A stretch of DNA of 64,000 nucleotides from Dehalococcoidia bacterium (GTDB taxonomy: Bacteria > Chloroflexota > Dehalococcoidia > DSTF01 > JALHUB01). The stretch is taken from the NCBI GenBank assembly GCA_030018455.1, contig JASEFU010000002.1, forward strand, positions 141,480-205,479, in the 5' to 3' direction. Under the pieces are notes generated by a model, which was given only the letters and a program-made list of their open reading frames with translations, was not told where the DNA came from and did not search any database. The first letter of the stretch is position 1. Each line of letters starts with the position of its first letter. Positions 1-64,000 of this stretch are shown here, piece after piece. Made by a program: the position numbers and the translations under genes.

Positions 1-32
1 CAGTCCGCTCCGCGCTCGAAACTGAAGACACG

Positions 33-374
33 ATGATGACGCGAATTCAGCGCGAAAAACGAACGGTCGGCGCGATGATCGATCTGTACTGCCGCGCCAA
101 CCACGGGGCATCGGACGGGCTCTGCGCAGAGTGCGCAAAACTCCGCGACTACGCCTTCGCTCGCCTCGACCGCTGCCCCTTCGGCGGCAAGAAGCCCACC
201 TGCGCCAAATGCCCGGTCCACTGCTACAAGCCGGACATGAGGGACGAGATCAAGCGTGTGATGCGCTTCGCCGGCCCGCGCATGCCAGGGCGCCACCCGC
301 TCCTGGCGCTGATGCACCAGCTCGATTCGCTGCGCGGCAATCGAAGCCGCCGAGAGCGCAGGTCGACCGGCTAG
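33..374 (+). CDS. Nitrous-oxide-stimulated-promoter (YgbA-like) family Cys-rich protein
   Basis: 113 aa; motif IDLYCRANHG...LCAECAKL...CPFGGKKPTCAKCPVHCY matches the YgbA/NO-stimulated family pattern. Confidence 0.6.
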   Translation: MMTRIQREKRTVGAMIDLYCRANHGASDGLCAECAKLRDYAFARLDRCPFGGKKPTCAKCPVHCYKPDMRDEIKRVMRFAGPRMPGRHPLLALMHQLDSLRGNRSRRERRSTG

Positions 375-685
375 CGGGCGGGGGAGGCCTTCTCCTCTTC
401 GCGGGAGGCGCGCCGCCAGGGCAGCAGCCCGAAAAGCAGCCTGAACGTCATCTGGACGGCGAAGACCATTACCGCCACGGGCAAGAAGAGTATGAACGCC
501 AGGCCGGCGATGGGCCCCAGCACCATCACAACCGCCAACGGAACCCGGTAGTAGACCGCGCCGTCGTCGGGGAGGTGACCGCCCCCCTCAGGGAGCTGGG
601 TCAGGTCCCATGCCCTCTTCTTCAGGTAAATGCCCTCAGGAGCGGGCTGCCCGCCGCTATAGGTCTTTATTAGCTTCCCCTTCAT
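371..685 (-). CDS. Small membrane protein, unknown function (last gene of long minus operon)
   Basis: 104 aa, one to two TM helices; GGGAGGGG SD 8 nt before ATG. Confidence 0.45.
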   Translation of the reverse strand: MKGKLIKTYSGGQPAPEGIYLKKRAWDLTQLPEGGGHLPDDGAVYYRVPLAVVMVLGPIAGLAFILFLPVAVMVFAVQMTFRLLFGLLPWRRASREEEKASPAR

Positions 686-913
686 CTCAGTTTCCCCTCC
701 CGGTCAAGCCGTGCTCTCGTCTTCTAACCGGATCCTACGGCGGGCCGGGCGAGACCAGGAAGAGTCGCCTGTCCGTCCGGAGAAATGCAAACGCCTCAAA
801 CGCGGCCAAAAAACGCCCTACTTGCATACGCCTTCTGCACAAGACTGGCGGGAGCAGCCAGACGCAAAGCGGTAGACGGTGGCAGTGTGTGGATTGGAGG
901 GAAGCCGGCGAAG

Positions 914-1582
914 CTAGCGGCCGATGTCCACGAGGCCCGCCCGGATCGCGAGCTTCACCAGCTCCGTGCGGTTGTGGACTTCCAGCTTCTCCATGATGCC
1001 GGCGCGGTGGTTGGCGACGGTCTTCGCGCTGAGAAAGAGTAGGCCGGCTATCTCGCGGTTGCTCCGCCCCTCGGCCAGGAGCTTGAGGACTTCCTTTTCG
1101 CGGCCGCTCAGCCGGTCGAGCCGCCGCTCCACCTCGTCGTCCTCGCCTTCCCTGAGGTAGCGGTCGATCACCGCTTTCGTGACCGAGGGGTGCAGGAACG
1201 ATTCGCCGGCGTGCACGGCGCGAATAGCGGAGACAAGCTCGCTGCCGGCGGCCTTCTTGACGATGTAGCCGGCGGCACCCGCCTTGAGCATCTGGAGGAC
1301 GTACTCCTTGTTATCGTACTGGGTGAGGACGATTACCTTCGCCGGCGACCGCCGCTGACGCAGCTCCAGCGCCGCCTCCAGACCGCCCAGCCGTGGCATC
1401 GCGATGTCCATGAGCACAACGTCGGGGGCGAGCTGTACGGCCTTCTCCACCGCCTCCACGCCGTCCGCGGCGTCGCCCACCACCTCCACGTCGTCGTGCG
1501 CGTCCAGCAGCGCCCGGATGCCGTCGCGGAGGACGGCGTGGTCATCCGCTATCAGGACCCGAATCTTGCGCATCGTCGTCAC
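914..1582 (-). CDS. Two-component response regulator, NarL/LuxR family
   Basis: Receiver domain (IADDH...VVLMDIAMP...KVIVLT) + LuxR HTH ([35 protein letters not shown]). Confidence 0.9.
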
Positions 1583-3521
1583 TCTCCCTTTCGATGGGAA
1601 CGACGGCCCGCACCCGCGTTCCCTTGCCCGGCCGCGAGACGATCTCGATGCTGCCGCCGAGGAGCGTCGCCCGCTCTTCCATCCCCATCAGTCCCCAGCC
1701 GGAGTGTTTTCCCGACGCTTCGCCTGTTGCCGCGACGTCGAAGCCCTCACCGTCGTCCTCCACTTCGAGCGCGACGCGGCTTTCGTCGAACGTGAGCGTC
1801 AGGGCGACCGCGGAAGCGCGGGCGTGGCGCGCGACGTTGTTGACCGCCTCCTGCCCGATGCGGAACAGGGCGGTCTCCGCCTCGGCGGGCAGCCGGCGCT
1901 CCTTCCCTTTCACCTGCAGGCGGACGCGCACGCCCGCCGGTTGCAGGCGGCTCTCGGCGTACCAACGGAGACCGGCCACCAGCCCCAGGTCGTCGAGAAC
2001 GGACGGGCGGAGGTCGTAGATCAGCCCGTGGACGCGCTCCAGCGTCTCCACCGCCAGTTCCTTGAGCGACGCCAGCCTTCGCTGCAGCCCGGCCGCGCCG
2101 CTCTCCGACGTCAGGGAGGCGGTCTCCAGCCCGACGGCGAGGGCAGTCAGGCTCTGGCTCGTCTCATCGTGGAGCTCGCGGGCGATGCGCCGGCGCTCTT
2201 CTTCCTGAGCGCCGATCACCTTCTTGAGCAGACGGCCGCGCGCCGCCTCTTTTCGCTTCAGCTCCTCGTACAGGGCGGCGTTCTCCTCGGCGACCGCCCG
2301 CAGGCTATCGCGCGACTCCTCCAGCTCGCGCGTGCGCTCCCGGACGCGCAATTCCAGCTCGCGGCTCTGCGCCTGTATCGTTTCCAGCGATTCGCTGAGC
2401 TTGATCCGCATCACCTCGAAGACCATCGCCAGGTGGCCGATCTCGTCCCGCCCCAGGATGGGCACGCGCCTCGAGAGGTCGCCGGACGCTATCCTCTGCG
2501 CGGCGTCCGTCAGGGCCGCCACCGGCCGTGTGACGCTGCGTACGGTTGCCCAGCCGAAGAGCAGCGCGAACGAGAAGGCGCCGACGCCCAGCCACAATGC
2601 CCGCTCCTTGAGCCGACGCGCGGGGGCCAGCGCCTCATCCTCCGACTCGCGGATGAGCACTCCCCACGGCGCTGACTGAAGAGGAGCGAACGCCATCACC
2701 TCCGTCTCGCGCTCTTTCCCGTTTTCGGACTCGTGGCAGTCGTGGCAGGTGCCCGACGACGTCCGGTTCTCCTCGATGAGCGCGGCCACCTGATGACGGT
2801 GGTCCGTCGTTTCGAGCGTCTGGTCGGCGCGGGTGCTGGCGAGGATCGCCCCCTCGCCGTCCACGATCTGCGCGTAGCCGGTCTCGCTCAGCGACGCGAG
2901 GTATATGACCTCCTGAAGGTTGCTGCCGCTGAGGCCGATGTCGCCGCCGACCAGTCCGACGAGCTTGCCGCTGAGGTTGCGCACCGGCACCACCATCGAG
3001 ACGGCGGGTCCCCCGTCAGCCACGGCGGCGGTCAGACCGGACACGGCGCTCGCCCCGCTTTCGAGGGCGTCCGCCACGTGAGGGTTGGTGGAGATGTCTT
3101 TCCCCAGCACGGACGGCGTTTCGGGCTCGATCCACAGGAGGCGGCCGCTCGCATCGGTGAGATAGACGCCGCGGCTGAAGATGGTGCCGAAGAAGGCGCG
3201 GCGCAGCGCCCGCCGCTCCGGCTCGGGGTCGGCGTCCTCGAGGTCGAACCCATCGCCGAACGGGACTTCGTCCAGCGCCTCCAGGCTCTGGCGCACGACG
3301 TAGTCGACGTGGCCGCCGGTCGCCTCGGCGAGGGCGCGGCGCTCGTCAACGGAGCGGTCGATGCTCTCCGAGACGGCGAGCAGGCTGATGATGCTGAAGG
3401 CGACGAGTATAGCGACGATGCCGATGGTCACCAGAAGCATGATGCGCCACTGGAGGCTTCTCCTGATGATCCCGGGTCGGCCGCCTCGAGGGGTCTTGTC
3501 GCCGTCGAGCCCCTGGCCCAT
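1542..3521 (-). CDS. Sensor histidine kinase (HisKA_3/HATPase) with periplasmic sensor domain carrying a CxxCH heme-c motif
   Basis: 659 aa: TM, ~230-aa periplasmic domain, CHDCH (aa 259-263, nt 2733-2747) as only Cys pair, 2nd TM, coiled coil, H-box [13 protein letters not shown], HATPase_c. Confidence 0.85.
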
Positions 3522-3534
3522 CGCGAGTCCCCCG

Positions 3535-4317
3535 CTACCCGCCCGGCGGCTTCTCCGCTGTGCCGCCCGCAGCGGGCTCCGACGACAGGTGCGCGGGGAG
3601 CTCCTTGATGCCCATCAGGCGCATGTACTCGCGCAGGTGCTCCTCGATCATCCTTTCGCGCGATATCTTGCCGTTGATCATCGACTGGTCGAGAGGAAAC
3701 ACGTTCGGGCTGAAGACCACGCTGTAGAAGTGCCAGATGACGATGACCAGGAAGGCGAGCAGGGCTTCGCCGCTGTGCGTCTCCTTTGCCGCGGCCACAA
3801 ACTCGCCGGGGAGCACGCGCGTGACGTAGGTGGGAAACCAGAGCATGAGGCCGGTGGCGATCATAATGACGGCCCCGAATACGATCCCCCAGTACTCGAA
3901 GATCTGCCGGAAGTCGTAGCGGTCGAACTCCGGCCGGCGGGAGCTGAGGCCGACGGAGTAGCGCAGCCAGTCGAACGCATCGAGGAAATCGCGGGGCGTC
4001 GGTATCATCGAGGGAGTGAAGCGCTTCAGAGCAACGGACGCCGCTATCGCTCCCAGGTGGAAGCTGGACTCGAAGATGAAGAGGGTGGCGAAGATACGGT
4101 GGAAGAGGCGGACGTTATCGATGCCGCCGAGCGCGGAAATGACCCACAACGAAGGGGCGGCCTCGTGGAACTTCTGGGGCAGGCCCGTCGTGACAAGAGC
4201 AAGGAACGTGAACACGAGCACCCAATGCTCAAGCCGCTGCCCCAGGGTGAAGCGGAGGAACTCCTCCGGTTCCGGAACCTCGCGTATGCCCTCTCTGTGC
4301 GCCTCTGCCTTTATCAT
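3535..4317 (-). CDS. Di-heme b-type cytochrome, Ni/Fe-hydrogenase/formate-dehydrogenase gamma (HydC/FdnI) family, split CbcL-like b subunit
   Basis: 260 aa, 4 [24 protein letters not shown] pattern; homologous to C-terminal half of 5430..7292. Confidence 0.8.
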
Positions 4318-4329
4318 CTCGGCGTCCCC

Positions 4330-5433
4330 CTATCGATTGCGGGCCAGCCGCCACAGATCGACCATGATATACAGGACCAGCCCGCCGACCATGAAAGGAA
4401 TGAGAAAGCGGTAGTACGTCTTGACGAGGTATACCAGGGTCGCCTTGTCTAAGCTGGGCTCGTAGTGCGACAGCCACGCGGAAGGGAAGTTGACGGTGGC
4501 ATCCGGGTGGCACTTGCGACACGTGGTCAGCAGGTTCTCCTTTATGACGCGCGACTCGGGATCGTCCACGGCCTTGATGTCGTGGACGCCGTGGCAGTCG
4601 CTGCACACGGGCTGGTCGGGCCAGACGTCCGTCCCCTCCTTCTGGTAAAAGCCGACAGTCTTGCCGTGGAAATCGTCGAGGTACGTCTTGAGGACGTTGG
4701 AGGAGATACCGTATTTGTCCATCAGCTCCTTGTCGGCGTGGCAGCCGGCGCAGAGATTGAGCGAATCGAGCCGGAAAGAGGCGGTCGTAGCGCTGGGTAT
4801 GTTGTGGACGCCGTGGCAGGTTGTGCACACGGGCACGTCGGGGTTTTCCTCACGTAGAGCGGAGCCGTGGATGCTGGAGCTGTACGCCTCGTAAATGCCT
4901 TCGTGACATTTTGAGCACGCCTGGGCGATCTGCGTCCGTGATTCGCGGATCGGCGTGGCCGCGTGGGCGGTGTGGCAGTCGGTGCAAAGCGGGGCGTAGG
5001 TGAAGCCCTTCGAAAGCGCCTCGAAGTGCACGCTATCGAGGGTCAGCGTGTAGTTCTTGAAGTGGCAGCGCTTGCACAGCTCGTACTGCGCCTGGGAGTA
5101 CTCCCGTCGCCCGGAGACCTCCGGCAACGGGTGAGGGTAGCGGCGGTTCCGCTCGTGGCAATCGAGGCAGTTCAGCTTGTCGCCGTGGACGGAGCTGCGA
5201 TAGGCCTCTTCATTGAACGTGAGTGAAAGAGCATCGCCGTTGGGGAACGTCATCGCGATCTCAGGCCGCAGGTGGCAGCGCAGGCACGACGCGTTCGGGT
5301 CCTGGGCCGGCGGCGAGGGCGGCGGCGCGGACTGCGCGACCGGGGCCGCGCGCAAGAAGACCAGGCCAAGGGAGGCGGCAGCGCATGCGCCCAACAGCAG
5401 CCGCGAGAGCGCGCCCCGTTTCCGTCTGTTCAT
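4330..5433 (-). CDS. Nonaheme c-type cytochrome, signal peptide, C-terminal TM anchor (split CbcL-like c subunit)
   Basis: 9 CxxCH motifs (CLRCH, CLDCH, CKRCH, CTDCH, CSKCH, CTTCH, CAGCH, CSDCH, CRKCH); start overlaps upstream stop (ATGA). Confidence 0.85.
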   Translation of the reverse strand: MNRRKRGALSRLLLGACAAASLGLVFLRAAPVAQSAPPPSPPAQDPNASCLRCHLRPEIAMTFPNGDALSLTFNEEAYRSSVHGDKLNCLDCHERNRRYPHPLPEVSGRREYSQAQYELCKRCHFKNYTLTLDSVHFEALSKGFTYAPLCTDCHTAHAATPIRESRTQIAQACSKCHEGIYEAYSSSIHGSALREENPDVPVCTTCHGVHNIPSATTASFRLDSLNLCAGCHADKELMDKYGISSNVLKTYLDDFHGKTVGFYQKEGTDVWPDQPVCSDCHGVHDIKAVDDPESRVIKENLLTTCRKCHPDATVNFPSAWLSHYEPSLDKATLVYLVKTYYRFLIPFMVGGLVLYIMVDLWRLARNR

Positions 5434-7292
5434 GACCCGCCTCCCGCCGGCCCGAAAGCGTCGCTTTCCGCTCCGCGGGCACGGGCCGCCTGGTCGCCGG
5501 AGGAAGCCGCCCGCCGCTTTGCCGCCTCATCGATGGCCGCCAGCTCCAGCGGGTGCTCCTCGGCGTAGAGGCGGCGCTGCATCTTGCCGGTGAAGATCGA
5601 CCGGTTCAGGGGGAAGAAACGCGGGTTGAAGTGGACGAAGAAGAAGTGCACAACGAATATCCACAGCACGGCCAGCACCGCCTCGTCGCTGTGGGCGAGG
5701 AAAGCCACCGAGATCATGTCGCCGGGAAGGAAGCGCGCGGCCATCGTCGGGAACATGAGCATCAGCCCGGAGAGGCCTATCACCGGCATCCCCCAGAAGA
5801 TCGCCCAATAGTCGAACTTTTCCCGGTAGCTGAAGCGCCCGAACTTCGGCCGCTCCGACGAATGGCCGAACCAGAACTGCAGGTCCTGGAAGAAATCGGC
5901 GATATCTTTGGGCGCGGGAATCATCCAGATGGGCAGCGGCTTCTTCAACACCAGCGAACCGAAGGCGACGTACCCCAGGTGGTAGACGCAGTCCGCCAGC
6001 ATCACCAGCCCGGCGAAACGGTGGATGGCGCGGGCGCTATCCAGCCCTCCCCACGCGTCGATGAGCCAGCGGCTCGCGCCCCACTCGGAGAACTTCTGCG
6101 GCAGGCCGGTGAAGGCGAGGACGAGGAAGCAGGCCATCATCAGGAAGTGCTGCGCCCGCTGATGGACCTCGAAGCGAAGGATTTCCTGCGAGGGATGGGC
6201 CGAATCGAGACCTTGCGCCCCGGCGGGCCGATTTCCCGCCGGGTCGCCGGATGCGCCTGAGAGCGCGACATGCCGGTGGCCGCCGGCACCTCCGCCGACG
6301 CCGGGCCCGCCGGACGAGGGGCCTCGTCCGTCGCCATCGCCGTGGCCGTCGCCGCCGCCGCCGCGCCCCGTCAGCCAGCCGAACCCCTCGAGCCCGACCA
6401 TCAGCAGCCCCAGGCCGACCACCGATGTGGTGAGGATGAAGAAGAAGCGCTCGCCGTAGTAGACAAGCGGCGACTCGTCGGCGGAAGGCTCCTGGTGATA
6501 AGCGAGGCTGCGCGCGAAGCTCTCGTTCGCGTCGGAGTGGCAGCGGGCGCAAACGATCGCCAGGGTCGCCGCGCTGCGCACGGGCGACGTCCTGTCGTCC
6601 ACCCTCTTCGCGTCATGGCTGCCGTGACAGGTAGCGCAGGTGGCGGGACTAAGGGCGGAGAGGTCGGCCCGCGAGAGGCGGAGCGCTTTGGCGTGGGGGC
6701 TGCCCATGTAGGTCTCGAACACGTCCGTCTTCAGCCCGTACCGCGCCATCAGCGCCTCGTCGGCGTGGCACTTTCCGCAGGTGGCGGCCACGTTTTTTCG
6801 GTACACGGGCGACTGGGCCGACAGGACGGGCTGAATTGCATGGCCGGATCCGCCAGGATTGTGGCAATCGAGGCAGGTGGCGACGTGGGCGTCGGAGTGG
6901 ACGCTCCTCGCCTGGAGCGCCTGCTCTTGCCGGTGGCAGCGGCCGCAAAGCTCGATCACCGCCTGCCCCTCGATGCGGCGGCCGGCGTCGTCCTCGTCGT
7001 GGGTGGAGTGGCAGCTCGCGCAGTCGACCCCCTCATGCACGGAGGAGGCGAGCGGCGCCTCGTCCACGTACAGGCGGCGGCCGGGGTCGCTCTCGCTCAC
7101 CGGCGGGTTGTCGGCGTTGCCGTGGCAGCCGAGGCAGCCGCTGAGGTCGACGGCGCTCTCGCTCTTCGGCGGCTCGCCGACCTGGCTCCTGCTGGCGTAG
7201 ACGACAACGCCTATGCCCGCGAGCACCGCGCAGGCGACCATGAGTCCGAGAAGGTACGCGAGCGGCTTTCCCACAGACACTTTTCCATCCAT
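5430..7292 (-). CDS. CbcL-like fusion: heptaheme c-type cytochrome + HydC/FdnI-type cytochrome b
   Basis: 620 aa; 7 CxxCH, TM, Gly/Asp-rich linker (GGGGDGHGDGDGRG...), then 4-TM b-type domain paralogous to 3535..4317. Confidence 0.85.
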   Translation of the reverse strand: MDGKVSVGKPLAYLLGLMVACAVLAGIGVVVYASRSQVGEPPKSESAVDLSGCLGCHGNADNPPVSESDPGRRLYVDEAPLASSVHEGVDCASCHSTHDEDDAGRRIEGQAVIELCGRCHRQEQALQARSVHSDAHVATCLDCHNPGGSGHAIQPVLSAQSPVYRKNVAATCGKCHADEALMARYGLKTDVFETYMGSPHAKALRLSRADLSALSPATCATCHGSHDAKRVDDRTSPVRSAATLAIVCARCHSDANESFARSLAYHQEPSADESPLVYYGERFFFILTTSVVGLGLLMVGLEGFGWLTGRGGGGDGHGDGDGRGPSSGGPGVGGGAGGHRHVALSGASGDPAGNRPAGAQGLDSAHPSQEILRFEVHQRAQHFLMMACFLVLAFTGLPQKFSEWGASRWLIDAWGGLDSARAIHRFAGLVMLADCVYHLGYVAFGSLVLKKPLPIWMIPAPKDIADFFQDLQFWFGHSSERPKFGRFSYREKFDYWAIFWGMPVIGLSGLMLMFPTMAARFLPGDMISVAFLAHSDEAVLAVLWIFVVHFFFVHFNPRFFPLNRSIFTGKMQRRLYAEEHPLELAAIDEAAKRRAASSGDQAARARGAESDAFGPAGGGS

Positions 7293-7295
7293 CCT

Positions 7296-7550
7296 CTAGC
7301 CGAATACCTCGTCGTAGAGCAGCAGCATGGCGGAGACGGCCACTACCGCTCCGAGCAGGAGGAGGAAGAGGTCGCGCAGCCCGGACAACACCCGCCATCC
7401 GGAGGCGAGGACGCCGCGGACGGTGCTGGCCTCGCTTTCGGGGCTGAGCCGGCGCACCAGGCCCGCCATCCCCGTCACGGCAAGGTATGCCCCCGCCAGC
7501 ATCACCGACCAGCAGGACAGGTACGATACGATGAAACGGGCCGCCTCCAA
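7296..7550 (-). CDS. Small 2-TM membrane protein
   Basis: 84 aa hydrophobic ORF in operon context. Confidence 0.35.
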   Translation of the reverse strand: MEAARFIVSYLSCWSVMLAGAYLAVTGMAGLVRRLSPESEASTVRGVLASGWRVLSGLRDLFLLLLGAVVAVSAMLLLYDEVFG

Positions 7551-7573
7551 CCGTCATCTCCCTTCCATTTGCC

Positions 7574-7816
7574 CTAGACAAGAGCCTGGGCAAGCACCAC
7601 TATCCCCTGCGTCACGAGGGCGAGACCGGCGCAAAGGAACGCCAGGCCGGGCACCAGCATGCGCGGGCTCCCGTTCCGTCCGAGGCGCGGCAGCCGCCCG
7701 CTCACGCGGACAGCGACGCCGGACAGCCGGGAAATGCCCAGGCCCACGAGTTGCAGGCCGACAGCAGCGGCCGTGCCATAGGCGAGCATCCGTAGCGGCG
7801 TCAGGAGGTCACTCAT
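7574..7816 (-). CDS. Small 2-TM membrane protein
   Basis: 80 aa hydrophobic ORF in operon context. Confidence 0.35.
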   Translation of the reverse strand: MSDLLTPLRMLAYGTAAAVGLQLVGLGISRLSGVAVRVSGRLPRLGRNGSPRMLVPGLAFLCAGLALVTQGIVVLAQALV

Positions 7817-8228
7817 GCCGCTCCCTCGAAAGCTCGCCGCGCTTGCCTGCGCCCGCCTCCCGAAGGGCGCGGAGCAGGTCTTCCACCTTCGCTACCTTCA
7901 TCTGGCTGTCCCTGTAAATATGAAGAAGGTTCTCCGCTGGGCAGAGGCGGACTACCGCGCCGCCCGGGTTGCAGTCGAAGATGGCGGACGCAGTGGCCAG
8001 CGATTGCGGTTCGTTGATTTCGCTGGCCAGGATCACGACATCGGGTCGCAGCGCAGCGATGCGCTCCATCCCCGCCTCGATATCGATCTCGGAGCCGACG
8101 ACGCGCAGCCCGCGCTGCCCCCGCAGCAGGGTCTCGACGCCGCGGGCGAGCAGGACGTGGCGGCTCAGGATGAAGATGCGCTGCGTTCTCATCGCACCCA
8201 TGCTAGACCGCATGCAGCGCCGCGCCAT
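7809..8228 (-). CDS. Degenerate (pseudo-)receiver domain protein; probable start at 8192 (MRTQRIFIL)
   Basis: RIFILSRHVLLARG...PDVVILASEINEP resembles receiver fold but DD pair and phospho-Asp replaced (S/R, A/S). Confidence 0.4.
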   Translation of the reverse strand: MARRCMRSSMGAMRTQRIFILSRHVLLARGVETLLRGQRGLRVVGSEIDIEAGMERIAALRPDVVILASEINEPQSLATASAIFDCNPGGAVVRLCPAENLLHIYRDSQMKVAKVEDLLRALREAGAGKRGELSRERHE

Positions 8229-8422
8229 CGTACCGGCGATTCAAATCAGAGGGTACTTACGGTCAGCCGGAGGAGCGGATTTCCTAGACGGACGTCTAGA
8301 CGATTAAACGCCGCGGCCATGGGTGGGATCGGCGTGTCTGTGGTGAGGCCCCGAGCCAGACGGAGCGGGCGACGGGACTCGGGCCCGCTTGCCGGCAGGC
8401 AGACCCGCGACCCTCCGCGGCC

Positions 8423-8890
8423 TTGCGTTTGGACCGCATCTCCACTTTCAGAGGGACGTTGGTGGCAGCCCCACCGTCTTCTACTTCGTTGGGTATCCGG
8501 GACGGGCTGCGGGTGGGCCAACGGGTCACCGCTCAGAACAAGCCGCCTGTGGTGACACCGCCGCCCACACCCAAACCGTCACCCACCACCATGCCGAAGC
8601 CGCCCGCCTGTTCGGGAATATCGTTAACGACTGCGTACCCGCAAGCAGCTCGTGGACCCGTGTCCGGCGACTTCAACAACGATGGGTACGACGATCTGGC
8701 GGTGGGGGTGCCCGGCGAGGATGTGGGCGCCACTGCTGATGTTGGAGTGGCCAGCATCACCTACGGCTCTGCCAGCGGCCTACAGGCGGGCGGGAACCGC
8801 ATGTGGTATCAGGGCCTGGACGGCATCCAGGGTGCTGCCGAGGCGGGGGATTCATTTGGCGGGTTGCCCCTGACCTGCTCGCTGGGCTGA
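8423..8890 (+). pseudogene. FG-GAP repeat protein fragment
   Basis: Two FG-GAP-like repeats (GDFNNDGYDDLAVG; AGDSFGG) then stop; surrounding region lacks clean genes. Confidence 0.25.
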
Positions 8891-9146
8891 ACATCCGGCT
8901 TTGTGGGGGCGGACGACCCTGTGTCCGCCCCCACATCATCACCTGCCCCTGCGCCGATGCAAAGCATTCCAACAGCTTCGATCCGCCGAAGGATCTCCGC
9001 TGTGCTCCGCCATTGACCGCTCCGCGACTCGGGCAGCCAATCGGAACTGTAAGAAATCTCCTCCTTCCTGGTGTAACAGGCAGAGACAGAAACAGATCCA
9101 CTTCAGAAGGAGCAGCCCGTATGAGCGTCTCGAGACGAGCGCAGTA

Positions 9147-9722
9147 ATGCAGCACGCCATTCAGTCCCTCACCGATAACGAACTAGAACGCTTCACTGCG
9201 AGTGGCAGTCGTGATGCGTTCGGCGAGCTATACGAGCGCCACTGCGGGAGAGTATACGACTTCCTGCTCCCCATGGTCCGGGACGAGGACAGAGCGGCCG
9301 ACCTGACTCAGGAGACGTTCATGCGAGCTATGAAAGCCTTGTCGAAGGAACGGGCGGGACGAGCAGCCTTCTGCACTTGGTTGCTGACCATCGCCCGCAA
9401 CCGCGCCGTCAACGAAATCGATCTAGAGAAGCGGAGTGTTCCCCTGGTCGAGGAGGAGAGCGACGAGGGGGCGCCAGGGTTTCCATGTTGTGGACACGAA
9501 AGGGCTAGGGAATCCCGAGGAGGCAGCTGAAGCGACGGAGATGGCGGCGCCCGCGCGGGAGGCCGCAAAAGCGCTCGATCCAAGTATTCGCTGCTTGACC
9601 TCCACGTCCGCCAGGGCCTCGACAGCGCCGAGATTGCCGCTGTTCTTGGCGTGAGCAAAGGGAACGCCTACACGATGCTCAGCCGGCTCAAGGACGCCTT
9701 CGAGGAAGCCGTCGCCAGTCTG
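9147..9722 (+). pseudogene. ECF (sigma-70 family) sigma factor, interrupted by in-frame TGA (9528-9530) and probable frameshifts; no proper 3' end
   Basis: Region 2 (FGELYERHCGRVYDFLLPMVRDEDRAADLTQETFMRAMKAL...WLLTIARNRAVNEID) and region 4 (LLDLHVRQGLDSAEIAAVLGVSKGNAYTMLSRLKDAF) in same frame but separated by TGA; linker reads better in frame 1. Confidence 0.5.
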
Positions 9723-10274
9723 GTGATGTTTAGGCGGGGGCGCCGCTACTGCGCAGAGTTGCATCGCCTCACCAAGGAATACCGAGTTGAGGGCATCTCA
9801 GCCTCAGCCCGCAAGCTCATCGCGACACACCGGCGAATGCGCCGTCTGCCAGGAGCGGCGGCTACGGCTTGTTTCGGCCGAGAGTGTCCTGCGGTCGCTG
9901 GTTCCTCTGCCCCTCCTGCTCAAGAAGAGAACTGCCGAGACAGCGACCCAAGCGTGGCCTTTGGTCAGCGGCGGAGCGTCCGGAGCGAGTGGGGTCGGTG
10001 GCAGCTGGGTGCGGTTGTCTCGCAGTGGCGGCCTGGTACAATCGCAGAAGTACGTCCGCAACAACCTGCGCCAAATCCCCCTGTGCCGCCGGGAGCCCGT
10101 TCTGCACAATTCGACGTTCTGGGACCACGCTCCCGCATCGCGCGCCGCATGCATCGATGGCTTGTTACCAGCGCCGGGCCTGCAAGAGGAACGGTAGCTC
10201 GAAAAGCAGAGGGTCGGAGAGCTTTCAATACAAGAGGCCGGGTGAACCCCCGGCCTGACTGCGTCTACCGCATG

Positions 10275-10323
10275 TGGAGCGGGAAACGGGACTCGAACCC
10301 GCGACCCTCTGCTTGGGAAGCAG
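10275..10323 (-). repeat. Partial tRNA-Gly 3' half (positions 28-76), displaced att copy
   Basis: 49/49 identity to 3' part of tRNA at 12903-12951. Confidence 0.8.
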
Positions 10324-10337
10324 TGACTGTTGCGGGT

Positions 10338-10667
10338 TCATCCGGCGCGCTCGAGGGCGCGGGCGAGGCGGTCGTGAGGGCCTCGGGACCTAGCGGCGCG
10401 AACGGAGCGCTCGACGTAGGAGAGGGGGCGGCGGTCGGCCTTCGAGGGCCTCCCGGGCTTGCGGGGCTTGGCGGGGATCCCGCGGGTGATGACGCCGGCC
10501 TTGATGAGGGTGACGGCGCGGTGGAGGTTCTGCAGGGCGCGGTCGGCGTCGGGGGAGTTGAGGGCGCGATAGAACAGGCGCTGGAGCTGCTGGCTACGGC
10601 GCCCGTGCTTAAGGGCGTTGAGGTTTCCTCGGGGCGCGCCCGCGCCTGATCGTCTTCCTCCGCGCAT
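10338..10667 (-). CDS. Hypothetical protein of the element (GNLNALKHG motif), basic C-terminus
   Basis: Very high GC3 coding signal; upstream AT-richer leader; start ATG 10665-10667. Confidence 0.45.
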   Translation of the reverse strand: MRGGRRSGAGAPRGNLNALKHGRRSQQLQRLFYRALNSPDADRALQNLHRAVTLIKAGVITRGIPAKPRKPGRPSKADRRPLSYVERSVRAARSRGPHDRLARALERAG

Positions 10668-11223
10668 TTTTGGGGGGTGTTTCTGAATCTGGCGTTTGAT
10701 TGTTTGGGCGGGGCGGGCGCCGTCAAGGGCGCGCGTGAGCGCGGGCCGGAGGCCTCGGAGACCCTTGACGGCGTGGTGGTGGCGACGATCGCGGTCGCCG
10801 TCGCCGCCGTCGACCGTCGGCGGCGACGGCATACCTAACCGCCGCGCCCACTTCCTGCCGCGACGGCGGGCGGCTGCGAGCACGAGGGCGGCCCGCTGGT
10901 CGAGCTAGCTGGTCGTTTCGAACATGGCCCGGGGGCATCCGTGGGGCACCGATACTTTCGGGCCGCCGGAGGGCCGCACCGCCCGCCGGATTGTAGCACG
11001 GGGTGGCTGCTGGCTTCGAGGGGAGCCCGCCGCAGGCGGGACCCGCGAAGCGCCCGCGAGCCGGACGGCGACGTGGGCGCGAGCGGATCAGCCAAAGAGC
11101 GCGCGGCGGGTGGGCGGGCAAGCGCGATACCGCTTTGACGACGACGAACGACGGCAGGCGCGCCGTGCGGTGTGGCGTGGAAGCGGGCCGCGAGAGCGGG
11201 CCGCGCGGGCGGCTCCCGGGCCG

Positions 11224-11463
11224 TCAGGAGGCGGCCTTGCGGGCTGCGCGGGTGATTTCGGGGGGTGTGTCGTCGTCGACGAGCACGGCGGCGCCGGTGG
11301 AGTAGAGGGTGAGTATGAAGCCGCGGGGGTTGTCGGCGAGGTAGCGGTCGGGGTGGCGTTGCGCGGGGAGGTCGGGGCGGTTGAGCTTGACGATGACGGT
11401 GAGGGCGCCGTTGTCGCGGTCGACGAGTACGTCGGTGAGACGGCCGTGTTTGACCTTGAGCAT
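11224..11463 (-). CDS. Hypothetical small protein, immediately downstream of integrase
   Basis: 79 aa, near-100% GC3; 5-bp gap to integrase stop. Confidence 0.45.
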   Translation of the reverse strand: MLKVKHGRLTDVLVDRDNGALTVIVKLNRPDLPAQRHPDRYLADNPRGFILTLYSTGAAVLVDDDTPPEITRAARKAAS

Positions 11464-11467
11464 GTCG

Positions 11468-12346
11468 TCATTGTAGCAGGCGGCCCTGGGCGGCTGCGGG
11501 CCTTCGGGCGATGGGGCTGAAGCGGGCGTGCTGGGCGCGGACGTCGCGTAGGTCCATGTCGACGTATCGCTTCGTGGTGTCGATCTGGCGGTGGCCGAGG
11601 ATTCGTTGGAGGGAGAACACGTCGCCCCCGGCGGTGATGTAGAGGCGGGCGAAGGTGTGGCGTAGGAGGTGGGGGCCGCCGGGGATCCCCGCGCGCTTGA
11701 GGGACCGGCGGACGGCTTGGGAGACGCCTGAGGGGGTGAGGGGGCCTTTGCGCCCGGCCCAGAGGGTGGTTGCGTCTCCGAGGCCGACGAGGGCGGCGAG
11801 GACCTGCGGGCTGACGGGGATTTCGCGCATTCCGGTTTTGCCGGTGACGAGGGTAGCGGGGCCGAGGTGGGCGCGGGAGAGGGTGGCGACCTCGCCGATT
11901 CGGAGGCCGGTGTCGAGTAGGAGCAGCAGCAGGGCGCGGTCGCGGCGGGCTGCGGGGCCGGTGCGCGCTGCTGCGGTGGCGAGCAGGTGGTCGACCTGGT
12001 CGTCGGATAGGGCGCGGGGGAGTAGCTGGCGGCGCCGGGGCGGCGCGAGCTCGAGGGCGGGGTTCGGGACGCCGAGGCGTGCCGAGGCCCAGCGAAAAAA
12101 CGTGCGCCAGACGCGAAACACGTCGTGGCGGCTTTCGGGGGATAGTGGGAGTGCGGCGAGCGCGTTTTCGAGGGGCTCAGGGGCGCTAGGGAGCGCGTGG
12201 GAGGCGTTTTTGAGGGGACGGAGGGCCCAGAGGTAGGCCTGCAGGGTCTTGGGCGCGAGGTTGCGGGCCCTGCAGGAGGCGATGAAGGCGTTGACGGCTG
12301 CCTCTGTGGTCAGGGTTTCGGGCGGTGGCGCTGTTCTACGAGCCAT
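11468..12346 (-). CDS. Tyrosine recombinase/integrase (XerC/D-like)
   Basis: 292 aa; C-terminal RHTFARLYITAGGDVFSLQRILGHRQIDTTKRYVDM (R..H..R..Y catalytic signature). Confidence 0.9.
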   Translation of the reverse strand: MARRTAPPPETLTTEAAVNAFIASCRARNLAPKTLQAYLWALRPLKNASHALPSAPEPLENALAALPLSPESRHDVFRVWRTFFRWASARLGVPNPALELAPPRRRQLLPRALSDDQVDHLLATAAARTGPAARRDRALLLLLLDTGLRIGEVATLSRAHLGPATLVTGKTGMREIPVSPQVLAALVGLGDATTLWAGRKGPLTPSGVSQAVRRSLKRAGIPGGPHLLRHTFARLYITAGGDVFSLQRILGHRQIDTTKRYVDMDLRDVRAQHARFSPIARRPAAAQGRLLQ

Positions 12347-12789
12347 CGGATGAAGCCGGCAGGGTTGCGGATTGCGCGGCGGTCGCCTTCGTAGTAGTCG
12401 CGGACGGCGCGCTGGATTGTGTGCTGTCCGTACTGGGCGACGAAGGCCTCGGCGCCCGCGAAGCCGAACATTGTTCGGAGGTAGTCGACGAATTCGAGTT
12501 CGTCGGGCGAGAGGGGGATCGCGCGCGCGTGCGGGGGCGCGCCCCTCCCCTCCCCCCTTTGTTGAGAGATCCCCTCCCGGGCCCGTTGTTGAGAGAGAGA
12601 GGGATGATCCTCACTCTCTCTCTCAAGATCCAGACCGCGCGCGTGCGCGTGAAGCGGGCGGGGGCGGGCGGGCGCGTCGAGGGGTGGTTTGCGGTCGAGG
12701 TGGTGCGGCTGGCGGGTGTGTGGAGACTGCTGAGCGGGCATTTCGGCCCCCCTTTCGTGGTGTAGCTGAGCCGAGGGTAGCGGGGGCAA
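12310..12789 (-). CDS. Hypothetical protein upstream of integrase (start uncertain; N-terminal half low complexity)
   Basis: C-terminal 70 aa (SPDELEFVDYLRTMFGFAGAEAFVAQYGQHTIQRAVRDYYEGDRRAIRNPAGFIRWLVEQ) has good GC3; overlaps int start by 37 nt. Confidence 0.3.
   Translation of the reverse strand: MPPLPSAQLHHERGAEMPAQQSPHTRQPHHLDRKPPLDAPARPRPLHAHARGLDLERESEDHPSLSQQRAREGISQQRGEGRGAPPHARAIPLSPDELEFVDYLRTMFGFAGAEAFVAQYGQHTIQRAVRDYYEGDRRAIRNPAGFIRWLVEQRHRPKP
12589..12626. repeat. 38-bp palindrome with 13-bp (GA)n/(TC)n arms (TTGAGAGAGAGAG-12nt-CTCTCTCTCTCAA)
   Basis: Perfect 13-bp inverted arms; spacer GGATGATCCTCA contains a 4-bp sub-palindrome; adjacent 11-12-bp direct repeats TTGTTGAGAGA at 12558-12569 and 12585-12597. 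Confidence 0.7.
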
Positions 12790-12902
12790 AGCTTAGCGTC
12801 AAGGGGGTAGTTGGGGAAGAGGCCCCGGCCGTCAAGTAGCTACACCTGGGGGCCGTACGTTGGCCTCTGCGGACTCGAGGCCTCTCCCGGCATTTTAGCA
12901 TG

Positions 12903-12978
12903 TGGAGCGGGAAACGGGACTCGAACCCGCGACCCTCTGCTTGGGAAGCAGATGCTCTGCCAACTGAGCTATTCCCGC
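12903..12978 (-). tRNA. tRNA-Gly (anticodon CCC)
   Basis: 76 nt cloverleaf: acceptor GCGGGAA/TTCCCGC, D-arm GCTC-AGTTGGCA-GAGC, anticodon loop TTCCCAA, T-arm GCGGG-TTCGAGT-CCCGT, discriminator T, CCA encoded. Confidence 0.85.
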
Positions 12979-13194
12979 TCGAATCTCATTGTATGAACGA
13001 CACCCGCGACTGTCAACGGGGTCACGCGGCAGCCCGGCACAAAGCCCACCGGCGCGAAGAGTGACGACGGATAGGCTCCGGGTCACCCGTCGCGCAGCCA
13101 CCTCAGGAACCGCGACGCCTCGACTTCTTTGCGCCATCGCTGACGCGTCTCGACGAGTTCTTCCGTGCTCTCCGCAACGCGGCAGCGGCCGTCG

Positions 13195-14361
13195 CTAGCT
13201 CTGTGGCCGCTGGCTGAAGCGACGGCCGAAGAGCGCGCTCGCCATCGTGATCCGCAGCATCTGGACGGTGCCCCCGGCGACCCGCCACGCCAGCGCATCG
13301 CGGTGCATCCTCTCCACCGGGAACTGTTTGCTGTACCCGTACCCGCCGAGCACCTGCATCGCTGTGCTCGTCACCTCGGCCGCCATCTCGTTCGCGTAGC
13401 ACTTGCCCATGACCGACTCGAGGATCGAGGGGAACTCGCGGCCCGCCCCGCACGCCGCGCGATAGACCAGCAGACGGGCGGCGTCCAACTTCATCGCCAT
13501 GTTCACGACCATGAACTGCACGTCCTGGAACTCGCAGATCGGCCGGCCGAACGCCTTCCGCTCCAGCGCGTATGCCCGCGCCTCCTCGAGCGCGCCGCCC
13601 GCGACGCCGAGACACATCGCCGCGTTGCCGCAGCGCTCCAGGTCGAATGTCGTCATCAGCTCGCGGAAGCGGCCCGCTTCCAGCACCACGTTGCCTCTCG
13701 GCACCCGCACGTCGTCGAAGATGAGGTCGCACGAGGGCATGCCGCGGAGCCCCATGAACTGCTCCTGCTCCCCGAACGCGAACCCGGGCATGCCCTTTTC
13801 GACGATGACCGCTCCGATACCGCGCGCGCCCGGCTCGTTCCCAAACCGGCAGTACACGAGGTAGTGGCTCGACTCGCCGCCGCCGGAGATGAAAGTCTTG
13901 CGCCCGTTCAACACCAGGCTGTCGCCGTCTTCCACCACCCGCGTCGAGAGCGACGTCAAATCCGAGCCCGCCTCCGGCTCGGTCATGGCGACCGACACGC
14001 TAAACTCACCACTGCACACGCCGGGAATAATGGCCCGCTTCTGCGCATCGCTGCCGAAGCTATCGATAACCTTTACCGGCCCGATATTCGACTCGAACAC
14101 GGGCGTCGCTATTACCGGACTGAACTTCGCCAGCTCCTCGATGGCAAGGATGGCGTTGATCCCCGGCCGTCCGCCGCCGCCGTACTGGGGTGACAGGGTC
14201 ATCCCCAGCAGGCCCAGGTCCGCGTACGTCTCCACGAGATGCCTCGGCAACTCCCCCGTCCTGTCGACCTCCGCCGCCAGCGTCCGCAGGTTCTCGCGCT
14301 TGCCCAGCTCCCGCAGCGTGTTGACGAGCATGCGCTGCTCTTCGTCCAGCTCGAAGTCCAT
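13195..14361 (-). CDS. Acyl-CoA dehydrogenase
   Basis: ACAD family similarity throughout (MDFELDEEQ... N-term, FAD/CoA motifs); start at internal M of ORF. Confidence 0.85.
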   Translation of the reverse strand: MDFELDEEQRMLVNTLRELGKRENLRTLAAEVDRTGELPRHLVETYADLGLLGMTLSPQYGGGGRPGINAILAIEELAKFSPVIATPVFESNIGPVKVIDSFGSDAQKRAIIPGVCSGEFSVSVAMTEPEAGSDLTSLSTRVVEDGDSLVLNGRKTFISGGGESSHYLVYCRFGNEPGARGIGAVIVEKGMPGFAFGEQEQFMGLRGMPSCDLIFDDVRVPRGNVVLEAGRFRELMTTFDLERCGNAAMCLGVAGGALEEARAYALERKAFGRPICEFQDVQFMVVNMAMKLDAARLLVYRAACGAGREFPSILESVMGKCYANEMAAEVTSTAMQVLGGYGYSKQFPVERMHRDALAWRVAGGTVQMLRITMASALFGRRFSQRPQS

Positions 14362-14552
14362 GGCTGCCTCCCCTTGTCTTTGGCCCGTGGTTGCGCCAGT
14401 GTAGGTGCGCCTCTTCGAAGGTGTCAAGGCGGGCGACCCTTGGCGCGGCCTGAATGGTTCCGCTCTTCGCTCCGACGATATAGACTGTCAGCGTCTCTTT
14501 GACTGCGACTCGCGGCGGTGGCAGCAAAGTCGGAAGGAGCGCCCCGGACGAC

Positions 14553-15359
14553 ATGCCGTTTGCGAAGATAAACGGGTTCGATATGCACTACGAAGTGCAG
14601 GGCGAAGGGCCGCCGATCGTCTTCGCGCACGGCCTGCTCAGCAGCATCGCGATGGCGGAACTGCTCGGCGAGGTGCCGCCCTCGCTTTTCGGTGAGTTCA
14701 CCATCATACGCTACGATTCTCGCGGCCACGGCGAGTCCGGCTACACTACCGCCGTCCGCGACTACATGTGGGACACCCTCGCCGAGGACCTCCACGGCCT
14801 CTTCCTCCATCTCGGGCTGGAGAGCGCGCACCTCAGCGGCAGCTCGATGGGAGGGGGAGCGGCGATAGTGTTCGCGCTGAGGCACCCGGAGATGGTGCGA
14901 AAGCTGGTACTGCAATCACCGCCGCCGATCGGGCAGCGAGAGTCGTCGTACGGGGCGGCGCTGTTTGGCGGCCTGGCGCTGCTCGTCGAAGGACTGGGCC
15001 TCCGGGAAGCCGTCGACATTGCGCTGCGGCTCAAGCCCTGGTGCGACGTCAAAGAGGCGGCGCCCCCCGTCTTCGAGTGGATCCGCAACTGGCTCCTTTC
15101 GCTGAAAGAAGAGGCGATCGTGCCCGCCATCCGTGGTGTCGTGCACGGGCCGGCGCTATCGGGGGAAGACTTCGCGCGGATTGCGGCGCCCACGCTGCTA
15201 GTCGCCCACCCGGACGACGAAATTCACCCCCTCGAATCGGCGGAGTTGCTGCACAGCCTCATCCCCGACTCGCGCCTCGTCGTCGCGCCCAACGGGCTGC
15301 ACTTCATGCTCCACCGCGACGAGCTGGGGCAGATCATGAGCGACTTCCTGAAGGAGTGA
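14553..15359 (+). CDS. Alpha/beta hydrolase
   Basis: IVFAHGLLSS...GHGESG...GSSMGG nucleophile elbow. Confidence 0.8.
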   Translation: MPFAKINGFDMHYEVQGEGPPIVFAHGLLSSIAMAELLGEVPPSLFGEFTIIRYDSRGHGESGYTTAVRDYMWDTLAEDLHGLFLHLGLESAHLSGSSMGGGAAIVFALRHPEMVRKLVLQSPPPIGQRESSYGAALFGGLALLVEGLGLREAVDIALRLKPWCDVKEAAPPVFEWIRNWLLSLKEEAIVPAIRGVVHGPALSGEDFARIAAPTLLVAHPDDEIHPLESAELLHSLIPDSRLVVAPNGLHFMLHRDELGQIMSDFLKE

Positions 15360-15414
15360 TGCGGGCGTCGCTTTGGGGCGCGACCGGCGAAGGGCAGATC
15401 GAGGACGGATAGTG

Positions 15415-16308
15415 CTAGCGCGCCACTTCCGGCGCCTCCCGCAGGCGCGACTCGTTCCGACGGCCGTGGAGCCAGCCGGCCGCCACGCCCAGCGTCGCGA
15501 ACACGACGCCGAGGAGCACGAAGCCGATCCCCGTGTGTATCGGGAGCCAGATAACGTCCTTCCCTAGGGAATATAGCTGCGCCGTGAGGTAATCGCCCTC
15601 GCTCTCCGACGCCAGCTTCAGCGCGAACCGCACACCCACGGCCAGCAGGAGGTAGGGCAGCGCGGCCGCCATCAGTATGACGCCCAGCGCCGTGAGCCTT
15701 CCGTACCCGCGACTGAGGAGCACGAGGACCAGCGTGAGCACGAGCGTCGCGCCCAGCAGGGCCGCCGTCACCACGCGCGCGATCTCGTACGTGTCCTCTG
15801 TGACCAGCCCCACCGTATACCTCACCGCACCCGGCGCCGACAGCAGCGATATGTCCCCCGACGCAGCCTCCCGCTCCTCGAACGCGGCAAGACCCCGTTC
15901 GTAGAACCTGTCGGCCGAGCGCGACAAGATCACCTCGCGCAGCTCTCCGGTGGAGAGCCGCTGCACCTCCTCGCCCGAAAGCGGCACGTCTATCGGATAG
16001 TGCGCGAGCCTCAGCTCTTCCTCCGGCGACTCCTCGGCGGCTGCCCTGAGGTCGTCCTCGCTCTCCACCAGCAGGGCGTCGATCTCCGTCAGGCTGGCAA
16101 GCGCGCGGTGCAAAGTCTCAGAGGCGGGTTCGGGCGACGTTATCTGAAGTATGTTCACCGAGAGGAGGAGCGCGCCCATCACCGCCACGAGGATCACGCC
16201 GCTCCCCCACGTGAAGAGAGTGCGCCAGAAGCCGCGCGAGACGCTGACCGTGAAGGACGCGGCCGGGGGCTCGGTGGTTATCGTGTTGTCGCCGGCGCTC
16301 GCGCCCAT
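15415..16308 (-). CDS. Membrane protein, unknown function
   Basis: 297 aa, N-terminal TM + C-terminal multi-TM region. Confidence 0.5.
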   Translation of the reverse strand: MGASAGDNTITTEPPAASFTVSVSRGFWRTLFTWGSGVILVAVMGALLLSVNILQITSPEPASETLHRALASLTEIDALLVESEDDLRAAAEESPEEELRLAHYPIDVPLSGEEVQRLSTGELREVILSRSADRFYERGLAAFEEREAASGDISLLSAPGAVRYTVGLVTEDTYEIARVVTAALLGATLVLTLVLVLLSRGYGRLTALGVILMAAALPYLLLAVGVRFALKLASESEGDYLTAQLYSLGKDVIWLPIHTGIGFVLLGVVFATLGVAAGWLHGRRNESRLREAPEVAR

Positions 16309-16326
16309 TCGCCTCCCTCCGGCGCC

Positions 16327-16890
16327 TCAAGCCATCCGCACTACAAGCGTGCCCGCAATACGGTCGTGCAGGCCCCGTCGCTGCTCGTCGAAGGCCATTG
16401 CGCCGAGGGCGATGAGCGGCGAGAGCAGCGAAAGCAGCGCCAGGCTGACGGTCACGACGAGGACGACGACGTTTAGGGTGAGCGAAGTCGCGAATATCGC
16501 CAGGAGGGCCCACGGCACCGCCAGCAACGGGTGGAACAGGAGAGGGTCAAGCAGGAGGATTCGGGCCGCCGCCTGCCCGAGCGTCAGCCCGCTGCCGTTG
16601 GCGCCCGCCACTCGTATCCCCACGATGTACTTGCCCACGCTCTGCCCCTTCCACATCAGCAGCCACAGGTTGAAAGCGAACCAGAAGGGGACAACCGCCA
16701 CTATCATGCCGAGAGAAGTGTAGAAGGCCGAATCGGGCGGGTCCACCTCGCCGAAGTCGCTGCGCAGGAGGAGCTGGAAGAGCGAGGCCGTGAGGAAGAC
16801 GGACGAGAAAGCCAGCAGGATTATCGTGTCGAACAGAAAGGCGACTACTCTCGCTTCCAGTCCGGCGTAGCGGGGAACCGGTGCTGTCAT
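16327..16890 (-). CDS. RDD family membrane protein
   Basis: RDD-like pattern, 3-4 TM. Confidence 0.65.
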   Translation of the reverse strand: MTAPVPRYAGLEARVVAFLFDTIILLAFSSVFLTASLFQLLLRSDFGEVDPPDSAFYTSLGMIVAVVPFWFAFNLWLLMWKGQSVGKYIVGIRVAGANGSGLTLGQAAARILLLDPLLFHPLLAVPWALLAIFATSLTLNVVVLVVTVSLALLSLLSPLIALGAMAFDEQRRGLHDRIAGTLVVRMA

Positions 16891-17055
16891 ATTCTCATGT
16901 CTCCGCGCGCTGATTATATCACGCCCGGCGAAGGCGGCTCAAAGAAGGACAGTGGTCATAATCGACTCGACATAAGGTCGCCGCTCGGGAAAGCCGACGG
17001 CGGGGAGCGTGCGGCCCGCCGCGCTCATCGATGGCCACGACGCGGCGAGGCGGTG

Positions 17056-17084
17056 TTGTCGGGTGACAAACCCTGTGCTAGACT
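17056..17084 (+). promoter_or_regulatory. Putative sigma70-type promoter TTGTCG-17-TAGACT for 17107 gene
   Basis: Hexamers with 17-nt spacer ~23 nt upstream of ATG. Confidence 0.3.
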
Positions 17085-17106
17085 GCTTTTATCGGTTACG
17101 CTCTAA

Positions 17107-18378
17107 ATGACTGCCCTGCTCTCCATGCTCAGACGCGTTCCCCAGGCGCCCTCCCTCATCGCCGTCGCCCTCATCGTGTTCTTCTCGCTGCTCGCAAGCT
17201 GGCGCTTTGTCGTCCTCCTCGGCCTGCCCCTCTCGCCCGACGATTACGACCTCGCCGGTTGGGAGGTGCGGCATGTCACCAACAAGTGGCTGCACGCCCT
17301 GGGCAGCGTGGGAAGGGAAGGCCCCAATGTCGAGGAGGAGAACGCGGCAATCGACGATTACATCCGTTTGCAGAAGCAGGTGGAGGAACTGGAGGCGGGG
17401 CTGGTCCGGCTCCCCCGGGACAATCCCGGCGCGCCCGAAAACGAAGCGCTGCTCGCGGAACTGGAAAAACGCCGCCGGGAGAGAGACCGTTTGGAGAATG
17501 AGGTCGAAGCGGCGATCGAGCGGCGGCTAAGCGACGAGATCGTGCGCCTCGGGCTCCAGCGCTCGCTGCCCCTCTTCTCCAACGTCCGCTGGGTCTTTCC
17601 GCCGGTCGACATCGAGTTCGACAGCCCCCCGTGGGTGCTGGTGAAGTCACCGAGGAGGGAAATCCGCCTGGAGAGTGCCCGGCTCCTCAACATCGATCTG
17701 ACGCTCGAAGAGGTGCTGGAGCTGGAAGAGGCGTCCGAGGGCCCGGACACTTCGGCGCTGGCGGTGAGCAGCGGTGGCGTCGCCACCTATCCCAGCGTCA
17801 TCCCGCCGATGGACGACTACGCCCGCACCCTGGAGCTGGCCGCCCACGAATGGCTCCACCAGTACCTTTTCTTTCAGCCGCTGGGCGCCCGGTACTTCGG
17901 CGGGACGGCGGTAAGGACGATAAACGAGACCGTGGCCGACATCGCGGGGGAGGAGATCGGACGGCTTGTCCTCGCGAACGGGCCTCTTCCGCAGTCCGCC
18001 GCCCAGCTGGAGACGGCGCCGCCCGCCGAAGACAGCGACGGAGAAACATTTCAGGTGATGCGCCAGCTACGCCTGGACGTCGACCGTCTGCTCGCCGAAG
18101 GAAGGGTGGACGAGGCGGAAGCGCTGATGGAGGAAAAGCGCCTCTACCTGGCCGAGAACGGGTACTACGTTCGGAGAATAAACCAGGCCTACTTCGCCTT
18201 TCACGGGCTCTACGGCACCTCGCCCGCTTCCAGCAGTCCCATCGGCCCCAAGGTCGAGAGGCTACGGGAGTGCGCCCCTTCGCTGAGGGAATTCGTCAGG
18301 TCGGTATCGCAGGTGACAAGCGAAGGGGACCTGGACAGGCTCTTGGAGGAGTGCGAGGCGGCTGCTACTCCACCCTGA
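17107..18378 (+). CDS. Membrane-anchored hypothetical protein with HExxH motif (possible metallopeptidase)
   Basis: N-terminal TM; coiled-coil; AAHEWLHQ (HEWLH). Confidence 0.5.
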   Translation: MTALLSMLRRVPQAPSLIAVALIVFFSLLASWRFVVLLGLPLSPDDYDLAGWEVRHVTNKWLHALGSVGREGPNVEEENAAIDDYIRLQKQVEELEAGLVRLPRDNPGAPENEALLAELEKRRRERDRLENEVEAAIERRLSDEIVRLGLQRSLPLFSNVRWVFPPVDIEFDSPPWVLVKSPRREIRLESARLLNIDLTLEEVLELEEASEGPDTSALAVSSGGVATYPSVIPPMDDYARTLELAAHEWLHQYLFFQPLGARYFGGTAVRTINETVADIAGEEIGRLVLANGPLPQSAAQLETAPPAEDSDGETFQVMRQLRLDVDRLLAEGRVDEAEALMEEKRLYLAENGYYVRRINQAYFAFHGLYGTSPASSSPIGPKVERLRECAPSLREFVRSVSQVTSEGDLDRLLEECEAAATPP

Positions 18379-18595
18379 TCTCTGTCCGGCGCGCTTTCTG
18401 CTCCTTCTCTTCCTTTTCCGTCAGGCCCGCGAGCGCGGCGTCGATGAGATTGCGCATCGCCATCAGCATCTCCTTGCGCGCGCTCAGCAGGTGGCCGCGC
18501 ACCTCCGGCGAAAACATGCGCATGCCCGGCTTCCTGATGCGCAGGACAATCTCCTCGTCCTCAGTCAGCTCGCACTCAAACACCTTTTCAGCCAT
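18365..18595 (-). CDS. Small hypothetical protein downstream of ArsA/GET3-like ATPase
   Basis: 76 aa from MAEKVFECELTEDEEIVLRIRKPGMRMF...; 20 nt after upstream stop. Confidence 0.35.
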   Translation of the reverse strand: MAEKVFECELTEDEEIVLRIRKPGMRMFSPEVRGHLLSARKEMLMAMRNLIDAALAGLTEKEEKEQKARRTEIRVE

Positions 18596-18614
18596 ATCGG
18601 ACCTCCTGGGGCCG

Positions 18615-19787
18615 CTAGTCTTCCGGCCGCAAGAAACGGATGATAAGCTCATCTCCCTCAAGTTTAGCACTCGTATTTTCCAGCGCCAGCAGGGCCCGCG
18701 GCAGGATGATGTTTCGCTTTTGCGTCCCCACGTGCACGATGAGCTCATCGGCCACGCGAGTCAGCCGGATGTTCTCCTTCTCAGCGAAGGGAAGCTTGAG
18801 CCGGAGCACGAAATCGCCGTCCTCTTGCGAGATGTCCTGTGCCCGGCCCTTGAACTGAATCGGCGTCGGGTCGTCATCCCCGTAGAGGGCTTCCGCGAAG
18901 CGGGCGAGCATCTTCATGCCCACGACCTCCTGCTCCATCAGCGGCGCCCTCAGTATGGGCAACGGGCTGAACGCCTCCTCCACCAGCCCGTAGTACTGCT
19001 CCTGCGCGTCCTTCCACTCAGAAAAGTAATCGTCGACCACCTCCTGCGGTATGAGGCGGTTGCAGACCACGAGGTCGGTGCGGTAGCCGTAGAGGTTGAG
19101 GTAGGTGTAGGTGCGCTGCGTCTCCTTTATCACCATCTTTTCGGGGTTGAGGACGAGACGCACGGAGCAGGTATTGCCGTCGCTGAGCACCTCCCGCATG
19201 TCATCGAGCTTGTCGAAGAGGTTCTTCACGGCGTCGAAGACCTCGTCCTCGGGGAGAGGCAGGTCGGTGACGCGCTTCAGCACGGGCCGGGCGATGCGGG
19301 CGGCGGTGCGCTGTATCGGAAAGATGCGGTGCAGCCACCAGCGCGTGACGTCGGGGAAGCTGAGGAGGCGCAGCGTCTCGGCGGTGGGCGCGCAGTCGAC
19401 GATGATGATGTCGTATTCATTCTCGTGGTAGTAGTTCGTGAGTTGGATGAGGCCCGCCAGTTCCTCCATGCCGGGGAGGATAGCCATCTCTTCCGCCAGC
19501 ACTTCATCGACGCCGCGCCAGGCCATGACGATCTTGATGTAGTTCTCCAGCGTCCCCCAGTGGGCCTCGGTCTCGCGAAAAACATCGAGCTCCTGCCCCC
19601 ACAGGTTGTCGGCGATGGGGACGATGCCGGCGCCGATCGGCCTGTCGAACGAGTCGCCGAGGCTGTGGGCGGCGTCGGTGCTGAGCGCGAGCGTCCTGTA
19701 GCCGAGCTGCGCCGCGCGAAGGGCGGTCGCCGCCGCGACGCTGGTCTTGCCGACGCCTCCTTTGCCCGTATAGAGGATGATTCTCAT
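18615..19787 (-). CDS. ArsA/GET3-family anion-transporting ATPase (single domain)
   Basis: P-loop GKGGVGKTSVAAATAL, ArsA/GET3 family similarity across 390 aa. Confidence 0.8.
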   Translation of the reverse strand: MRIILYTGKGGVGKTSVAAATALRAAQLGYRTLALSTDAAHSLGDSFDRPIGAGIVPIADNLWGQELDVFRETEAHWGTLENYIKIVMAWRGVDEVLAEEMAILPGMEELAGLIQLTNYYHENEYDIIIVDCAPTAETLRLLSFPDVTRWWLHRIFPIQRTAARIARPVLKRVTDLPLPEDEVFDAVKNLFDKLDDMREVLSDGNTCSVRLVLNPEKMVIKETQRTYTYLNLYGYRTDLVVCNRLIPQEVVDDYFSEWKDAQEQYYGLVEEAFSPLPILRAPLMEQEVVGMKMLARFAEALYGDDDPTPIQFKGRAQDISQEDGDFVLRLKLPFAEKENIRLTRVADELIVHVGTQKRNIILPRALLALENTSAKLEGDELIIRFLRPED

Positions 19788-19966
19788 GAGTCTCGGCCCC
19801 CTTGCGCGCAGGCGAAGCGCGGCGTCTTCATTGTCTCCGGCGGGGTCGGGCCTCTGTGCCCGACCCGGGCCCGATAGCGGACGATACTTCGCCGGGCGGG
19901 TTGTTTGTCCCCGTCCGCCGGCCGGGCTGGCGGCACGCGATTTCTCTGTCGGGCGCCACCTCTAAT

Positions 19967-22060
19967 TTAGCGCAAGTGGTACAGGACGTCGACCACCGCC
20001 GTGTTGGGCCGGGCGAGGAGGGCGCGCTTCAAGCGCAGCGCCGGTTGATTGTGAAGGAGCCCCTGCCAGACGTGGACGGGCACGAACTCCGGAAGAACGA
20101 CGGTGATCCGCGCGTTTGGGTTGGCGCGGTCGACGGCGTCGATGTACGCGAGGAAGGGCGCCACGAGGGCGCGGTAAGGCGACTCGACGATCACTATCGG
20201 CACGTCGGGGATCTTCTCCTCCCATTCGGCCCGCAGTTGCTCGGCCGCCTGCAGGTCGTCGGTCACGTGGACCGCCGTCACGTCGTCGGAAAGGGAGCGA
20301 GCGTAGTCGACAGTGCGGAGGACGGCGCGGTTCACGCCGTCGACGGGGACGATCACCGTCTGACCGCGGCCGTTGCCCACGGGCGCCTCTATCTCCCGCA
20401 GGTCCGTGTCGCGCACCGCCAGTTGCTCGCTCACCCGTGTGTAGTGGTGGTGGATCCGCTGGAACAAGAGCACCAGGATGGGTATGGCCACGAGCACCAT
20501 CCATGCTCCCTGCGTGAACTTGCTCGCCGCGATAATCACCGCTACGGTCGCGGTCGCCGCGGCGCCGATGCCGTTGATGATCATGCTTCGTTTTCGGCCA
20601 CGGTCATCCGAACGCAGCCAGTGTCTCACCATGCCTGTCTGTGACAGGCTAAAGCATATGAACACGCCGACGGCGTAGAGCGGTATGAGCCGGTGGGTCT
20701 CGGCCTGGTATATGACGAGCAGGCTGCCGGCGAGCAGTCCCAGAAGAAAGATTCCAGTCGAGAAGGCCAGCCGGTCGCCGCGGAAGGTCATGTGGTAGGG
20801 CAGAAACCTGTCCATCGCCATCACCGAGGCCAGACGGGGGAATCCGGCAAACGCCCCGTTTGTCGCCATCAGCAGGATGAGCATCGTCGCGACCTGCAAA
20901 ACGTAGTACGGGGGCGTCTCGCCGAACGCGGTCTTCCCTATTTGCGAGACCACCGTCGGCTGCTCAACAGGGACAATATCGAACAGGTTGGCGAGCGCCG
21001 TGAGGCCGAGGAAGAATGTCGCCAGGATCGCCGCCATCCATACGAGCGTCGTGGCCGCGTTTTTCGATTCCGGAGGCTTGAACGCGGGAACACCGTTGGC
21101 CATGGCCTCTATGCCCGTTAGCGCGGCCGAACCGGACGAAAAGGCGCGAAGGACAAGGAAAACCGTGAGAGTGCCCGTGGTCGTCTCTGCCGTCTCTGCT
21201 GCCAATGGTTCCGCTTCCGCCCCCAGGGCATACCTGATAAACCCGGTCACCAGCATCGCGCCGAAGCTGACTATGAACAGGTAGGTGGGGATTGAGAATA
21301 TGTTCCCCGACTCACGGACGCCGCGCAGATTGCCGAGGACGATGATCGACACCAGGAGGACAGCGAGCAGGACCCGCTCGTCGTAGAGAGCCGGCGCTGC
21401 AGACGTGATTGCCGCCACACCGGCGGATACGCTGACAGCCACCGTCAGCACGTAGTCCACCATCAGCGCTGACGCCGCCACCAGCCCCGGGAGCACCCCC
21501 AGGTTCTCTTTGGCGACGGTGTACGAGCCTCCGCCGCCGGGGTACGCACGGACCGTCTGGCGGTAGGAGAAGGCGACGGTGATCAGCAAGGCGGTGATAG
21601 CCGCCGCGATGGGCAGAGAAGCGTTGAGGGCGCCGCTGCCCGCAAGAATGAGGACGAGCAGGATCTCTTCTGTGGCGTATGCGCTGGAGGAGAGGGCGTC
21701 GGACGAAAAGATGGCGAGCGCCCGCACCTTGTCCAGCCGCTCGTGGATGGCCTGCGACGTCGCCAGCGGCGAGCCGATGAGGACCCGTCGCAGTCCGGAC
21801 CAGATCTGGCCGGGAAGGGTCCGCGGCCGCAGGAGGACGGCGGTAGCCTGGAGGTATGCAGGCGCCATGCGCTTCAGCGGCTGCTGGGAGCTGGGGGTGA
21901 TGCGGACGTAGCGTGAACCCGGCTTGGTGCCGCGCCGCACTTCGTAGAGCTGGAGGTCGGGCCTCAGCGGTTCCTGGCGACGCGGCACGCGGTAGACGCC
22001 GCGTCGCTCCATGTCATCGTGTCGCTGTCTGTCGGGAGGCGGCTCCGGAGGCGTGCTCAC
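19967..22060 (-). CDS. APC-family amino acid permease fused to C-terminal universal stress protein (UspA-like) domain
   Basis: 12-TM permease core + C-terminal Usp-like alpha/beta domain; N-terminal start uncertain. Confidence 0.75.
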   Translation of the reverse strand: MSTPPEPPPDRQRHDDMERRGVYRVPRRQEPLRPDLQLYEVRRGTKPGSRYVRITPSSQQPLKRMAPAYLQATAVLLRPRTLPGQIWSGLRRVLIGSPLATSQAIHERLDKVRALAIFSSDALSSSAYATEEILLVLILAGSGALNASLPIAAAITALLITVAFSYRQTVRAYPGGGGSYTVAKENLGVLPGLVAASALMVDYVLTVAVSVSAGVAAITSAAPALYDERVLLAVLLVSIIVLGNLRGVRESGNIFSIPTYLFIVSFGAMLVTGFIRYALGAEAEPLAAETAETTTGTLTVFLVLRAFSSGSAALTGIEAMANGVPAFKPPESKNAATTLVWMAAILATFFLGLTALANLFDIVPVEQPTVVSQIGKTAFGETPPYYVLQVATMLILLMATNGAFAGFPRLASVMAMDRFLPYHMTFRGDRLAFSTGIFLLGLLAGSLLVIYQAETHRLIPLYAVGVFICFSLSQTGMVRHWLRSDDRGRKRSMIINGIGAAATATVAVIIAASKFTQGAWMVLVAIPILVLLFQRIHHHYTRVSEQLAVRDTDLREIEAPVGNGRGQTVIVPVDGVNRAVLRTVDYARSLSDDVTAVHVTDDLQAAEQLRAEWEEKIPDVPIVIVESPYRALVAPFLAYIDAVDRANPNARITVVLPEFVPVHVWQGLLHNQPALRLKRALLARPNTAVVDVLYHLR

Positions 22061-22082
22061 TTTGTTTGGCCAGTTCTCCTCG

Positions 22083-24800
22083 TTAGTGCCTTCCGGGCCC
22101 CGGCGTCGTGATGGCTACAGGCGTCGGTGTCGGTGTCGCCGTCGATCGGGTCGTCACCGAGCGCGGAGTGGGCGTAGGCTTCTCCTCCTCGGCGACGACT
22201 TTGACCGTGACCATCGTGATAAGCTCGCCCCGCGCCCTGTCCTTGACCACCAGCCTGAGAACGTAGGTATCGGGCGCGAGGCCGCTCGTGTCCCATGCTC
22301 CCAGTGTCGTGTCTGAGAGGGGAGTGTTCGACTCGTGGATTACCGTCCACGATGACGGGGCGGCGCCCTGTCCGAATTCGAGACGGTACCATTCGAATTC
22401 GCCCGAGACCGCCCGTCCCGTTATCGTTACCGTGCCTGAGAGCTCCGCCCCTTCTGCGGGCGACATAATGGCGATGGGGATTTTGTCGGGGGTACTGATC
22501 TCCCTCGGCGGCGACGCGGCGCCCAGCTCCTTTGCCCATTCGAGGGCCCACTGTCTCTGGCCTTCGGGAAGATTATCCGGGATGACGAGGAACACCCGTT
22601 CCTGTATGAACTGCGGCGGAGTAGTCTCCCCTGCCAGCAGTCCGTTGCGGATATCGATCTTGACGGGGCGCCACCAGTCGTCCTTTTCCTTCGGCAGGCT
22701 GCTGGCGACGAAAAGGTCCTCGATGACCTTGCCGCAGTGCTCGCTGGGCAGTTTGCCGGAGGGGAAGCAGACCTTTGCCTTCACCACGCCTTCGGGCTTC
22801 TGGAAAGTAGACGCGGGCTGTCCCTCGAGGGCGGCTACCATAAAGTCGCGCAGGCTCCGCCACGAGATCGAGGTGCTGCTGATGTTCCACATGGGCGAGT
22901 TGTCGGCGTTGCCGGCCCAGACACCGACTACCAGTTCCGGCGTGTACCCCATGGCCCAGGTGTCGCCGATAGCGCGGCTGTTTTCGTAGGGCTCGCTTGT
23001 TCCGGTCTTGATGGCGGCCTGGCGTCCGGGGATACTGAGTCCGCCGCAGCCGAACGTCGCGCACTGGGCCTGCGGGTCGGAGAGTATGTCGGTTATCAAG
23101 TACGCGTATTCCGGCGGCACTACCGGCACGTCCACCCGCTCCTGATTGATGTCGAACAGCACCTCTCCCGAGGCGTCCACGACCTTCAGGATCGAGACCG
23201 GATCGATCTGCCTGCTCCCTTCCGGCAGGTCGAGCGCCGTCGCCACGCCGCGCATCACGCCGTTGTTCGCGAACACGGAATAGCCGTACACCATGTCCAC
23301 CAGCTTAACGTCGACGCCGCCGATGGTCAGAGACGGCCCGTAATGTCCTTCAAGCTCGGTCAGGCCCATCTTCCTGGCGGTCGCCACCACATCTTCGACG
23401 CCCGTGGCGAGGATCGTCTTGAAGGCGGGGACGTTCAACGAGTTCCCGAGCGCGTTGCGGATGCTGATCGGTCCCTTGAAGTCGCCGCTGGGGTTGCGAG
23501 GCGTGAACACGGAGCCGTCGGCCTCCGTCCAACTGATGGGAGTATCGAGTATGAGGGTGCCGGGGCCCCATCCCAGCTTCATGAACGAGGTTATGTAGGT
23601 AAACGGCTTGAGCGCAGAGCCCGGTGAGTTGAGAGCCTGCGCCATATCGTTGCGGCCCAGGATGTCGTCGCGGAAGTAGTCGCGGCTGCCCACGTAGACC
23701 AGTATTTCGCCCGTGCGGGGGTCCATCGCCACCAGGGCGCCGTTGTGGCCGCCGGAGCTCTCGAACGTCGTAATCCATTCCTCGAGTATTCCTTCCGCTT
23801 TCTTCTGGAGGTCGAGGTCGAGAGTTGTCGTGACTTCCAGTCCTCCGCGGTAGACCGCCTGGTGGCCGAACCTGGCCTCCAGCTCCGGCTGTATGTACGA
23901 CAGCACCCAGTGGGGTGCGTCGATGTCGAACCAGCGGGGGACGACCTCAAGCGGCGTGTTCACGGCTATCCAGCCCTCTTCGGGCGTGATCTTCCCTTTC
24001 TCCACCATGAGCAGCAGGACCTGGGTGCGCCGCGCGACCGCCGCCTCGGGGTTTTCCAGCGGGTTGTAGCAGCTCGGGCAGGCCGGTATGCCGGCGAGGA
24101 GCGCAGCCTCAGCGAGCGTAAGGTCTTTCGCCTTCTTGCCGAAGTAGCCCTCGGCGGCCGCTTCCACGCCGTTGTAGACGCTTCCATACGATATCTGGTT
24201 GAGGTACCACTCGAGTATCTGGTCTTTCGAGTAGCGGTTTGTCAGCTCCAGCGCGTATACGGTCTCCTTCAGCTTGCGGGAGATAGAGCGTTTCTGCCGG
24301 TCTTCCTCGGAGATGTAGATGTTCTTGACGAGTTGCTGCGTGATCGAGCTGCCACCGGTACCCTGGAGGAAACCGAGCTGGCCGGGGAAGAAGTTCTCGT
24401 AGGCGGCGCGTAGCAGACCCTTGATGTTGACGCCGGGGTTGGAGTAGAAGCTGGAGTCCTCCGTGGCGATCGTGGCGTCGATGAGGTAGGGGGAGACCTC
24501 CGAAAGCGGCACCGGACGCCGCAGCCCCGCGAGGTCGTCGACGAACTCATAGAGCAGACGGCCGTTGCGGTCGTATATCCTCGCGCCGCCCGACGACTGC
24601 TTCGCGAGCATCTCCTCCATCGGGAGGAGGTCGTTTGCGTAGACGCGGTAGATGATGAAACCGGCGGTGGCGACGGCCGCCGAGCCGATGGCGAACAGCC
24701 CCAAAAGGATGAGCGGAAGGAGGACCCAGAAGTTGAGCCTTTTCCTGTCCTTCCCGTTGCGGCTGCGCCAGCGGCGGCGGCGGTTGAAGAGTCTAGCCAT
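22083..24800 (-). CDS. Penicillin-binding protein 1A family (bifunctional transglycosylase/transpeptidase) with Pro/Thr-rich C-terminal extension
   Basis: GT51 motifs (EDSSFY, GSSITQQLVKN), transpeptidase SxxK/SxN/KTG. Confidence 0.9.
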   Translation of the reverse strand: MARLFNRRRRWRSRNGKDRKRLNFWVLLPLILLGLFAIGSAAVATAGFIIYRVYANDLLPMEEMLAKQSSGGARIYDRNGRLLYEFVDDLAGLRRPVPLSEVSPYLIDATIATEDSSFYSNPGVNIKGLLRAAYENFFPGQLGFLQGTGGSSITQQLVKNIYISEEDRQKRSISRKLKETVYALELTNRYSKDQILEWYLNQISYGSVYNGVEAAAEGYFGKKAKDLTLAEAALLAGIPACPSCYNPLENPEAAVARRTQVLLLMVEKGKITPEEGWIAVNTPLEVVPRWFDIDAPHWVLSYIQPELEARFGHQAVYRGGLEVTTTLDLDLQKKAEGILEEWITTFESSGGHNGALVAMDPRTGEILVYVGSRDYFRDDILGRNDMAQALNSPGSALKPFTYITSFMKLGWGPGTLILDTPISWTEADGSVFTPRNPSGDFKGPISIRNALGNSLNVPAFKTILATGVEDVVATARKMGLTELEGHYGPSLTIGGVDVKLVDMVYGYSVFANNGVMRGVATALDLPEGSRQIDPVSILKVVDASGEVLFDINQERVDVPVVPPEYAYLITDILSDPQAQCATFGCGGLSIPGRQAAIKTGTSEPYENSRAIGDTWAMGYTPELVVGVWAGNADNSPMWNISSTSISWRSLRDFMVAALEGQPASTFQKPEGVVKAKVCFPSGKLPSEHCGKVIEDLFVASSLPKEKDDWWRPVKIDIRNGLLAGETTPPQFIQERVFLVIPDNLPEGQRQWALEWAKELGAASPPREISTPDKIPIAIMSPAEGAELSGTVTITGRAVSGEFEWYRLEFGQGAAPSSWTVIHESNTPLSDTTLGAWDTSGLAPDTYVLRLVVKDRARGELITMVTVKVVAEEEKPTPTPRSVTTRSTATPTPTPVAITTPGPGRH

Positions 24801-25572
24801 TGTTGGTCGTCCTCCCTCCGGCCTTCTCGAGGATGAGGAGGTGGGAGAGGCCGAAAGCCCTCAGCCACGTGTTTTCCAGGCGATATAGTATCGCCCTCAG
24901 CGCGCCACCCAACAGTCTACTGCGGGCAGCGATGTTGTCGAATCCGGGGTAGACGATTGTGTGCGTTACCCACGACACGTCGAGCGCATGGGTGAGCGAT
25001 CGCAGGTTGCCCCTGGTGTATGCGCGGACGTGCGGGGCGAGACGGCGCCGCAGAAAGTCCGGCAGGTAGTTGACAAACGGTATGTTGCCGAAGATGTACC
25101 GTTTGCCGATGAAGACGCCGTGCGTCTCGAACGGGTAGAGGCGGTTGGGAGCGTAGACGACGATCTTGCCCCCCGGCCGGGCGACGCGCGTCGCCTCGCG
25201 CAGTGTCGCCGCGTCGCTGGAGACGTGTTCGATGACCTCGTTCAGGAGGACGGCGTCGAAGGTGTCATTTCGGAAGGGCATACGCTCGGCGGCGGCGAGG
25301 ACGAGGTTCGGAAGGGACGCTGAACCACGTCTTACGTGTTCGATCTCTACGTCGATGCCGTACACCTCCGGCGATAGCTCGCGCAGCCGCCGTACGTAGG
25401 CCCCGATTCCGCACCCGACGTCGAGGATGCGGGCGTTCTCCAGAGCGACATGCCGGCGGATGAGCGCCAGCCGGCGCTCCTGCCCAGCCCTCCACACGTA
25501 GCTCGGCCGGCCGCGCACCGCGGCCTTCGGCGGAGCTCCTGCCATCTGCGCCTCGCTTCCCGCCAATTGCAT
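24793..25572 (-). CDS. Class I SAM-dependent methyltransferase (possible true start at 25545)
   Basis: ILDVGCGIGAY motif I; downstream motifs. Confidence 0.75.
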   Translation of the reverse strand: MQLAGSEAQMAGAPPKAAVRGRPSYVWRAGQERRLALIRRHVALENARILDVGCGIGAYVRRLRELSPEVYGIDVEIEHVRRGSASLPNLVLAAAERMPFRNDTFDAVLLNEVIEHVSSDAATLREATRVARPGGKIVVYAPNRLYPFETHGVFIGKRYIFGNIPFVNYLPDFLRRRLAPHVRAYTRGNLRSLTHALDVSWVTHTIVYPGFDNIAARSRLLGGALRAILYRLENTWLRAFGLSHLLILEKAGGRTTNNG

Positions 25573-25608
25573 AATGGTATCACTGCGCCCAACGATATTC
25601 AACGTCGA

Positions 25609-25638
25609 TTGTCCCGCCCCAACCCCGATGCTATAATC
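25609..25638 (+). promoter_or_regulatory. Putative promoter TTGTCC-18-TATAAT for gatCA
   Basis: Consensus -10 TATAAT 28 nt upstream of gatC TTG start. Confidence 0.35.
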
Positions 25639-25666
25639 GCAGGCAAAGGGACTCAGAGGGAAGGAA

Positions 25667-25954
25667 TTGGGTCTTACACGCGAGGAAGTGGAGCATCTGG
25701 CCAAGCTGGCGCGGCTGGGCCTCAGCGAGGCCGACAAGGCCAGGTTCGAGGAGCAGCTTTCGGAAATACTCGACCACTTCGACGTCCTGCGCCAGATCGA
25801 CACTGAAGGCGTTCCCCCTACGGCGCACACGCTGCCCCTGGAAAACGTCTACGACTCCGACCACGCGCGGCCCTCGTTCCCGTCTGACGATATCCTGGCG
25901 AACGCGCCTTTGCGTGAAGACAGCCTCTTCCGGGTGCGCGCCATCCTCGAATGA
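25667..25954 (+). CDS. gatC: Asp-tRNA(Asn)/Glu-tRNA(Gln) amidotransferase subunit C
   Basis: 95 aa, GatC family (LTREEVEHLAKLARLGLSEAD...); TTG start with GAGGGAAGGA SD. Confidence 0.9.
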   Translation: MGLTREEVEHLAKLARLGLSEADKARFEEQLSEILDHFDVLRQIDTEGVPPTAHTLPLENVYDSDHARPSFPSDDILANAPLREDSLFRVRAILE

Positions 25955-26068
25955 CGCGGCCTTTACCCGCGCCTTGCTCTTGCACAGGAGGGATTTCTGG
26001 ACCTCTGCTATCTCACCATTCACGAAGCGGCGGCGCTCCTCTCGAAACGGGAGATATCCTCCCGCGAG

Positions 26069-27454
26069 TTGACGCAGGCGGTGCTCGACCGCATCGCCCT
26101 GGTGGAGGACAGCGTCAAGGCTTACGTCACGCTCACGCCCGAGCTCGCGCTCAAGCAGGCGGCGCACGCCGACGCCCGCATCGCTGAGGGCGCGGCTACG
26201 CCTCTTACGGGCATCCCCGTCTGCATCAAAGATGTCATCTGCACGAAGGGCGTTCCCACTACCTGCTCCTCGCGCATGCTCGCCAACTTCGTCCCCCCGT
26301 ACGACGCCTCCGTCACGCGACGCCTTCTCGACGCGGGCGCGGTGATGGTGGGCAAGGCAAACATGGACGAGTTCGCGATGGGCTCGTCGACGGAGAACTC
26401 GGCCTTCTTCCCCACGCACAACCCGTGGGACCTCGAGCGCGTGCCCGGCGGCTCTTCCGGCGGCTCGGCGGCGGCGACAGCGGCGGGCGAGTGCATTTTC
26501 GCCCTCGGCTCCGACACCGGCGGCAGCATTCGGCAGCCGGCGGGGCTTTGCGGCGTCGTCGGACTCAAGCCCACCTACGGCCGCGTCAGCCGCTTCGGCC
26601 TCGTCGCCTTCGCCAGCTCGCTCGACCAGATCGGCCCCATTACCCGCGATGTCGAAGACTGCGCTATCGTGCTCAACCACATCGGCGGCTACGACCCCTC
26701 CGATTCCACCTCCGCGAACGTGGAAATGCCCGACTTCGCTTCGTTCCTCCAGCGCGACCTCAAGGGCGTACGCATCGGCGTCCCGAAAGAGTACCTCCCC
26801 GACGAGATGGACGCGGGCGTGCGGCAGGCCGTTGTGGAGGCGATCAAGGTCATGGAGTCGCTGGGCGCGAGCGTCGATTGGGACGTCTCTCTTCCCAGCA
26901 CGCCCTACGCTCTCGCCGTGTACTACATCATCGCCCCCAGCGAGGCGATGGCGAACCTCGCCCGCTACGACGGCGTGAAGTACGGCTTCTCCTATCAGGA
27001 GGGCGAGAGCATGTGGGACAACATGGAGAAGACGCGCCAGTTCGGCTTCGGCGACGAGGTGAAGCGGCGCATCATGCTCGGCACGTTCGCGCTCTCCGCC
27101 GGTTACTACGACGCGTACTATCTTAAGGCTCAGAAGGTGCGCACGCTCATCCGTCGCGAATTCGACGCCGCGTTCGAGAAGTACGATGCGCTGGTAACGC
27201 CGGTGAGCCCGACGCCCGCGTTCCGTCTGGGGGAGAAGGTGGACACGCCGTATCAGATGTACCTGAGCGATATCTTCACCCTGCCCATCAACATCGCCGG
27301 CATACCGGGGATATCGGTGCCCGGCGGGTTCTCGGAAGGGTTGCCGGTGGGCGTGCAGATACTGGCGAAGCCGTTCGACGAGGGGTCGCTCTTCCGGGTT
27401 GCGTACGCGTACGAGCAGGCAACCGAGTGGCACAAGTCCCGCCCGCCGCTGTGA
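26069..27454 (+). CDS. gatA: Glutamyl-tRNA(Gln) amidotransferase subunit A (amidase signature); true start probably upstream (~25997, CTG)
   Basis: [10 protein letters not shown] amidase signature; in-frame upstream region encodes conserved GatA N-terminus [26 protein letters not shown] with no ATG/GTG/TTG. Confidence 0.9.
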
Positions 27455-27488
27455 ATGTTGCGTCCGCAGGGTGCGGCGCCAGGGGAGT

Positions 27489-27534
27489 GCAGAGGGGGCT
27501 TCCCCTCTGCTGGGCCTGCCTGCCGGCAGGCAGG
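27489..27534. repeat. GC-hairpin repeat locus A: GCAGAGGGG-GCTT-CCCCTCTGC + 20-bp palindrome CCTGCCTGCCGGCAGGCAGG
   Basis: Perfect 9-bp stem hairpin and perfect 20-nt palindrome, 35 nt after gatA stop. Confidence 0.8.
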
Positions 27535-27635
27535 TGGGAAGATAGACGTTGATGTTTCGGCGACCACGCCGACGCAGCTTGCAGGCACAAGTCTGATTCC
27601 GCTGTCGGACGCCGGAGACGACGAGGGAGGGAAAG

Positions 27636-28070
27636 ATGGAGCTGAATCCGGCGCAACAGATGCTCGCCAAGGGCTACCACTGATCGGAGTCCGTCCTCAC
27701 GGCCGTGTGCCGTGAACTCGGGGTCGAAAGCCCGCTTTTCCCGCGTATCGCCACCGCCTTCGCCGCCGGCATGGGACGCACCGGGGAGGTCTGCGGCGCC
27801 GTCGTCGGCGGCATCATGTGCATCGGCGTCGCCCACGGCCGCGACAAGAGCGACCAGCCGGACGACAAGGCCGTGCTGCTGACCCGCCGCTTCCTCAGCG
27901 CCTTCCGCGACGAGATGGGCGAGGTCCACTGCCGCGCCCTTACCGGCGTCGACTTCACGGTGGAGGAAGAGGTCCAGCGGTTCCGCACCTCTGACATACC
28001 TGTCAGGGTGTGCCTCCGCGCGGGCGGGCTCGCGTACGACCTCGCGCTCAAGCTGATACGAGAGGAGTAG
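27636..28070 (+). CDS. C_GCAxxG_C_C family redox protein, candidate selenoprotein (UGA 27681-27683 at position of first conserved Cys)
   Basis: ATG 27636 with GAGGGAGGG SD; MELNPAQQMLAKGYH-TGA-SESVLTAVCRELG...AFAAGMGRTGEVCGAVVGG matches GYNCAQ.../GFGGGMGRTG.CGA family pattern; ORF track supports 27705-28070. Confidence 0.55.
27697..27715 (+). promoter_or_regulatory. SECIS-like hairpin 13 nt downstream of UGA (UCACGGC-CGUGU-GCCGUGA)
   Basis: 7-bp stem, 5-nt loop containing GU, at canonical bacterial SECIS spacing. Confidence 0.4.
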
Positions 28071-28079
28071 CGGCGAGAG

Positions 28080-28304
28080 GTGGCGGAAGGCGGCCCCGTT
28101 CGCGTCGGGTGCTACTCCGGTGGACGCTACGGCGAGCGTCCACAATGGGTGGAGAGCGAAGGGCTGCGACGCAACGTCGTCAGCGTCGACGCGGAGCGCC
28201 GCCAGCCGGAGCGTCACGTGTTCGAGGTCACCCTGGAAGACAACGCGCGCATGGTCTTGTATTATTACCCGCATAAAGACGTGTGGCTGGGAGTTGAGAG
28301 ATGA
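28080..28304 (+). CDS. Small hypothetical protein (GTG start), co-oriented between C_GCAxxG gene and aminotransferase
   Basis: 74 aa; GAGAGGAG SD; stop overlaps aminotransferase start (ATGA). Confidence 0.4.
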   Translation: MAEGGPVRVGCYSGGRYGERPQWVESEGLRRNVVSVDAERRQPERHVFEVTLEDNARMVLYYYPHKDVWLGVER

Positions 28305-29509
28305 CCGATTACATTCACTGCGCCGACGGCACCCGTCGCGGCTACGTTTCGCGCCGCATCAACGCCATCGCGCCCTCGGGGATACGCCGCTTCTTCGATC
28401 TGCTGGCGGAGATGGACAACGTCATCTCCCTCGGGGTCGGCCAGCCCGACTTCGTGACGCCGGACATCATCCGCAACGCCGCCATCCGCTCCATCGAAGA
28501 GGGCGAGACGCATTACACGTCCAACTACGGCATCCTCCGGTTGCGCGAGGCGATCTCCCGCCACATCGAGCACCACTACGGCGTCTACTACGACCCGGCG
28601 ACGGAGATCATCGTGACCACGGGTGTGAGCGAAGGACTGAACATCGCCATGTCGGCGCTGGTCGACCTAGGCGACGAGGTCCTCGGCCCCGACCCGCACT
28701 TCGTGGCCTACCCGCCGGCCGTCGTCCTCGCCGACGGCGTCTTCGTCCCCATCCCCACGAACGATGCCAACGCCTTCAAGATCCGCGCCAGCGACATGGA
28801 AGAGGGCATTACGCCCCGCACGAAGGCCATAATCCTCGGCTACCCGGCGAACCCCACGGGAGCCGTCATGGAGCGCGACGATTTGCTGGCGGTGGCGGAG
28901 GTGGCCGAGAAGCACAACCTGTTCGTGATCTCCGACGAGATATACGACCGGCTGGTCTACGGCGGCCACAAACACGTCTGCGTCGCCTCCCTGCCCGGCA
29001 TGCGAGAGCGCACCGTCCTCCTTGGCGGCTTTTCGAAGGCGTACGCCATGACCGGCTGGCGCCTGGGCTACGTCGCCGCCCGCGCCGACCTCGTCGAGGC
29101 GATGATGAAGGCGCACCAGTACGTTATGATGTCGGCGCCGACGACCTCGCAGTACGCGGGACTGGAGGCGCTGGCGCACGGCGAAGAAGACGTGCGGGGC
29201 ATGGTCTCGGAGTACGACAGGCGGCGGCGGCTTATCGTCAAAGGTTTCAACGACATCGGGCTGAAGTGCTTCGAGCCGCGCGGCGCCTTCTACGCCTTCC
29301 CCTCGATCAGCGTCACCGGCCTCTCCGACGAGGCGTTCGCGGAGATGCTGCTCATGGAGGAAAAGGTGGCGGTGATACCGGGCTCCGCGTTCGGGGAGTG
29401 CGGCGCGGGGCACGTGCGGGCGTGCTACGCGCAGTCGTATGAGCTGATCGAGGAGGCGCTGGAGCGCATCCGCCGCTTCGTGGAGCGCCACAAGCACGGC
29501 GCGCGCTAG
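28301..29509 (+). CDS. Pyridoxal-phosphate-dependent aminotransferase, class I/II (aspartate aminotransferase family)
   Basis: 402 aa; PLP Lys region FSKAYAMTGWRLGY. Confidence 0.9.
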   Translation: MTDYIHCADGTRRGYVSRRINAIAPSGIRRFFDLLAEMDNVISLGVGQPDFVTPDIIRNAAIRSIEEGETHYTSNYGILRLREAISRHIEHHYGVYYDPATEIIVTTGVSEGLNIAMSALVDLGDEVLGPDPHFVAYPPAVVLADGVFVPIPTNDANAFKIRASDMEEGITPRTKAIILGYPANPTGAVMERDDLLAVAEVAEKHNLFVISDEIYDRLVYGGHKHVCVASLPGMRERTVLLGGFSKAYAMTGWRLGYVAARADLVEAMMKAHQYVMMSAPTTSQYAGLEALAHGEEDVRGMVSEYDRRRRLIVKGFNDIGLKCFEPRGAFYAFPSISVTGLSDEAFAEMLLMEEKVAVIPGSAFGECGAGHVRACYAQSYELIEEALERIRRFVERHKHGAR

Positions 29510-30232
29510 CTAGGGCGGCGTAGGCGTCGCGGTAGGAGTGGGAGGCGCACCGCCCATCGCCTCAGGGTAGCGGAGCCAGTCGCCCGCCACCCAGCCGCTG
29601 CGCCCCTGCGGACGCCACCACTGGAAGCCGTCTACTTCCACAGGGCCTTCTTCCAGCACCAGCTCCGTGCCATCTGCCAGGCAGTCGACCGCCGCTTCCT
29701 TGAGGCCGGGCGCGACTCTCACGTTCAGGCAGTTGCCCGTGCCGGCAGTGACCACCGTCGCGCCGACCTGCAGTGGCCAGGGCGCGCCCGGCACTCCGGC
29801 CGTCTCCGGCTTTACGGGCAGCGTCAGATATACTTTCCAGCCCCTTCCTTCCGGCTCCAGGAACACCCACAGGTTCAAGTCGTATGAGCTCGCGCCGACG
29901 AGGAACGCCTTGCGTCCGTCCTTCTCGCCTTTGTACGCCGAGCACAGCTTCCCCTCTTCCTTCGGCTGGAGGGTCGCGCCGCAGTCACCTAGGTACTCCT
30001 GGCCCAGCGTCTCGCGCACGTACGACTCCAGCACCTGCTCGGCCGTGACCGACTCCTCGGGCGTGACGACGGGCGTGGGCGTGGGCTCCGCCTCGTCGCC
30101 GCCTCCGAGGCCGAAGGCATCGAAGCTGACCGCGGCGAAAGCGACCACGGCGACGAGTCCTGCCACCCCGCCTCCCAACATGAGCAGCCGCATTGTCGAG
30201 GAACGCTTTCCGAGAGGTGGCAGATTACTCAT
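29510..30232 (-). CDS. Secreted/membrane-anchored protein with C-terminal bacterial SH3-like domain
   Basis: N-terminal TM/signal; C-terminal SH3_3-like GTGNCLNVRVAPG...WV...GDWL. Confidence 0.55.
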   Translation of the reverse strand: MSNLPPLGKRSSTMRLLMLGGGVAGLVAVVAFAAVSFDAFGLGGGDEAEPTPTPVVTPEESVTAEQVLESYVRETLGQEYLGDCGATLQPKEEGKLCSAYKGEKDGRKAFLVGASSYDLNLWVFLEPEGRGWKVYLTLPVKPETAGVPGAPWPLQVGATVVTAGTGNCLNVRVAPGLKEAAVDCLADGTELVLEEGPVEVDGFQWWRPQGRSGWVAGDWLRYPEAMGGAPPTPTATPTPP

Positions 30233-31074
30233 GTTCGTCCCCCCTCTTCACCACTCTGCCGCCAGGGCCTGCCCGCCGCCAGCCGGAGAAAGTCGGAGTG
30301 CACGTGGCCACCTCCGGCGATGATCCCCTCGCTGAAGATGCTTACCGGCCCACCGTCGCGATCGGTGATGATGCCGCCCGCCTCTCTCACCAACAGAATA
30401 CCCGCCGCGATATCCCATGGGAAGACGTTGTTGTGGACAAAAAGGTCGTAGCGCCCGCAGGCAGCGTATGCTATGCCGAGGGCGGCGCTGCCGGGGATGC
30501 GCACGCTCTGCATCCCCGGCCAGAGGGCGCGCACGAGCTCGAGCATGTAGCCGGCGCGGATGTCGTCGTAGCCCATGTCGATGCCGAGCACGGACGCCTG
30601 GAGCGTCGCCTTCTCGGAGACGCGGATGGGCTCGCCGTTTAGCCGCACACCCTGTCCCTTAATGGCGTGGAACATCTCGTCGTGGTTGGGGTCATATGTG
30701 ACGGCGAGGACGGGTTCCCCAACGTAGCAGAGGGCGAGGTTGATGCAAAAGAAGGGGATGCCGCTGGCGTAGTTGCGCGTACCGTCGAGGGGGTCGAGGA
30801 CCCACGTCCAGCCGTCGGCTACGTCCGTGCCGGCGGGATGGCTTTCCTCGGAGAAGAGGGCGTGGTCGGGGAACTCGCGGGCGAGGATACGGACGACGTG
30901 GGCTTCGACTGCGAGGTCGGCCTCGGTGACGATATTGCCGCGTCCCTTGACGGCGATGTCCTGCGGCTTGCGGAACATGTTGAGGGCGATGCGTCCGCCC
31001 TCTTCCACGCACCGCCTCGCCACTGTCAGCGCACGGGAAGAGTTGCCGCTAAAGGGTAGCACTTGTTCTGGCAT
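30229..31074 (-). CDS. Inositol monophosphatase family protein
   Basis: LDPLDGTRNYASG... and WDIAAG motifs. Confidence 0.85.
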   Translation of the reverse strand: MPEQVLPFSGNSSRALTVARRCVEEGGRIALNMFRKPQDIAVKGRGNIVTEADLAVEAHVVRILAREFPDHALFSEESHPAGTDVADGWTWVLDPLDGTRNYASGIPFFCINLALCYVGEPVLAVTYDPNHDEMFHAIKGQGVRLNGEPIRVSEKATLQASVLGIDMGYDDIRAGYMLELVRALWPGMQSVRIPGSAALGIAYAACGRYDLFVHNNVFPWDIAAGILLVREAGGIITDRDGGPVSIFSEGIIAGGGHVHSDFLRLAAGRPWRQSGEEGGRT

Positions 31075-31098
31075 TTTGACGGCGGACGCCCCGACAGA

Positions 31099-31127
31099 AT
31101 CCTAGCTCACGTAGAGACAAGTGGCAA
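31099..31127 (-). promoter_or_regulatory. Putative promoter TTGCCA-17-TAGGAT for IMPase/SH3 operon
   Basis: In lower-GC 210-bp intergenic patch upstream of 31074 start. Confidence 0.25.
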
Positions 31128-31283
31128 AAGTAGGCAGCGGCCACACCGAACGGCCCTGGTCAAGACAACCTCTCACGCCACCAGCGCTTGGTGTGTTGCG
31201 CCCAGATACTTGGGGACCACAGGGTTTGGAAAGGTTCTAGCATAAGCGCCGCAGCCCCGCTGGCGGAATCGAAAGGAAAATTG

Positions 31284-31751
31284 CTACATCCGCTCCGGCG
31301 CGGCGACGCCCATCAGCGACAGCGTCCGCCACAACGTGAGCCGCGCCGCCTCCACCAGCTTCAGCCGCGCCTTCGTCAGCGGAACGTCGTCCGTCACCAC
31401 CCGGCAGCGCTCGTAGAAGTCGTGGAAGGCGGTCGCCAGGTCGAGCGCGTAGTGCGGCAGGTGGTGGGGCGCCAGGTTGCGCGCTACCGCCTCCACGAGC
31501 TCGGGGAGGCGCAGCATCTTGCGGATGAGCGCCAGCTCCTGGGGCTGCGTGAGCAGGCGCGTGTCGCCGTCGCTGAAATCGATGCCGCGTTCGCGCGCCA
31601 GCTTGAGGATGCCTGCGATGCGGGCGTAAGCGTACTGAACATAGTACACGGGGTTCTCGGCGCTCTGCTGCTTCGCCAGCTCGAGGTCGAACTCGACGGT
31701 GGCGTCCGCCGAGCGCATGAGGAAGAGAAAGCGGCAGGCGTCCCTCCCCAC
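31284..31751 (-). pseudogene. argS: Arginine--tRNA ligase C-terminal (DALR anticodon-binding) fragment only
   Basis: 155 aa matching ArgS C-terminus (NPVYYVQYAYARI...DALR domain); no N-terminal catalytic domain upstream. Confidence 0.6.
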
Positions 31752-31948
31752 CTCGGCGATGGCCTCCGCGACGCGCTCGACCCTAGGCAGCGATGAGAGA
31801 ACAGGAGAAAGGCTGCCGGAACGCGGCCTTTCTCCCCCCGCGTCCTTTTCCTTTCAAAGCGCCTCTCTGCTTATAATGGTCGTGCAGCCCCGACGGAGAC
31901 CTTCAGGCAGGGGCAGCGTGATCCCGCCCACGTCAGATTTGAGGAAAG

Positions 31949-33421
31949 GTGACGGCGATGTCAGACAAGACCGCCCTCTCGGAGACCAGCGCCGGCAGTG
32001 ATCTCGAAGCCCTCTTTCGACCGCAGAGCATCGCGGTCGTGGGGGCTTCTTCAAACGTGAGGAGCCAGGGCTACGAGTACGTCGAAGGGCTCGTCAAGTT
32101 CGGATTCCCGGGCCCGATCTACCCCGTCAACCCCAAGCTCGACGAGTTGCTCGGCCTGAAAGCGTACCCGCGCCTTCAGGACATCCCCGGCGGCGTCGAC
32201 TTCGTGATTTCCGCCGTCCCCGCGAGCGCCGTCTTCGAACTCGTGGAAGGAGCGAAAGAGAAAGGGGTCAAGCTCATCCATTTCTTCACCGCCCGCTTCA
32301 GCGAGACCGGCCGCGCCGACGCCATCGAAATGGAGCGCGAGCTTCGGAAGAGAACGCAGGAAGCAGGTATCCGCGTCATCGGGCCGAACTGCATGGGACT
32401 GTATTACCCAAAGCAGCGCATCACCTTCGACCCCATGGTGCTGGAAGAGGAGCCCGGCAACATCGGCTTTCTATCGCAGAGCGGCAGCCACGCCTTCCGG
32501 GTCATCGGCAGGGGGAAGAACCGCGGACTGCGCTTCAGCAAGGTCATCAGCTACGGCAACGCCCTCGACTTGAATGAGGTCGATTTCCTCTACCACTTCG
32601 CCGATGACCCCGAGACGGAGATCATCGCGGCCTACATCGAAGGCCTGCGCGACGGCAAGCGCTTCTTCGAAGCGCTACGGTATGCGGCCTCCCGCAAGCC
32701 GGTGCTGGTGATGAAGGGCGGGCGTACCCCGGCCGGCCATGCCGCCGCCTCCTCACACACCGCAGCCCTCGCAAGCGAACGCTCGATATGGAGGGTCGCG
32801 GTCGAGCAGGCGGGCGCGCTCGAGGTCGCGAGCCTGAACGAGCTCATCGACCTGCTGGTGGCCTATCGCTGCGCGGGCCCGGTGAAGGGGCGGCGCGTCG
32901 CAGTGCTGGGCGGCGCCGGCGGCGGCACCGTCGAGGCGGCCGACCTCTGCGCCGAGGCCGGCCTTGAGCTAACGCCAGTTCCCCAGGAGATCAGGGAAGC
33001 CCTGCGCGACAAGCTCCCGCACGCTTGGGACTGGATCGGCAACCCGCTCGATGCGTCGATACTCGGCTGGGGGCCGCTGCGGGCGAACGAGATGGACATC
33101 CTGGGCATGATGGCGGCCCACCCCGCCTACGACGGCGTGCTGCTCAACTTCCACGTCGAGCGGGCGCTGCACCGCATGGGCCTGGAGAAGCTGCCCCCGG
33201 AAGCGATAGAGATGGTGGCGCGGCTGGGCAGGGACAACGATAAAGCGCTTGTCCTCGTCGTCGAGGAGCCGGAAGCGCGAGAGGAAGAGCGGGTGAGGGC
33301 TGTCCTCGAAGCGCGCGACCAGCTCGCGGCGGCGGGGCTCGCCGTCTACCCCGACATCGAGCGCGGCATCCGGGCGATGGGACGCTACGTGTCGTACGAG
33401 ATGCAACGCGCGTCCCGCTGA
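31949..33421 (+). CDS. Acyl-CoA synthetase (ADP-forming) / CoA-binding domain protein (succinyl-CoA synthetase-like alpha domain)
   Basis: CoA_binding + Succ_CoA_lig-like pattern (AVVGASSN..., GPNCMG). Confidence 0.8.
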   Translation: MTAMSDKTALSETSAGSDLEALFRPQSIAVVGASSNVRSQGYEYVEGLVKFGFPGPIYPVNPKLDELLGLKAYPRLQDIPGGVDFVISAVPASAVFELVEGAKEKGVKLIHFFTARFSETGRADAIEMERELRKRTQEAGIRVIGPNCMGLYYPKQRITFDPMVLEEEPGNIGFLSQSGSHAFRVIGRGKNRGLRFSKVISYGNALDLNEVDFLYHFADDPETEIIAAYIEGLRDGKRFFEALRYAASRKPVLVMKGGRTPAGHAAASSHTAALASERSIWRVAVEQAGALEVASLNELIDLLVAYRCAGPVKGRRVAVLGGAGGGTVEAADLCAEAGLELTPVPQEIREALRDKLPHAWDWIGNPLDASILGWGPLRANEMDILGMMAAHPAYDGVLLNFHVERALHRMGLEKLPPEAIEMVARLGRDNDKALVLVVEEPEAREEERVRAVLEARDQLAAAGLAVYPDIERGIRAMGRYVSYEMQRASR

Positions 33422-33518
33422 CGCGACACAGCCGGCGCACCGCGTTCTGCAACGTACGTTTTGCCCTGAGCCTCGTCGAGTCCGGCAGCAAGAAGACTTT
33501 CTGGCAAGGAGGCAGGAT

Positions 33519-35330
33519 GTGACAGATAAAGGCCACGGCTTCAGCGCGCGCGACGGCTGGTTCATCGACCCGCAGGGACGGCATGCCATCCTGCGGGGCG
33601 TCAACCTCAGCGGCAGCTCTAAGGTGCCCTACACCCCCAACGGCGCTACCCACCTCGGCGCCGAAATCGAGGGCTGGCGGGACGTCAGCTTCATCGGGCG
33701 GCCGTTTCCGCTCGAGGAGGCGGACGAGCACCTGGGGCGCATCGCCCACTGGGGTTTCAACGTCCTGCGGCTGCTCGTCACCTGGGAGGCGATCGAGCAC
33801 GCTGGCCCACGCCGATACGACGAGGCGTACCTCGACTACGCGCGCGAGGTGGTGAAGAAGGCGCGAGAGCACGGGCTGCTCGTCTTCATCGACCCCCACC
33901 ACGACGTCTGGAGCCGCTGGACGGGCGGCGACGGCGCCCCCTTCTGGTGCTTTGAGTGGGCGGGCCTCCTGCCGGAGCGCTTTCTCGACGCCCAGGCGGT
34001 CGAGGTCGACGCCATCGACTGGCCGTACAACTACAACCGCGTCCCCATCGCGACCATGTGGACGCTGTTCTACGGCGGCGACACGTTTTGCCCCGGGCTT
34101 TCAGGCGTGCAGGAGCGCCTGCAATCGCACTACATCGACGCCATCTGCGCCCTCGCCGAGCGTCTCGCGGACCTCGATAACGTTCTCGGCTACGACACTT
34201 TGAACGAGCCCAGCGGCGGCTACATCGGCCGGGGGCAAGACCTGGCGGAGCCGCCTCCCGCTGTGGGTGGCCGCGGAGAGCGCCCTTTCTCCTGTCTCGA
34301 CTACCTTGCCGCCGCCGACGGCCACACCATCACCGCTGCAAACGGCGCCGTCCTCAACCCGAACGGCGTTTCCATCTGGAAGGACGGCTGCCCGTGGCGG
34401 AAAGCGGGTGTGTGGGACGTGGATGGTAACGGGGAGCCGGTGTTACGTTCGCCGGAGCATTTCCAGCAGGCCGGGGGACGGACGGCGACGGCATGGGACT
34501 TCATGGTGCCGTTCATGCAGCGCTTCCGCGACTCGCTGCGGCGCGTCCATCCCGGCTGCTTCGTCTTCATCGAGGGGGCGCCGCGCGACATCAACACTCC
34601 CTGGGACGACCCCGACCCGCTGGTCTGCAACGCCCGCCACTGGTACGACGTCGTAACCCTTAGCACTCGCCGGTTCGACCCAAGCGCCTACCGTACGTTT
34701 TCCGGTGATGTCCTTTCCGGCGTAGAGCAGATCGCCGGGGAGTTCACGCGCCAGCTCGCGGTCATGCAGTCGATCTCTCGGGAGCGGATGGGCAATCCGC
34801 CGATGCTTCTGGGAGAGTTCGGCATCCCCTATGACATGAATGACGGCGAGGCCTATCGCACGGGCGACTACGGCGCTCAGGAGATCGCGCTGGACGCCAA
34901 CTACCGCGCGCTGGAGGCGCTCCTGCTGAACTCCACGCAGTGGAACTACACGCCCGACAACACGCACGAGCACGGCGACCAGTGGAACAAGGAAGACCTC
35001 TCGATATGGAGCGCCGATGACGGCCGCGACCCGCGCGATCCTGACGCCGGCGGACGGGCCGTGCGCGCCTTCTGCCGTCCGTACGTCCGGTGGGCAGCGG
35101 GGCGCCCCCTGCGCATGGCGTTCGACCCCACAAGCAGCGTCTTCGAGGCATCGATCGAGAGCGACGCGCGGGCGGCGGGCCCAACGCTGGTCTACGCGCC
35201 GCGCCTGCACTATCCGGGCGGCCCGCAGGTAGAGGCTTCGAGCGGCACGGCCTTCTATGATGAAGCGACGCAGATGATAACGTGGAAGGGGCACTCAGGC
35301 ACGGCTGAGTTGCGGTTGCGGCGAAAGTAG
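33519..35330 (+). CDS. Glycoside hydrolase family 5 protein
   Basis: NVLRL...W, acid/base YDTLNEP, nucleophile LGEFGIP. Confidence 0.8.
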   Translation: MTDKGHGFSARDGWFIDPQGRHAILRGVNLSGSSKVPYTPNGATHLGAEIEGWRDVSFIGRPFPLEEADEHLGRIAHWGFNVLRLLVTWEAIEHAGPRRYDEAYLDYAREVVKKAREHGLLVFIDPHHDVWSRWTGGDGAPFWCFEWAGLLPERFLDAQAVEVDAIDWPYNYNRVPIATMWTLFYGGDTFCPGLSGVQERLQSHYIDAICALAERLADLDNVLGYDTLNEPSGGYIGRGQDLAEPPPAVGGRGERPFSCLDYLAAADGHTITAANGAVLNPNGVSIWKDGCPWRKAGVWDVDGNGEPVLRSPEHFQQAGGRTATAWDFMVPFMQRFRDSLRRVHPGCFVFIEGAPRDINTPWDDPDPLVCNARHWYDVVTLSTRRFDPSAYRTFSGDVLSGVEQIAGEFTRQLAVMQSISRERMGNPPMLLGEFGIPYDMNDGEAYRTGDYGAQEIALDANYRALEALLLNSTQWNYTPDNTHEHGDQWNKEDLSIWSADDGRDPRDPDAGGRAVRAFCRPYVRWAAGRPLRMAFDPTSSVFEASIESDARAAGPTLVYAPRLHYPGGPQVEASSGTAFYDEATQMITWKGHSGTAELRLRRK

Positions 35331-35351
35331 AAAAATGTGCCTCTGCGTCTC

Positions 35352-36944
35352 CTAGTCCTTGTCGATCCAGTAGTCGTACTTGAAGAGGCCGAACCCGTAG
35401 CAGGTCGGCGTGTAGCCCTTGATGTAGTCGTAGGCGCACCAGTGGCCGTACGGCTGGTAGAGGTGAAGCGTAGGCCCGTGCCGCTTCAGCACCAGCCTTT
35501 GCGCTTCCCACGCCAGCTTCTTCCGTTCCTCGTCGTCGATCGTTTGCTGCGCTTGGTCGAGGATGGCGTCCACCTCCGGATCGTCCACGCCCAGGTAGTT
35601 CCGGTCCGTGCGGGTATCGCCGTGGCTGTGGTGCGACTGCAGCGGTATCTCGTCCGTAATGTAGGGGTAGTGGGTGAAGACGGTGGTCTGGAAGTTGCCG
35701 AGCATCATGTTGGAGAGCCAGGCGCCGACCTCGCCGGCGTCGATGTCGATGGTGATGCCGGCCTCAGCCAGGTTGGCCTTGATAATCGCCGCCTGGTCGG
35801 GGAAATCGCTGTAGTTGCCGATGCTCAGCTTCAACCGCAGCCCTTCCTGCCCGGCAGCGGCGAGGAGCTGCTTCGCTTTCGCGACGTCCCGCTTGTAGGC
35901 CGCTTCCACCTCCTCCTTCGGCAGGGCGGTATCGAACGCCGGCGGCACGGGGCCCGCCAGCTCGCCGTCGCCGAACTGCAACCTGTCGATCATCGCCTTC
36001 CGGTCGAGCGCGATGTCGAAGGCCTCGCGCACGCGCTGGTCCTTCAAGGCGGGAGCGTTGTTGGCGTTCATGCGGAGACAGCCATAAGCGCGGTCGAGGT
36101 AGCGCGTGACGGTCGTGCCGGGAACGCCCCTGACAGCGTCGGCCTTCATTTTGTTGCTGGCAACATAGATGTCGATGGCGTTCGCGCGGTACGCCGCCTG
36201 AATCGACGCCTCGTCCGGTATGACCCTCAGACTGTGGCCATCAACGTAGGGGTAATCGTGATAGTAGAAGGGGTTGCGGACGACTTCGAGCCCTGTGTCC
36301 TGGCTGAACGAGCCGAGCATGAAGGGGCCCGTGCCGATAGCGTGGTTTGTGAGGTCGCCGAACTCCTCGACAGCCTCGACGGGGATGACGGCGCACATGC
36401 CCACGAGGTTCAGCAGGTAGGCGTACGGGTTCTTGGTGCGGGCGGTGAATGTGACGTCATCGGGCGCTTCGTACCTGTCGACCCACGTGTCCCAAGATTC
36501 ACTGGCGCCGGGCATCGACTTCTCGCGGTCGACGCTATGGACGACGTCGGAGGCGACGAACGCTCGGCCGCTTGCGGGCGGGATGTCCTGGAAGCGCACG
36601 TCGGGGCGCAGGGTGAATATCCATTCCAGCCCGTCGACCACTTCCCACGAGGTTGCCAGGTCGCCCACCGTGCCCCGCCAGTCGGTGTGCTGGACAAGGA
36701 CGCTGTAGAAGAGGCCGGCCAGCGGCGAGCCTGCCGCCGTCATGGGGTCGAGGCTGAGGAGCACCGTGCTTGCCCTGCGTATCGTTCCGCCTCGCTTCGG
36801 CTCTCCCTGTTCGGCCGGGACGGTTGCGGGCGGGCTTTCCTTCTCCTCGCCGCCGCAGCCCGCAAGCGCCATGCCGCCCGCGGCGATGGTTGTGGCGGCG
36901 CCGCCCAGAAAGGCCCTGCGTGACACCCTCGATCTGCCAAACAT
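35352..36944 (-). CDS. ABC transporter substrate-binding protein, family 5 (peptide/oligosaccharide type)
   Basis: Tat/lipoprotein-like N-term (RRAFLGG...LAGCGG), SBP_bac_5 pattern. Confidence 0.85.
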   Translation of the reverse strand: MFGRSRVSRRAFLGGAATTIAAGGMALAGCGGEEKESPPATVPAEQGEPKRGGTIRRASTVLLSLDPMTAAGSPLAGLFYSVLVQHTDWRGTVGDLATSWEVVDGLEWIFTLRPDVRFQDIPPASGRAFVASDVVHSVDREKSMPGASESWDTWVDRYEAPDDVTFTARTKNPYAYLLNLVGMCAVIPVEAVEEFGDLTNHAIGTGPFMLGSFSQDTGLEVVRNPFYYHDYPYVDGHSLRVIPDEASIQAAYRANAIDIYVASNKMKADAVRGVPGTTVTRYLDRAYGCLRMNANNAPALKDQRVREAFDIALDRKAMIDRLQFGDGELAGPVPPAFDTALPKEEVEAAYKRDVAKAKQLLAAAGQEGLRLKLSIGNYSDFPDQAAIIKANLAEAGITIDIDAGEVGAWLSNMMLGNFQTTVFTHYPYITDEIPLQSHHSHGDTRTDRNYLGVDDPEVDAILDQAQQTIDDEERKKLAWEAQRLVLKRHGPTLHLYQPYGHWCAYDYIKGYTPTCYGFGLFKYDYWIDKD

Positions 36945-36991
36945 CTTCGGTACTCCTTCAGTCCTGGGTTCGCTCCCAACTCATCTTGACT

Positions 36992-38602
36992 CTAGCCTTT
37001 GTCCAGCCAGTAGTCATACTTGAAGAGGCCCAGGCCGAACGCGCTCGGCTGGAACCCCTTCAAATAGTCGCGCACACAAAGATAGGCGTAGGGCTGGTAC
37101 AGGTGAAGCGTGGGGCCATGGCGCTTCAGGACGAGGCGCTCCGCCTCCCAGGCGATCTGCTTTCTCTCCTCGTCGTCCACGGTTTGCTGCGCCTTATCGA
37201 GCAGAGCATCCACGTCGGGGTCGTCCACGCCCAGGTAGTCGCGTTGCTCACGGGACGACCCCAGGCTGTGGTGCGACTGCAGGGGGATCTCGTCGGAGAG
37301 GAACTTGAGGTGAGAAAAGACGGTGGCCTGGAAATTGCCCAGCAGCATGTTGGCGAGCCACGTTCCGAGCTCCGCGGGCTGAAGGTTGACGTTGATGCCC
37401 GCTTCCGCGAGGTTGGCCTTGATGATCGCCGCCTGGTCGGGCATGTCGCCGTAGTTCCCCATGCTCAGGTCAATGCTCAGCTCGTCGTGGCCGGCCGCCG
37501 AGAGAAGCTGCCTGGCCCTGGCGACGTCCCGCTTGTAGGCCTGCTCGATCTCCTCTTTGGGCAAGGACGTGTCCCAGGCGGGAGGGACAGGGCCTGCAAG
37601 CTCTGCGTCGCCGAAGTGCAATCTGTCGATCATTGCGCGGCGGTCGAGCGCGATGTCGAAGGCCTCCCGAACGCGCGGGTCTTTGAACGGCTCGAACTTG
37701 ACTGCGTTCAAGCGGATGCAGGCGTAGGCGCGGTCGAGAAACCGGTGAACGGCGACGCCCTTCACATCCTTTACGGCCTCGGCCTTAATCCGGTTGCTCG
37801 CGCCGTAGGTGTCGAGGGCGCCGGCGCGGAAGGCGGCCTGAATGGAGGCTTCATCGGACATGACGCGGACGCTGATGCCGTCGAGGTAGGGGAAATCATG
37901 GTAGTAGCCGGGGTTGCGCACCATCTCAAGCCCCTTGTCGCGGTCGAACTCCGACAGGACGTAGGGGCCGCTACCCAAAACGTGGTTGCGAAGGTCGCCG
38001 AACTGATCGACAGCCTCCATGCAAACGATGCCCGATATCGTGCTGCCGACCAGCGTGGGAAGGACGTATCCATAAGGGGTCTTAGTGCGCAGGACGAATG
38101 TGCTGTCGTCGGGCGCCTCGTACCGGTCAACCCACTGGTTCCACGTGCCCGTGACCGGCAGCGACCTGTAGCGGTCGATGCTCTTGACAACGTCCTCAGC
38201 GACAAGGCGGCGCCCGTTCGCGGGCGCGACGTCCTGGAAATTGACGTCCTGACGCAGCGAGAACACCCACTCGAGACCATCGACGATCTCCCACGACGTG
38301 GCGACGTCGCCCACGTTTCCCTGCCAGTCAGTAGCGTGCACGAGGTAGCTGTAGAAGTAGGGCGCTGTGCCAACCCCCTCCGTGGTCTGCGGGTCGAGGC
38401 TCAGTATGGTGGCCGTGATGGCGACGCGGAGAGTCCCGCCGCGCACGGGCTGGCCGGCAGGCGGGGTGTCCGTCCCGGAGACGGCCGGCTGTTCGGCGTC
38501 CTCGCCGCCGCAGGCCGCGAGAGCCAGGCCGCCCGTTCCGGCAGCAAGGGCACCCCCGAGGAGTCTCCGGCGCGTAAGCCTGGTATTCGATAGAGAGCGC
38601 AT
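36992..38602 (-). CDS. ABC transporter substrate-binding protein, family 5 (paralogue of 35352..36944)
   Basis: True start MRSLSNTRLTRRRLLGG at 38602; upstream 265 codons of ORF are spurious. Confidence 0.85.
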   Translation of the reverse strand: MRSLSNTRLTRRRLLGGALAAGTGGLALAACGGEDAEQPAVSGTDTPPAGQPVRGGTLRVAITATILSLDPQTTEGVGTAPYFYSYLVHATDWQGNVGDVATSWEIVDGLEWVFSLRQDVNFQDVAPANGRRLVAEDVVKSIDRYRSLPVTGTWNQWVDRYEAPDDSTFVLRTKTPYGYVLPTLVGSTISGIVCMEAVDQFGDLRNHVLGSGPYVLSEFDRDKGLEMVRNPGYYHDFPYLDGISVRVMSDEASIQAAFRAGALDTYGASNRIKAEAVKDVKGVAVHRFLDRAYACIRLNAVKFEPFKDPRVREAFDIALDRRAMIDRLHFGDAELAGPVPPAWDTSLPKEEIEQAYKRDVARARQLLSAAGHDELSIDLSMGNYGDMPDQAAIIKANLAEAGINVNLQPAELGTWLANMLLGNFQATVFSHLKFLSDEIPLQSHHSLGSSREQRDYLGVDDPDVDALLDKAQQTVDDEERKQIAWEAERLVLKRHGPTLHLYQPYAYLCVRDYLKGFQPSAFGLGLFKYDYWLDKG

Positions 38603-38767
38603 TGTTTTCCGTCCTTGCACTTTCGGGATCGCGCGTATTATATTGGGCCGCGTCGCTTCGGCCAACGGGTCAACGCGGGCCGGTGGATTCACGCATCTTT
38701 CACGGAACGGCGAGGAGCTTTTACGTCTGCTGTATGGCCCTCCGGTATTCTTGCAGAGAGGCACGCG

Positions 38768-39775
38768 ATGACGCGCGAGACGCTGCATATCAGAGCGCCG
38801 GAGTTCCCGCCGGGCGCTACTTGGCTCCAGGGCGGGCCTTTGAGCATGACGGAACTTCGCGGCCGGCCCGTCCTGATCGATTTCTGGGACTACACCTGCA
38901 TAAATTGCATCCGCACTCTGCCCTACCTGAGGGAGTGGCATAACCGCTATGCTCCGATGGGGCTCACGATCGTTGGGGTGCACTCTCCTGAGTTCAGCTT
39001 CGCGCGACAACGCGGCAACGTGGCCAGAGCGGTGCGGGAGATGGGGATCGAGTACGCAGTGGTGCTGGACAACGACTACCAGATATGGCAGGCCTACACC
39101 AACCGCTACTGGCCGGCGAAGTACCTGATCGATAAGGACGGCTACATCCGGTTCTACCACTTCGGCGAGGGGGCATACGCTCAGACGGAGGAGAACCTGC
39201 AGGCGCTGCTCCTGGAAGCGTCGCCGGGACTGGAGCTGCCGGAGGTGATGGCGCCGGTGCGCCCGGAAGACGGGCCGGGAGCCGTCTGCTACCGGGTTAC
39301 GCCGGAGCTGTACCTGGGGTACGAGCGCGGGCGCATCGGCAACGTAACCGACCTGCAGGCAGACCGTCCGTCGCGTTACCGCGACGCCGGGCGCCACGTG
39401 GAAGGCTTCGCCTACCTGGACGGTGACTGGCTTCTGGCGAGCGAAAGCCTGGAACGCCCCCCGGGGTCAGAGGGCCGGAGCAAGCTGACCATGCGCTACA
39501 TGGCGAAAGAGGCAAACCTGGTCATGCATCCGCCGCCGGCGCCGCCCGGCGAGGTGGAGCTGTTGCAGGACGGCAACCCGCTGTCGGAGATGGCAGCGGG
39601 GCCGGACGTGCAGCGCGAAGGCGGTCGCACGTTTGTGGTGGTAGACGAGCCGCGGATGTATGAGCTGGTGAAGAACGATGACATCGGCGCGCACGAGCTT
39701 ACGCTCGTCACCGAGAGCGACGGCATCCGTCTGTTCGCCTTTACGTTCGTGAGTTGCATGGCTGAGGCCGCGTAG
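38768..39775 (+). CDS. Thioredoxin-fold redoxin (TlpA/AhpC-TSA-like, CINC active site) with C-terminal extension
   Basis: PVLIDFWDYTCINCIRTLPYL...GVHSPEF; GAGAGG SD before ATG 38768. Confidence 0.7.
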   Translation: MTRETLHIRAPEFPPGATWLQGGPLSMTELRGRPVLIDFWDYTCINCIRTLPYLREWHNRYAPMGLTIVGVHSPEFSFARQRGNVARAVREMGIEYAVVLDNDYQIWQAYTNRYWPAKYLIDKDGYIRFYHFGEGAYAQTEENLQALLLEASPGLELPEVMAPVRPEDGPGAVCYRVTPELYLGYERGRIGNVTDLQADRPSRYRDAGRHVEGFAYLDGDWLLASESLERPPGSEGRSKLTMRYMAKEANLVMHPPPAPPGEVELLQDGNPLSEMAAGPDVQREGGRTFVVVDEPRMYELVKNDDIGAHELTLVTESDGIRLFAFTFVSCMAEAA

Positions 39776-39871
39776 CGCGCGGGGACTCCCGGGCGCCACT
39801 TCCGAGCAGGCTTGCCCCGGCCGCGAACAGGACGCCTGCGCTGCTGCCGGCCGCCGCGCGTCAGTGCCCCA

Positions 39872-40762
39872 TCATGCCTGATCCCTGAAGATGGCGACGC
39901 CGTTCTTGACTGCCGGCTCGCCGCGGGCGTTCAGTACCTCGAAGAACGCCGTTTCGCATCCATCCTGCGACGCCGATACTTTTTCGCAGACGACGCGGAT
40001 TGCGCTGCCGGGGATTACCATTGCCCGGAACTGTCCCGCCAGGCGCGCCAGCCGCGCCGGATCACCGCCCGCGACACGGTTAACGAGCTCGCGCGCCGCC
40101 AGCGCCATCGTCAGGCTTCCCTGCACGATGATGTCAGGCAGCCCTGCCGCCAGCGCGAAGCGACGCTCGGTGTGGATAGGGTTCCAGATGTCGGCGCACT
40201 CGGTGTAGACGTGGGTCGCCTCTCTTGCGATGGCGATCTCCGCCGTCCAACCTGTCTCCCCGTCGGCGATGCGCTCCGGCAGCGGCGGCGTCTCCTCCAG
40301 CGTCACCTCTTCGCCGTCGGTGCGCGCGCCGCGAATGATCGCGCCGTCGTCCACCGTCGCCACCAGCGCGCCCGCCGCATCTCGCATCTGATAGCGGGTA
40401 AGGAGGTAGACCCCCGGTGGTATCTGGCGCACCGCTATCCGCCTGCCCTGCACCGTGAGCGTATCGCCGGCGCGTATCGCTCTCTCCCAACGGAGATCGG
40501 TGGCGGCATGGACGCCGCGTATCGGGGGAGCTGTGCCCTGGTACACGCCCGGCATGTTGCGGCTGTTCCACTGCAACGAGTAGACGAGGCAGGGCGGCGC
40601 AAGAACGCCCTCGGGGGCATCGTCATTGAAATAGCGGGGGTTAAAGTCGCCAACGCCGGCCGCGTACGCCTGCGCCACGCGCACCGTGATCTCGTACGTG
40701 CGCGCCACCGTCAGGCACCCCGCGGATGCCGTCGGCACAACCCACTCATTGCCGGGCTCCAT
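39872..40762 (-). CDS. MaoC-like/double hot-dog fold dehydratase
   Basis: Two hot-dog halves (N-terminal FAS1-DH-like, C-terminal MaoC-like). Confidence 0.65.
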   Translation of the reverse strand: MEPGNEWVVPTASAGCLTVARTYEITVRVAQAYAAGVGDFNPRYFNDDAPEGVLAPPCLVYSLQWNSRNMPGVYQGTAPPIRGVHAATDLRWERAIRAGDTLTVQGRRIAVRQIPPGVYLLTRYQMRDAAGALVATVDDGAIIRGARTDGEEVTLEETPPLPERIADGETGWTAEIAIAREATHVYTECADIWNPIHTERRFALAAGLPDIIVQGSLTMALAARELVNRVAGGDPARLARLAGQFRAMVIPGSAIRVVCEKVSASQDGCETAFFEVLNARGEPAVKNGVAIFRDQA

Positions 40763-40950
40763 TCCTGTATTGCCCCGTTTCCAGTGCGAACAATGCAAAG
40801 GTCTGCAGAAGAAGCCGCTGTCGGCGGCAATAACCTAGCACGGCGTCGAGAACGTGTCCAGCGATGCCGCGTCGGGCGGCGGCGCCAGCGGGCCACGCGA
40901 CCGGGCGCGTCGAGGGTAAGGCCGGCTTGGGAGGCGTTAAGCGGCCGCGG

Positions 40951-42303
40951 CTACTCGCAGGGCCTGAGGCTTACGTTGACGATCTCCTCGTCTCCGTCGG
41001 CCGTGAGGTGCCTTGAGAGCGACCCCGTCACCTTCGCCTCCAGGATGGCGGGATCGGTTTCCCCGTCCACGCGGGCACGCAGCAGGGCCCACGACGTCCC
41101 GCGCTCCTGCACCCGCAGCTCCCGCAGGTCGCGCACACCTTCGAGGGCGTCCAGCACCTCCGCCGTGTCGAGCGGACCCTGCGCCTTCTCGACCCGCAGC
41201 TCAATCGATTGGAAACCGCCGTTGGAGGAAGGCGCTGGGGCCGGGCCGCCGACCTGCACCAGTTGCAGGCTCGCTTGCAGACGGCTCACCACTGCCGACA
41301 GCTCCTCCATTGCCGGCAAGATGGATGCGAGCGCTTCCTGGCTGCGGGCCGCGGCCAGCTTTATCTGCTCCATCTCACTGATGACGGTGGCGATGCGCCC
41401 GCTGAGCGAGGCTTCCTCCTCCGCCTGTGTGGCCGCGACGGTTTCGCCTCTTGCGGGGATGCTCCACCCTTCTTTGCTTGCGGCTTTCGTCATAACCTCT
41501 CTCCCCTCCTCTTTCAACGACCCGCCGTTTTCTTTGCCCGTCCGGGCATGCATTGGTGACCTTCTGCCCCGGCCCGTCGGCTCGAGGCGTTGGGTCTGCT
41601 GGGGCGGACGCCCCTTGTCGAGCAGGCGCACGCTCGCCCTTAGCTCGGCGAGCGCCGCCTTGTCCAGCGTCTTCCTGTTGCGCAGCACCCTGTCGCACGA
41701 CTCCTGGCCCGCCTCCGACCACAGCCAGTCGACAAGCAGGGCGTCGTGTTTCTCGCCGGCGCGCAGCGCCTTCAGCGCCTGAGGGATGCGCGCTTTCGGG
41801 GCGCCTCGCCAGTCCCGCGTTAGCTCATCGAATTCCTCTGCCAGCGCCAGCACCTGTCCCTCTATGGGCGGTTCCTTGCCGCGCTTTGAAAGCGGCTGGC
41901 TATCGTCATACCCCGGACGCAGCCCGTGCAGGACGTTTGTCGCTATCTGGAGCCAGCGCCACGTCCAGAGCTTCTCTTCCCACAGCGCTGCCTCCTGGCG
42001 TCGCCCCGCGGGTCCCGGCAGCGGGACGGGAGCGACCCGAGACAGCGCCGAGAGGAAGGCAGAGGCGCGTATCGCGGCGGTGTTCCACTCCGACAGGCCG
42101 AGGAACGAGGCCATGTCGTCGCCCAGTTCTGCCACCCGCGAGTAGCGCTCCCAGGCGGCGGGCTCCTGATCGTAAAAGGTGACGCACAGCTTCTGAAGCC
42201 AGCGGACGTCGCGGGACGGCTTGAGACGCCACTGCTGAAGGAGCAAGGCAAGCCTGGCTACCGGGTCGTCGACTGTTGGGGCGGCTCGTTGTTCAGCGAC
42301 CAT
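40951..42303 (-). CDS. Hypothetical protein (possible N-terminal HDOD-like domain + coiled-coil C-terminus)
   Basis: 450 aa ORF with consistent GC3; no confident family. Confidence 0.45.
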   Translation of the reverse strand: MVAEQRAAPTVDDPVARLALLLQQWRLKPSRDVRWLQKLCVTFYDQEPAAWERYSRVAELGDDMASFLGLSEWNTAAIRASAFLSALSRVAPVPLPGPAGRRQEAALWEEKLWTWRWLQIATNVLHGLRPGYDDSQPLSKRGKEPPIEGQVLALAEEFDELTRDWRGAPKARIPQALKALRAGEKHDALLVDWLWSEAGQESCDRVLRNRKTLDKAALAELRASVRLLDKGRPPQQTQRLEPTGRGRRSPMHARTGKENGGSLKEEGREVMTKAASKEGWSIPARGETVAATQAEEEASLSGRIATVISEMEQIKLAAARSQEALASILPAMEELSAVVSRLQASLQLVQVGGPAPAPSSNGGFQSIELRVEKAQGPLDTAEVLDALEGVRDLRELRVQERGTSWALLRARVDGETDPAILEAKVTGSLSRHLTADGDEEIVNVSLRPCE

Positions 42304-42470
42304 CCACAGAGTCTCCTCTCCCCATTTACCTCTTATACAATCGGCAATAGGGCCGGATCGTGAACGGGCCGCGCTCTGGAGCGAGGCGGGCAGCCGGTGT
42401 TAGCATAATGCCGCTGGACCAGCAGGGACTATCCGTTTCCGGGTCGAGGCAACAGAAGGCGAGGAACGAG

Positions 42471-43424
42471 ATGACCACCGTCCGTACAGTGAAAGGCCCC
42501 CTGGACGCCAGCGAGTTGGGGAGCGCCCTGACCCACGAGCACATCGTCACCGGCTCCGCGGGCATGGAACGCTACCCCGGCCTCTTCAACGCGAAGGAAG
42601 CGGTCGAGTGGGGCATCGAGGCGCTGTCGCAGGCCAAGCGGGACGGCATCGATACGGTGATCGACGTGACGACGGTTGACCTTGGCCGCCAGATAGACAT
42701 AATCCAGCAGGTGGCGGAGAGGTCGCCGGTGAACGTCATCGCCTGCACGGGCGTCTATCGCTGGGTGCCGCCGCCCCTCTGGGGCTTCGATCCCGACGGC
42801 CTGGCTGAGCTCTTCTTGCGTGAGATCGAGGACGGCATCGAGGGGACGGACGTGCGGGCGGGCATTATAAAGATCGCCTGGGACGAGGAAGCGCTCGCCC
42901 CGTTGCTGCGCCCGCGGTTCGAGACGATTGCTCGCGCGGCCGCCCGCGCCTCGAAGAAGGGGGGCGTGCCCATCTCCTGCCACACGCTTGCCGCCGCCCG
43001 CCTCGGCGAGCCGCTGCTCGACATCCTCGAGGAGGAAGGGGTTGCGCCGGGCGCAGTCTACCTGGGTCACAGCAACGATACGAGCGATCTCGACTACCTA
43101 CTGGGGCTGGCGAAGCGCGGCGCCGTTTTGGGAATGGACCGCTACTTCGCGGGAGTCGTCCCGTCCTGGCGCGAGCGCTCCGCCTGCGTCAAGGCGCTGG
43201 TCGAGGCCGGCTACGGAGAGCAGGTCTGCCTCTCGCACGACCACGCGGCCTACGGCCTGTGGGCATCGCCGCCCAACCGCGACCCATCCACGTACTCGTT
43301 CGTCCCTGCGCGCGTCCTGCCGTGGCTGAGGGAGAACGGCCTCACGGAGGACCAGATTGAGGGGATTATGGTGCGGGCGCCGCGGCGCATGTTCGAGGAG
43401 GCGGCGTCGCAGCTTTCGAGATAA
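42471..43424 (+). CDS. Phosphotriesterase (PTE)-family / PTE-like lactonase, amidohydrolase superfamily
   Basis: TVKGPLDASELGSALTHEHI... start motif of PTE family; 317 aa. Confidence 0.85.
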   Translation: MTTVRTVKGPLDASELGSALTHEHIVTGSAGMERYPGLFNAKEAVEWGIEALSQAKRDGIDTVIDVTTVDLGRQIDIIQQVAERSPVNVIACTGVYRWVPPPLWGFDPDGLAELFLREIEDGIEGTDVRAGIIKIAWDEEALAPLLRPRFETIARAAARASKKGGVPISCHTLAAARLGEPLLDILEEEGVAPGAVYLGHSNDTSDLDYLLGLAKRGAVLGMDRYFAGVVPSWRERSACVKALVEAGYGEQVCLSHDHAAYGLWASPPNRDPSTYSFVPARVLPWLRENGLTEDQIEGIMVRAPRRMFEEAASQLSR

Positions 43425-43442
43425 GACTGGAGGAGGGACGGG

Positions 43443-44615
43443 ATGATTGACGACAAGTACCTTGCGTCGCGACCGGAGGAGGTGGGGATCGATAGCGAGA
43501 AGCTGGAGAAGGTGTTCGCCCGCGCCAAACGCGACGTCGACCAGGGGGTGCTGCCGAGCGCCCAGGTCGCGGTCGCGCGGCGGGGGAAAGTGGCCGGCGT
43601 CCGCACCTTCGGCAGCGCTGTCCAGGGCGGCGCGGAGAAGCCGGCGACCAACGAGACGCTGTACTGCATCTTTTCCTGCACGAAGGCGATGGTGGCCGCC
43701 GCCGTCTGGAAACTGCTCGAGGAGGAGCTGCTGCGGCTCGACGAGCGCGTGGCCGACATAATACCGGAGTTCGGGACGAACGGGAAGGACGTGATAAGGG
43801 TCGAGCACGTGCTCCTGCACATCGCCGGCTTCCCGTACGCGCAGTACATTCCCACCTGGCCCGATGACCGCTCGCGTCTCCTCAAGGCGTTCGCGGAGTG
43901 GAAGCTGGAGTGGGAGCCGGGAAGCCGCTGGGAGTACCACCCCACGTCGGCGCATTGGGTCCTCTCGGAGATTATCGAGCGCCGCACCGGCGTCGACTAT
44001 CGCGCCTTCATCCGCGAGCACATCCTCGATCCTGCGGGGGCGCGCGAGTTGTTTATCGGCCTGCCGCCGGAGCACGACGGGCGCGTGGCGGACGTGATGC
44101 ACGTCGGCGAGCCGGTGCCGCCGCCCGGCGGGTGGCGCGGCGTGACGCCCGACGCCATTCTCTCCTTCAACCGGCCGGAGGCGCGGCGGGTGGGCATCCC
44201 CGGCGGCGGCGGCATCGCCAGCGCGGCCGAGCTTGCCCTCTTCTACCAGCCGCTGGTCAACGGCGGCGAGACGGTCGACGGCAAGCGTCTGCTCAAGCCG
44301 GAGACGATCGAGTTCGCGACAACGGTGCGGACCACGGACCGACACCGCGACCCGGTGACGGACGTGCCGGTGAACCGCGGCCTCAGCATAATCGTCGGCG
44401 GCAGCGACGGGAACGCGTACCTGCGCGGCTTCGGACGGGTGGGCTGCGAGCGCGCTTTCGGGCACGGCGGCGCCGGCGGCCAGGTCGCTTGGGGCGACCC
44501 GGAGACGGGGATATCGGTGGGTTATTGCACGAACGGCTTCGTCGACTGGATGACGCAGGGGCGGCGCGTCACGGCGATATCCAGCCTTGCGGCCTCCTGC
44601 GCCGTCGAGGGCTGA
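43443..44615 (+). CDS. Serine hydrolase, beta-lactamase/esterase (class C-like) family
   Basis: S-x-x-K (SCTK) motif, 390 aa. Confidence 0.85.
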   Translation: MIDDKYLASRPEEVGIDSEKLEKVFARAKRDVDQGVLPSAQVAVARRGKVAGVRTFGSAVQGGAEKPATNETLYCIFSCTKAMVAAAVWKLLEEELLRLDERVADIIPEFGTNGKDVIRVEHVLLHIAGFPYAQYIPTWPDDRSRLLKAFAEWKLEWEPGSRWEYHPTSAHWVLSEIIERRTGVDYRAFIREHILDPAGARELFIGLPPEHDGRVADVMHVGEPVPPPGGWRGVTPDAILSFNRPEARRVGIPGGGGIASAAELALFYQPLVNGGETVDGKRLLKPETIEFATTVRTTDRHRDPVTDVPVNRGLSIIVGGSDGNAYLRGFGRVGCERAFGHGGAGGQVAWGDPETGISVGYCTNGFVDWMTQGRRVTAISSLAASCAVEG

Positions 44616-44676
44616 GCCGCGCTATCGGGGAAAGGAGAGAGACCAAGCCCCTCGGCCGGGGAAAGGAGAGGAGCAC

Positions 44677-45540
44677 GTGGAGAAGGTGATCATCAGCGCC
44701 GCGCTGGCCGGGGCCGCCACGCGAAAAGAGCAGAACCCCGCGGTCCCGTATACGCCTCAGGAGTTCGCGGAAGAGTCCTACAAATGCTGGAAGGCCGGCG
44801 CGGCCATCGTCCACATTCATGTCCGGGACCCGAAGACCGGCGCTCCCACCGCCGACATCCCGCAGATCCGGGAGACGATCGACGCCATTCGCAACCGCTG
44901 CCCTGAGCTGATCATCAACATGAGTTCGGCCATCGGGGCGTGGGGAATCACGCCGGAGCAGCGGATCGCTCCGATCGTGGAAATGAAGCCGGAGATGGCC
45001 TCTCTCAACACCAACTCCATGAACTTCGCCATTGCCGATCACAAGACCGGGAAGATTTACGGCGAGAGCATCTTCGAGAACACCTTCAAGATGCTCGTCG
45101 ATTTCGCCGTCGCCATGAGGGAAAACGGCGTCAAGCCGGAATGCGAAGCGTACGATTTCGGGGGCATCTACAACGTACTTCTGGTCAGGAAGCAGGGGAT
45201 CTTCGTCGAGCCCCTGCACTTCCAGCTCGTCTTCGGAGTCGCGGGCGGCGTCCCCTTTTCCCCCATGAACATGGTCCACATGCAGAGCCTCTTGCCCGAG
45301 GGAGCGACCTGGTCCACGTGCGGCGTCGGTCCCAATCAGTTCCCCGCCGCGATCATGGCGTCCATCATGGGTGGTCACATCCGGGTGGGACTGGAGGACA
45401 ACATCCGCGTCCCCGGGGGGAGGCTGGCGAAGGGCAGTTGGGAGCAGGTGGAAGTGGCAAGGCGGATCGCTGAGCTGGCCGAGCGCGAGATCGCCAGCAC
45501 CGATGAGACAAGGGAGATGCTGGGCCTCAGGCGTCGGTGA
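44677..45540 (+). CDS. 3-keto-5-aminohexanoate cleavage enzyme family (BKACE/DUF849)
   Basis: VIISAALAGA...YTPQEFAEESYKCWKAGAAIVHIHVRDPKTG; GTG start with AAAGGAGAGGAG SD. Confidence 0.85.
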   Translation: MEKVIISAALAGAATRKEQNPAVPYTPQEFAEESYKCWKAGAAIVHIHVRDPKTGAPTADIPQIRETIDAIRNRCPELIINMSSAIGAWGITPEQRIAPIVEMKPEMASLNTNSMNFAIADHKTGKIYGESIFENTFKMLVDFAVAMRENGVKPECEAYDFGGIYNVLLVRKQGIFVEPLHFQLVFGVAGGVPFSPMNMVHMQSLLPEGATWSTCGVGPNQFPAAIMASIMGGHIRVGLEDNIRVPGGRLAKGSWEQVEVARRIAELAEREIASTDETREMLGLRRR

Positions 45541-45614
45541 GAGGATTCTCTGCAGCGGGAACGCCTGTCGTCGACGGCATCGTCACGCACTTGTAGTATC
45601 GAAGGAGGACCGCG

Positions 45615-46463
45615 ATGAAAGCGCCGCGCGAATGGGAAACCGGGCTCGTGGAGGTGGCCGACGGTGTCTTCGCTTACGTCCAGGCGACGGGCGGCTACTG
45701 CATCAGCAACGCCGGCCTGATCCTGGGGGACGACGACGCGCTTATCGTCGATACCCTTTTCACCCCGTCGATGAACCGCGCTTTCCGGGCCGCCGTCCGC
45801 CGCGTTACAAAGAAGGCGCCGCGGCAACTCGTCCTTACTCACCACCATATCGACCACACGCTCGGCAACTGCCTCTATCCGGAGTGCCGCATCATCTCCC
45901 ACGCGAAAGCGCGCGTCGAAATCGAGCGCTTCGGGCTGCCCGACTACTTTCTGCAGATGGTGCCGCAGTTCTGTGACGAGATCCGCGACGTTCCGGTGCG
46001 TCTTCCCGATGTCACGTTCGAGGGGTCGATGACGTTCCACCTCGGCGGGCGGCGCGTCGAGCTGCTGCACTTCGGGACGGCGCACACGGTCGGGGACATC
46101 GCCGTCTGGTTGCCGGAGGAGCGCGTCCTCTTTGCCGGCGACCTCGCGTTCTTCTGGGTCACGCCCGTCGCCTTCGAGGGGCACATCAGCAAGTGGATTC
46201 GCGTCATCGACCGCCTGCTGGAGATGGAGATCGACGCCGTCGTTCCCGGGCACGGCCCCGTGGGCGGCCTCGACGACCTGCGTTCGGTGCGCCGGTACCT
46301 GGCGCTGGTGCGGCGACAGGCGCGGCGGGCGTATAACCGGGGCCTTGATGAGCGGGAGGCGGCGCAGGGGCTGCGCCTGGGCGAATTCGCGTCGTGGGGC
46401 GAGCCGGAGCGGGCGCGGGTTAACATCCACCGGCTGTACAGCGAATTCCGCCACGAAATCTAG
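45615..46463 (+). CDS. MBL-fold metallo-hydrolase
   Basis: LTHHHIDHTLGN (HxHxDH), 282 aa. Confidence 0.85.
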   Translation: MKAPREWETGLVEVADGVFAYVQATGGYCISNAGLILGDDDALIVDTLFTPSMNRAFRAAVRRVTKKAPRQLVLTHHHIDHTLGNCLYPECRIISHAKARVEIERFGLPDYFLQMVPQFCDEIRDVPVRLPDVTFEGSMTFHLGGRRVELLHFGTAHTVGDIAVWLPEERVLFAGDLAFFWVTPVAFEGHISKWIRVIDRLLEMEIDAVVPGHGPVGGLDDLRSVRRYLALVRRQARRAYNRGLDEREAAQGLRLGEFASWGEPERARVNIHRLYSEFRHEI

Positions 46464-46486
46464 TCCCCGGCCTCGAGGGACGGACA

Positions 46487-47359
46487 ATGGAACGAAGAGT
46501 CGAGTACTATTCGCAGGGGGCGCGCATCAGCGCCGTCCTCTACACGCCGGACGGCGCGCCTGCCGGCGAGCGGCTGCCCGCCGTGCTCCTATGCCACGGC
46601 TTTACCGGCATCAAAGAGCTCATCCTCCCCGACTACGCCCGCCGCTTCGCCGCCGCCGGCTACGCCGCCCTCGCCTTCGATTACCGCGGCTTCGGCGAGA
46701 GCGAGGGCGAGCGCGGACGCCTCATCCCCCTGGAGCAAGTGGCCGACATCCGCAACAGCATCACTTTCCTCGAGACGCAGGACGAAGTCGACCCGCAGCG
46801 CATCGCCCTCTGGGGCACGAGCTTCGGCGGCGCGAACGTCATCTACGTCGCCGGCATCGATCCGCGCCCGAAGTGCGTCGTGGCGCAGGTGGGCTTCGGC
46901 GACGGCCGCCGCATGCTCTCGCGCGCGACGCCGGAGCAGCGGGCGCTCGTCGACCAGGTAATCGCCGCCGACCGCCGCCAGCGCGTGCTAACCGGCCACG
47001 GCGCGAAGATCGACCCCTTCCTCGTCTTGAGCGACCCCGATTCCGTTGCCTTCTTCAACGAGGCGTCGAAGGCCCTGCCGCAGCTCAAGACCGAGATAAC
47101 GCTCGAGACGGCGGAGGCGACGCTGGAGTACAGCCCGGAGGAGGTCGTCGAGCGAATCGCGCCGCGCGCCCTGCTGCTCATCGCCGCCGAACGCGACGAG
47201 ACGACACCCGCCGACGAGTTCCGAGCGGTCTACGAGCGGGCGCTGGAGCCGAAGAAGCTCGTCGTCATTGAGGGGATACGCCACTACGAGGTCTATTCAG
47301 GGGACGGCTTCGAGCGCTCCGTGCGCGAGGCGCTGGACTGGTTCGAGCGCTATCTGTAG
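46487..47359 (+). CDS. Alpha/beta hydrolase (dienelactone hydrolase-like)
   Basis: LLCHGFTG...WGTSFGG. Confidence 0.8.
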   Translation: MERRVEYYSQGARISAVLYTPDGAPAGERLPAVLLCHGFTGIKELILPDYARRFAAAGYAALAFDYRGFGESEGERGRLIPLEQVADIRNSITFLETQDEVDPQRIALWGTSFGGANVIYVAGIDPRPKCVVAQVGFGDGRRMLSRATPEQRALVDQVIAADRRQRVLTGHGAKIDPFLVLSDPDSVAFFNEASKALPQLKTEITLETAEATLEYSPEEVVERIAPRALLLIAAERDETTPADEFRAVYERALEPKKLVVIEGIRHYEVYSGDGFERSVREALDWFERYL

Positions 47360-47821
47360 TCAGGCCTGCTCTCTGTGGCCCTTGTGCAGGTCGTGGCCGC
47401 GCCTTTCTTCCACGCGGTGCATCGCGCGGCCCTTATCGGGGTGCGGGTCCAGTATGACGCCGTATATCTCGCGGCCCTCGTGTCCCTCCGGCAGGTGCTC
47501 TGTTATCGGAAGACCTTCCGAATTACAGAACAGCATTCAGTGGCAGTACTTGAAGCGCTGCATCTCCTCGCAGGGACACGACCACACGCTCGACTTCGCC
47601 TCCTCCGCCTTGTCCTCGTAGAAGTTGCAGGGGCAAAGCGGGCGGCCCACCTCGTCGATGTGTTTGGCGAGACCGATTACGAGGTACTCCGTGATCGCGG
47701 GGTCGGGGTGCAGGTAAGCGCCGGCCTTTTCGGCGTAGCGTTCCGCGAACCGTCGCATCTTCTCGACGTTCGCCGCCGACGCCTGCATGCGGTCTTTCTC
47801 CGTCGGGCGCTCGATGGCCAA
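47360..47821 (-). CDS. Ferredoxin-thioredoxin reductase catalytic-subunit-like protein, candidate selenoprotein (UGA 47537-47539 replaces 2nd Cys of CHC motif)
   Basis: PLCPCNFYEDKAEE...WSCPCEEMQRFKYCH-TGA-MLFCNSEG aligns to FTR-C PLCPCRHYEDK...WNCPCVPMRERKECHCMLF; ORF continues 58 codons to TGA 47360-47362. Confidence 0.55.
47506..47521 (-). promoter_or_regulatory. SECIS-like hairpin 15 nt downstream of UGA (UCGGAAG-GU-CUUCCGA; apical GGUC)
   Basis: 6-7-bp stem with GGUC in apex, minus-strand mRNA. Confidence 0.4.
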
Positions 47822-47917
47822 GTGTCTCTCCTTCTGATTCTACCGTCCAGTCTAAAGAACCCTACACGCTCGTTCAACCGATATCGGCTGGCCGGAGTCG
47901 CCGGCAAAAGGGGGAGC

Positions 47918-47970
47918 CCTGAGGGGGAATTGTCCCCCTCAGGCAGGGGTTTCAGGGGATGTGCCCCTGA
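47918..47970. repeat. GC-hairpin repeat locus B: CCTGAGGGGG-AATTGT-CCCCCTCAGG and CAGGGG-ATGTG-CCCCTG
   Basis: Perfect 10-bp and 6-bp stems in divergent intergenic region. Confidence 0.8.
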
Positions 47971-48068
47971 GAGGCAAGACGCTTGTGGGCGGGTGGGTGG
48001 GAAGAAAAGCGTTTATGTTGACGGCCGCGGCAGCGAACACAGCAGGGCGGCGATAGCCTCTCCCACCA

Positions 48069-48096
48069 TTGACCCTCACGTCTGTGAGAGTATACT
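48069..48096 (+). promoter_or_regulatory. Putative promoter TTGACC-16-TATACT with CTCACgtctGTGAG palindrome (48075-48088) in spacer
   Basis: Near-consensus hexamers ~50 nt upstream of SBP gene; perfect 5-4-5 inverted repeat overlapping spacer = candidate operator. Confidence 0.4.
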
Positions 48097-48145
48097 TGCC
48101 CGTAAGTCCGGCCTTTCGAGCAGCGGAAGACAAAGGAGGATTACC

Positions 48146-49825
48146 ATGGAGTCTTCCCCGTACTGGCGTCGTTTTTCTGAGCAACGTCTTTCCCGGAGGA
48201 GGGCGCTTAAGGCGGGGCTTGTCGGGCTTGGGGGAGCAGGCGTCGCCCTTGCTGGCTGCGGCGGCGGCGAAGAAGAGCCCGCAGCGGAAGGGACGCCGGC
48301 GCCCGAGGGGACGGCCACGCCACGCCCTTACGGCACGCCGCGATACGGAGACCGCCTCATCCTCGGCCTGAGCGCCGACCCCGGCGGTCTCGACCCTCAC
48401 CTCTGCGTCACGTGCTACTGGGTCGCGGGCAACATCCACGGCTTCATGTACAGCGTCGACATCCGCGATCAGAGCACGCAGCTCCAGATGGCAGAAAGCT
48501 ACGAACGCGTCGACGAGGTCACGTACATCTGGAAGCTCAAGCCGGGGATCAAGTTCCATGATGTCGACCCGACGTTCGGCCGCGAAGTCGTGGCCGATGA
48601 CATCGTCTACAGCATGACGCGACGCCGCGACGACCCGGCCTCGCAAAACGATAAGCAACTGCTGCGCGACTTCACCGCCAGCTTCGAGGCGACCGACAAG
48701 TACACCTTCCAGTTGGTAACCACGCGCCCCTACGCGCCCGCCTACGACGAGATCGGCAACCCCAGCTACGCCATCGTGCCGCACGAGGCGGTCGAGAAGT
48801 GGGGCGACCTCCAGCACCACGCCGTCGGCTGCGGCGCCTTCATACTGCGCGATTTCGTCAAGGCAGAGAAGGTCATCCTCGACAGGAACCCCGACTTCTA
48901 CATGAAAGGCCTGCCTTACACCGACGGCCGCGATTGGATCATCGTGACCGATCCCTCAACCCTGCTGCAGGCGTTCAAGACCAAGCAGCACGACTACACG
49001 ACCGCCGCCCTCGACAAGCTGAAGGTGCAGGACCTCAAGAAGATAGAAGGCGTCATCGTTCGCGAGTCGGACAACTTCTGGCACCCGACGCTGCTCCTGC
49101 GCGTCGACAGGCCCCCCTTCGTGGACAAGCGAATGTGGGAGGCGGTCGACCTGGCGGTAGACCGGCAGGACCTGATCGACAAGATCGCGTTCGGCGACGG
49201 CAAGTTCGCCGGGCCGATAGTCGCCGACCTCAAGTACTGGGCGCTGCCCCAGGAAGAACTGCGCGAGTTCTACAAGGTCGACCTCCAGAAGGCAAAGCAG
49301 CTCATGGAGGCGGCCGGCTACGGCGACGGCGTCACCGTCGATGTGCCGGTGGAGAACGTCACCAACATGGCCAAGTACGCCGAGGTGGTCAAAGAGCACC
49401 TCGCGAAGATCGGGATCAACTGCAACCTCCAGCTCAAAGAGCTCGGCGTCTACCTGGCGCAGCATTTGTACCAGGGCAACTTCCAGATGACCTGGTACAT
49501 AAACCTCCCCTACGTCGAGCCCGATAGGCCGCTGGGCAACTGGTTCAGTAAGGGCGCCGCCGGCTTCAACTTCGCTGGCTACAACAACCCCGAAATGGAC
49601 GAATGGGTGTGGAAGGAGCGCTCGGAGTTCGACCCTGAGAAGCGGCGGGAAATCATACATGAGGCCCAGCGCGCAATGATGCGCGAGCACGGCCCGCAGA
49701 TCAACACCACGACCTCGCAGGGCTGGGTCGCCTACTGGGACTGGGTCCACGGGCCGGAGACCTCGGCGGGTATGGGGAGCTGGGGCTGGCTGGGCGTCGA
49801 TACGTACCTGACGGACCGGCACTAG
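48146..49825 (+). CDS. ABC transporter substrate-binding protein, family 5, Tat signal
   Basis: MESSPYWRRFSEQRLSRRRALKAGL twin-Arg; AAAGGAGGA SD; upstream 257 codons of ORF are spurious. Confidence 0.9.
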   Translation: MESSPYWRRFSEQRLSRRRALKAGLVGLGGAGVALAGCGGGEEEPAAEGTPAPEGTATPRPYGTPRYGDRLILGLSADPGGLDPHLCVTCYWVAGNIHGFMYSVDIRDQSTQLQMAESYERVDEVTYIWKLKPGIKFHDVDPTFGREVVADDIVYSMTRRRDDPASQNDKQLLRDFTASFEATDKYTFQLVTTRPYAPAYDEIGNPSYAIVPHEAVEKWGDLQHHAVGCGAFILRDFVKAEKVILDRNPDFYMKGLPYTDGRDWIIVTDPSTLLQAFKTKQHDYTTAALDKLKVQDLKKIEGVIVRESDNFWHPTLLLRVDRPPFVDKRMWEAVDLAVDRQDLIDKIAFGDGKFAGPIVADLKYWALPQEELREFYKVDLQKAKQLMEAAGYGDGVTVDVPVENVTNMAKYAEVVKEHLAKIGINCNLQLKELGVYLAQHLYQGNFQMTWYINLPYVEPDRPLGNWFSKGAAGFNFAGYNNPEMDEWVWKERSEFDPEKRREIIHEAQRAMMREHGPQINTTTSQGWVAYWDWVHGPETSAGMGSWGWLGVDTYLTDRH

Positions 49826-50036
49826 GCGGCGGCGGGAGAACGTAGCGCGAGGCATCGCTCCTCGTCGCGGCGGCTGGCCGTTGCCCTGCGCTAAGAGCTG
49901 AGGCTTCTCGCGCCACCGTTGTCTGCGGCGGTGGACGGGGTCCTGACTGCGGCGCTTCTCGGAGACCAGGGCGCCTCCGCTTTTCAACGCACGGGGGCCG
50001 AGGGCATCGCATCCGCAAAGCATCCAAGGAGGTACC

Positions 50037-51467
50037 ATGTCCGACCTTACTTCGCTCGACGCCACCGCCCAGGCCGATCTCGTCCGCCGCAAAGAGGTGA
50101 AGCCGATTGAGCTCGTCGACGCGACGATCGAGCGCATCGAGCGCGTCAACCCACAACTGAACGCTGTCATCCTACCCCTCTACGATCGCGCGCGGCAGGC
50201 TGCCGAAGGCCCCCTTCCGCAGGGCCCTTTCACCGGGGTGCCCTATCTTCTTAAAGACATCATCGCATCTTACGCCGGCGTCCCGCTTACCAGCGGCTCC
50301 GCCTTCACGAAGGACTTCGTCCCCGACCACGATAGCGAGCTCGTATGCCGCCTCAAGAAGGCCGGACTCATAATCGTCGGCAAGACGAACACGCCCGAGC
50401 TCGGCATCCTCCCCACAACGGAGCCGCGGCTCTTCGGGCCGACCCGCAACCCCTGGGACACGACCCGTACTACCGGCGGCTCCAGCGGCGGCTCGGCTGC
50501 CGCGGTCGCTTCCGGCGTCCTGCCGATGGCGCACGCCAACGACGGCGGCGGCTCCATACGCATTCCCGCCTCCTGCTGCGGGGTCTTCGGCCTGAAACCC
50601 ACCCGCGCGCGCAACCCTCTCGGCCCTGACCTCGGAGACATCCAGAGCGGCCTCGTCGTCGAGCACGCTGTCACCCGCTCCGTCCGCGACAGCGCCGCCC
50701 TCCTCGATGCCACGTGCGGCCCCGACGTCGGCGACCCCTACTGGGCGCCGCCGCCCGCGCGGCCGTTCATCGAAGAGGTGGGCGCCGACCCGGGCCGGCT
50801 GCGCATCGCCTTCACCACGAAGACGCTCACCGGCGCCGACGTCCACCCCGACTGTGCGGCCGCTGTCGAGGACGCCGCCGCCCTCTGTCAGGAGCTCGGC
50901 CACGAGGTGTCGGAAGGGGCGCCGGAGATTAATATCGAGGCGCTGACGCCCGCCTTCATGGTCCTCTGGGCCGCCGGCTGCGCCGCCAACATCGACGGCG
51001 TAGCCCTCCTCACCGGCCGCGTGCCCACGCCGGACCAGTTCGAGCCCCTTACCTGGGCGCTCGCCGAGCAGGGACGTTTGCAGAGCGCGCCTGCCTACGT
51101 GCTTTCCGTCGGGATCCTCCAGCGGGTCGCGCGGGACATCGCCCGCTTCTTCCTCGATTACGACCTCTGGCTGACGCCCACGCTGGCGGAGCCGCCGGTG
51201 CCGCTGGGCTCGTTCGATTCGCCGCCGGAGAACCCGTTGCTGGGCATGATCCGCGCCGGTGAATTCGTCCCCTTCACGCCCATCTGCAACGTGACCGGCC
51301 AGCCCGCGATGTCGGTGCCACTGTACTGGAACGCCGAGGGGCTGCCCGTGGGCACCCACTTCGTCGCCCGCTTCGGCGACGAGGCGACCCTGTTCCGGCT
51401 CGCCGCCCAGCTCGAAGAGGCGCGTCCCTGGGCCAACCGCCACCCGCCCGTCTGGGCCGGCGACTGA
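50037..51467 (+). CDS. Amidase (amidase-signature family)
   Basis: [14 protein letters not shown] signature, 476 aa, AAGGAGG SD. Confidence 0.9.
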
Positions 51468-51477
51468 ACGCGACGGA

Positions 51478-53400
51478 ATGCAGGCAGACGATGACATGGC
51501 CCGGGCGGAGGAGACGTGCCCGCGCCGGTGGGGCCGCGGAAGACTCGTCGCGGTGGCCGTCGCGGCGGTGGTCGTTGCCCTGCTGCTGCCCATCTCCGGC
51601 CACGGCGACTTCTACCTCAGCACCTTCAACACGTCACTCATCCTCACCGACCACCCGAACTTCTACCATGCCCTCGCCGACGAGCCTACCGGCGTCCTGC
51701 CGACGGGCCTCTCCGGCGGCCCTTACGGCCCCCTCTTCTACTACCCCAACGCCGCCTGGCTCGGTCTCCTCGATGCGCTCGATCTGGTCAACGTCGGCGG
51801 CTGGCAGCACACCACGCTCGATACCGTCCTCCGCGACGTTCCTGTCACCTTCCTGCTCAAGCTTCCCTACCTCGCCGTCTACGTCCTCGTTGCCCTCGTG
51901 ATGCTGCGGCTCTTCGACGACCGGCGCGGCGAGACGGCCGCCCTCCTCTGGCTCGTGAACCCTGCAGTCATTCTCTACGCGCTTCTGATGGGGCAGAACG
52001 ACGCCTGGGCTTTCCTGGCTGCCGTCTTCGCCCTGCTGCTGGGCAAGCACGCGCTGGAGCGAACGAACGCGGGGAAACAGCGGGAGACCTTCTTGCTGGC
52101 GCTCGCGGCCGCCGCCGCCCTCGCAGCCGGCGCGGCGACAAAGCTCACCCCGATCCTTCTCGTCCCGCCGTTCGCCCTCGTCCTCGGCCGAAGTCTCCGG
52201 CAAAAGGCGGCGATAGCTGTCGCCGGCGGCGCCACCTTCGCGCTGCTGGTGCTACCCTTTCTCTGGACGTCGTTCTTCTGGGACTACGGGCTGTTCGGCA
52301 CGCAGACCGGCAAGGCGGAGCGCGGCGATATCGCGCTGTTCGCAGCCCTTTACGCGCTGCTGGTGGCGTTCCTTTTCGTTCAGCGGCGCCGTCCCGCCGG
52401 CCAAGCGTTCCCCATGCTGGTCTACTCGTTTCTCGCCGTCCATGCCCTCATCTACTTCTTCCCCGACTGGAACCCGCAGCGGTCGATACTCATGGTCGGC
52501 GCCCTCGCCCTCGCCGTGCCCCAGAGGCGTGTCTTCCTGCTCCCCTACCTCGCAGCGACCGCGTACGCCCTCGCGCTCACGCTCGAGCACGGCAACGAGC
52601 TGGGGTCGGCGCTGTTCGCGCCCCTTACCGAACGCGCGCTCAACTTCCCACCGCTCGAACACGCCGTGCCGCGCGAGCCCCTGACGACGATTCTCTTCTG
52701 GCTCGGCGGCCTCTCGTGGGTGGCGGCCCTCGCGTGGCTGTGGCTCCAGCGGATGCGGCCGGCTGCATACGCGCCGTCGCCTTTTCTGGCGCCGGCGTTG
52801 CTCCTCTCGCTCGGCGGCTATCTCGCAGCGGTGTTCACGGTCGGCGGAGAGGTAGCGGTTGAAACGTTTCCGGAAGGGTCGACGCCGCAAGTCGTCAATG
52901 CTGGTGACATCTTCGCCTTCTCGTTCTTCTCCAGCCGCGACGACGTTCGCGCCATCAGCTTCAGCGTTCTGCGCGGCGACGCGCTCGCGAAGATGGCGGT
53001 TGTAGACGGCGACGGCACGGTGCTGGCATCCAGCGAACGGTTCTCGGTGGAGCCGGGACTGAACCGTATCGAGACGGGGCATATCGAGGGGGCGAAGGGG
53101 CGGCTCTTCCACGTGACTCTTATTCCCGAGGAGCCGCTGGAGATAGAGATGCGGCAGGCGCCGGCGGAGATGGCGGTGGCCTCGGCAGCGCTGAACGGCG
53201 AGGCGCTGGAGGGCACCGCCGGCTTCAGCGTCCACGTGCGCACCCCACGCTCCGCCCTCCTCTCGGACGCCGCTTCGCGTCTGGGCGACGAGTGGAAGAG
53301 CGTCGCCGCCAGTCTCATCGTGTGCCTGGGCGCCGTGGGTCTGCTGGCTGCGCCGGGCCTCGCCCTTCTTCCCGCGCGCGCCCGCATGCGATCGCCGTAA
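51478..53400 (+). CDS. Polytopic membrane protein, putative GT-C-type glycosyltransferase (DUF2029/PMT-like)
   Basis: ~12 TM N-terminal region with conserved acidic loop, C-terminal soluble domain. Confidence 0.5.
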   Translation: MQADDDMARAEETCPRRWGRGRLVAVAVAAVVVALLLPISGHGDFYLSTFNTSLILTDHPNFYHALADEPTGVLPTGLSGGPYGPLFYYPNAAWLGLLDALDLVNVGGWQHTTLDTVLRDVPVTFLLKLPYLAVYVLVALVMLRLFDDRRGETAALLWLVNPAVILYALLMGQNDAWAFLAAVFALLLGKHALERTNAGKQRETFLLALAAAAALAAGAATKLTPILLVPPFALVLGRSLRQKAAIAVAGGATFALLVLPFLWTSFFWDYGLFGTQTGKAERGDIALFAALYALLVAFLFVQRRRPAGQAFPMLVYSFLAVHALIYFFPDWNPQRSILMVGALALAVPQRRVFLLPYLAATAYALALTLEHGNELGSALFAPLTERALNFPPLEHAVPREPLTTILFWLGGLSWVAALAWLWLQRMRPAAYAPSPFLAPALLLSLGGYLAAVFTVGGEVAVETFPEGSTPQVVNAGDIFAFSFFSSRDDVRAISFSVLRGDALAKMAVVDGDGTVLASSERFSVEPGLNRIETGHIEGAKGRLFHVTLIPEEPLEIEMRQAPAEMAVASAALNGEALEGTAGFSVHVRTPRSALLSDAASRLGDEWKSVAASLIVCLGAVGLLAAPGLALLPARARMRSP

Positions 53401-53460
53401 GAGAAGATGGCGGTCTGTTGGGGATGCCCGGCTTGGCGGCGGACGTGGAGCGAACCCTCG

Positions 53461-54840
53461 CTAGCGCAGGTTGCGGGCGGCCTCGACGAGCGCCTCGTTC
53501 AGCGACGGGTGCCAGTGCGCGATGTCGGCGAGCTCGTCGACAGTGTTCTCCAGAGCTATCGCCTGCGCCGCCAGCCCGATGAGCTCGCCGGCGCCCGGCC
53601 CGAGCACGTGGACGCCCAGTACCTCGCCGTCCGGTCCCGCCAGCAGCTTCACGGCTCCTTCGGCCCGGCCGCGCGCCGCGGCGCTCGAGTTTGCGGCCAG
53701 GTCTGCCATCCCCGTCCGCGCGTCGAGCCCCTGCTCTCGCGCCTGCGCCTCGTTCAGCCCCACCCACGCCAGCTCCGGCTCGGTGTGAAGGGCGCGGGGC
53801 ACCGCACCAAGACGCACGCGCGAAGCCAGCCCCAGGGCGTTCTCGGCGGCAACGCGGCCCTGCAGCATGGCGGCGTTCGAGAACATGGGCCGGCCCGTGA
53901 CGTCGCCGACGGCGAAAATGTTCTCCACATTTGTCCGGCAGGCGGCGTCGACGCTGATGCCGTCCGGCGCCGCGCTCACGCCCGCCTCCTCCAGCCCCAG
54001 CCCTTCGAAGTGCGGCCGACGGCAGTCGGGCGCGGCGATGACCTCCGCCGCAACCCGCTCGTCGCCGATCCCTTCGACGGCGACCAGCGCTTCCCAGGCG
54101 GCGCCGTTGCCGCTCACCTCTTTGACCGTGCCGTTGAGTATGACGCGCACTCCTGCTGCCGCAAGCGCCTGGAGCAGATAGTCGAGCATCTCGCGGTCGG
54201 CGCCGGGCAGGGGATCGTCGCTTTCGTCCACGACTGTGACGGCCGTCCCGAAAACAGCGAGGACGAACGCCTGCTCCAGAGCGAAGCCCAGCCCCTCTGG
54301 CCCGCCGCCGAGGAAGAGGGCCGACGACGGCGCTTCGGGGAGGCGCAGCGCCTGGTCCATCACCAGCACCTCGCCGGAGTAACCGGGGACGAGCGGCGGC
54401 TGCGGGCGCGCGCCCGTGGCGATGACGAAGGCGCGCGCGGAGAGCTCGACGGCGCCGCCTTGCTTAAGACTGACAACCACCGAACGCGGCGAGGCGAACC
54501 GCGCAACCCCCTCGATCAGCTCGATTCCGCGGCCGCGCAACTGGTTCCGGATTCCATGGGAGATGCCGCCGACGATACGGTTCTTGCGCGCCTCCGCCCG
54601 CGCAAAGCTTGCGCCTTCGCCCAACGATAGCACGCCGGCAAGCGCCAGATCCTGCGCTTCGATGCGCGCCCGCGCCGTCTCCAGCATCACTGTGTTGGGC
54701 AGGCAGCCGAAGTTAACGCAGTTGCCGCCCGGCAAATCGGCCTCGACGATGGCTACGCTCGCCCCCAGTTCCGATGCGCGCAGCGCCGCCGCGTGCCCGC
54801 CCGGCCCGCTACCGATAACAACGATGTCTCTCTCTTCCAC
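53461..54840 (-). CDS. acoL: Dihydrolipoyl dehydrogenase (E3)
   Basis: FAD GxGxxG, redox disulfide GGNCVNFGCLP, NAD site, dimerisation domain. Confidence 0.9.
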   Translation of the reverse strand: MEERDIVVIGSGPGGHAAALRASELGASVAIVEADLPGGNCVNFGCLPNTVMLETARARIEAQDLALAGVLSLGEGASFARAEARKNRIVGGISHGIRNQLRGRGIELIEGVARFASPRSVVVSLKQGGAVELSARAFVIATGARPQPPLVPGYSGEVLVMDQALRLPEAPSSALFLGGGPEGLGFALEQAFVLAVFGTAVTVVDESDDPLPGADREMLDYLLQALAAAGVRVILNGTVKEVSGNGAAWEALVAVEGIGDERVAAEVIAAPDCRRPHFEGLGLEEAGVSAAPDGISVDAACRTNVENIFAVGDVTGRPMFSNAAMLQGRVAAENALGLASRVRLGAVPRALHTEPELAWVGLNEAQAREQGLDARTGMADLAANSSAAARGRAEGAVKLLAGPDGEVLGVHVLGPGAGELIGLAAQAIALENTVDELADIAHWHPSLNEALVEAARNLR

Positions 54841-54853
54841 GGCCCGTCCTTTC

Positions 54854-56080
54854 TCAAACGTCGAGCGGCAGGAGCTTTGGGTTCTCCAGCAGTTCCGTCA
54901 GCCGCGCCATGAACCGCGCCGCCGGCAGCCCGTCGATGACGCGGTGGTCGAACGTGAAGCTGTACGTCATCACCGGCGCCGCCACCACCTGACCGTCGCG
55001 GACGATCGCTCTTTCGACGATGGCGCCCGTGCCCAGGATGGCCGACTGCGGCTGGTTGATGATCGGCGTGCCGAAGCCCCATCCGCCGCCGAACGCGCCC
55101 AGGTTAGTGATGGTGAAGGTGCCCGCCGCAACGTCGTCGGGCAGGAGCGCTCCCGACCGCGCCTTCTCCGCCAGCGACGACGCCTCCCGGCTTATCTCGA
55201 TGAGCGACTTCTTATCGGCGTCCCTGATCACGGGCACGATGAGTCCTTCTTCGAGCGCCACCGCCATCCCGATGTTGATGTCTTCCCAGGTGACGAGCTC
55301 GTTGTTGATGATGCTGGAATTGACGATCGGGTTGTCGAGGAGCGCCCTGGCGGCGGCGACGATCAGGATGTCGGTGTAGGAGATGCGGACGCCCAGGTCA
55401 GCTTCCCGCTTCACCAACTCGTTGCGCGCTTTGACCAGCTCCGTGGCGTCGATCTCGCCCATCGACGTAAGCTGCGCCGAGACCGCGAGGCTGCGCTGCA
55501 TGTGCTCGGCGATGGCGGCGCGCATGCCCCGGAGCGGTGTCTTCCCTTTCACGCGCCGCCCCTGGTAGGCGATCTCGATCTCGCGCGCCCGCGCCTCGAT
55601 TGCCGCCTCCACGTCCTCCCTGATGATGCGGCCGCCTGGCCCCGTGCCGGCTATGGCCGTCACATCGATGCCGTGCTCCTCTGCCAGCTTCCGCGCCAGC
55701 GGCGACACGGCTACCCGCTCGCCCGGGGCGCGCGGCGGCGCTGCCGCTCCTGCGCCGGCTGCGGCAGGCGCTCTCGCTGGAGGAGCGGCGCCTGTGGTGT
55801 ATAGCTCCTTCGGCGGCTCCTTCTGCAACTGTTCCAGCTCCTCCTTCGTTGCCGCTATCAGGCCGACGACGCGTCCGACGGCCGCCTTCACGTCCTGCTG
55901 CACGAGGATGTGCACAAAGCCCGATGCCGCGGCCTGCACGTCCCACAGCGTCTTCTCCGTTTGGATGACGAGAACGACGTCGCCCTTATTGACGTGGTCG
56001 CCCTCGGCCACCTTCCACTCGACGAGCGTGGCCTCAGTCATTGTCATGCCCAGCTTCGGGATCGCTATGTATTCAGCCAT
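54854..56080 (-). CDS. acoC: Dihydrolipoamide acyltransferase (E2) with lipoyl domain
   Basis: Lipoyl domain (IQTEKTLWDV), Pro/Ala linker, 2-oxoacid_dh catalytic domain (DHRVIDG). Confidence 0.9.
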   Translation of the reverse strand: MAEYIAIPKLGMTMTEATLVEWKVAEGDHVNKGDVVLVIQTEKTLWDVQAAASGFVHILVQQDVKAAVGRVVGLIAATKEELEQLQKEPPKELYTTGAAPPARAPAAAGAGAAAPPRAPGERVAVSPLARKLAEEHGIDVTAIAGTGPGGRIIREDVEAAIEARAREIEIAYQGRRVKGKTPLRGMRAAIAEHMQRSLAVSAQLTSMGEIDATELVKARNELVKREADLGVRISYTDILIVAAARALLDNPIVNSSIINNELVTWEDINIGMAVALEEGLIVPVIRDADKKSLIEISREASSLAEKARSGALLPDDVAAGTFTITNLGAFGGGWGFGTPIINQPQSAILGTGAIVERAIVRDGQVVAAPVMTYSFTFDHRVIDGLPAARFMARLTELLENPKLLPLDV

Positions 56081-56105
56081 TTCAGTCCCTCGTTCGATAA
56101 ACGGT

Positions 56106-57095
56106 CTACCTGCGGAAGAAGCCCTTCGCGGCGGCCTGCCTCACCGTCTTGACGACGTCGATGACGCGCGGGCCGTCGCGCTGTAGCCGCAACCTGACGT
56201 CTTGCCCCGCCGCGACGTGGGCCTCGCGCTCGCCGTCCAGCGCGATGAGGCAGGGCGTGGTCTCCACCGCTACTTCTTCGCCCAGAGCGACCACAGCGCA
56301 CGCCTCTACGCCGATCTCCCCCACGACGCCCGGCAGCACAGGCGCCCGGACGCGCTCGCCGCCGCTCCCGATCCTGAGGTGAAGCCCGCAGTCGTCGTCG
56401 GGCCCGACAGCGCGAAGGCAGCCGCCGATGGACGATAGCCCCATCGTCCCCGGCTCCGCGCGCGTGCAGACGATTTCCCGCACCTCCGACATGTCCCACA
56501 CTGCCTTCGAGCCGACGAACGGCTGGTCGAGCACGACGGCGTCGATGAGCGCCATGTCCCGCTCGGCGCCATCCTCGAGGAGCAGCAGCCGCTTGTGCAC
56601 GCTGCTCACCTCCTCCACGTCGACGGCGCCCATCGCGATTATGCCCGCCGCCACTCCGGCCGTCGTCGCCTCCACCATGAGAGGGAAGACGTTGTTGGTG
56701 CCGGTGGAGACGGGGACGAGCGGGATGGAGCGGTCGCCCTTGACCACGGCGCGGTTCGTGCCGTCGCCGCCCAGAGTGACGACGCAGTCGACGCCGCGCT
56801 TGCGCATCAGCGCCATCGCCGCTGTGGAGTCGGTGTGAGTGGCAGTGAGCGGCATTTCGAGCAGCGACGTCTGCGCTCGCAGCCCGTCGGCAGGGAGGCC
56901 GGCGAGCGCCGCTTCGCCGAGGCCACAGTAGTCGGGGGCGATGACGATTTCGCCCACGCCGGTCGAGTCGATGCCGAGGATGATGCGCTTGAGCAGGTTG
57001 ATCTTGTCGCGGTTGCTGGTGACGCCGGCATACGCGACGAGCCGTCTGATGTCCTTGCCCGCCGCCGGGTTAGCGATGATTCCGACTTTGCCCAT
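56106..57095 (-). CDS. acoX: NAD-kinase-fold protein, AcoX-like (acetoin catabolism)
   Basis: GGDGT motif (VVTLGGDGTNRAV); position inside E1-E2 operon; start at internal M (MGKVGIIANPAAGKD). Confidence 0.65.
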   Translation of the reverse strand: MGKVGIIANPAAGKDIRRLVAYAGVTSNRDKINLLKRIILGIDSTGVGEIVIAPDYCGLGEAALAGLPADGLRAQTSLLEMPLTATHTDSTAAMALMRKRGVDCVVTLGGDGTNRAVVKGDRSIPLVPVSTGTNNVFPLMVEATTAGVAAGIIAMGAVDVEEVSSVHKRLLLLEDGAERDMALIDAVVLDQPFVGSKAVWDMSEVREIVCTRAEPGTMGLSSIGGCLRAVGPDDDCGLHLRIGSGGERVRAPVLPGVVGEIGVEACAVVALGEEVAVETTPCLIALDGEREAHVAAGQDVRLRLQRDGPRVIDVVKTVRQAAAKGFFRR

Positions 57096-57236
57096 GGCCT
57101 TACGGCCCACCCAATTGATCTCGCTGACTTCTGCTCCGGCCCGGCGCGCGTGCGTGTGGGCGGCGTTGGGCGTGGTCGCCGCAACATGGGCGCCGATCTT
57201 CCCACCCACCCGCCCACAGGCGTTTTCTGGGGATCT

Positions 57237-57319
57237 GGGGGACACCCCTGCCCTGCCGGCAGGCGGGCCCAGACCCCCGTCAGAGGGGAGAACCCCCTCT
57301 GAACTCCCCCAGTTGGGGG
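57237..57319. repeat. GC-hairpin repeat locus C (intra-operon, between acoB and acoX): GGGGACACCCC, CTGCCGGCAG, CAGAGGGG-AGAAC-CCCCTCTG, CCCCC-AGTT-GGGGG
   Basis: Multiple perfect short palindromes sharing motifs with loci A/B/D. Confidence 0.75.
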
Positions 57320-57331
57320 TCTATCGACTCG

Positions 57332-58300
57332 CTAGGCGCGGCCGGTCACGGCTTCGATCGCTGTCACGAGGTCCTTCGGCTGCGGTAGCACGTACTGCTC
57401 CATGTACCCCGCCGCTATTGGCAGGTTCGCCGCTCCCACTCGCTGTATCGGCGCGTCCAGCGCGTCGAACGCGTGCTCCATCACCTGCATCGCGATCTCC
57501 GCGCTCACGCCGCACCGCTTCGTGTCTTCGTCCGCGATCACCAGACGTCCCGTCTTCTGCACCGACCTGACGATGGTGTCGATGTCGAGAGGCTCCAGCG
57601 TTCGCGGATCGATTACTTCCACGCTCACGCGACCCTCGAGCTCGCCCGCCACGGCGAGCGCGGCGTGCACCATCGCCGACGTGGCAACGACCGTGACGTC
57701 TGTCCCCTCGCGCTTCACGTCGGCCACGCCCAGCGGCACCGTGTAGTCTTCTTCGGGCACGTCGCCCTGCACGCCCAAAAGCCGCTTGTGATAGAAGTAG
57801 ACGACGGGGTTGTCGTCCCTGATCGCCGACTTCATCAGCCCCTTCGCGTCATACGGCGTCGATGGCACGACCAGCTTGAGGCCGGGAACGTGCATGATGT
57901 AGGACTCGGGGCACTGCGAGTGCTCCGGCCCCAGCCGGGCGCCGCCGCCGATGCAGGCGAGGAACACCAGCGGCAGGTCCACCTTCCCGGCGTGAATGAA
58001 GCGCCACTTGGCGGCGTTGTTGATGATCTCATTGCCGGCGATGTACATAAAATCCGCGAACATGAAGTCGGCGACGGGACGGTAGCCGGCCATCGCCGCC
58101 CCCACGCAGGCGCCGGCGACGGCGGTCTCGCTGAGGGGGGTGTCCATCACCCGCTCCGGGCCGAACTGCTGCATAAGCCCTGTAGTGATGAAGAAGGCGC
58201 CCTGCTGGACGTCCTCTCCCAGCACGAAGACGGACTCGTCTCGCGCCATCTCTTCCGCCAGGGCCTCTCTTATCGCCAGCAGATAAGGCAACTGTCTCAT
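57332..58300 (-). CDS. acoB: Acetoin/pyruvate dehydrogenase E1 component beta subunit (transketolase-like)
   Basis: 322 aa E1-beta family. Confidence 0.9.
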   Translation of the reverse strand: MRQLPYLLAIREALAEEMARDESVFVLGEDVQQGAFFITTGLMQQFGPERVMDTPLSETAVAGACVGAAMAGYRPVADFMFADFMYIAGNEIINNAAKWRFIHAGKVDLPLVFLACIGGGARLGPEHSQCPESYIMHVPGLKLVVPSTPYDAKGLMKSAIRDDNPVVYFYHKRLLGVQGDVPEEDYTVPLGVADVKREGTDVTVVATSAMVHAALAVAGELEGRVSVEVIDPRTLEPLDIDTIVRSVQKTGRLVIADEDTKRCGVSAEIAMQVMEHAFDALDAPIQRVGAANLPIAAGYMEQYVLPQPKDLVTAIEAVTGRA

Positions 58301-58312
58301 CTCTCACCCCTT

Positions 58313-59290
58313 CTATCCCGCGTACAGCATCCCGTCGAGCAGCGACGGCTCGGGCAGGGGGCTCTCCAGCGCAAAGCGCTCCGCTTCCTGTATCTCCGCC
58401 GTCGCCTCCGCGTCGATCCTGTCCAGCTCTTCCTGCGTCGCCACGCCCTGCCGGACCAGCTTCTCGGCGAAGAGCTTGATGGGGTCGCGCCGCTTCCAGG
58501 CCTCGATCTCTTCCGGCGGCCGCGGGTCGGCGTGGGACACGTCCGGTATCCCTTCGGCGTGCGCCCGGAAGCGGTACGTCTTGCACTCGATGAGCGACGG
58601 CCCGTCGCCCGCCCTAGCGCGAGCGACCGCCGCCTGCACGGCTTCGTGCACTGCGATCACGTCCTGCCCGTCCACGACGACGCCGGGGATCCCGTAGGTC
58701 GCCGCGATATCGGCGATATCCTCCCTGGGGAAGGCGTCCCTTATCGGCATGAACTGGGCGTAAAGGTTGTTGTGGCAGACGTAGACGATGGGGAGCTTCC
58801 ACAGGGTCGCGAGGTTCATCGCCTCGTGGAGGGTACCGCGGTTGGATGCCCCGTCGCCGAAGAAGCAGACGACAACCTGTCCGGCGCCCCTCTTCTTCGC
58901 CGCCAGCGCCCACCCCAGTGAAAGGGGAAAGGCGGAGCCTATGGTGCCGGCGCCGCCCAGCATGCCGCGTTCCGGCTCGACGTAGTGGTTGGCGGCGATG
59001 CCCAGACACGACCCAGTGCACTTCCCGAAGTGCTCGGCGATGAACTGCCGCGGAGAGCCGCCCTTGCCGATTACGTGAGCGATGCCGTGCCCGCGGTGCT
59101 GCGCGTAGACGTAGTCGTCGTCGCGCAGGAACGTGCAGCCGCCGACACCCACCGCCTCTTCGCCCTGGCCGCTATGGAAGAACGAGGCCGTCTTCCCCTC
59201 AGCGATCCCCTTCACTATCGTCTCGTCGACACGACGCGCCCGCAGCATGTTCCGGTAAAGGGTGAGAAGCTGTTCTTTGTCCAGTGCCAT
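58313..59290 (-). CDS. acoA: Acetoin/pyruvate dehydrogenase E1 component alpha subunit (TPP-binding)
   Basis: 325 aa E1-alpha family, TPP motif GDGA...N. Confidence 0.9.
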   Translation of the reverse strand: MALDKEQLLTLYRNMLRARRVDETIVKGIAEGKTASFFHSGQGEEAVGVGGCTFLRDDDYVYAQHRGHGIAHVIGKGGSPRQFIAEHFGKCTGSCLGIAANHYVEPERGMLGGAGTIGSAFPLSLGWALAAKKRGAGQVVVCFFGDGASNRGTLHEAMNLATLWKLPIVYVCHNNLYAQFMPIRDAFPREDIADIAATYGIPGVVVDGQDVIAVHEAVQAAVARARAGDGPSLIECKTYRFRAHAEGIPDVSHADPRPPEEIEAWKRRDPIKLFAEKLVRQGVATQEELDRIDAEATAEIQEAERFALESPLPEPSLLDGMLYAG

Positions 59291-59344
59291 CTCCCGCTCC
59301 TCCTCGGTTCTCGCTTCACGATCAAAGCCGCCGCCGGGATCCGG

Positions 59345-60352
59345 TTACGGCTTGAGGACTACCTTGATGCACTCGTCCGCGGAGAGGGCCGTCTCGTAGG
59401 CCTCCTTCGCCCTCTCCAGCGGGAACTCATGTGTCACGAGGCACTGCCGCTCGACCCTTTTGTCAGCGATGAGCGCAAGCGCCTCGCGGAACTCGTCGAG
59501 CGTCCATGCCCACGAGCCGATAATCGACGCCCCTTTGCGCACGAGCAGTGCGGACTGGATTTCGACCGGCCGCTCCGGCACGGCGACGACGATCACCTTC
59601 CCGTTCTCCTTAACCAGCCGCAGCCCTTCTTGCAGGCTCGACCCTTCCTGGCCGATGGCGGCCCCCGCGCAATCGAACACGACGTCGACGTTTGCGGCCG
59701 GCTCGGCTGTCTCCGTCCAGCCGATGGGCACGGAGCCCGTGAGATCGATGACCCGCGCGTAGGCGTCCTCCCTGGCGGCGTTGATGACCACTTCCGCGCC
59801 CAGCTCCTTCGCCATCTCCAGCCGCCTGTCTGACAGGTCGACAGCGATGATCGTGCCCGGCGCTTTCGCCTTCAACACCTGGATCATGCCCAGGCCGATG
59901 ATGCCGACGCCCAGCACGACGCACGTCTCGCCGCCGCCGACGTTCGCCAGGCCGACGGCGTGCACGGAGTTCGCCAGCGGCTCGACCGTCGCCGCCTCCT
60001 CGTAGCTCACGCTGTCGGGGAGACGGAACACGGCAGGGGTCACGAGCGCCGGTATGCGCACCAGCTCGGCGTTGCCCCCCATGAAGATGGACGTGACGCG
60101 ATCGCCGACGCTTATCCCGGGCACCTCGCCGTTCACGTCCGCCACGTCGCCGCTGAACTCATGCCCGAGAATGCGGCCGGAGTCGATGGGGACGCCCAGC
60201 TCGGGAAAGAGACCGTGCTTGTAGGTATGGAGGTCGGAGCCGCAGATGCCGCAGGCGCGGACCCTAATAAGCACGTCGCCCGGCAGGAGAACGGGATCGG
60301 GGACGTCTTCCGTCCTCACGTCTCGCGGGCCGTGGAAGACCGCTGCTTTCAC
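59345..60352 (-). CDS. Zinc-dependent medium-chain alcohol dehydrogenase (2,3-butanediol/threonine dehydrogenase-like)
   Basis: GHEFSG zinc motif, GxGxxG NAD fold. Confidence 0.85.
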   Translation of the reverse strand: MKAAVFHGPRDVRTEDVPDPVLLPGDVLIRVRACGICGSDLHTYKHGLFPELGVPIDSGRILGHEFSGDVADVNGEVPGISVGDRVTSIFMGGNAELVRIPALVTPAVFRLPDSVSYEEAATVEPLANSVHAVGLANVGGGETCVVLGVGIIGLGMIQVLKAKAPGTIIAVDLSDRRLEMAKELGAEVVINAAREDAYARVIDLTGSVPIGWTETAEPAANVDVVFDCAGAAIGQEGSSLQEGLRLVKENGKVIVVAVPERPVEIQSALLVRKGASIIGSWAWTLDEFREALALIADKRVERQCLVTHEFPLERAKEAYETALSADECIKVVLKP

Positions 60353-60372
60353 TTCTGCCCCACTTTCCGGCT

Positions 60373-61182
60373 TCAGTTCATCTGGGCGCCGCCGTCGACG
60401 TTTAGCGCCTGCCCGGTAATGTTTTTCGCATCGTCCGACGCCAGGAAGGCGACGGCCCGCCCGATGTCCTCAGGCGTTTGCTCTCTCTGCATCGCAATCG
60501 TCCCCGAGACCGCGAAGTCAAAGACCTGCTTCAGCTCCAGGTTCTCCAGGCCCGGCATCTCGTGCCGGATCTCGGCGGCGAGCTGCTCCCACATGCTCGT
60601 CCAGATGATCCCCGGACAGACGGCGTTCACGTTGACGCCGTAGGGCGCCATCTGCGCCGCCATCGACTGCGACAGGTTGATGACGCCCGCCTTCGTCGCC
60701 CGGTAGGGAATGAGGAACCAGGGGCCGCCGCCCTGTCTGCCGGCAATCGACGCCACGTTGATGATCTTTCCGTAACGTCGCTCTATCATTTGCGGCGATA
60801 TCGCCCTGTACGTCAGGTAGTAGGCGCGGAGGTTCACTTTGTATACGTAGTCCCAGTCTTCGACCGTCTCCGGCTCCCCCGTCTGCCGTCCCGGACGGGA
60901 GCCGGCCCCCGCGTTGTTCACGAGGATGTCGAGCTTGCCGAACTCCTTCAACGCCCGCGCCATCATCTCGTCGATCTGTTCCGGCACGGAGACGTCGACC
61001 TGCAGGGGGAAGCAGCGCGGCCCCAGTTTCGACGCCTCTTCGGCGACCGCGCGCGCCCGCTCGAGATCGATGTCCGCCACCGCGACAGCCGCCCCTTCTT
61101 CGGCGAGACAGAGCGTTATGCCCCGCCCGATGCCGCCCCCGCCGCCGGTCACCAGCGCCGTCTTGCCCTCCAGCTTCATCAC
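60373..61182 (-). CDS. SDR-family oxidoreductase (acetoin reductase/2,3-butanediol dehydrogenase-like)
   Basis: TGGGGGIG, YxxxK catalytic pair. Confidence 0.85.
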   Translation of the reverse strand: MMKLEGKTALVTGGGGGIGRGITLCLAEEGAAVAVADIDLERARAVAEEASKLGPRCFPLQVDVSVPEQIDEMMARALKEFGKLDILVNNAGAGSRPGRQTGEPETVEDWDYVYKVNLRAYYLTYRAISPQMIERRYGKIINVASIAGRQGGGPWFLIPYRATKAGVINLSQSMAAQMAPYGVNVNAVCPGIIWTSMWEQLAAEIRHEMPGLENLELKQVFDFAVSGTIAMQREQTPEDIGRAVAFLASDDAKNITGQALNVDGGAQMN

Positions 61183-61245
61183 GACACCTCCTGTCCGGAG
61201 AAGGCTTTGCCAAATCTTAGCACAGTACCTCTATAAAGCACTGCA

Positions 61246-61276
61246 ACCGGAATCGTTGAACGATAGCGGCAGCGGC
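61246..61276 (+). promoter_or_regulatory. Putative promoter for OYE gene: TTGAAC ... extended -10 TGtTATACT
   Basis: Extended -10 (TG-n-TATACT) 58 nt upstream of GTG start; spacer 19 nt to TTGAAC. Confidence 0.3.
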
Positions 61277-61334
61277 GTTGTATACTGCTTTTGCGCACCG
61301 GACAGCATGTCGATTCAGTCTCTCAGGAGGAACC

Positions 61335-62453
61335 GTGCCCGACCCCTTCGATCCCCTCACAATTGGACAGATGTCTATCCCCAATCGCTTCATGCGCTCA
61401 GCCACTTGGGACAGCACCGCCACCGATGACGGCGAGGTCACTGACGACTCCGTTCGCATTATCCGCGGGCTGGCCGAGGGCGGCGTGGGCCTCATCGTCA
61501 CGGGCTACGCTTACGTCTCCGACGAAGGCAAGGCCGCCGGCCGCCAATACGGCATATCCCACGACCGGCACGTCGCCGGGATGCGGCGCCTGGCGCAGGC
61601 CGCCCATGATCACGGCGCGCGCATCGCCGTGCAGATAGCGCACGGCGGTCTGAACCTCGGCCTTCTGAGCAAGAAGGAAGGCGTCGCCCTGGCCCCGTCT
61701 GAGATCGAAGGCCACCGCTGGCCGCACCGCGCCATGACCGGCGATGAGGTGTGGGGGCTGGTCGCGGCTTTCGCTGCCGCCGCCGCCCGCGTCAAAGAGG
61801 CCGGCTTCGATGCCGTCCAGCTCCACGGCGCCCACGGCTACCTGATTAGCCAGTTCCTATCGCCGCTCATGAACAAGCGCACGGACGAGTGGGGCGGCTC
61901 GCCGGAGAACCGCCGCCGCTTTGCCGTCGAAGCGCTGAAGGCGGTGCGAAAGGCGGTCGGGGCCGACTACCCGGTCATGGTCAAGATCGGGCTGCGCGAC
62001 CGGGCTGACGGTGGCCTCACCCTCGATGAAGGGCTGGCGGCGTTGAAGGCGTTGACCGACGCCGGGCTCGACGCCGTCGAGATCAGCACCGGCTTTGGGG
62101 GACGCTCCGCCGCCGAGAGGCCCGAGGCCCCCGAACACGTCTACTTTCGCGACGACGCCGTGGCCGCGCGGCGCGCCGTCGATATCCCGCTCATGCTCGT
62201 CGGCGGCATACGGCGGTTTGAGACAGCCCGCGAGATCATCAAGAGCGGCGACGCCGACATGGTGTCGCTGGCGCGGCCGCTGATTCGAGAGAGCTCCCTC
62301 ATCGCCCGCTGGCGGGACGGCGACAGGGCGCCCGCGAAATGCCTGAGCTGCAACAAGTGCTTCAGCTTCGGCATGCGCGGCGAGCCTCTCGAATGCGGTG
62401 AGGAGTACCGACTGCGACAGGAAGCGGCCGCCGGCGGCGCCGCAGACGCTTAG
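61335..62453 (+). CDS. NADH:flavin oxidoreductase, Old Yellow Enzyme family
   Basis: OYE TIM-barrel motifs; GTG start with AGGAGG SD. Confidence 0.85.
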   Translation: MPDPFDPLTIGQMSIPNRFMRSATWDSTATDDGEVTDDSVRIIRGLAEGGVGLIVTGYAYVSDEGKAAGRQYGISHDRHVAGMRRLAQAAHDHGARIAVQIAHGGLNLGLLSKKEGVALAPSEIEGHRWPHRAMTGDEVWGLVAAFAAAAARVKEAGFDAVQLHGAHGYLISQFLSPLMNKRTDEWGGSPENRRRFAVEALKAVRKAVGADYPVMVKIGLRDRADGGLTLDEGLAALKALTDAGLDAVEISTGFGGRSAAERPEAPEHVYFRDDAVAARRAVDIPLMLVGGIRRFETAREIIKSGDADMVSLARPLIRESSLIARWRDGDRAPAKCLSCNKCFSFGMRGEPLECGEEYRLRQEAAAGGAADA

Positions 62454-62504
62454 CGAGTTGGCGCCGTCGCAGCAGAGCGCTTCGAGGCCTCCGCGCCTGC
62501 GTGT

Positions 62505-62532
62505 CTGAGAGGCTGAGGGTCTTAACCCTCAG
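62505..62532. repeat. GC-hairpin repeat locus D: CTGAGGGT-CTTA-ACCCTCAG (terminator-like, 60 nt after OYE stop)
   Basis: Perfect 8-bp stem, 4-nt loop. Confidence 0.75.
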
Positions 62533-62606
62533 AACCGTCCAAGCCGGCACAGCGATGACATACCGCCCGGTACCGCCGGCCGAAAACGCGATAGAGGAGC
62601 ACAACG

Positions 62607-63821
62607 ATGACTGACGCCGTAATCTGCAACCCCGTGCGCACACCCGTCGGACGCTACGGCGGCGCGCTCAGAGACGTTGACGCCGAGACCCTCGCGTCCA
62701 TCGTCGTCGCCGCCGTCCTCGAACGCAGCGGGCTTGACCCGTCGTTTATCGACGACTGCATCTTCGGCCAGTGCTACCCCAACGGCGAGAACCCCGCCAT
62801 CGGGCGCCTCGCCGCCCTCCGCGCCGGCTTGCCCGTCGACGTGCCCGGCTTCCAGCTCGACCGCCGCTGTGGCTCCGGTCTCCAGGCGATCTGCCTCGCC
62901 GCCATGGAGGTGCAGACGGGCGTAGCCGATGTCGTCCTCGCCGGCGGCGTCGAGAGTATGAGCAACGCCGAGTTCTACGTCATCGGTACCCGCTGGGGAC
63001 CCAACCGCGGCAACCTCACCCTCTACGACCGGCTCGACCGCGGCCGCGTGACCGCGGGAAGCGCCCGCTACATCGTCGAAGGGGGCATGCTGGAGACGGC
63101 GGAGAACCTGCGAAAGCAGTACAACATCCCGCGCGAGGAGCAGGACGAGTACGCCCTCCGCTCCCATCAGCGCGCCGTTGCCGCCTGGGATGCCGGCAAG
63201 TTCGACGCCGAGACGGTGCCCGTGCCCGTCACGTCGCGAAAGGGCGAGACGACGATGGTGACACGCGACGAGCACCCGCGCGCCGACACATCGCTCGAGA
63301 AGCTGGCGGCCCTGCGGCCCATCCGCGCCCGCATCGATCCCGAGTCCACCGTCACCGCCGGCAACGCCAGCGGCGAGAACGACGCCGCCGCCTGCTGCAT
63401 CGTCACCTCGTCGGAGAAGGCGGTCGAACTGGGCCTGCGGCCCATGGGCAGGCTGCTCGGCTGGGCGGCCGCGGGCGTCCATCCGGCGTATATGGGTATC
63501 GGGCCTGTCCCCGCAACAAAGAAAGTGCTCGATCGCCTGGGGATGAGCCTGAAGGACATGGACCTCATCGAGCTGAACGAGGCGTTCGCCGCCCAGGTTC
63601 TCGCCGTGACCCGCGAGTGGGGCTTCAAGGAGAGCGACTTCGACCGGACGAACGTGAACGGCTCCGGCATCTCCATCGGGCACCCCGTAGGCGCGACAGG
63701 AGCGCGTATAATGGCTACGTTGCTCCACGAGATGGAGCGCCGCGACGCCCACCTGGCGCTGGAGACGATGTGCATCGGCGGCGGGCAGGGCATCGCCGCG
63801 GTCATCGAGCGCGTCGTCTGA
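62607..63821 (+). CDS. Acetyl-CoA C-acetyltransferase (thiolase)
   Basis: Thiolase motifs (active Cys region RRCGSGLQAI; C-terminal CIGGGQG). Confidence 0.9.
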   Translation: MTDAVICNPVRTPVGRYGGALRDVDAETLASIVVAAVLERSGLDPSFIDDCIFGQCYPNGENPAIGRLAALRAGLPVDVPGFQLDRRCGSGLQAICLAAMEVQTGVADVVLAGGVESMSNAEFYVIGTRWGPNRGNLTLYDRLDRGRVTAGSARYIVEGGMLETAENLRKQYNIPREEQDEYALRSHQRAVAAWDAGKFDAETVPVPVTSRKGETTMVTRDEHPRADTSLEKLAALRPIRARIDPESTVTAGNASGENDAAACCIVTSSEKAVELGLRPMGRLLGWAAAGVHPAYMGIGPVPATKKVLDRLGMSLKDMDLIELNEAFAAQVLAVTREWGFKESDFDRTNVNGSGISIGHPVGATGARIMATLLHEMERRDAHLALETMCIGGGQGIAAVIERVV

Positions 63822-64000
63822 CAGGCGGCAGAGGCAAATGGGGGTCGGGCGGGCAGGATGCCGCGTCCTTCAGGGCGCGGCGCCGGAAACCGCCGTCATC
63901 GAGCGCGTCAGATGGTCGATGCTGGCGGCGGAAAAAGCCGTGGCGTTGGAGGAGTAGGATGACCTCGTTCCGTCGCACGAAGATTGTCGCCACGCTTGGC

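Follow-up and report, generated by a model that had tools for sequence, protein, structure and literature searches.

What does a bacterium of the Dehalococcoidia gain from two sets of multihaem cytochrome c and cytochrome b encoded next to a two-component system? The question is raised by a minus-strand gene cluster in a Dehalococcoidia (Chloroflexota) MAG, which lies within the 64,000-nt stretch of DNA that was analysed here (the window).

Gene content and organization of the cluster

A previous sequence-only reading had described the cluster as an eight-gene operon packed with overlaps of 4-40 nt. Our analysis confirmed the existence and placement of these minus-strand genes, all with coding-like GC3 (0.81-0.90), but the gene list comes to nine (Table 1). 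Not every junction is an overlap: three are (8, 4 and 41 nt), and the others are four gaps of 3-23 nt and one of 228 nt, which precedes the last gene and contains a conserved promoter-like region. The genes form two conserved units, A (8228-5430) and B (5433-371), and we consider the chance about even, as part of the whole explanation favoured below, that they are read as one operon.

Table 1. Features of the cytochrome-kinase cluster and its flanks (positions in the window)
Feature	Positions	Strand	Evidence
Receiver-like protein, 139 aa	7809-8228	-	NCBIfam NarL REC E 2e-7
Small membrane protein, 80 aa, two TM segments	7574-7816	-	TM prediction
Small membrane protein, 84 aa, two TM segments	7296-7550	-	TM prediction
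Heptahaem c::dihaem b fusion, 620 aa	5430-7292	-	7 CXXCH, 6 TM segments, Ni_hydr_CYTB (Pfam, NCBIfam)
Nonahaem cytochrome c, 367 aa	4330-5433	-	9 CXXCH, signal sequence, C-terminal TM anchor
Free-standing cytochrome b, 260 aa	3535-4317	-	Pfam Ni_hydr_CYTB E 1e-14
Sensor histidine kinase, 659 aa	1542-3521	-	Pfam dCache_1-HAMP-HisKA_3-HATPase; CHDCH residues 259-263
NarL/LuxR-type response regulator	914-1582	-	Pfam Response_reg E 1e-27, GerE E 8e-21
Conserved spacer, 228 nt	686-913	-	Alignment of equivalent spacers, nine Chloroflexi loci
Conserved small membrane protein, 104 aa	371-685	-	26 homologues aligned
YgbA_NO gene	33-374	+	Pfam E 7e-43
Palindrome TCTAGAC-N4-GTCTAGG, candidate operator	~8283-8300	-	Sequence; upstream of first gene

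Judged by its sequence, the first gene product is a stand-alone pseudo-receiver, that is, a NarL-like REC domain without a DNA-binding domain: aligned with the true regulator, it has SR in place of the acidic pair DD and Ala in place of the phospho-acceptor Asp. Its true start may be an internal Met. Homologues of this protein lie upstream of c/b pairs in five related loci (L001, L012, L014, L015 and L018). The 80-aa protein has a homologue with 51% identity at the equivalent position in locus L001, and homologues of the 84-aa protein are found directly upstream of the fusion gene in loci L001 and L005-L007. Because these homologues hold matching positions in related contigs, the small ORFs are not chance ORFs. 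The 104-aa protein, which carries the motif GP..GLAFI.FLP, follows the regulator in most relatives, and its 26 homologues come from loci of Chloroflexota, Nitrospirota, Acidobacteriota and Dadabacteria; no Pfam family was found for it or for the 80-aa protein.

Two putative regulatory elements were recognized. The arms of the palindrome are conserved with a different spacer in locus L012 and partly in L001, consistent with a candidate operator. In the spacer before the last gene, two direct repeats at an interval of ~21 nt (TAGGGCGTTTT at 810-820 and TGAGGCGTTTG at ~788-798) are followed by a -10-like TAGGAT, and the 64 kb contain a single copy of the exact repeat; this region is a candidate regulator-dependent promoter of the last gene.

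The two cytochrome modules and their closest known relatives

The 620-aa protein is 100% identical to the NCBI entry 'cytochrome c3 family protein [Dehalococcoidia bacterium]', and consists of an N-terminal anchor, seven CXXCH motifs, a TM segment, a Gly-rich cytoplasmic linker and a four-TM b domain; its AF2 model has a pLDDT of 78.7. The proposed CbcL layout, with a multihaem c domain at the N-terminus, an FdnI/HydC-type dihaem b behind it and six TM segments, was upheld. Geobacter sulfurreducens CbcL (GSU0274) likewise combines these parts in this order in one polypeptide, with six TM helices and, as candidate haem ligands, five conserved His; neither CbcL (bioRxiv 10.1101/2021.04.15.440034; 10.1101/2022.08.31.506072) nor the 620-aa protein has an FeS, flavin or Mo partner. 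An OCR-derived CbcL sequence, a fragment only, is collinear with residues 454-502 at 41% identity. The two proteins differ in haem number (seven here, nine in CbcL) and in the long Gly-rich linker of the former, and their genes differ in context: cbcL is reported to be constitutively expressed, whereas the 620-aa gene is preceded by the pseudo-receiver and two small membrane protein genes and followed by a kinase-linked cassette. The host also differs from Geobacter in that Chloroflexota are commonly regarded as single-membraned. We would put it at roughly even, again within the whole explanation, that the unit A fusion is a CbcL-type membrane oxidoreductase, in which the (mena)quinone pool would be connected with a c-haem chain at the outer side of the cytoplasmic membrane by way of the two b haems of its FdnI-like four-helix bundle.

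At 27% identity, the nonahaem cytochrome of unit B aligns collinearly with the c domain plus anchor of the 620-aa fusion, and the free-standing b has four TM segments in its alignment to FdnI. Although the modules had been called duplicated, they are old paralogues: their b domains share 42% identity and fall into different clades, both of which extend over several phyla. On these sequences, the duplication is not recent. Escherichia coli FdnI (PDB 1kqf chain C) is the only solved relative, found both by the b family profile against PDB (E 5e-17) and by the fold of the 620-aa b domain (Foldseek top match, TMt 0.79). Five His are invariant in the free-standing b (H31, H73, H87, H181 and H196); all four FdnI haem ligands (H18, H57, H155 and H169) align to invariant His of the family, which has an extra invariant His in TM2. 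FdnH, like the nonahaem c, is a partner subunit anchored by a C-terminal TM helix, but the partner of b is a multihaem cytochrome c here and an FeS/Mo enzyme in the FdnI system. Neither of two other assignments, to FdnI-type subunits with a catalytic neighbour or to NrfB/NapC-type cytochromes, agreed with the data: the NCBIfam models of FdnI (48-54 bits vs cut-offs of 116-341) and of NrfB/NapC scored far below their cut-offs, and in essentially all of the 80 loci compared (the best 80 of at least 506) the b gene adjoins not a formate dehydrogenase but a multihaem cytochrome (9-13 haems), encoded immediately upstream.

Geobacter CbcBA resembles unit B in pairing a multihaem c that has a C-terminal TM anchor with a separate four-TM dihaem b in a regulated operon (bioRxiv 10.1101/2021.04.15.440034). 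However, CbcB is reported to lack sequence homology to the CbcL b domain and to supply just three ligand His, the fourth coming from CbcA, whereas the unit B b contains every one of the four FdnI ligands and no His is present in the c anchor; the c gene precedes b here and follows it in CbcBA; and a sigma-54 regulator in Geobacter contrasts with the HisKA_3/NarL pair of unit B.

Conservation of the cytochrome-kinase cassette

Relatives found with the b profile occur in at least 506 species genomes, and synteny was read from the best 80 loci. The unit B order, namely nonahaem c, cytochrome b, dCache-HAMP-HisKA_3 kinase, NarL-type regulator and usually the small membrane protein, recurs in Chloroflexota, Nitrospirota (a Mn-oxidiser MAG among them), Acidobacteriota and other phyla, including Nitrospinota and Methylomirabilota; the cassette is widespread. 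A same-strand kinase is linked in 43 of the 51 loci with enough flank, mostly starting less than ~200 nt from the b stop. Some Chloroflexi have the permuted order kinase, regulator, small protein, c, b, which resembles a regulator placed ahead of the operon that it targets. We found no published description of this cassette. Multihaem c::b fusions gave 2514 matches across many phyla and the two-module layout recurs in 19 of the 80 loci; together with the 506 genomes, these counts do not support the view that such modules are unusual outside Desulfuromonadales. The YgbA-like neighbour on the other strand is present, but its adjacency is kept in none of the 87 related loci. Overall, the sequence-only interpretation was partly supported: its CbcL layout stood, while duplication, rarity and the YgbA link did not.

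To say that the modules have their own sensor and regulator understates the connection: the kinase accompanies the second pair in many phyla, and in relatives the b is even fused to it. Assemblies from NCBI, JGI, ENA and Logan yielded single polypeptides of the type b::dCache-HAMP-HisKA_3-HATPase (895-929 aa; ~32 clusters at 90% identity), which are monophyletic in Chloroflexi and have the window's b as their sister; a second, independent fusion is present in a deltaproteobacterial MAG (L044). The fusion topology is coherent, the cytoplasmic FdnI-type C-terminus leading into the first TM segment of the kinase. A kinase-fused b subunit would be made at kinase-level abundance, which argues for a sensing role in the fusion-bearing lineages; the argument extends to the window by homology, because b and kinase are separate genes here.

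The kinase has an extracytoplasmic dCache domain between two TM segments, followed by HAMP, HisKA_3 and HATPase, and its AF2 model matches the dCache domains of PctA/PctB/CtaA (TMt 0.7-0.77) as well as the DesK core. In this model, the membrane-proximal Cache module carries the CXXCH in its beta3-beta4 region. The motif occupies one alignment column, in 48 of 67 locus homologues and in 106 of the best 150 representatives of the sensor domain; only in sequences with the motif are D240, H260 and R291 conserved alongside it. Another 13 of the 67 linked kinases have no CXXCH segment and yet are c/b-linked, including the independent fusion, so the Cache haem cannot be the whole coupling mechanism. 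The haem-motif sensor domain also occurs apart from a c/b pair, on one short contig with no cytochrome visible and on another with three multihaem cytochromes and no b. Sensors of the sCache_haem (DUF3365/Tll0287) type, e.g., Geobacter GSU0582, similarly join an extracytoplasmic Cache domain bearing a covalent c-haem motif to signalling modules (PMC12889525). In that family, however, the Cache domain is single and has its CXXCH in an inserted helix, unlike the double dCache_1 module here; the family is also reported to be rare in Chloroflexota or missing from it, and a Pfam search of the kinase gave no DUF3365 match at E <= 0.01. The regulator gene overlaps the kinase gene by 41 nt, and an overlap (-37 to -40 nt) is kept in relatives.

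A possible role in redox sensing

We propose, with a confidence near one half, that the cluster encodes a cytochrome-coupled redox-sensing two-component system which controls a CbcL-like oxidoreductase, and that the second c/b pair, besides or in place of carrying respiratory current, may pass a redox signal to the kinase. This proposal is supported by b-kinase synteny, the fusions and their coherent topology, the conserved Cache CXXCH and the conserved spacer repeats. Operons with their own two-component system are common, and synteny alone is therefore no proof of contact. A precedent is provided by E. coli, in which TorS, the histidine kinase controlling the TorC operon, is bound at its periplasmic sensor domain by TorC, a pentahaem respiratory-chain cytochrome c anchored in the membrane (PMC11727998). 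TorC is a NapC/NirT-type protein, unlike the nonahaem c; TorS has neither haem nor Cache domain, the system includes no cytochrome b and no known gene fusion, and the signal is TMAO, sensed through TorT. The 9-13 haems of the cassette cytochromes seem beyond a sensor's need, an observation counter to a sensing role.

It is possible, if somewhat doubtful, that two parallel CbcL-type quinol:cytochrome c oxidoreductases carry bulk respiratory current, tuned, e.g., to different potentials like ImcH, CbcL and CbcBA, and that the two-component system is only transcriptional and senses an independent ligand. Geobacter does run several modules at different potentials, with cbcBA in a regulated operon (bioRxiv 10.1101/2021.04.15.440034). 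Both modules here have the complete c-anchor-b architecture with all haem ligands, the permuted gene order fits a regulator with its target, and some linked kinases lack the haem motif. Left unexplained, however, are the b::kinase fusions (in which a respiratory subunit would be limited to the abundance of a kinase), the near-invariant b-to-kinase adjacency across phyla and the conserved c-haem motif in the sensor.

A response to NO or nitrite, with the haem-Cache kinase as a gas sensor and cytochromes that detoxify or respire N-oxides, appears improbable. Although NO binding is documented for signal-transducing Cache domains with c-type haem that belong to DUF3365 (PMC12889525), the sensor here matches dCache_1, with its haem motif in the proximal module of a double domain; the HisKA_3/NarL-type output recalls NarXL, but NarX/NarQ models match the kinase core only; and the adjacent YgbA_NO gene, with which such a response would agree, is missing from all 87 related loci, while no N-oxide reductase is encoded within 30 kb. 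Equally unlikely in our judgement is inward flow, in which extracytoplasmic donors would pass electrons via c haems to the FdnI-type b for menaquinone reduction on its cytoplasmic side. The module would then act not as a quinol oxidase but as a redox loop for electron uptake, and kinase coupling could still hold. FdnI, the structural match, does run inward, as is established for FDH-N, and some lineages with the cassette, such as Nitrospirota, Nitrospinota and Methylomirabilota, are not known to reduce metals. CbcL, the characterised protein of shared layout, is nevertheless a menaquinol oxidase (bioRxiv 10.1101/2022.08.31.506072), and no donor-oxidising enzyme is encoded nearby; direction is beyond what sequence can settle.

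If the cluster is a redox-sensing two-component system, the nonahaem c and the free-standing b would work in physical contact with the histidine kinase, as separate subunits in this organism. The pair would come to equilibrium both with the quinone pool and, at its opposite end, with extracytoplasmic electron acceptors or donors, and would thereby set the redox state of the Cache haem, where this putative site is occupied, or the conformation of the kinase membrane helices. The kinase would then set the phosphorylation of the NarL-type regulator, whose predicted regulon would include the small membrane protein gene, through the direct repeats before it, and probably also the operon promoter. 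The expression of the CbcL-like conduit would thereby match the availability of acceptors.

Gene content of the operon and its surroundings

The minus strand from 8228 to 371 carries nine co-directional open reading frames, all with coding-like GC3 values (0.81-0.90). The sequence-only reading had counted eight genes, while its gene observation and every domain assignment were borne out by Pfam and NCBIfam. Neighbouring genes overlap by 8, 4 and 41 nt or are separated by gaps of 3-23 nt, and one gap of 228 nt precedes the last gene. The 620-aa product and an NCBI protein of a Dehalococcoidia MAG, encoded on a 360-kb contig, are 100% identical. No other multihaem ORFs were found in the 64-kb window, and the next 25 kb is occupied by housekeeping genes. 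A class A penicillin-binding protein with Transgly and Transpeptidase domains is also encoded in the window, and this member of the Dehalococcoidia therefore presumably makes peptidoglycan; Dehalococcoides, by contrast, is not known to make any.

Features of the window and of related loci (L handles denote related loci or contigs compared with the window)
Feature	Location	Strand	Description
Receiver-like protein		-	Acidic pair replaced by SR, phospho-acceptor Asp by Ala
Two small proteins		-	Two TM segments apiece
620-aa protein	5430-7292	-	Seven CXXCH motifs fused to Ni_hydr_CYTB domain
Nonahaem c protein	4330-5433	-	367 aa; nine CXXCH motifs, C-terminal TM helix
Free-standing b	3535-4317	-	260 aa; Ni_hydr_CYTB
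Kinase	1542-3521	-	659 aa; dCache_1-HAMP-HisKA_3-HATPase; CHDCH at residues 259-263
Regulator	914-1582	-	REC-GerE
Small membrane protein	371-685	-	104 aa
YgbA_NO gene			Convergent with the operon
Decayed tRNA-Gly 3' copy	about 8362-8418		Third copy
ECF-type sigma factor	8901-9530 and 9651-10649	+	Probable pseudogene
54-nt direct repeat	10270-10323 and 12898-12951		Perfect repeat of tRNA-Gly 3' half
Integrase	11468-12346	-	Tyrosine recombinase
tRNA-Gly(CCC)	12903-12978	-
Penicillin-binding protein	22083-24800	-	Class A
158-aa protein	L002 8818-9294; L005 12123-12599; L006 2496-2972		Conserved, no Pfam family
231-aa hexahaem cytochrome	L001 16419-17114; L008 4092-4787; L009 11231-11926; L010 13882-14580; others		Chloroflexi relatives
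CcmE, CcmF, CcmH	L005 1203-4192		System I maturation genes
952-aa kinase and preceding genes	L089 121-7378		GCA_030691665.1 contig

Consensus scans of the operon region revealed neither a promoter-like site nor a surplus of terminator-like sites. The spacer of 228 nt that separates the regulator gene from that of the small membrane protein has a conserved length in most Chloroflexi relatives, and it contains two direct repeats, TAGGGCGnTTT, approximately 21 nt apart and followed by a -10-like element, which are conserved in these relatives. In addition, a palindrome (TCTAGAC-N4-GTCTAGG) upstream of the first gene recurs with a different spacer in the related locus L012, and we infer that the direct repeats and the palindrome are candidate regulator sites. 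The neighbouring YgbA gene, to which the sequence-only reading had drawn attention, is not kept next to related loci, and a functional tie to YgbA or NO was rejected on this ground.

To the right of the operon, the perfect repeats of the tRNA-Gly 3' half are the att sites of a small integrated element of 2.6 kb, which they bracket and which carries a tyrosine recombinase. The decayed third copy lies approximately 135 nt upstream of the first gene of the operon, a position that suggests an older, degraded island at 8.4-10.3 kb. The ECF-type sigma factor gene retains only region 2 in frame (Sigma70_r2, E 6e-15), its remainder apparently lies in another frame, and the coding signal over 8.2-10.3 kb is poor; the gene probably represents a pseudogene within the decayed island. 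Neither island includes the cytochrome operon, and its horizontal acquisition on a tRNA-Gly island was rejected because the att-like repeats flank DNA on the right side of the operon only.

Family relationships of the two cytochrome modules

The 620-aa protein clearly resembles CbcL at the level of architecture. CbcL, in which a nine-haem c domain is joined to a dihaem b domain, has six TM helices, and five of its His residues are candidate ligands; it acts as a low-potential menaquinol oxidase without other cofactor subunits (bioRxiv 10.1101/2021.04.15.440034; 10.1101/2022.08.31.506072; PMC9129911). The 620-aa protein has the same domain order and TM count in one polypeptide, with CXXCH motifs at residues 53-252, an FdnI/HydC-type b domain at the C-terminus (Ni_hydr_CYTB at 375-559, Pfam), and TM segments at 13-31, at 283-301 and, four in number, within 380-547. 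The resemblance holds for the architecture but not for the haem number, which is seven here and nine in CbcL; related fusions carry 7, 9, 11, 13, 19, 21 or 23 CXXCH. The CbcL sequence was compared as the two usable fragments of a corrupted machine-read alignment, which put its b domain after residue ~340. One of these OCR fragments is collinear with residues 454-502 of the 620-aa protein, although its 41% identity along 49 aa (E 2e-5 in a search of 10 sequences) is weak evidence for a sequence-level relation to CbcL (GSU0274). The PDB holds no CbcL-like structure, only FdnI.

Both b domains are of the FdnI type, with a four-helix bundle and four bis-His ligands at the FdnI positions. A profile built from the free-standing b together with 21 relatives recovered a single solved relative, FdnI of Escherichia coli formate dehydrogenase-N (E 5e-17), whose ligands H18, H57, H155 and H169 align to the invariant H31, H73, H181 and H196, with H87 being the fifth invariant His of the b family. 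Likewise, the AF2 model of the 620-aa protein (pLDDT 78.7) matches FdnI with a TMt of 0.79 (Foldseek). The b domains score 48-54 bits against the formate dehydrogenase gamma model TIGR01583 (cut-off 115.85), and the neighbour of the b gene is a multihaem cytochrome, not formate dehydrogenase alpha/beta, in essentially all of the best 80 loci. The c proteins do not match the NrfB or NapC-NirT types, scoring 22-32 bits against NrfB (cut-offs 166-184) and 20 bits against NrfH (cut-off 134), and their best curated model, a DmsE-family decahaem cytochrome, gives 43-48 bits against a cut-off of 192. As the curated FdnI, NrfB, NrfH and DmsE scores are far below the cut-offs, the proteins are neither formate dehydrogenase subunits nor Nrf/Nap cytochromes, and neither of the identities that the sequence-only reading had named as incompatible with it, a formate dehydrogenase gamma subunit or an NrfB/NapC-type c protein, was recovered by profile. 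The nonahaem c and free-standing b pair also differs from CbcBA, in which the b subunit has three ligand His residues and the fourth comes from the C-terminal helix of the c subunit (bioRxiv 10.1101/2021.04.15.440034); here the b protein itself holds all four FdnI ligand positions, and the C-terminal TM segment of the c protein (343-361) contains no His.

The 620-aa fusion is collinear with the nonahaem c protein plus the free-standing b; the c domain with its anchor is 27% identical and the b domain 42%. Neighbour-joining of 113 b domains places the two b types in separate clades, each with members from several phyla. The tree and these identities rule out a recent tandem duplication, and the modules previously described as duplicated are, on these sequence comparisons, old paralogues. 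Fusions of the c::b type are not rare: a search yielded 2514 matches, mostly ~930-aa 19-haem forms, in Kiritimatiellota, Bacteroidota, Calditrichota, Ignavibacteria, Elusimicrobia, Omnitrophica and others. The sequence-only view that two such modules in tandem with their own sensor are unusual outside Desulfuromonadales is not supported.

A cassette joining a c/b pair to a haem-motif kinase

The cluster belongs to a widespread cassette. One genome per species was scanned with the b profile, which had matches in at least 506 genomes; the best 80 loci were kept, and the ORFs called in them were compared with the window proteins. In essentially all of these 80 loci, the gene directly upstream of b encodes a 9-13-haem cytochrome, and 43 of the 51 loci with sufficient flank have a same-strand kinase of this type; in most of the others, a kinase that is divergent or on the opposite strand lies nearby. 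In 19 of the 80 there is a second c/b pair, of the fusion type and usually directly upstream. The best 80 loci belong to Nitrospirota including Thermodesulfovibrionales (~32), Chloroflexota (~24) and Acidobacteriota (~8), and also to Tectomicrobia, Dadabacteria, Methylomirabilota, Nitrospinota, Binatia, Myxococcota, Ignavibacteriales and deltaproteobacterial MAGs. A cassette in L017 (JBLNDL010000005.1), a contig labelled Sphingomonadaceae, is 55% identical to the Chloroflexi type and may reflect mis-binning or horizontal transfer.

In close homologues, the order is fusion gene, 158-aa gene (in some), nonahaem c, a 928-aa b::kinase, regulator and a ~105-aa protein, with the 928-aa protein combining Ni_hydr_CYTB, dCache, HAMP, HisKA_3 and HATPase in one chain. 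A database search with one b::kinase found ~32 clusters, at 90% identity, of proteins with this architecture and 895-929 aa in length, drawn from four independent data sources. The Chloroflexi fusions are monophyletic in the neighbour-joining tree, with the split b of the window as their sister, and an independent, Pfam-confirmed b::kinase fusion occurs in a deltaproteobacterial MAG. A frameshift artefact behind the split was rejected: split forms of equal length are present in relatives, with proteins that are 94%, 75-79% and 98% identical, and the kinase ATG has an RBS-like GGGGGA in front of it, so that the split is genuine.

Gene content around the cassette varies. The 158-aa protein gene, between the fusion and nonahaem genes in three related loci, is absent from the window. 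In Chloroflexi relatives, the hexahaem cytochrome gene comes after that of the small membrane protein, and an NHL-repeat protein is often encoded close by; the window lacks the two and has YgbA in their place. In L005, the System I maturation genes lie a few kb from the cluster, and the window contains none.

The kinase belongs to the dCache HisKA_3/NarL class, with the order TM, double Cache, TM, HAMP, HisKA_3 and HATPase, and has a cognate REC-GerE regulator. Its AF2 model (pLDDT 73.8 overall, but 80-94 in most of the sensor domain) has a double Cache fold that matches the ligand-binding domains of PctA, PctB and CtaA (TMt 0.70-0.77), with a DesK-like core (Foldseek). NarX/NarQ models, which describe sensors with a periplasmic four-helix P-box, align only to the core (residues 441-647) at 96-98 bits, against cut-offs above 550. 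In the model, the CXXCH is placed where strand beta3 of the membrane-proximal module ends and in the low-confidence loop that comes next, and it occupies one alignment column in 48 of 67 locus kinases. An exhaustive sensor-domain search gave 202 representatives at E <= 1e-30; of the best 150, 106 carry the motif, and D240, H260 and R291 are conserved only in motif-bearing sensors.

A haem-c Cache family, DUF3365, has recently been described as a single Cache domain rare in Chloroflexota (PMC12889525). The kinase shows no match to the corresponding PF11845 (sCache_haem, DUF3365/Tll0287) at E <= 0.01, and the two differ in structure, with the CXXCH on an inserted helix of a single Cache in sCache_haem and in the proximal module of a double Cache here. 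In L089, a 952-aa kinase with an equivalent CXXCH-bearing dCache and GAF domains is preceded by three small multihaem cytochromes and an NHL-repeat protein, without a cytochrome b; therefore, the haem-motif sensor family is wider than the c/b cassette. The openly accessible literature that was searched contained no description of the cassette or of a dCache domain with CXXCH.

Possible function and implications

The b::kinase fusions, the adjacency across phyla and the redox-cofactor motif in the sensor suggest that the nonahaem c/b pair may work in contact with the kinase. By this contact, the kinase would read the redox poise or electron flux of the quinone-linked haem chain, and the CbcL-like 620-aa protein would be the likely conduit for the bulk current under kinase control; we give this reading an even chance. 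It is weakened by the motif being missing in some linked kinases, by permuted gene order in some Chloroflexi and by the equivalent sensor domain in other contexts, and operons commonly carry their own regulators. The operon may instead comprise two respiratory modules and a plain regulator, which we regard as rather unlikely. The earlier interpretation, a dedicated two-component system over CbcL-like modules, is partly supported overall.

The closest relatives of the cluster are CbcL in architecture, TorC-TorS in the communication between cytochrome and kinase, and sCache_haem in the haem-c Cache domain. Somewhat more tentatively than the contact itself, the cassette could represent a class of two-component sensors not described before, in which an FdnI-type dihaem b and a membrane-anchored 9-13-haem c would be integral input subunits of a dCache kinase with its own c-type haem, the b being covalently fused to the kinase in some lineages. 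Current annotation names these b subunits "formate dehydrogenase gamma subunit" and the fused kinases "HAMP domain-containing protein", and the likely function of both is hidden as a result.

Little is known, even for Geobacter, of how bacteria sense the availability of extracellular or insoluble electron acceptors and how they change from one membrane quinol oxidase to another. The cassette, with its b profile in at least 506 species genomes and at least eight phyla, joins a CbcL-like pair to a haem-motif kinase and is a concrete sensor candidate. If the proposal is true, the sensor would turn the flow of electrons between quinone pool and cell exterior directly into a phosphorylation signal, the haem-c Cache domain would have a second, independent origin, and cofactor-bearing Cache domains would extend from the single-Cache DUF3365 to the much larger dCache class.

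What the first reader, a model, noticed from the sequence alone, without database searches (positions are those of the whole stretch)
10270..12951. Minimal integrase element inserted into tRNA-Gly(CCC) with 54-bp att direct repeats
An intact tRNA-Gly lies at 12903-12978. Its 3' half (anticodon stem to CCA plus 5 nt) is exactly duplicated at 10270-10323. Between the copies are a tyrosine integrase (adjacent to the intact tRNA, the classic attL arrangement), two or three tiny high-GC3 ORFs (one with a GNLNALKHG motif) and no cargo. At ~2.7 kb it is either one of the smallest self-contained integrative units or the stump of a larger island.
Basis: seen in the sequence. Interest (0 to 1): 0.55.

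Follow-up and report, generated by a model that had tools for sequence, protein, structure and literature searches.

The report
Tiny virus-derived integrative element in tRNA-Gly
A complete 2.6-kb mobile element with only four genes sits in a glycine tRNA gene of an uncultured Dehalococcoidia bacterium; it belongs to a lineage of equally tiny elements descended from small viruses, and may be the smallest virus-hitchhiking element yet seen.

Summary
An intact tRNA-Gly(CCC) lies at 12903-12978 (minus strand). Its last 49 nt plus 5 nt downstream are repeated exactly (54/54) at 10270-10323, 2,628 bp away.

Four minus-strand genes lie between the repeats:
- orfA
- a 292-aa Xer-like tyrosine integrase with all catalytic residues
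- orf79
- a 109-aa protein with the motif RGGRRSGAGAPRGNLNALKHGRRS

It is not a stump. Its closest relatives (integrase 66-71% identical) form one branch with the same genes and size. One relative (L162) is a 2,650-bp head-to-tail circle or concatemer with an attP-type junction. A second (L163) shows the same junction. A third (L083) is integrated in tRNA-Gly. A real stump of this lineage (P0017 loci) looks different: truncated integrase, no distal repeat.

The integrase, orfA and the motif protein are shared with 12-16 kb virus contigs that encode capsid, portal and terminase. There the motif protein weakly matches small-terminase families.

Shown: a complete, virus-derived, minimal integrative element. 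Inferred (about 0.45): it spreads as a satellite packaged by those viruses. No replication gene, helper or excision of this copy was found.

The parts
10235..10256 (-). Terminator-like GC-rich hairpin just outside the element. It is probably the original terminator of tRNA-Gly, displaced 2.6 kb by the insertion.
   Evidence: 8-bp stem, 7 GC pairs, T-rich tail. The position 14 nt beyond attR is read directly from the sequence.
10270..10323 (.). attR: displaced copy of the last 49 nt of tRNA-Gly plus 5 nt, 54/54 identical to attL.
   Evidence: family D1. Rfam sees a partial tRNA at 10278-10346, 22.8 bits, below its cut-off.
10338..10667 (-). 109-aa 'GN-motif' protein (MRGGRRSGAGAPRGNLNALKHGRRS..., then helices). 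It is related to the N-terminal module of small-terminase-like proteins of related small viruses.
   Evidence: NCBI calls the same 109-aa protein (P0121). The motif is invariant in 30 relatives. hhalign against the virus proteins: 95% probability, E=1.7e-8, over only 29 columns. NCBIfam TerS model: 13.7 bits against a cut-off of 120. No PHROG hit. GC by codon position .74/.60/.85.
10668..11223 (.). Spacer of about 556 bp with no codon periodicity but with sequence blocks conserved in relatives.
   Evidence: flat GC at the three codon positions. (alignment with L162, L083 and L163).
10718..10773 (-). Conserved hairpin with 12-bp stems CGCCGTCAAGGG / CCCTTGACGGCG, about 40 nt upstream of the GN-motif gene. 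Its 3' arm overlaps a sigma-70-like promoter match (10699-10726). It is a candidate operator, origin or packaging site.
   Evidence: stems invariant in the window, L083 and L162; one compensatory change in the inner stem. (TTGACG-16-AACAAT). Absent from IMG/VR.
11224..11463 (-). orf79: a 79-aa protein found only in the 2.6-kb lineage. Function unknown.
   Evidence: Homologues occur in L163/L164, L083, L082 and L162 only, always just after the integrase gene. Strong coding signature, GC .71/.45/.89. No Pfam, PHROG or NCBIfam hit.
11468..12346 (-). Tyrosine integrase, 292 aa, Xer-like (no arm-binding domain). Catalytic residues R149, K170, H226, R229, H252 and Y261 are all present.
   Evidence: R149, K170, R229, H252 and Y261 are invariant and H226 nearly invariant in the 37-sequence alignment A1. 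NCBIfam XerC: 117 bits against a cut-off of 335, so it is not a XerC/D orthologue.
12310..12741 (-). orfA, 143 aa, overlapping the integrase start by 37 nt. Its roughly 70-aa C-terminal helical domain (...RNPAGFIRWLV) always accompanies this integrase group. It is a candidate recombination-directionality or regulatory factor.
   Evidence: 36 distinct homologues, each upstream of the integrase on the same strand. The full length is 51% identical in the P0017 loci. One stored gene call has only the last 53 aa (P0162). No Pfam or PDB relative; the AlphaFold model (pLDDT 70) has no Foldseek match.
12578..12637 (.). Imperfect (GA)n/(TC)n palindrome with 30-nt arms, preceded by two TTGTTGAGAGA direct repeats, inside the N-terminal half of orfA. 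It may be a protein-binding site.
   Evidence: I3, 77% complementary, no gap between the arms. The direct repeats are read.
12898..12951 (.). attL core: the 54-nt repeat lying within and just past the intact tRNA.
12903..12978 (-). Intact tRNA-Gly(CCC). Its 3' half is supplied by the element.
12988..13016 (-). Sigma-70-like promoter (TTGACA-17-TACAAT, 11 of 12 matches) upstream of the tRNA.

Best explanation
The feature is a complete integrative mobile element. Its unit length is 2,628 bp, or 2,682 bp counting both 54-bp repeats. It belongs to a lineage of about 2.6-kb elements that descend from small (12-16 kb) temperate capsid-forming viruses of Dehalococcoidia.

How it integrates. The Xer-like tyrosine integrase recombines a 54-bp attP, identical to the 3' half of tRNA-Gly(CCC), with the chromosomal tRNA gene. 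The element's own copy of that sequence rebuilds the tRNA, and the original 3' half and terminator are displaced to the far end. The reverse reaction gives a 2.6-kb circle. orfA, which always travels with this integrase, probably helps or directs the reaction; this is inferred from its position only.

How it spreads. The element has no recognisable replication, capsid or transfer gene. It keeps the N-terminal module of the viruses' small-terminase-like protein and a conserved hairpin just upstream of that gene. The most likely route is therefore as a satellite: after excision and helper-driven multiplication, head-to-tail multimers would be packaged into capsids of a related helper virus. This resembles PICMI satellites, at less than half their size.

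Status of each step. Shown: the anatomy, completeness, family membership, viral ancestry, and circle or concatemer junctions in relatives. Inferred: the role of orfA, the terminase-like function, helper dependence and packaging. My confidence is about 0.85 that this is a complete, recently mobile minimal element, and about 0.45 for the whole statement including satellite spread.
For: - Exact 54/54 repeats, a rebuilt tRNA and a displaced terminator.
- All four genes are intact with a coding signature, and all integrase catalytic residues are present.
- In a neighbour-joining tree, the integrases of the window, L162, L082, L163/L164 and L083 form one branch nested among integrases from virus contigs.
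- All five carry orfA, integrase and orf79. The window, L162 and L083, whose contigs reach that far, also carry the motif protein.
- L162 (2,808 bp) has a 158-nt terminal repeat, 157/158 identical, at offset 2,650. Gene order is motif protein, half-tRNA core, orfA, integrase, orf79, with no full tRNA. That is an attP junction on a circle or concatemer.
- The L162 core differs by 1 nt from the 3' half of a real tRNA-Gly(TCC).
- In L163 the core is also flanked by element DNA on both sides.
- In L083 the same element end abuts host genes at a tRNA-Gly fragment.
- The integrase, orfA and motif-protein trio also sits on 9-16 kb IMG/VR contigs with major head (phrog_212, 4e-59), portal (phrog_64, 3e-22) and large terminase genes.
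- 13 of 18 virus motif proteins hit the small-terminase family phrog_1889, best E=2e-8. The only NCBIfam family hit by all four motif proteins tested is a small-terminase model.
- Some viruses (L250, L166, L186) encode the window-type N-terminal module as a separate gene.
- Two larger small elements of the same kind, L002 (3,878 bp, tRNA-Thr) and L004 (4,130 bp, tRNA-Phe), carry the same three genes. L004 also carries a head-decoration-like gene.
Against: - No circle, empty site or coverage excess could be shown for this copy. The Logan unitigs simply break 30 nt (k-1) inside each repeat.
- The terminase link for the window protein rests on a motif only. It has no PHROG hit and scores 13.7 bits against a 120-bit NCBIfam cut-off. 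The hhalign match covers 29 columns. There are no PDB or BFVD matches by sequence or fold and no tblastn match in GenBank phages.
- The window protein lacks the C-terminal domain of the virus proteins.
- No helper structural gene is present in the 64-kb window.
- No replication gene was recognised.
- An attP-type junction also arises in tandem chromosomal copies, so L162 does not prove a free circle.
- orf79 evolves fast and dN/dS is uninformative at this GC3.
- The conserved hairpin was not found in IMG/VR viruses.
Confidence: 0.45

Rival explanations
1. It is an autonomous integrative mini-plasmid. After excision the 2.6-kb circle replicates by itself, with orfA, orf79 or the motif protein acting as an unrecognised initiator on the conserved hairpin or the spacer. 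It spreads vertically or by transformation or vesicles, with no virus helper.
For: Circle or concatemer contigs exist in relatives. Proteins with the same motif also sit on 2.44-kb and 2.70-kb circular contigs that have no integrase and no capsid genes (L248, L249). That shows tiny circles with this protein can persist. A conserved hairpin and a 556-bp non-coding spacer could be an origin.
Against: No Rep, primase or helicase signature appears in any of the four proteins. The integrase, orfA and motif protein are shared with capsid-encoding viruses. The integrase-free circles carry an HNH endonuclease; in phages these are known partners of packaging terminases (from my own knowledge, not checked here).
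Confidence: 0.25
2. It is a dead remnant. A larger prophage of the 12-16 kb virus family lost its structural genes by internal deletion, leaving the integration module between intact att sites. It is no longer mobile and is simply inherited.
For: The element is clearly virus-derived and lacks everything needed for independent spread. Only one genomic context is available and no empty site was found. Decay does occur in this lineage: the P0017 loci have a truncated integrase, and the L083 integrase is frameshifted.
Against: The repeats are 54/54 identical and all genes are intact. The same architecture and size persist across a branch that has diverged to 66-71% integrase identity, and that branch has its own private gene, orf79. 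Relatives occur as attP-type circle or concatemer junctions. The true stump in the lineage looks different: no orf79, no motif gene, no attR.
Confidence: 0.15
3. It is an integrative mobilizable element that is transferred by a conjugative system supplied in trans.
For: It is small, has an integrase, sits in a tRNA gene and has no transfer genes, as in minimal mobilizable elements such as Tn5520 (cited in PMC5704250).
Against: No relaxase or mobilisation protein was found in any library. All recognisable relatives of its genes are viral.
Confidence: 0.04

Closest known systems
PICMI (phage-inducible chromosomal minimalist islands, Vibrionaceae; PMC10803314)
   Same: A very small integrative element with an integrase, no capsid or capsid-remodelling genes and no cargo to speak of. 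PICMI fills a normal-sized helper capsid as a head-to-tail concatemer, and L162 shows a head-to-tail junction.
   Different: PICMI115 is 6,110 bp and is called the smallest satellite with characterised activity; this element is 2,628 bp. PICMIs integrate next to fis, encode three core excision and replication proteins and have no terS. This element integrates in a tRNA gene, has no recognised replication gene and has a terminase-like motif protein. No sequence relationship was found. Helper dependence is experimentally shown for PICMI and only inferred here.
PICI / SaPI satellites that carry their own small terminase
   Same: An integrase plus att sites, with a satellite protein homologous to part of the helper's small terminase as the means of redirecting packaging. 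The element's genes are related to those of its presumed helpers.
   Different: PICIs are about 10-15 kb with replication, regulation and often capsid-size genes (PMC10085698, listed; sizes quoted). Here only four genes are present, and the terminase similarity is limited to a roughly 25-residue motif.
tRNA-gene genomic islands as defined by Islander (PMC4383910)
   Same: An intact tRNA gene, a displaced 3' fragment in direct orientation and a tyrosine integrase inside. The element passes every Islander criterion, including the 2-kb minimum length.
   Different: Island sizes peak at 13.6 and 39.9 kb. This one sits at the extreme low end and carries no cargo.
Tycheposons of Prochlorococcus (bioRxiv 10.1101/2020.12.28.424599)
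   Same: Tyrosine-recombinase elements that target tRNA genes, some of which are PICI-like and carry a terS or a capsid gene.
   Different: Tycheposons are described as similar in size to PICIs (10-20 kb), with a 2-4 kb replication module and cargo. No replication module or cargo is present here, and the host phylum is different.
Decayed islets (cis-mobilizable elements, prophage stumps)
   Same: Very small and flanked by att sites.
   Different: Cis-mobilizable elements have lost their integrase (PMC5704250). Here the integrase and all other genes are intact. The genuine stump of this lineage lacks attR and has a truncated integrase.

Membership tests
tRNA-gene integrative element (Islander-type island) | Intact tRNA gene plus a displaced 3' fragment in direct orientation | tested here: met
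   54/54 direct repeat, tRNA scored at 70.9 bits.
tRNA-gene integrative element (Islander-type island) | Tyrosine integrase gene between the repeats, with catalytic residues | tested here: met
   PF00589 6e-21; R149, K170, H226, R229, H252 and Y261 present.
tRNA-gene integrative element (Islander-type island) | Length of at least 2 kb | tested here: met
   2,682 bp including both repeats; the criterion is taken.
tRNA-gene integrative element (Islander-type island) | Excision to a circle and an empty site | tested here: inconclusive
   Not visible for this copy, because unitigs break inside the repeat. Relatives L162 and L163 show attP-type junctions.
Phage satellite (general) | Integrative element lacking virion structural genes | tested here: met
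   no capsid, portal, large terminase or tail gene.
Phage satellite (general) | A gene that hijacks helper packaging or assembly (for example terS) | tested here: inconclusive
   The motif protein shares about 29 columns with the virus proteins. Those proteins hit small-terminase PHROGs at 1e-5 to 2e-8. The window protein itself has no PHROG hit and scores 13.7 of 120 bits in NCBIfam.
Phage satellite (general) | Own replication module | tested here: not met
   No Rep, primase or helicase was found in Pfam, PHROGs or NCBIfam.
Phage satellite (general) | Induction by, and packaging in the particles of, a helper virus | not testable with these tools
   This needs virome reads or experiments. No helper is present in the window.
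PICMI | Integration next to fis, and the three PICMI core proteins | tested here: not met
   It integrates in tRNA-Gly. None of the four proteins has a named family other than the integrase.
XerC/XerD chromosome-dimer resolvase, or elements that exploit Xer at dif | Orthology to XerC/XerD (NCBIfam equivalog cut-off) and action at dif | tested here: not met
   XerC 117 bits against 335; XerD 95 against 330. The target is a tRNA gene.
Phage small terminase subunit (TerS) | Match to a curated TerS family at its threshold | tested here: not met
   NF040601: 13.7 bits against 120. No PHROG, Pfam or PDB hit. No Foldseek match for the pLDDT 76.7 model.
Integrative mobilizable element | Relaxase or mobilisation gene, or an oriT | tested here: not met
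   None was found. An oriT cannot be excluded from sequence alone.
Decayed prophage remnant | Truncated or frameshifted genes, degenerate or missing att site | tested here: not met
   Genes are intact and the repeats identical. Compare the P0017 stump.

The most novel reading that the evidence does not exclude
The 2.6-kb lineage is the smallest family of virus satellites known, less than half the size of PICMI115. It would be reduced to an integration module, one private gene and the N-terminal module of the helper's small-terminase-like protein. It would be packaged as roughly 5-6-mers into the capsids of a previously undescribed family of 12-16 kb temperate capsid-forming viruses of Dehalococcoidia. 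That would set a new lower bound on the gene set a satellite needs.
Probability: 0.3. Interest if true: 0.78.

Novelty: new variant of a known kind. Interest (0 to 1): 0.58.

Why it matters
How few genes does an integrative element, or a virus satellite, need to persist and spread? The PICMI paper asks this directly. Here a whole lineage manages with four genes in 2.6 kb. The lineage has circle or concatemer forms and a clear descent from small viruses.

If helper-dependent packaging is confirmed, this roughly halves the known minimum size of a satellite. It would also show that a fragment of a terminase-like protein can be enough to hijack packaging.

The work also exposes a family of very small (12.4-16 kb) integrase-carrying, capsid-forming viruses in Dehalococcoidia, a phylum whose viruses are barely known.

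If the satellite idea is wrong, the element is still a clean natural example of a near-minimal tRNA-targeting integration module, with a short Xer-like integrase, a 54-bp core and one conserved partner protein. That could be useful as a compact integration tool.

Tried and rejected
- **Circle or empty site for this copy.** The only other record is a Logan unitig from the same sample. Both it and the flanking unitig stop exactly 30 nt (k-1) inside the 54-bp repeat. This is a graph artefact and says nothing about excision.
- **Function of orfA.** The search for homologous proteins found nothing. Pfam on 21 homologues gave nothing. A PDB profile search gave only noise. The single-sequence model (pLDDT 70) had no Foldseek match below E=2.9. 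A full-library phmmer found 18 relatives; two long ones are repeats of the Pfam domain hnRNP_Q_AcD, which is not informative.
- **Function of the motif protein.** No PDB relative. The AlphaFold model (pLDDT 76.7, all helical) gave zero Foldseek hits in PDB and BFVD. tblastn against 50,697 GenBank phages gave no match. No paper contains the motif.
- **Helper in the window.** tblastn with capsid, portal and terminase genes of the related viruses hit only the integrase and orfA.
- **Shared cis site with viruses.** The hairpin pattern has no match in IMG/VR.
- **dN/dS.** About 0.42 for the integrase, and 0.6 to above 1 for orf79. This is unreliable because GC3 is near 0.9 and the divergence is high.
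- **Third tRNA-like copy at 8362-8420.** It is 85% identical over 27 nt, with a different register for the second block and no Rfam hit. I treat it as chance or very old.
- **IME1 elements of Dehalococcoides.** They are 21-28 kb and filamentous-virus-like, and are unrelated.


Full report
**1. The observation**

ARAGORN finds a single tRNA in the 64-kb window: tRNA-Gly(CCC) at 12903-12978 on the minus strand. Rfam confirms it at 70.9 bits. The longest repeat in the surrounding 8 kb is a 54-nt direct repeat, 10270-10323 and 12898-12951, 100% identical and spaced 2,628 bp. It covers the tRNA from the 5' strand of the anticodon stem to the encoded CCA, plus 5 nt beyond. The finding is therefore correct to the base.

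A strong promoter-like site (TTGACA-17-TACAAT) lies just upstream of the tRNA at 12988-13016. A GC-rich terminator-like hairpin lies at 10235-10256, 14 nt beyond the distal repeat. This is what one expects if a 2.6-kb insertion separated a tRNA gene from its terminator.

A Logan unitig from run SRR23186779 is identical to window 10294-12927. The sequence is therefore not an artefact of one assembler. The host is an uncultured Dehalococcoidia bacterium, according to NCBI's name for the identical integrase on a 360,744-bp contig.

**2. Anatomy**

All genes are on the minus strand, reading away from the tRNA.

- **orfA (12310-12741, 143 aa).** It overlaps the integrase start by 37 nt. A stored gene call (P0162) has only the last 53 aa. 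However, the full length is 51% identical in another locus and about 40% in L163/L164, so the long form is real.
- **Integrase (11468-12346, 292 aa).** It matches PF00589 (6e-21) and phrog_1 (1e-40). Residues R149, K170, H226, R229, H252 and Y261 are conserved in a 37-sequence alignment. It is Xer-like but well below the XerC/XerD equivalog cut-offs.
- **orf79 (11224-11463).** It has a textbook coding signature, with GC at codon positions 1/2/3 of .71/.45/.89, against .64/.46/.90 for the neighbouring host acyl-CoA dehydrogenase.
- **Spacer (10668-11223, about 556 bp).** It shows no codon periodicity.
- **Motif protein (10338-10667, 109 aa).** It begins MRGGRRSGAGAPRGNLNALKHGRRS. NCBI calls the same 109 residues.

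No cargo gene is present.

**3. It is a member of a lineage, not a stump**

Protein and DNA searches returned many integrase relatives, a striking number of them on contigs of 1-5 kb. The five closest (66-71% identity) are L162, L163/L164, L082, L083 and the window itself. They form one branch in a neighbour-joining tree. They are also the only loci with orf79, always directly after the integrase gene.

- **L083** has integrase, orf79, the motif protein, a tRNA-Gly 3' half and then host genes. This is the same distal end as in the window.
- **L162** (JGI 3300080942, 2,808 bp) has a 158-nt terminal direct repeat, 157/158 identical, at offset 2,650. Its gene order is motif protein, 54-nt half-tRNA core, orfA, integrase, orf79, and ARAGORN finds no full tRNA. 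That is the attP configuration expected of an excised circle or a head-to-tail concatemer of a 2,650-bp unit. Its core differs by one base from the 3' half of a genuine tRNA-Gly(TCC) found in L251/L254.
- **L163** also shows the core flanked by element DNA on both sides.

A true stump of the same lineage exists and looks quite different. In the P0017 loci (six contigs) an intact tRNA-Gly(TCC) is followed by orfA and an integrase that loses homology after residue about 220. That integrase has no HxxR motif and no catalytic Tyr. The locus has no orf79, no motif gene and no distal repeat before a giant host gene begins.

Two somewhat larger elements of the same kind sit in reference genomes:

- L002: 51-nt repeats, 3,878 bp, in tRNA-Thr.
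- L004: 56-nt repeats, 4,130 bp, in tRNA-Phe.

Both carry orfA, a zinc-ribbon ORF, the integrase and a motif protein. They branch separately in the tree, so reduction happened more than once.

**4. Where it comes from**

The same integrase group (41-50% identity) occurs on IMG/VR contigs of 9-16 kb.

- **L184 (15.5 kb)** encodes a major head protein (phrog_212, 4e-59), a portal (phrog_64, 3e-22), a weak large-terminase match and a motif protein hitting the small-terminase family phrog_1889 at 7e-8.
- **L181** has a 144-nt terminal repeat, giving a 12.39-kb circular genome with capsid, portal, large terminase, integrase, orfA and a motif protein.

Iterative searches over all fetched loci find capsid, portal or terminase genes on 27 loci (many are the same contig fetched from two collections), most of which also have orfA and the motif protein. 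The C-terminal domain of orfA lies upstream of the integrase in 36 distinct sequences. The 2.6-kb lineage is therefore the integration module of these small viruses plus the motif protein and a private gene. L004 even retains a head-decoration-like gene.

**5. The motif protein**

- 13 of 18 virus versions hit phrog_1889, best E=2e-8, and others hit the small-terminase families phrog_370 and phrog_509.
- The only NCBIfam model hit by all four proteins tested is NF040601, 'phage terminase small subunit'. All scores are far below its cut-off: 13.7-20.8 bits against 120.
- Profile-profile comparison of the window's subfamily (30 sequences) with the virus proteins gives 95% probability and E=1.7e-8, but over only 29 columns, which is the N-terminal motif.
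- In viruses L250, L166 and L186 the protein is split. A window-type N-terminal module is one gene, near the integrase in L186. The C-terminal helical domain is a second gene, next to the head genes in L166 and L186 and a few small ORFs upstream of them in L250.
- The window protein itself has no PHROG, Pfam or PDB hit. Its confident helical model has no Foldseek match.

'Terminase-like' is therefore a motif-level inference, not a membership.

The same subfamily also occurs on 2.44-kb and 2.70-kb circular contigs without an integrase. Each of these also carries an HNH endonuclease. In phages this enzyme class is known to partner with packaging terminases; that point is from my own knowledge and was not tested here.

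**6. Other features**

A hairpin with invariant 12-bp stems (CGCCGTCAAGGG / CCCTTGACGGCG) lies about 40 nt upstream of the motif gene in the window (10718-10773), L083 and L162. It has one compensatory change in an inner stem, and a promoter-like match overlaps its 3' arm. It is not present in IMG/VR. It could be an operator, an origin or a packaging site.

A (GA)n palindrome and two TTGTTGAGAGA repeats lie inside the 5' half of orfA.

**7. Mechanism and rivals**

Integration by the tyrosine integrase at a 54-bp tRNA-identical core is as good as shown by the anatomy. Mobility of the lineage is supported by the attP junctions in relatives.

How the element multiplies and moves is inferred. I favour satellite-like spread (about 0.45) for three reasons: there is no replication or transfer gene, all of its genes have viral relatives, and it retains part of the packaging-like protein. 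PICMI sets a precedent for small elements packaged as concatemers.

- An autonomous mini-plasmid (0.25) is the main rival. It is supported by the integrase-free circles.
- A dead remnant (0.15) is disfavoured by the intact genes, the identical repeats and the conservation of the architecture across the branch.
- Conjugative mobilisation (0.04) has no support.

**8. Comparison and novelty**

The element meets every criterion of a tRNA-gene island but sits at the extreme low end of size.

- It is not a PICMI: the integration site and proteins differ, and PICMI115 is 6,110 bp.
- It is not a PICI.
- It is not a tycheposon: those are 10-20 kb with replication modules.
- It is not a XerC/D system.

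I rate it a new variant of a known kind. It is a virus-derived, four-gene integrative element lineage in Dehalococcoidia, and possibly the smallest satellites known. Nothing here is experimentally shown, and the host is uncultured, which limits immediate testing.

Noticed in passing
L181 (IMG/VR 3300022665_000989), L184, L167 and about 20 other loci: A family of very small integrase-carrying, capsid-forming viruses in Dehalococcoidia-type (65-70% GC) DNA. L181 closes into a 12.39-kb circle (144-nt terminal repeat) with major head, portal, large terminase, decoration protein, integrase, orfA and the motif protein. Others are 13-16 kb contigs. As far as I know, that would place them among the smallest genomes with this head and packaging gene set.
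   Followed up: partly
L248 (Logan ERR11489092, 2,701-bp circle, seen in 3 samples) and L249 (ENA ERZ27245776, 2,443-bp circle): Tiny circular contigs (GC 58%) with no integrase. They encode a window-type motif protein followed by an HNH endonuclease (HNH_3, 5e-6) and two or three unknown ORFs. They may be another kind of minimal replicon or satellite.
   Followed up: partly
L251-L256 (P0017 loci): A decayed copy of the same lineage at tRNA-Gly(TCC): orfA is intact, the integrase is truncated after about residue 220, and there is no distal repeat. It lies next to a 3,594-aa host protein with CarboxypepD_reg repeats and was seen on six contigs from several samples.
   Followed up: yes
window 10718-10773: A hairpin with invariant 12-bp stems conserved across the 2.6-kb lineage. 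It overlaps a promoter-like site upstream of the motif gene. A similar hairpin with compensatory stem changes occurs in virus locus L102 at 8833-8883.
   Followed up: partly
window 12540-12640: A (GA)n/(TC)n palindrome (12578-12637) and two TTGTTGAGAGA direct repeats inside the low-complexity N-terminal half of orfA. They may be protein-binding sites.
   Followed up: no
window 8362-8420: Weak tRNA-Gly-like similarity: 27 nt at 85% identity, plus 18 nt at 83% in a shifted register, about 1.9 kb beyond attR. It has no Rfam hit and is probably chance in GC-rich DNA, or a very old att remnant.
   Followed up: partly
L250 226-894, L166 and L186: In some of the small viruses the motif protein is split into two genes. 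The N-terminal module lies near the integrase in L186. The C-terminal helical domain lies next to the head genes in L166 and L186, and a few small ORFs upstream of them in L250. This suggests the protein has two separable functions.
   Followed up: partly
L083 17-884: The integrase of this integrated relative reads in two overlapping frames (17-613 and 249-884). This is either a frameshift mutation or a sequencing error, so this copy may be decaying.
   Followed up: no
L003 8741-11600: Several tandem, diverged copies (units of about 430 and 830 bp) of a small gene block downstream of a related integrase in a Dehalococcoidia genome.
   Followed up: no

What the first reader, a model, noticed from the sequence alone, without database searches (positions are those of the whole stretch)
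27636..28070. Second candidate selenoprotein: C_GCAxxG_C_C family protein with UGA at the first conserved Cys
A strong SD (GAGGGAGGG) and ATG at 27636 open a frame encoding MELNPAQQMLAKGYH. A TGA follows at 27681-27683, and the frame then continues (SESVLTAVCRELG...AFAAGMGRTGEVCGAVVGG...), matching the C_GCAxxG_C_C redox-protein family. The TGA falls at the conserved N-terminal Cys of that family (GYNCAQ...). A 7-bp stem with a 5-nt GU-containing loop starts 13 nt after the UGA. With the FTR-like gene, this makes two independent in-frame TGAs, each precisely at a redox-active Cys. That is unlikely for random nonsense mutations and argues for genuine Sec usage.
Basis: partly seen in the sequence, partly recalled or inferred. 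Interest (0 to 1): 0.8.

Follow-up and report, generated by a model that had tools for sequence, protein, structure and literature searches.

The report
Selenocysteine C-GCAxxG-C-C protein gene, Dehalococcoidia
The in-frame TGA is real and almost certainly encodes selenocysteine in a small C-GCAxxG-C-C redox protein of a Dehalococcoidia bacterium, but this protein family is already listed as containing selenoproteins, so it is a correct, ordinary find.

Summary
Observation confirmed. ATG 27636 follows a GGAGG ribosome-binding site, TGA sits in frame at 27681-27683, and the frame runs to TAG 28070. The 144-aa read-through product is a C_GCAxxG_C_C protein, with the TGA at the family's first invariant Cys.

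Interpretation supported. At that aligned position, 61 related loci from independent genomes and metagenomes carry TGA and 47 carry Cys. In 42 of 46 distinct TGA forms, a start codon lies exactly 15 codons upstream. The N-terminal peptide evolves like coding sequence.

A hairpin 13 nt after the UGA (7-bp stem, loop CGUGU) has an intact 4-bp core in all 44 distinct Sec forms but only 1 of 7 Cys forms. It shows compensatory changes and frozen synonymous sites. TGA still ends 14 of 38 genes in the window, so there is no code reassignment.

A second selenoprotein gene lies at 47360-47788 on the minus strand (FTR-like, CHU motif, GGUC-loop hairpin).

No selA, selB, selD or tRNA-Sec lies in these 64 kb. 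Their presence in the genome could not be tested.

Novelty is low. NCBIfam calls the family "(seleno)protein", and a 2022 review lists it and FtrB as selenoprotein families. New side leads: fold similarity to the iron-centre domain of split-Soret cytochrome c, and a conserved unknown 74-aa neighbour.

The parts
27623..27631 (+). Ribosome-binding site GAGGGAGGG (core GGAGG 27626-27630)
   Evidence: Read directly. A GGAGG-like motif sits at the same distance before the start codon in most of the 46 distinct Sec-type orthologues, while the rest of the upstream DNA is unrelated.
27636..28070 (+). Coding sequence of the selenoprotein: 144 aa, C_GCAxxG_C_C family, Sec at residue 16. The conserved Cys are C25 (subfamily only), C53 (in GEVCGAVVGG), C99 and C126.
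   Evidence: Codon-position GC for 27684-28070 is 0.71/0.47/0.90.
27681..27683 (+). UGA read as selenocysteine (codon 16), at the first invariant Cys of the family
   Evidence: 61 loci carry TGA and 47 carry Cys at the aligned position. Among the 32 closest loci tabulated from species-representative genomes, 22 carry TGA and 10 Cys.
27687..27725 (+). SECIS-type hairpin inside the coding sequence. Lower stem 27687-27693 with 27719-27725; upper stem 27697-27703 with 27709-27715; apical loop 27704-27708 (CGUGU). The loop starts 20 nt after the UGA.
   Evidence: The 4-bp core is intact in 44 of 44 distinct Sec forms and 1 of 7 Cys forms. Compensatory pairs and frozen synonymous sites are seen.
27705..27707 (+). 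GTG that gene callers take as the start of a truncated 121-aa product. It is the Val24 codon and lies inside the SECIS apical loop.
   Evidence: ORF list. About 45 database homologues (P0001-P0050 minus the 12 full-length ones) are 110-130 aa and cover only 76-86% of the query, starting at or just after this point.
28080..28304 (+). ORF74: a conserved 74-aa protein of unknown function, 9 nt after the selenoprotein stop. Its end overlaps the start of the next gene.
   Evidence: No Pfam or NCBIfam hit. No specific fold match.
28301..29509 (+). Class I/II PLP-dependent aminotransferase, last gene of the apparent three-gene unit
   Evidence: Synteny.
47360..47788 (-). Second selenoprotein gene in the window: ferredoxin-thioredoxin-reductase catalytic-subunit-like protein, 142 aa, motif CPC-X16-CPC-X8-CHU. 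UGA at 47539-47537. Hairpin 47532-47496 with a GGUC apical loop.
   Evidence: (PF02943, E = 6.6e-27).

Best explanation
This is a genuine bacterial selenoprotein gene. Translation starts at ATG 27636. UGA 27681-27683 is decoded as selenocysteine, most likely because a SelB-type elongation factor carrying Sec-tRNA(Sec) binds the hairpin at 27687-27725 (upper stem 27697-27715, loop CGUGU), which lies in the coding sequence just downstream. Translation then continues to TAG 28070.

The product is a 144-aa all-helical cytoplasmic C_GCAxxG_C_C protein. Sec16 replaces the first of the family's four invariant Cys; the other three are Cys53, Cys99 and Cys126.

By analogy with the only solved relative of the fold, the N-terminal domain of split-Soret cytochrome c (PDB 1H21), these four residues most likely form one redox site. 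That site is either a non-haem iron (Fe-S type) centre or a selenylsulfide/thiol centre. Sec would give it a lower pKa and higher reactivity than the Cys orthologues have.

The gene is a vertically inherited core gene of one Dehalococcoidia clade, in the order gatC-gatA-[this gene]-ORF74-aminotransferase. Sec and Cys versions have replaced each other within that clade.

Shown here: the coordinates, family membership, the Sec/Cys pairing, coding constraint on both sides of the UGA, hairpin conservation and the synteny.

Inferred: SelB/tRNA-Sec dependence, actual selenium insertion, and the chemistry of the site.
For: 1. Family and position. PF09719 scores 85.7 bits (cut-off 27), with the match starting at residue 14. 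TIGR01909 'C-GCAxxG-C-C family (seleno)protein' scores 64.7 bits (cut-off 47.4). In a diverse 41-sequence alignment, with U written as C in the loci-derived rows, the only invariant Cys columns are the one holding the TGA and three others.

2. Sec/Cys pairs. Full-length homologues have Cys where the window has TGA. Across 160 fetched loci, 61 have TGA and 47 have Cys at that position. Among the 32 closest loci from species-representative genomes, 22 carry TGA and 10 Cys, 5 of those Cys forms in the close clade.

3. The stretch upstream of the TGA is translated.
- 42 of 46 distinct Sec forms have ATG or GTG exactly 15 codons before the TGA, preceded by GGAGG.
- Pairwise differences by codon position are 0.345, 0.224 and 0.489, against 0.656 in the 30 nt upstream.
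- In 97%-identical relatives with a different upstream neighbour, homology to the window begins at the ribosome-binding site.

4. SECIS.
- The core TGGCCGTG[T/A]GCC is invariant in 44 distinct Sec forms. This includes the third codon positions of Ala and Val, which do vary in the 7 Cys forms.
- The 4-bp core stem is intact in 44/44 Sec forms and 1/7 Cys forms.
- My 13-pair structure is 81% paired, against at most 44% when the partners are slid.
- Pair types are GC:8/CG:7 at columns 21-37, UA:31/UG:3/CG:1 at 23-35, and UA:17/UG:6/GC:3 at 13-45.
- The window itself carries ACG...CGU where the others have CUG...CAG. The amino acids change (Thr/Arg for Leu/Gln) but the pairing is kept.
- Distant Sec lineages have different hairpins at the same distance. 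L119 has CUGAC-CGUGU-GUCAG. Syntrophaceae have a stem with a GGUCGG loop.

5. UGA is otherwise a stop. It ends 14 of 38 Pfam-supported genes in the window.

6. A second, unrelated gene in the window has UGA at a redox Cys, followed by a textbook GGUC-loop hairpin.

7. Lineage. The window comes from an NCBI Dehalococcoidia MAG (ORF74 = MDI6857515.1). [quoted passage not shown]

Against: No tRNA-Sec, selA, selB or selD was found in the 64-kb window or in 1.66 Mb of related loci. The machinery is therefore assumed for this genome, not shown.

No Rfam family matches the hairpin, and RNAalifold alone supports only the 4-bp core. The upper-stem pair at columns 21-37 is unpaired in 20 of 35 sequences.

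Much of the hairpin's sequence conservation overlaps a conserved peptide (AVCQE), and the sequences are phylogenetically related. The shuffle statistics therefore overstate independence.

Nothing here shows that selenium is inserted.

The functional model rests on fold similarity at 16% identity and on my recollection of what the 1H21 iron centre is. I could not read model coordinates to check that the four residues cluster.
Confidence: 0.9

Rival explanations
1. The TGA is a true stop. Either the gene is a pseudogene or the real protein is the 121-aa product starting at GTG 27705, and the 15-codon ORF upstream is not part of it.
For: Automatic gene callers choose this model. The exact 121-aa product and about 45 similar truncated entries are in the protein collections. 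A GGAG lies 15 nt before GTG 27705.
Against: The truncated product would lack the first invariant Cys and the first helix of the domain; the Pfam match begins at residue 14. The TGA, the start codon 15 codons upstream, the ribosome-binding site and the upstream peptide are conserved in dozens of independent loci down to 46% identity, with a coding pattern of substitutions. GTG 27705 lies in the apical loop of the conserved hairpin. Cys orthologues are full length.
Confidence: 0.02
2. The UGA is recoded, but not to selenocysteine. One route is SelB-dependent insertion of Cys from a tRNA with a UCA anticodon, which I recall from the literature for some bacteria. Another is near-cognate read-through, for example by Trp.
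For: Sequence analysis cannot tell which residue is inserted. Cys orthologues function in sister genomes. No tRNA-Sec was seen.
Against: The conserved hairpin at the canonical distance, the placement at a redox Cys, and a second gene with the same features are the signature of the standard Sec system. The family and the lineage are documented Sec users. Trp or another residue at an invariant Cys position would probably inactivate the site.
Confidence: 0.05
3. UGA is reassigned genome-wide to a sense codon, or the TGA is a sequencing or assembly error.
For: None beyond the presence of two in-frame TGAs.
Against: TGA terminates 14 of 38 well-supported genes in the window. Only two in-frame TGAs were identified, both at redox Cys positions. 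The same TGA occurs in independent assemblies from many samples.
Confidence: 0.01

Closest known systems
C-GCAxxG-C-C family (seleno)proteins (Pfam PF09719, NCBIfam TIGR01909), listed as a prokaryotic selenoprotein family in Zhang et al. 2022 (PMC9312934, example WP_012158890.1)
   Same: Same domain over its whole length and the same four invariant Cys positions. Sec is at the first of them, as in the Syntrophaceae forms recovered here (...HUSQAVL...). A hairpin follows directly after the UGA.
   Different: This is the Dehalococcoidia subfamily. It has an extra conserved Cys25, a fixed gatC-gatA-X-ORF74-aminotransferase neighbourhood, and its own hairpin sequence (CUGGC/CGUGU/GCCAG type; CACGGC...GCCGUG in the window). 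I did not verify where the Sec lies in the review's example protein.
N-terminal non-haem iron domain of split-Soret cytochrome c, Desulfovibrio desulfuricans (PDB 1H21; Abreu et al. 2003, J Biol Inorg Chem 8:360)
   Different: Only 16% identity. 1H21 is a 247-residue dihaem cytochrome, whereas this is a stand-alone 144-aa protein with no haem motif. The match is below Pfam-level significance. That the 1H21 centre is a [2Fe-2S] cluster bound by four Cys is my recollection of a paper the library does not hold.
Bacterial SelB/SECIS recoding as in E. coli fdhF (bSECIS model of Zhang and Gladyshev 2005; own knowledge)
   Same: The stem-loop lies inside the coding sequence immediately 3' of the UGA. 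The apical loop starts 20 nt after the UGA, within the 16-37 nt range I recall for the model, and contains G and U. The Sec/Cys orthologue pairs are typical.
   Different: The loop is CGUGU rather than GGUC. No bulged U was established. SelB and tRNA-Sec were not observed for this genome. There is no Rfam match.
FtrB (ferredoxin-thioredoxin reductase catalytic subunit) selenoproteins, CxU type (Zhang and Gladyshev 2008, PMC2398784; NCBIfam NF041072)
   Same: This is the companion gene at 47360-47788 (minus strand). It has the motif CPC-X16-CPC-X8-CHU and matches PF02943 at E = 6.6e-27. It is independent evidence that this genome decodes UGA as Sec.
   Different: It is a different protein family from the finding. 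It has a single Sec, not the double-Sec form modelled by NF041072 (43.7 bits against a cut-off of 160).

Membership tests
C_GCAxxG_C_C (PF09719 / TIGR01909) | Profile match above the curated cut-offs | tested here: met
   PF09719: 85.7 bits against 27, residues 14-111. TIGR01909: 64.7 bits against 47.4, residues 14-136. Both with U written as C.
C_GCAxxG_C_C (PF09719 / TIGR01909) | Four invariant Cys positions: C...CGAxxG...C...C | tested here: met
   U16 (TGA), C53 in GEVCGAVVGG, C99 and C126. These are the only invariant Cys columns in the diverse alignment A6, where U was written as C in the loci-derived rows, and they are invariant in A1 and A2.
C_GCAxxG_C_C (PF09719 / TIGR01909) | Small stand-alone protein of about 140 residues | tested here: met
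   144 aa from ATG 27636 to TAG 28070. Cys orthologues are 143-151 aa.
Bacterial selenoprotein gene (SelB/SECIS-dependent UGA recoding) | In-frame UGA aligned with Cys in homologues (Sec/Cys pair) | tested here: met
   61 TGA and 47 Cys at the same aligned position.
Bacterial selenoprotein gene (SelB/SECIS-dependent UGA recoding) | Protein-level conservation on both sides of the UGA, with a conserved start upstream | tested here: met
   a start codon lies 15 codons upstream in 42 of 46 forms, and substitutions follow position 3 > 1 > 2; homology begins at the ribosome-binding site.
Bacterial selenoprotein gene (SelB/SECIS-dependent UGA recoding) | Stem-loop immediately 3' of the UGA with G in the apical loop, conserved in Sec forms | tested here: met
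   The distance and loop criteria are from my own knowledge of the bSECIS model. There is no Rfam hit.
Bacterial selenoprotein gene (SelB/SECIS-dependent UGA recoding) | selA, selB, selD and tRNA-Sec present in the same genome | not testable with these tools
   They are absent from the 64-kb window and from 164 related loci. The rest of the source MAG (contig of 360,744 bp) could not be fetched. There is lineage-level support only.
Bacterial selenoprotein gene (SelB/SECIS-dependent UGA recoding) | Other selenoprotein genes in the same genome | tested here: met
   FTR-like gene with CHU and a GGUC-loop hairpin at 47360-47788, minus strand.
Bacterial selenoprotein gene (SelB/SECIS-dependent UGA recoding) | Selenium actually incorporated at the UGA | not testable with these tools
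   Needs mass spectrometry or 75Se labelling.
Split-Soret cytochrome c iron-centre domain (PDB 1H21) | Same fold | tested here: met
   [not shown]
Split-Soret cytochrome c iron-centre domain (PDB 1H21) | The four conserved Cys/Sec positions are the ligands of the non-haem iron centre | tested here: inconclusive
   HMM alignments place 1H21 Cys residues at the CGAxxG motif and, weakly, at the fourth position. The first and third positions, and the ligand assignment itself, could not be checked. The paper is not held and no coordinates were available.

The most novel reading that the evidence does not exclude
Sec16 may be a direct ligand of a non-haem iron (Fe-S type) centre formed with Cys53, Cys99 and Cys126, as in the homologous domain of split-Soret cytochrome c. 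That would make this a natural selenolate-ligated iron centre in a small cytoplasmic protein. The protein would be a core gene of a Dehalococcoidia clade, working together with the uncharacterised 74-aa protein that always follows it.
Probability: 0.25. Interest if true: 0.55.

Novelty: new member of a known kind. Interest (0 to 1): 0.22.

Why it matters
The practical value is for annotation. This gene and about 45 database relatives are stored as 110-130-aa fragments that start inside or just after the SECIS loop. The redox-active first residue is therefore missing from the protein collections for a whole Dehalococcoidia clade.

Biologically, the gene adds one more well-supported selenoprotein, with an FtrB-like companion, to a lineage already known to be selenoprotein-rich. 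The clade offers a clean natural Sec/Cys series in fixed synteny, with 44 distinct Sec and 7 Cys forms. That series could be used to study Sec-to-Cys exchange and SECIS decay.

The family's function is still unknown. The fold link to the split-Soret cytochrome iron centre and the tightly linked 74-aa partner are testable leads to it.

Tried and rejected
- Sel machinery. ARAGORN and Rfam on the window found only tRNA-Gly. Pfam on about 40 window ORFs found no SelA, SelB or SelD. ARAGORN on 30 related loci found no tRNA-Sec. tblastn against 1.66 Mb (window plus 164 loci), using E. coli SelA, SelB and SelD sequences written from memory, gave only two weak GTPase hits. This is uninformative about the whole genome.
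- Rfam at a permissive E-value on both hairpin regions gave no SECIS family.
- Single-sequence folding of 76 nt gave z = -0.11, not significant.
- I tried to retrieve split-Soret cytochrome sequences with the 35-aa aligned peptide. The Abreu 2003 paper is not held, and other papers citing it gave no detail.
- Exact look-up of the full-length products with X at the Sec position found nothing, and U is not accepted. I could not establish how the NCBI record annotates the gene.
- My two crude scans for further in-frame TGAs by GC3 were too insensitive. They missed even the two known cases, so I make no claim about other selenoprotein genes in the window.
The model is therefore of orthologue P0005, not of the window protein.

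Full report
**1. What is in the sequence**

- GAGGGAGGG lies at 27623-27631.
- ATG is at 27636-27638.
- An in-frame TGA is at 27681-27683 (codon 16).
- The frame then continues to TAG 28068-28070.

The translation is MELNPAQQMLAKGYH*SESVLTAVCRELGVESPLFPRIATAFAAGMGRTGEVCGAVVGG....

With the stop written as Cys, the 144-aa product matches two family models.
- Pfam PF09719 C_GCAxxG_C_C: 85.7 bits against a cut-off of 27. The match starts at residue 14, upstream of the TGA.
- NCBIfam TIGR01909: 64.7 bits against a cut-off of 47.4. Its current name is "C-GCAxxG-C-C family (seleno)protein".

The window has 66% G+C. The stretch 27684-28070 has the codon-position GC pattern of its real genes, 0.71/0.47/0.90.

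**2. Is the TGA read through?**

A search of the large protein collection returned two kinds of relatives.
- Full-length proteins of 143-151 aa that read M-[ED]-LNPAQQLMA+RYH-C-[SA]E[SA]VL.
- Many entries of 110-130 aa that cover only 76-86% of the query and begin at or just after the Met/Val that follows the TGA position.

I fetched the DNA of 160 related loci from species-representative genomes and from metagenomes and read the frame upstream of each.
- At the aligned position, 61 loci carry TGA and 47 carry a Cys codon.
- Among the 32 closest loci tabulated from representative genomes, 22 carry TGA and 10 Cys. Five of those Cys forms are in the close clade.
- Those genomes are almost all labelled Dehalococcoidia or "Chloroflexia".

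The truncated database entries are therefore gene-calling artefacts of Sec genes.

In 46 distinct Sec-type sequences:
- A start codon (40 ATG, 2 GTG) lies exactly 15 codons before the TGA in 42. The other four start one to three codons earlier.
- A GGAGG-like motif precedes the start.
- The 14 codons in between differ pairwise by 0.345, 0.224 and 0.489 at codon positions 1, 2 and 3. The 30 nt upstream of the start differ by 0.656.

That is the signature of a translated peptide.

In 97%-identical relatives from other samples the upstream neighbour is different. Similarity to the window begins at the ribosome-binding site.

The alternative start at GTG 27705 is therefore rejected. It is the Val24 codon.

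**3. The recoding signal**

- Upper stem: 27697-27703 pairs with 27709-27715 (7 bp).
- Apical loop: CGUGU at 27704-27708.
- Lower stem: 27687-27693 pairs with 27719-27725.

On its own it is weak evidence in GC-rich DNA. The z-score is -0.11 for 76 nt and -2.12 for the 50 nt from the UGA.

The comparative evidence is strong.
- In 44 distinct Sec forms the core TGGCCGTG[T/A]GCC never varies. This includes the third positions of the Ala and Val codons.
- The seven Cys forms of the same clade do vary there (GCT; GTT or GTC).
- The 4-bp core stem is intact in 44 of 44 Sec forms and 1 of 7 Cys forms.
- RNAalifold recovers the 4-bp core.
- The 13-pair structure taken from the window is 81% paired across 35 sequences, against at most 44% when the partners are slid by 1-3 columns.
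- Pair types are GC:8/CG:7 at columns 21-37, UA:31/UG:3/CG:1 at 23-35, and UA:17/UG:6/GC:3 at 13-45.

The window itself is the informative outlier. It has ACG...CGU (Thr22, Arg26) where the others have CUG...CAG (Leu, Gln). Two amino acids changed together in a way that keeps two base pairs.

More distant Sec lineages have different hairpins at the same distance from the UGA.
- L119 has CUGAC-CGUGU-GUCAG.
- Syntrophaceae have a stem closed by a GGUCGG loop.

The loop begins 20 nt after the UGA and contains G and U. This fits the bacterial SECIS model as I recall it. No Rfam family matches. I think this is unsurprising for a SECIS embedded in a coding sequence, but I did not check which bacterial SECIS models Rfam holds.

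Two caveats apply. The hairpin overlaps a conserved peptide, and the sequences are related, so the shuffle controls overstate independence. The contrast between Sec and Cys forms at synonymous sites is the cleanest argument.

**4. Rival readings**

- Genome-wide reassignment of UGA is excluded. TGA ends 14 of 38 Pfam-supported genes in the window.
- Sequencing error and pseudogene are excluded by the recurrence of the TGA in independent assemblies.
- What cannot be excluded from sequence is that something other than Sec is inserted, for example Cys through a SelB-dependent route. I give this about 5%.

**5. The machinery**

The window holds one tRNA gene (tRNA-Gly) and no SelA, SelB or SelD. 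Neither do the 164 related loci, 1.66 Mb with the window.

The window is a 64-kb piece of a Dehalococcoidia MAG. ORF74 and the aminotransferase are identical to NCBI MDI6857515.1 and MDI6857516.1, on a 360,744-bp contig. The rest of that genome was out of reach.

Indirect support comes from two sources.
[quoted passage not shown] It has the motif CPC-X16-CPC-X8-CHU, with UGA at the last Cys, and a long hairpin closed by a GGUC loop.

One further hint is only suggestive. The one MAG with two paralogues among the fetched loci has TGA in both (L010 and L019). Another genome appears to have Cys in both (P0011 and P0015, both reported on a 558,870-bp contig).

**6. What the protein is and does**

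The gene sits in a fixed neighbourhood across the clade: gatC, gatA, this gene, a 74-aa ORF, and a class I/II aminotransferase.
- The 74-aa ORF (28080-28304) starts 9 nt after the selenoprotein's stop.
- Its end overlaps the aminotransferase start.

This is therefore a vertically inherited core gene in which Sec and Cys have exchanged.

No member of the family has been characterised. The literature search found only incidental mentions.

An AlphaFold model of the 66%-identical Cys orthologue P0005 is confident (pLDDT 93.4) and consists of eight helices.
- Foldseek finds nothing in the PDB.
- Broader family profiles also hit 1H21_A at the GxxCGAxxGA motif (E = 0.003-0.004), and weakly at the fourth conserved Cys.

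[quoted passage not shown] I recall that the centre is a [2Fe-2S] cluster held by four Cys, but the paper is not in the library.

My working model is that U16, C53, C99 and C126 form one redox site. The site is either an iron centre or a selenylsulfide/thiol centre, and Sec raises its reactivity. This part is inference.

**7. Comparison with what is known, and verdict**

The family is already known to include selenoproteins.
- The NCBIfam model name says so.
- The 2022 review by Zhang and colleagues lists "C-GCAxxG-C-C family protein (pfam09719)" and "Ferredoxin-thioredoxin reductase (FtrB), CxU" among prokaryotic selenoprotein families, citing the 2008 Global Ocean Sampling study.
- The 2008 paper describes the FTR selenoproteins.

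The finding is therefore correct and well supported, but it is a new member of a known kind. I score interest at 0.22.

What goes slightly beyond the catalogue:
- The scale of the misannotation in Dehalococcoidia.
- The amino-acid-level covariation that keeps the SECIS paired.
- The fold link to the split-Soret iron centre.
- The conserved unknown partner ORF74.

Noticed in passing
It is a 142-aa ferredoxin-thioredoxin-reductase catalytic-subunit homologue (PF02943, E = 6.6e-27) with the motif CPC-X16-CPC-X8-CHU. An 8-bp plus 6-bp hairpin closed by a GGUC loop follows the UGA. It lies antisense inside a long stop-free stretch that precedes a solute-binding-protein gene.
   Followed up: partly
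[not shown]
   Followed up: partly
window 27705; proteins P0001-P0050: About 45 database entries for this subfamily are 110-130-aa fragments that start at or just after the Val/Met codon following the UGA. This is a systematic truncation of Sec genes by gene callers. In the window, the chosen GTG lies in the SECIS apical loop.
   Followed up: yes
L007 (CAWIGJ010000002.1), about 10046-10100: This Cys-form orthologue still has the CCAG arm and 4 of the 5 stem pairs of the SECIS core (ATGGCTGTGTGCCAG). This would fit a recent Sec-to-Cys conversion followed by hairpin decay.
   Followed up: no
L161 1129-1986 compared with window 27455-27620: In a 97%-identical relative, a 285-aa DUF3800 gene lies between gatA and the selenoprotein gene. 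The window has only a 180-nt spacer there.
   Followed up: no
window 31284-31751 (minus strand): This ORF encodes only the C-terminal DALR anticodon-binding domain of arginyl-tRNA synthetase (PF05746, E = 1.7e-32). No catalytic domain lies upstream before the next gene at 31949. It may be a gene fragment or a stand-alone domain.
   Followed up: no
window, 38 Pfam-supported genes: Stop-codon usage is TAG 20, TGA 14 and TAA 4. I would have expected TGA rather than TAG to be the commonest stop in a 66% G+C genome.
   Followed up: no
window 917-7295 (minus strand): A cluster of two multihaem cytochrome c genes (paired CXXCH motifs, MtrC/MtrF-like domains), one of them fused to and one followed by a cytochrome b561-type membrane protein. 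It lies next to a Cache/HAMP histidine kinase and a LuxR-type response regulator.
   Followed up: no
L010 and L019 (both from MAG JBAUEL01): Two paralogues of the gene in one Dehalococcoidia MAG both carry TGA at the Sec position.
   Followed up: no
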